Assembly (NCBI RefSeq): GCF_000026545.1
Contig: NC_011601.1
Length of the DNA stretch: 64,000 nucleotides
Source of the DNA: Escherichia coli O127:H6 str. E2348/69
Lineage (GTDB): Bacteria; Pseudomonadota; Gammaproteobacteria; Enterobacterales; Enterobacteriaceae
Strand: one strand, 5' to 3'
Position numbers and translations under genes: made by a program. The notes below the pieces were generated by a model. The model was not told the DNA's origin and did not search any database. It saw nothing but the letters and a program-made list of their open reading frames with translations. Shown in pieces: positions 1 to 64,000 of this stretch (positions are counted from its first letter, which is position 1; every line of letters begins with the position of its first letter).

Positions 1-48456: not shown

Positions 48457-50286
48457 TTACTCAACCGTAACCGATTTCGCCAGGTTACGCGGCTGGTCAA
48501 CGTCTGTGCCTTTGATCAGCGCAACGTGGTAAGCCAGTAGTTGCAGCGGAACGGTGTAGAAGATCGGTGCAATCACCTCTTCCACATGCGGCATCTCAAT
48601 AATGTGCATATTGTCACTGCTCACAAAACCCGCATCCTGATCGGCGAAGACATACAACTGACCGCCACGCGCGCGAACTTCTTCAATGTTGGATTTCAGT
48701 TTTTCCAGCAATTCGTTGTTCGGTGCAACGACGATAACCGGCATATCGGCATCTATCAGCGCCAGCGGACCGTGTTTCAGTTCGCCAGCAGCGTAGGCTT
48801 CAGCGTGAATGTAAGAGATCTCTTTCAGCTTCAATGCACCTTCCAGCGCGATTGGGTACTGATCGCCACGGCCCAGGAACAGCGCGTGATGTTTGTCAGA
48901 AAAATCTTCTGCCAGCGCTTCAATGCGTTTGTCCTGAGACAGCATCTGCTCAATACGGCTCGGCAGCGCCTGCAGACCATGCACGATGTCATGTTCAATG
49001 GAGGCATCCAGACCTTTCAGGCGAGACAGTTTCGCCACCAGCATCAACAACACAGTTAACTGGGTGGTGAATGCTTTGGTGGAGGCCACGCCAATTTCCG
49101 TACCGGCGTTGGTCATCAGCGCCAGATCGGATTCGCGCACCAGAGAAGAACCCGGAACGTTACAGATTGCCAGTGAACCAAGGTAACCCAGCTCTTTTGA
49201 CAGACGCAGGCCCGCCAGGGTATCCGCGGTTTCGCCAGACTGTGACAAGGTGATCATCAGGCTGTTACGGCGCACGGCAGATTTGCGATAGCGGAATTCA
49301 GAGGCGATTTCGACGTCGCACGGAATACCTGCCAGCGATTCAAACCAGTAGCGGGAAACCATACCTGAGTTATAAGAAGTACCACAGGCGAGGATCTGAA
49401 TATGCTCAACCTTCGACAGCAGTTCGTCGGCGTTCGGTCCCAGCTCGCTTAAATCAACCTGACCGTGACTGATGCGCCCGGTAAGGGTGTTTTTGATCGC
49501 GTTTGGCTGTTCGTAGATCTCTTTCTGCATGTAGTGACGGTAAATACCTTTATCGCCCGCGTCATATTGCAGATTGGATTCAATATCCTGACGTTTTACT
49601 TCCGCGCCAGTTTTATCGAAAATGTTTACCGAACGGCGAGTGATTTCCGCAATATCGCCCTCTTCAAGGAAGATAAAGCGACGAGTCACTGGCAACAGCG
49701 CCAGCTGGTCAGAAGCGATAAAGTTTTCGCCCATGCCCAGACCAATCACCAGCGGGCTACCAGAACGTGCCGCCAGCAGGGTATCCGGGTGACGAGAGTC
49801 CATGATCACTGTACCGTACGCACCACGCAGTTGCGGAATAGCACGCAGAACAGCCTCACGCAGAGTACCGCCTTGTTTCAGCTCCCAGTTCACCAGATGT
49901 GCAATCACTTCGGTGTCGGTTTCAGAAACGAAGGTATAGCCACGCGCTTTTAACTCTTCACGCAGCGGTTCATGGTTTTCGATGATGCCGTTATGCACCA
50001 CCACAATGTGTTCAGAAACATGCGGATGCGCGTTAGCTTCTGAAGGTTCACCGTGGGTCGCCCAGCGAGTATGAGCAATACCGGTGCCGCCATGCAGAGG
50101 ATGTTCTTCCGCTGCCTGAGCCAGCATCTGGACTTTACCGAGGCGACGCAGGCGGGTCATATGACCTTCTGCATCAACAACGGCCAGACCGGCAGAGTCA
50201 TATCCGCGGTATTCAAGACGACGTAAACCTTCAAGAAGAATTTCTGCTACATCACGTTGCGCGATCGCGCCAACAATTCCACACAT
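48457..50286 (-). CDS. glmS: glutamine--fructose-6-phosphate aminotransferase
   Basis: 609-aa [36 protein letters not shown]... Confidence 0.97.
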
Positions 50287-50447
50287 AGTTTTTGATTCCG
50301 ATTTATATCGTTGTCGGTCAACCTGTATGCCCGTTTTTTCGGGCGCCCCGAGCCTTGTAGAGAGTGGGGTTATTTTTATAGTTACTGCTTGTGGGCGGGA
50401 GATTATGTTATCTCCTCATCCCATATGACCGGATTTCCCAGCCAGAA
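50287..50447 (-). promoter_or_regulatory. glmU-glmS intergenic region (glmS 5' leader; known site of processing and sRNA-dependent control)
   Basis: 161-bp untranslated spacer inside the glmUS transcript; function assigned from established E. coli knowledge, not from a recognisable motif. Confidence 0.4.
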
Positions 50448-51818
50448 TTACTTTTTCTTTACCGGACGACGCCAGCCTTCTTTTTGAGCCTGCGGCACAC
50501 GGCTGATCGCCAGGGCGTTTTCGCCGATATTACGCGTCACAGTTGTACCCGCAGCAATGGTCGCGCCTTTGCCTACTGTTACCGGGGCCACCAGCTGAGT
50601 GTCGGAACCGACAAACACATCGTCACCGATAATGGTCTTAAATTTATTCGCACCATCGTAGTTGCAGGTAATGGTTCCCGCGCCGATGTTAACGTTATCG
50701 CCAATTTCCGCATCGCCCAGGTAAGTCAGATGACCAGCTTTCGAGCCTTTACCCAGACGCGCTTTTTTCATCTCAACGAAGTTACCGACGTGTGCACCTT
50801 CCAGCAACTCAGCACCAGGACGCAGACGGGCAAACGGGCCAATAGTACAGGCCGCTGCCAGATTCGCATCTTCCACGACGGTATACGGACTGATTTCGCA
50901 ATCATCGCCAATCACGCTGTTTTTAATCACGCAACCGGCGCCGATTTTCACGCGATGACCGAGAGTCACGTTGCCCTCGATGATAACGTTAGTATCAATT
51001 TCAACATCGCGCCCGTGAGTAAGCGTACCGCGCAGATCAAAACGCGCCGGATCGCGCAGCATAACGCCTGCTAACAGCAGTTTTTCAGCCTGTTCGGACT
51101 GGTAAACGCGCTCCAGTCGGGAGAGTTGCAGGCGGTTATTCACGCCTTCTACTTCGCTTAAACGTTGCGGATGAACGGCGACGATTTCACGTCCTTCCTG
51201 ATACGCCAGCGCAATAATGTCGGTGATGTAGTATTCGCCCTGAGCATTATTGTTGGTCAGCTTCGCCAGCCAGCGTTTCATATCTGCGCCGTTGGCAATC
51301 AGAATGCCGGTGTTGATCTCCTGAATCTGACGCTGCTCGTCGGTGGCATCTTTGTGCTCAACAATGCCGGTAACTTTGCCGTTTTCACGGGTGATACGTC
51401 CATAACCGGTCGGATCATCCAGTTTTACCGTCAGCAGACCAATGCCACCCTGCGGTTTAGCATCACGCAGACGCTGGAGTGTTTCGACAGAGATCAGCGG
51501 CACGTCGCCGTAGAGCATTAAAATGTCTTCATCATCGGCAAAGAAAGGTGCGGCCTGCTGCATCGCATGACCCGTACCCAGCTGTTCTGCCTGAAGCACC
51601 CAGTTCAGGTTGTCGTTTTTCAGCGCCTGCTTAAGCAGATCGCCGCCGTGACCATACACAAGGTGAACGTGCGCTGCGCCTAATTCATTCGCAGCATCAA
51701 TGACATGCTGAACCATCGTTTTCCCGGCAAGGGTATGCAGCACTTTCGGAAGATCGGAATACATGCGCGTGCCTTTGCCTGCGGCAAGGATCACTACGCT
51801 CATAGCATTATTCAACAT
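50448..51818 (-). CDS. glmU: bifunctional GlcNAc-1-P uridyltransferase / GlcN-1-P acetyltransferase
   Basis: 456-aa [31 protein letters not shown]... Confidence 0.97.
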
Positions 51819-52119
51819 ACGCGTCCTGACTGTAATTTGAGAACGAATTTAAACCGCTTCACCTTGAAAAAACTACATTTTTTTCATCGTGAAATGAACA
51901 GAGGATAAATTGTTCAATAACGGATTATCCCCGCTGACGAAAGCGCCATTTTCGACCATCGTCACGCCTTTTGTCTGCAGAAAATTAAGGCAGTACCTTC
52001 ATTTAAGCGTCAGGTGGATGTTTTTGCTCTTATTTCGGTCAATGAATAAACGGGAAAACAGGGGTGTTTTATATCATCAGGATCTATGTGAACGCTTTTC
52101 AGGACGGGTCAATACGCGT

Positions 52120-52149
52120 AAAAAAAAGCCAGCCTGTTGCCAGACTGGC
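52120..52149 (-). terminator. intrinsic terminator of the atp operon
   Basis: Minus strand GCCAGTCTGGCAACAGGCTGGC hairpin followed by TTTTTTTT, about 25 bp 3' of atpC. Confidence 0.7.
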
Positions 52150-52171
52150 TTTTGTGCTTTTCAAGCCGGTG

Positions 52172-52591
52172 TTACATCGCTTTTTTGGTCAACTCGATAA
52201 CGCGCAGCTGCGCGATCGCTTTGGCCAGTTCCGCAGACGCCTGAGCGTAATCTACGTCGCCGTGAGAGCTGCTAATGTGCTCTTCAGCCTTACGTTTCGC
52301 TTCCATGGCTCGCGCTTCGTCGAGATCCTGGCCGCGAATTGCGGTGTCGGCCAGAACGGTCACGTTGCCAGGCTGCACTTCAAGAATGCCGCCAGACAGA
52401 TAGATAAACTCTTCGTGACCGTGCTGTTTCACGATGCGAATCATACCAGGCTTAATGGCGGTGAGCAGCGGTGCGTGGCCAGGGTAGATCCCCAGTTCAC
52501 CTTCGCTACCCGTTACCTGGATTTTCTCGACCAGACCAGAGAACATTTGTTGCTCTGCGCTGACGACGTCCAGGTGGTAAGTCATTGCCAT
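52172..52591 (-). CDS. atpC: ATP synthase F1 epsilon subunit
   Basis: 139-aa [31 protein letters not shown]... Confidence 0.97.
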
Positions 52592-52611
52592 ATCACCCTC
52601 CGATTAAGGCG

Positions 52612-54884
<2,273 letters not shown>

Positions 54885-54934
54885 GAGCTTCTCCTCAATG
54901 CCTTGCGGCCTGCCCTAAGGCAAGCCGCCAGACG

Positions 54935-56476
54935 TTACCAGGATTGGGTTGCTTTGAAGGAATCGAGGATGCCTTTCAGCTTGCCTTCGATTTCGTCGTT
55001 GTAGCCACCGGTCTGGTTGATCTCTTGCATCAACGGAGCGTGATCACGGTCGACGTAAGCCAGCAGAGCGGCTTCGAAGCTGCCGATTTTCGACAGTTCA
55101 ACATCCGCCAGGTAACCACGTTCTGCTGCGAACAGAACCAGAGACTGTTGCGCAACAGACATCGGCGCATACTGTTTCTGCTTCAGCAGTTCGGTCACTT
55201 TCTGACCGTGGTCAAGCTGCTTACGTGTTGCATCGTCAAGGTCGGATGCAAACTGAGAGAACGCTGCCAGTTCACGATACTGTGCCAGAGCGGTACGGAT
55301 ACCACCGGACAGTTTTTTCATGATCTTGGTCTGTGCTGCACCACCAACACGGGATACGGAAATACCCGGGTTAACCGCAGGACGAATACCGGCGTTGAAC
55401 AGGTTGGTTTCCAGGAAGATCTGACCATCGGTAATGGAGATTACGTTGGTCGGAACGAACGCAGAAACGTCACCCGCCTGAGTTTCGATAATCGGCAGCG
55501 CAGTCAGAGAACCGGTTTTCCCTTTCACTTCACCTTTGGTGAAAGCTTCAACGTATTCGGCGTTAACACGCGCAGCACGCTCCAGCAGACGAGAGTGGAG
55601 GTAGAATACGTCGCCCGGGAATGCTTCACGTCCTGGCGGACGACGGAGCAGCAGGGAGATCTGACGGTAAGCAACAGCCTGTTTAGACAGGTCATCGTAA
55701 ATGATCAGCGCATCTTCACCGCGGTCACGGAAGTATTCGCCCATTGCACAACCAGCGTACGGTGCCAGGTATTGCAGTGCTGCGGATTCAGACGCGGTTG
55801 CTACCACAACGATGGTGTTAGCCAGTGCGCCGTGCTCTTCCAGTTTACGTACCACGTTAGAAATGGTGGACGCTTTCTGGCCGATAGCGACATAGATACA
55901 TTTGATACCGGAATCGCGCTGGTTGATGATGGCATCGATAGCCAGTGCGGTTTTACCGGTCTGACGGTCACCGATGATCAATTCACGCTGACCACGACCG
56001 ATTGGGATCATGGAGTCAACAGCTTTATAACCGGTCTGTACCGGCTGATCTACGGACTGACGTTCGATAACGCCCGGAGCGATTGCTTCTACAGCAGAGA
56101 AGCCGTCGTGATCCAGCGGACCTTTACCGTCGATTGGTGCACCCAGAGTGTTAACCACACGGCCCAGTAGGCCACGGCCAACCGGAACTTCCAGGATACG
56201 GCCAGTACACTTAACTTTCATGCCTTCGGCAAGGTCAGCGTACGGACCCATAACAACCGCACCTACAGAGTCGCGCTCGAGGTTCAGTGCGATAGCGTAA
56301 CGGTTACCCGGCAGGGAGATCATTTCACCCTGCATACAATCGGCCAGGCCGTGAATGCGGATAACACCGTCACTTACAGAAACAATAGTACCTTCGTTGT
56401 GAGCTTCACTCACAACATTGAACTGAGCAATGCGCTGCTTGATCAGTTCGCTGATTTCGGTGGAATTCAGTTGCAT
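54935..56476 (-). CDS. atpA: ATP synthase F1 alpha subunit
   Basis: 513-aa [37 protein letters not shown]... Confidence 0.98.
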
Positions 56477-56488
56477 GCTCCAGTCCCC

Positions 56489-57022
56489 TTAAGACTGCAA
56501 GACGTCTGCAAGGCGCTCAAGACGACCGCGTACGCTGCCATCAATGACCATATCACCCGCTCGGATGATAACGCCTGCCATTACAGACTTATCGATTTTG
56601 CAATTCAGCTTAACTTTGCGTGACAGACGTTTTTCCATCGCAGCAGAAATTTTCGCGAGCTGTTGTTCACTCAGTGCGGCAGCGGAAATGACGTCTACCT
56701 CAGCGGTAGCCTCACTCACGGCACGCAGGTGAATAAACTGCTCCAGAACATCCGGGAGCGCGTTAAGACGACCATTTTCAGCCATTACCCGAATCAGGTT
56801 CTGACCGTTTTCGTCCAGTTGCTCACCACAAACTGCGATAAACGACTCGGCGAGCGTTTCTGGCGCAAGCGCGCCAGAGAGAAGCTCTGCCATTTGTTCG
56901 TTTTTGGTTACCTCGGCGGCAAACGCCAGCATGTCCTGCCAGCGTTCTACACTTTGGTGTTCGACGGCAAAGTCAAAAGCTGCTTTGGCGTAGGGGCGAG
57001 CTACCGTAATAAATTCAGACAT
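56489..57022 (-). CDS. atpH: ATP synthase F1 delta subunit
   Basis: 177-aa [35 protein letters not shown]... Confidence 0.97.
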
Positions 57023-57036
57023 CAGCCCCTCCCTCC

Positions 57037-57507
57037 TTACAGTTCAGCGACAAGTTTATCCACGATGTCGCTGTTAGCAGCTTCATCCACGGAACGTTCG
57101 ATGATCTTCTCGGCGCCAGCAACAGCCAGGATAGCAACTTGCTTACGCAGCTCTTCACGGGCACGTTTACGCTCGGCTTCAATTTCCGCCTGCGCCTGGG
57201 CCACGATTTTAGTACGTTCCTGTTCTGCCTCAGCTTTCGCTTCGTCCAGAATCTGCGAGCGGCGTTTGTTCGCCTGCTCGATGATTACCTGGGCTTCCGC
57301 TTTCGCTTTTTTCAGCTGGTCGGTCGCGCTGGCCTTTGCAAGGTCAAGGTCCTTATGTGCTCGTTCTGCGGAAGCAAGGCCGTCAGCAATTTCTTTTTGA
57401 CGTTTTTCGATGGCTGCCATTAATGGCGGCCATACGTACTTCATGCAGAACAGAACGAACAGGACAAACGCGATGGCCTGGCCGAGGATTGTTGCGTTAA
57501 GATTCAC
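57037..57507 (-). CDS. atpF: ATP synthase Fo b subunit
   Basis: 156-aa [43 protein letters not shown]... Confidence 0.97.
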
Positions 57508-57551
57508 AGCACAATGCCTCTATTTAGTTAACGTTCTGATATTGCTCTTTA

Positions 57552-57826
<275 letters not shown>

Positions 57827-57854
57827 TCAGTTAAAACGTAGTAGTGTTGGTAAA

Positions 57855-59059
<1,205 letters not shown>

Positions 59060-59543
59060 CACGTTTTTCACTCCTGCTCCCTTCGAGGTATGCCGCGTGT
59101 CGTATAAAACTTTCTTTAAGGCTTAGAGTCAAGCATCAAAAAGCGGTCAAATTATACGGTGCGCCCCCGTGATTTCAAACAATAAGTAGCCAAAAGGTGA
59201 ATAAATGTTTAAATATTTTTCCAGTGCATACAATTGCGACTTTTCTGCAAACCCTGTTCGATCATGAAAAACTGTAAATAACGCGTAAACACTGGTGATA
59301 AAGCGTGCTTCAGATCACATATTGCGCATGTTCGCGCACAGCATATTTATTTACTTGGCAAATGATGCCTTTGCAAGTTTATGATATTTCAGTCTAAAAA
59401 CAGATACTGTTTTAATAAATGACATTTACATAACAAAAACCACCCATTGACATTTTTAATAATGTTTTAACAGCCAATGATGATTCTTAGCGCCGATTTT
59501 TAGCAGACTGATATTTTCACTTATGACTTATTTTCTGCTTACC

Positions 59544-59588
59544 AAAAAAAGCCACGTTATCTTGTTGATACAAAAGAGTGAACGTGGC
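59544..59588 (-). terminator. putative terminator downstream of rsmG
   Basis: Minus strand AACGCCACGTT...AACGTGGC inverted repeat followed by TTTTTTT; the loop is long, so confidence is low. Confidence 0.4.
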
Positions 59589-59675
59589 GTTAAATGTAAC
59601 TAGTTATATCAGTAGAAAACCTGGTTGTTGTTAACAGTCTAACCGGTCAATTTTTTATGATTTTTTTGATAAAAA

Positions 59676-60299
59676 TTAAATTTTATTTGCTTTAATCACC
59701 ACCAGATGACGTTCGCCATCCAGGGCTGGAACCTGAAGTTTAACCACTGATTCGACCTGATATTCTTCGGGCAACAAAGCGATTTCATCTTCCGGCATTT
59801 GCCCTTTCAGCGCGTAGAAACGGCCTTGCTCACCAGGAAGATGGTGGCACCAGCTCACCATATCGTTCAGAGAGGCAAAAGCGCGGCTAATTACGCCATC
59901 AAATGGCGGCTCTGACGGAAACTCTTCTACCCTGCTCTGTACTGGCTCAATATTCTCCAGTTTAAGCTCATGTTGCACCTGACGAAGGAAACGCACGCGT
60001 TTACCAAGGCTATCCAACAACGTGAAATGAGCTTCAGGACGCACGATAGAGAGTGGAATGCCAGGCAGTCCCGGTCCGGTGCCGACATCGATAAACCGTT
60101 CACCTTGCAGATACGGTGCCACCACAATGCTATCGAGAATATGGCGTACCAGCATCTCATTAGGATCGCGGACCGAAGTCAGGTTGTACGCTTTATTCCA
60201 TTTATGCAGCATATTCACGTAGGCAATAAGCTGGTTTTTCTGGTGATCGGTAAGCGAAATACCTGCGTCTTTCAGCAGTAAGGAGAGTTTGTTGAGCAC
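59676..60299 (-). CDS. rsmG: 16S rRNA m7G527 methyltransferase RsmG (GidB)
   Basis: 207-aa [49 protein letters not shown]... Confidence 0.97.
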
Positions 60300-60362
60300 G
60301 GTGATTACCTGTTCTTGATGCGTTGCCTGGTAAGCGGGTGCTTACCAGGCATTTTTAATGCG

Positions 60363-62252
60363 TTATGCGCTACGACGCAGCATACCCTGTTTTTTCAGCC
60401 ACACCAGCAGAATGGAGATAGCCGCAGGCGTGACGCCAGAAATACGCGAAGCCTGGCCAATAGAGGCCGGTTTGTGATCGTTAAGTTTGGCGATCACTTC
60501 GTTAGAAAGACCGGATACCTGGCGGTAATCCAGCGTCGCTGGTAGCAGGGTATTCTCGTTACGCAGCTGCTTTTCGATCTCATCTTGCTGGCGCGCGATA
60601 TAACCTTCGTATTTAACCTGAATCTCAACCTGTTCCGCCGCCTGTTCGTCTGTCAACGCAGGGGCAAACGGTGTCAGCGAGGTTAATTTTTCATAAGTCA
60701 TTTCAGGACGACGCAGCAGATCTTCACCACTTGCTTCACGGGAAAGCGGCGCAGTCAGGTGAGCATTCACTTCGGCTGCAGCTTCCGCCGACGGGGTTAC
60801 CCAGGTTGATTTCAGACGCTGACGCTCACGCTCGATATTCTCAAGTTTCTCGTTAAAGCGCGCCCAACGTTCGTCATCCACCAGGCCCAGTTCACGACCG
60901 ATTTCAGTCAAACGCAGATCCGCATTATCTTCGCGCAGCATCAGACGATATTCTGCGCGCGAGGTAAACATACGATACGGTTCTTTGGTTCCTAAAGTGC
61001 ACAGGTCATCAACCAGTACGCCGAGATATGCCTGAGAACGCGCCGGAGCCCAACCTTCTTTGTCAGCAGACAGACGAGCAGCGTTAAGACCAGCCAGCAA
61101 ACCTTGCGCAGCGGCTTCTTCGTAACCGGTAGTGCCGTTAATCTGACCAGCAAAGAACAGCCCCTGGATAAACTTGCTCTCCAGCGTCGGTTTCAGGTCG
61201 CGTGGATCGAAGAAGTCATACTCAATGGCATAACCCGGACGCACGATCTTCGCGTTTTCCATCCCCTGCATGGAGCGGACGATTTGCATCTGCACATCGA
61301 ACGGCAGGCTGGTGGAGATACCGTTCGGATAAATTTCGTTAGAGGTCAGCCCTTCCGGTTCAAGGAAGATCTGATGCTGATTTCTGTCGGCAAAGCGCAT
61401 GACTTTGTCTTCGATCGACGGGCAGTAGCGTGGGCCGACACCTTCGATCACCCCTGCGTACATTGGGCTACGATCGAGGTTACTGCGGATCACATCATGG
61501 GTTTTCTCGTTGGTATGAGTGATATAACACGGCACCTGCTGGGGATGCTGGGACGCATTGCCCATAAACGAGAATACCGGCATTGGGTTATCGCCATGCT
61601 GTTGCGCCAGTACGCTAAAGTCGATGGTTCGAGCATCAATACGCGGTGGTGTCCCGGTTTTCAGACGACCAACTCGCAGCGGCAGTTCACGCAAACGGCG
61701 AGAAAGCGGAATGGACGGCGGATCACCAGCACGGCCACCGCTGTAGTTATCCAGACCGATATGAATTTTACCGTCGAGGAACGTCCCAACGGTGAGCACG
61801 ACAGCTTTGGCACGGAACTTCAGTCCCATTTGGGTAACGGCACCGACCACGCGATCGTTTTCGACAATAAGATCTTCAACCGCCTGCTGGAAGATCATCA
61901 GGTTCGGTTGGTTCTCCAGCGCCGTACGTACCGCCTGACGGTAGAGCACACGATCCGCTTGAGCTCGGGTAGCGCGAACCGCCGGTCCCTTGCTTGCGTT
62001 TAGTATCCTAAACTGGATACCCGCCTGATCGATCGCTTTCGCCATCAGACCGCCGAGTGCATCCACTTCTTTTACCAGATGTCCCTTCCCAATACCGCCG
62101 ATCGCCGGGTTGCAGCTCATCTGCCCCAGAGTGTCAATATTGTGTGTCAAAAGCAGAGTCTGTTGACCCATACGCGCCGCGGCCATCGCGGCCTCGGTGC
62201 CTGCATGACCCCCGCCAATGATGATGACGTCAAAAGGATCCGGATAAAACAT
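60363..62252 (-). CDS. mnmG: tRNA uridine 5-carboxymethylaminomethyl modification enzyme MnmG (GidA)
   Basis: 629-aa [32 protein letters not shown]... (FAD-binding GGGHAG). Confidence 0.98.
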
Positions 62253-62339
62253 GGTGATTGCCTCGCATAACGCGGTATGAAAATGGATTGAAGCCCGGGC
62301 CGTGGATTCTACTCAACTTTGTCGGCTTGAGAAAGACCT

Positions 62340-62620
62340 GGGATCCTGGGTATTAAAAAGAAGATCTATTTATTTAGAGATCTGTTCTATTGTGATCTCT
62401 TATTAGGATCGCACTGCCCTGTGGATAACAAGGATCCGGCTTTTAAGATCAACAACCTGGAAAGGATCATTAACTGTGAATGATCGGTGATCCTGGACAG
62501 TATAAGCTGGGATCAGAATGAGGGGTTATACACAACTCAAAAACTGAACAACCGTTGTTCTTTGGATAACTACCGGTTGATCCAAGCTTCCTGACAGAGT
62601 TACCCACAGTGGATCGCACG
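62340..62620. other. oriC: chromosomal replication origin oriC
   Basis: Three AT-rich 13-mers GATCTATTTATTT / GATCTGTTCTATT / GATCTCTTATTAG at about 62363..62406; DnaA boxes R1 TGTGGATAA (62420..62428), R2 TTATACACA (62526..62534), R3 (about 62561..62569) and R4 TTACCCACA (62600..62608); dense GATC sites; sits between mnmG and mioC. Confidence 0.95.
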
Positions 62621-62630
62621 ATCTGTATAC

Positions 62631-63074
62631 TTATTTGAGTAAATTAATCCACGATCCCAGCCATTCTTCTGCCGGATCTTCCGGAATGTCGTGATCAAGA
62701 ATGTTGATCTTCAGTGTTTCGCCTGTCTGTTTTGCACCGGAATTTTTGAGTTCTGCCTCGAGTTTATCGATAGCCCCACAAAAGGTGTCATATTCACGAC
62801 TACCAATACCGATTGCGCCAAAGCGGACCGCAGAAAGATCGGGCTTCTGTTCCTGCAATGCTTCATAGAAAGGAGAAAGGTTGTCCGGAATATCTCCGGC
62901 ACCGTGGGTTGAGGTGATAACCAGCCAGATCCCCGAGGCAGATAAATCTTCCAACAGCGGACCGTGCAGCGTTTCGGTGGTAAAACCCGCCTCTTCCAGC
63001 TTTTCAGCCAGGTGTTCTGCTACATATTCGGCACCGCCGAGGGTGCTGCCGCTGATAAGAGTGATATCTGCCAT
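62631..63074 (-). CDS. mioC: flavodoxin-like FMN-binding protein MioC
   Basis: 147-aa ORF MADITLISGSTLGGAEYVAEHLAEKLEEAGF... Confidence 0.95.
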   Translation of the reverse strand: MADITLISGSTLGGAEYVAEHLAEKLEEAGFTTETLHGPLLEDLSASGIWLVITSTHGAGDIPDNLSPFYEALQEQKPDLSAVRFGAIGIGSREYDTFCGAIDKLEAELKNSGAKQTGETLKINILDHDIPEDPAEEWLGSWINLLK

Positions 63075-63163
63075 AAACCGCCACCTTTATTAAGAGTGGC
63101 GTATTGTACGCTGTGAACGCGTTGGGATCTACCTGTGGAAAAGTATGGGATTAAAAAAGCCGA

Positions 63164-63622
63164 TCAGGGCTTAATGGTACGCATGATCGGGTTCTGCAGG
63201 ACGATCAGTGTCTCGGTGGACTGAATTTCATCAATTGTTTGGATCTTGTTGATAAGTACATGCTGGAGAGCATCGATCGAACGGCACATCACTTTTATAA
63301 AGATGCTGTAGTGGCCGGTTGTGTAATAGGCTTCAGTGACTTCATCGAGGCTTTCCAGCTTTGCCAGCGCGGAAGGATAGTCTTTGGCGCTCTTTAATAT
63401 AATGCCGATAAAGCAGCCTACGTCATAACCAAGCTGCTTCGGACTGACATCAATACGCGCCCCGGTAATGATCCCCGCCTGCTTCATTTTCTCTACTCGA
63501 ACGTGAATCGTCCCCGGACTGACGCCAAATTGTTTCGCCAGTTCGGCGTAAGCGGTGCGCGCATTGCCCATTAATGCTTCCAGGATGCCTCGGTCCAGAT
63601 TGTCGATCAGATAATTTTCCAT
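63164..63622 (-). CDS. asnC: Lrp/AsnC-family regulator AsnC
   Basis: 152-aa ORF MENYLIDNLDRGILEALMGNARTAYAELAKQFGVSPGTIHVRVEKM... Confidence 0.95.
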   Translation of the reverse strand: MENYLIDNLDRGILEALMGNARTAYAELAKQFGVSPGTIHVRVEKMKQAGIITGARIDVSPKQLGYDVGCFIGIILKSAKDYPSALAKLESLDEVTEAYYTTGHYSIFIKVMCRSIDALQHVLINKIQTIDEIQSTETLIVLQNPIMRTIKP

Positions 63623-63773
63623 AGGATTTTCTTATGCGGATTGATGATTCATTCTATTTTAGCCTTCTTTTTTAATGAATCAAAAGCACGTAAGGCTTTT
63701 TATTGAATGATTATTGCATGTGTGTCGGTTTTTGTTGCTTAATCATAAGCAACAGGACGCAGGAGTATAAAAA
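63623..63773. promoter_or_regulatory. divergent asnC / asnA promoter region
   Basis: 150-bp intergenic region between divergently oriented asnC and asnA. Confidence 0.5.
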
Positions 63774-64000
63774 ATGAAAACCGCTTACATTGCCAAACAA
63801 CGTCAAATTAGCTTCGTGAAATCTCACTTTTCTCGTCAACTGGAAGAACGTCTGGGGCTGATCGAAGTCCAGGCGCCGATTCTTAGCCGTGTGGGGGATG
63901 GCACGCAGGATAATTTGTCGGGCTGTGAAAAAGCGGTGCAGGTAAAAGTGAAAGCTCTGCCTGATGCCCAGTTCGAAGTGGTTCATTCACTGGCGAAGTG
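63774..64000 (+). CDS. asnA: aspartate--ammonia ligase AsnA (5' part; continues beyond window)
   Basis: Manual translation from the ATG at 63774: [50 protein letters not shown]...; ORF open to window end. Confidence 0.9.

What the first reader, a model, noticed from the sequence alone, without database searches (positions are those of the whole stretch)
62600..62608. oriC R4 DnaA box reads TTACCCACA, one mismatch from the consensus
R1 (TGTGGATAA, i.e. TTATCCACA on the other strand) is a perfect consensus box, but the box at the R4 position reads GAGTTACCCACAGTGG. From memory, R1 and R4 are the two perfect high-affinity boxes in E. coli K-12 oriC, and a T to C change at box position 4 falls outside even the relaxed consensus TTWTNCACA. 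If real, this would weaken the right-hand high-affinity DnaA site that anchors orisome assembly. My recollection of the K-12 sequence is not exact, and several other single-base differences from it are visible across oriC, so this may simply be strain divergence.
Basis: partly seen in the sequence, partly recalled or inferred. Interest (0 to 1): 0.4.

Follow-up and report, generated by a model that had tools for sequence, protein, structure and literature searches.

The report
Strain-specific SNP in oriC R4 box
The replication origin of E. coli strain E2348/69 really does carry a one-base change (T to C) in the R4 binding site for the initiator protein DnaA; this was already reported in 2015, is very rare in E. 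coli, and is probably tolerated, since the same variant is fixed in a group of Citrobacter species.

Summary
The window is E. coli O127:H6 E2348/69 (100% identity over 25 kb), and the oriC R4 DnaA box at 62600-62608 reads TTACCCACA, against TTATCCACA in K-12.

Five bases differ from K-12 across oriC. Four are shared with the closest relatives found in the collection. The R4 T>C at 62603 is the only difference from those relatives, so it is derived.

It is already published: Frimodt-Moller et al. 2015 found it in 1 of 59 strains, with no functional test.

New here:
- **E. coli census.** Among 5,426 complete genomes, 5,382 have the consensus R4 and 5 have T4C. Those 5 are E2348/69 three times plus two unrelated strains, on three oriC haplotypes. 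None of the other 26 single-base R4 variants occurs.
- **DnaA.** The window's DnaA protein is identical to K-12's, so no compensating change in the protein.
- **Other genera.** TTACCCACA sits at R4 in all 12 contigs examined from one Citrobacter clade. One Salmonella enterica lineage has TTATCAACA.

Most likely this is a mildly affinity-lowering but tolerated change. R4 is dispensable on the chromosome. No affinity measurement for TTACCCACA was found, so the functional effect is inferred. Interest is low.

The parts
62600..62608 (+). oriC DnaA box R4, variant TTACCCACA (consensus TTATCCACA); the T>C change is at 62603, box position 4
   Evidence: positional homologue of K-12 R4
62588..62596 (+). 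Low-affinity DnaA site C1 (TTCCTGACA), 3 bp left of R4 and unchanged from K-12. It is the first site filled cooperatively from R4-bound DnaA.
   Evidence: for coordinates; role from Leonard & Grimwade 2015
62555..62585 (+). Rest of the right-half low-affinity array: C3 62555-62563, C2 62566-62574, I3 62577-62585. R3 overlaps it on the minus strand at 62561-62569.
   Evidence: 2-bp spacing as described
62526..62534 (+). DnaA box R2 (TTATACACA), consensus
62475..62516 (-). Left-half array: R5M 62475-62483, tau2 62486-62494, I1 62497-62505 (carries the shared SNP at 62499), I2 62508-62516
62420..62428 (-). DnaA box R1, perfect TTATCCACA
62351..62406 (+). AT-cluster (62351-62362) and the duplex-unwinding element 13-mers L (62363-62375), M (62379-62391) and R (62394-62406); identical to K-12
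62631..63074 (-). mioC, the flanking gene to the right of oriC; its stop codon lies 23 bp from R4
60363..62252 (-). mnmG (gidA), the flanking gene to the left of oriC
19650..21053 (-). dnaA. The encoded initiator is 100% identical to K-12 DnaA, with 16 synonymous nucleotide differences, so the DNA-binding domain is unchanged.

Best explanation
This is a real, derived T>C transition at position 4 of the R4 DnaA box in the chromosomal origin of EPEC strain E2348/69. R4 normally binds DnaA with high affinity through most of the cell cycle. It nucleates cooperative filling of the adjacent low-affinity sites C1, I3, C2 and C3 (the right-half DnaA subcomplex). Position 4 is the first base of the TnCACA segment, which the DnaA domain IV recognition helix reads in the major groove. 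The change most likely lowers the intrinsic affinity of R4 and so makes nucleation of the right-half oligomer less efficient. This step is inferred, not measured. The origin still works. R4 is dispensable on the chromosome, the variant keeps 8 of 9 consensus bases and its spacing to C1, DnaA itself is unchanged, and R2 with Fis and IHF can support assembly. The natural distribution suggests the cost is small. T4C is the only R4 substitution seen in 5,426 E. coli genomes, it arose on three different haplotypes, and it is present in every contig examined from one Citrobacter clade.
For: Identity and derived state. All closest relatives and all contigs sharing the same MioC or MnmG alleles have TTATCCACA.

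Prior report: (PMC4585315).

E. coli census: 3 + 2 genomes with T4C, 542 + 4,840 with consensus, and no other single-base variant. The three carriers have different oriC haplotypes.

DnaA is identical to K-12.

How the box is read: the helix of residues 434-451 reads TnCACA in the major groove and Arg399 reads TTA in the minor groove. Any deviation from TTATNCACA is stated to reduce affinity. Right-half assembly depends on DnaA at R4.

Tolerance of R4 loss: cells remain viable, with asynchrony or slower growth.

Citrobacter: all 12 contigs examined from sp. R56, Awk 4, NCU1 and related samples have TTACCCACA. The R56 and Awk 4 loci differ by 4.5% over 3.8 kb.
Against: No binding measurement for TTACCCACA was found, so the size and even the existence of an affinity drop is inferred. 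Other single-mismatch boxes in oriC (R3, R5M) are low-affinity, so the drop could be large rather than mild. Conversely, the presence of the variant throughout a Citrobacter clade could mean it is effectively neutral. The Citrobacter clade also has a C1 site closer to consensus (TTTTCACCA, 2 mismatches against 3 in E. coli). That might compensate there, and E2348/69 lacks it. DnaA of the Citrobacter clade was not examined.
Confidence: 0.6

Rival explanations
1. Functionally neutral polymorphism. In its oriC context (flanks, supercoiling, cooperative neighbours) TTACCCACA is still occupied by DnaA essentially as the consensus box is, and initiation timing is unchanged.
For: The variant is present in every contig examined from a Citrobacter clade, across about 4.5% sequence divergence and multiple independent samples. 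It recurs in three E. coli backgrounds. A Salmonella enterica lineage also lives with a non-consensus R4, TTATCAACA.
Against: The variant is very rare in E. coli, at 5 of 5,426 genomes and one strain per lineage. That pattern fits purifying selection. Position 4 lies in the major-groove-read segment. Reviews state that any deviation from TTATNCACA lowers affinity.
Confidence: 0.27
2. Selected or laboratory-acquired change. The mutation arose or was enriched during more than 50 years of laboratory propagation of E2348/69, or was selected in nature because it retunes initiation timing.
For: All three carrier assemblies on this haplotype are E2348/69 or engineered derivatives. No metagenome contig carries the variant. 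Three identical hits among 27 possible substitutions is unlikely under uniform neutral mutation. My estimate is about 0.002 for three independent events and about 0.04 for two, assuming each transition is twice as likely as each transversion.
Against: No wild O127:H6 relatives could be examined, so there is no evidence either way on timing. The other two E. coli carriers are ordinary isolates (tapir faeces, human blood). Recurrence is equally explained if T4C is simply the least harmful change.
Confidence: 0.1
3. Sequencing or assembly error in the source record.
For: None found.
Against: The base is identical in three RefSeq assemblies, and a 2015 paper reports the same change for E2348/69.
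Confidence: 0.01

Closest known systems
E. coli K-12 oriC R4 DnaA box (TTATCCACA)
   Same: Same position, orientation, 3-bp spacing to C1, flanking GATC sites, and an identical DnaA protein.
   Different: One base differs: T>C at box position 4. That takes it outside TTWTNCACA.
Single-mismatch boxes within oriC: R3 (TTATCCAAA) and R5M (TCATTCACA)
   Same: Each has one mismatch to TTWTNCACA.
   Different: Their mismatches are at position 8 and position 2. [quoted passage not shown] Whether a position-4 mismatch behaves the same way is unknown.
Engineered chromosomal R4 mutants (R4 deletion, Bates 1995; Weigel 2001; R4 replaced by a Thermotoga DnaA box, Noguchi 2015 and eLife 2025)
   Same: All affect the same site. 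They set the worst-case phenotype: viable cells with asynchronous or inhibited initiation, slightly slower growth, and dependence on Fis, IHF or PriC.
   Different: Those constructs abolish DnaA recognition. The natural variant keeps 8 of 9 bases, so its effect is expected to be smaller.
Natural R4 variants in other Enterobacteriaceae (found here)
   Same: A Citrobacter clade (sp. R56, Awk 4, NCU1) has exactly TTACCCACA at R4 in a collinear oriC. A Salmonella enterica lineage has TTATCAACA.
   Different: In those lineages every contig examined carries the variant, rather than a single strain. The Citrobacter clade also has a different C1 site (TTTTCACCA).

Membership tests
Enterobacterial oriC (E. 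coli type) | Lies between mnmG (gidA) and mioC, with three 13-mer unwinding repeats, boxes R1, R2 and R4, two arrays of low-affinity sites, and a GATC cluster | tested here: met
   Gapless alignment to K-12 oriC with 5 substitutions in 351 bp. Site map and 14 GATC sites. Flanking genes.
High-affinity R-type DnaA box (R4) | Positional homology to K-12 R4, with the same orientation and spacing to C1 | tested here: met
High-affinity R-type DnaA box (R4) | Matches the 9-mer consensus TTWTNCACA | tested here: not met
   TTACCCACA has C at position 4; consensus as quoted
High-affinity R-type DnaA box (R4) | Binds DnaA with nanomolar affinity and stays occupied through the cell cycle | not testable with these tools
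   No measurement for TTACCCACA was found in the literature searches
High-affinity R-type DnaA box (R4) | Cognate DnaA with an intact domain IV | tested here: met
   DnaA is 100% identical to K-12
Low-affinity DnaA sites of oriC | [quoted passage not shown] | tested here: inconclusive
   The variant has only one mismatch, which does not meet the stated definition. However, the one-mismatch boxes R3 and R5M are also classed as low-affinity.

The most novel reading that the evidence does not exclude
T4>C at R4 could be a recurrent 'soft' tuning allele. On this reading it is the one substitution that lowers R4 affinity enough to shift initiation timing or synchrony without crippling the origin. 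It would have been reached independently in several E. coli lineages and become the only state seen in a Citrobacter clade, possibly together with a stronger neighbouring C1 site. That would make it a natural experiment on how much high-affinity anchoring an enterobacterial origin needs.
Probability: 0.2. Interest if true: 0.4.

Novelty: already known. Interest (0 to 1): 0.2.

Why it matters
E2348/69 is the prototype enteropathogenic E. coli strain used in many laboratories. A weakened R4 could subtly alter its replication timing, its growth at high rates, or its dependence on Fis, IHF or PriC. The wider point is modest. R4 is under very strong constraint in E. coli, yet one specific change is tolerated repeatedly and is the only state found in a related Citrobacter clade. 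The 'perfect R4' is therefore not an absolute requirement for an enterobacterial origin.

Tried and rejected
- **Compensating change in DnaA.** Rejected: the protein is identical to K-12.
- **Wider lineage polymorphism.** Rejected: the closest relatives and every contig sharing the E2348/69 MioC or MnmG alleles have T.
- **Tracing wild relatives of E2348/69.** The look-up of encoding contigs collapses contigs with the same neighbouring proteins, so it could not resolve this.
- **Metagenome scans.** Two scans for the variant found nothing.
- **Literature searches.** Searching for the 9-mer itself returned only unrelated papers. The primary papers on box specificity (Schaper & Messer 1995, Speck 1997, Fujikawa 2003, Kaur 2014) are not held. 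The position-4 effect therefore rests on reviews.
- **New site created by the change.** Considered and dropped by inspection of the sequence: no GATC or CCWGG site is made or lost. The short CCAC-A-GTGG palindrome next to R4 is unchanged by the SNP and also occurs in relatives that have T at position 4.

Full report
**Observation.** The surrounding 351 bp align without gaps to E. coli K-12 MG1655 oriC. The K-12 box at the same position, R4, is TTATCCACA. R1 at 62420-62428 on the minus strand is a perfect TTATCCACA. The site is therefore the true positional homologue of R4, with a T>C change at box position 4 (window 62603).

**Source of the window.** The oriC segment and the last 25 kb of the window are 100% identical to three RefSeq chromosomes. 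These are strain E2348/69, 'EPEC E2348/69 variety 2', and an engineered derivative called 'EPEC1'. The next best genomes are 99.2-99.3% identical over 25 kb. The window is enteropathogenic E. coli O127:H6 E2348/69.

**Which differences are strain-specific.**
- Five bases differ from K-12 across oriC: 62499, 62553, 62603, 62611 and 62648.
- Four of these are shared with the closest relatives, for example CFSAN061771.
- The R4 change at 62603 is the only difference from those relatives.
- Contigs elsewhere that encode exactly the same MioC or MnmG protein as E2348/69 all have TTATCCACA.
- The change is therefore derived and, in the data available, confined to this one strain on its own haplotype.

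**Already published.** Frimodt-Moller et al. (Front Microbiol 2015; 6:1011, PMC4585315) compared 59 E. coli genomes. They state that O127:H6 E2348/69 deviates in DnaA box R4 by a dT to dC change at position 4, in 1 of 59 strains. They did not test its function. They argue in general that even small oriC changes may cost fitness. No follow-up paper was found.

**Census in 5,426 complete E. coli genomes.** I used 31-base queries that megablast can only seed if the central box is exact.

| R4 state | Right-flank haplotype | Genomes |
|---|---|---|
| TTACCCACA | GTGG | 3 (all E2348/69) |
| TTACCCACA | GTAG | 2 (A27 from tapir faeces; GN02323 from human blood) |
| TTATCCACA | GTGG | 542 |
| TTATCCACA | GTAG | 4,840 |

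- The total is 5,387, against 5,383 genomes that cover at least 80% of the oriC query. The census is essentially complete.
- A concatenated query of all 27 possible single-base R4 variants on both haplotypes returned only the same five T4C genomes. None of the other 26 single-base variants occurs.
- The three carrier lineages have different oriC haplotypes, with differences 8 bp and 27 bp from the SNP. There are at least two, and probably three, independent origins.
- I estimated the chance that independent events hit the same substitution under uniform mutation, with each transition twice as likely as each transversion. It is about 0.002 for three events and about 0.04 for two.
- The same census for R1 and R2 found one genome with an R1 variant (TTATCCCCA). 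It found 16 with R2 variants. Fourteen of those are at the degenerate fifth position.
- The high-affinity boxes are under very strong constraint, and T4C at R4 is the one non-degenerate change that recurs.

**No compensation in DnaA.** dnaA lies in the window at 19650-21053 on the minus strand. Its product is identical to K-12 DnaA at all 467 residues, with 16 synonymous nucleotide differences.

**Other genera.**
- I scanned one genome per species (GTDB) for the R3...TGATCC...R4 architecture with a non-T at R4 position 4. Two hits came back, both Citrobacter (sp. R56 and sp. Awk 4), and both read TTACCCACA.
- These two loci are 95.5% identical to each other over 3.8 kb and about 83% identical to E. 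coli.
- Contigs encoding the same or nearly the same MioC were recovered from independent read sets, metagenome assemblies and Citrobacter sp. NCU1. All 12 contigs examined from this clade carry TTACCCACA.
- C. rodentium-type, C. amalonaticus-type and sp. Marseille-Q6884-type loci have TTATCCACA.
- A Salmonella enterica MioC allele indexed in 123 blocks of the collection sits next to R4 = TTATCAACA. Another S. enterica allele sits next to TTATCCACA.
- Non-consensus R4 boxes therefore persist in natural enterobacterial lineages with the same origin architecture.
- JGI metagenomes held no contig with the T4C variant.

**Mechanism.** What is established comes from reviews held in the library.
- R1, R2 and R4 are the high-affinity sites, occupied for most of the cell cycle.
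- DnaA at R4 recruits DnaA to C1, 3 bp away. An oligomer then fills I3, C2 and C3 toward R2.
- Right-half assembly depends on DnaA at R4.
- The domain IV helix (residues 434-451) reads TnCACA in the major groove, and Arg399 reads TTA in the minor groove. Position 4 is therefore a directly read base.
- Any deviation from TTATNCACA is said to reduce affinity.
- Complete loss of R4 on the chromosome is viable. It causes asynchrony or slower growth and dependence on Fis, IHF and, at low temperature, PriC.

What is inferred is that T4C lowers R4 affinity in E2348/69, and that the consequence is at most the mild R4-null phenotype and probably less. I found no measurement for TTACCCACA. The rarity in E. 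coli argues for some cost. The recurrence in E. coli and the uniform presence in the Citrobacter clade argue that the cost is small.

**Verdict.** The feature is real but ordinary and already described. It is a single-strain SNP in a well-understood site, with a plausible but untested mild effect. The census and the cross-genus comparison are new details. They do not change the category.

Noticed in passing
L016, L017, L027 (Citrobacter oriC), C1 site immediately left of R4: The Citrobacter clade with R4 = TTACCCACA has C1 = TTTTCACCA, which is 2 mismatches to TTWTNCACA. The other species compared have 3 mismatches: E. coli and C. amalonaticus TTCCTGACA, Salmonella TTTCCACCA, C. rodentium TTCTTACCA. 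A stronger C1 beside a weaker R4 might be compensation. E2348/69 has the ordinary C1.
   Followed up: partly
L035, L036 versus L037 (Salmonella enterica oriC): One Salmonella enterica lineage, next to a MioC allele indexed in 123 blocks of the collection, has R4 = TTATCAACA (C>A at position 6, also outside the consensus). Another S. enterica lineage, 95.4% identical over the region, has TTATCCACA.
   Followed up: partly
E. coli genomes, R1 and R2 boxes (window 62420-62428 and 62526-62534): Census of single-base variants in 5,426 genomes. R1 varies in one genome (EC14, TTATCCCCA). R2 varies in 16: fourteen TTATGCACA at the degenerate position, one CTATACACA and one TTATAAACA.
   Followed up: yes
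window 62645-62653 (+), inside the mioC 3' end: The shared SNP at 62648 (T here, C in K-12) changes MioC Val to Ile near the C-terminus. It also turns TAACCCACG into TAATCCACG, one base closer to a DnaA box, 45 bp right of R4 in the same orientation. All three E. coli lineages with R4 T4C have the T, but so do relatives with a consensus R4.
   Followed up: no
window 62363-62594 (maps to NC_000913.3 3925744-3925975): The oriC feature annotated in the K-12 RefSeq record ends 6 bp before R4, so R4 lies outside the annotated origin.
   Followed up: no
whole window: 9-mers within one mismatch of TTATCCACA occur 33 times, against 12.7 expected from shuffles. A second TTACCCACA lies at 23449-23457 (-), inside the 548-aa ORF at 22400..24046 (+).
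   Followed up: no
window 62497-62505 (I1) and 62553: The shared SNP at 62499 lies in low-affinity site I1 (TTATACTGT here, TTATACGGT in K-12; 3 mismatches either way). The SNP at 62553 lies between R2 and C3.
   Followed up: partly
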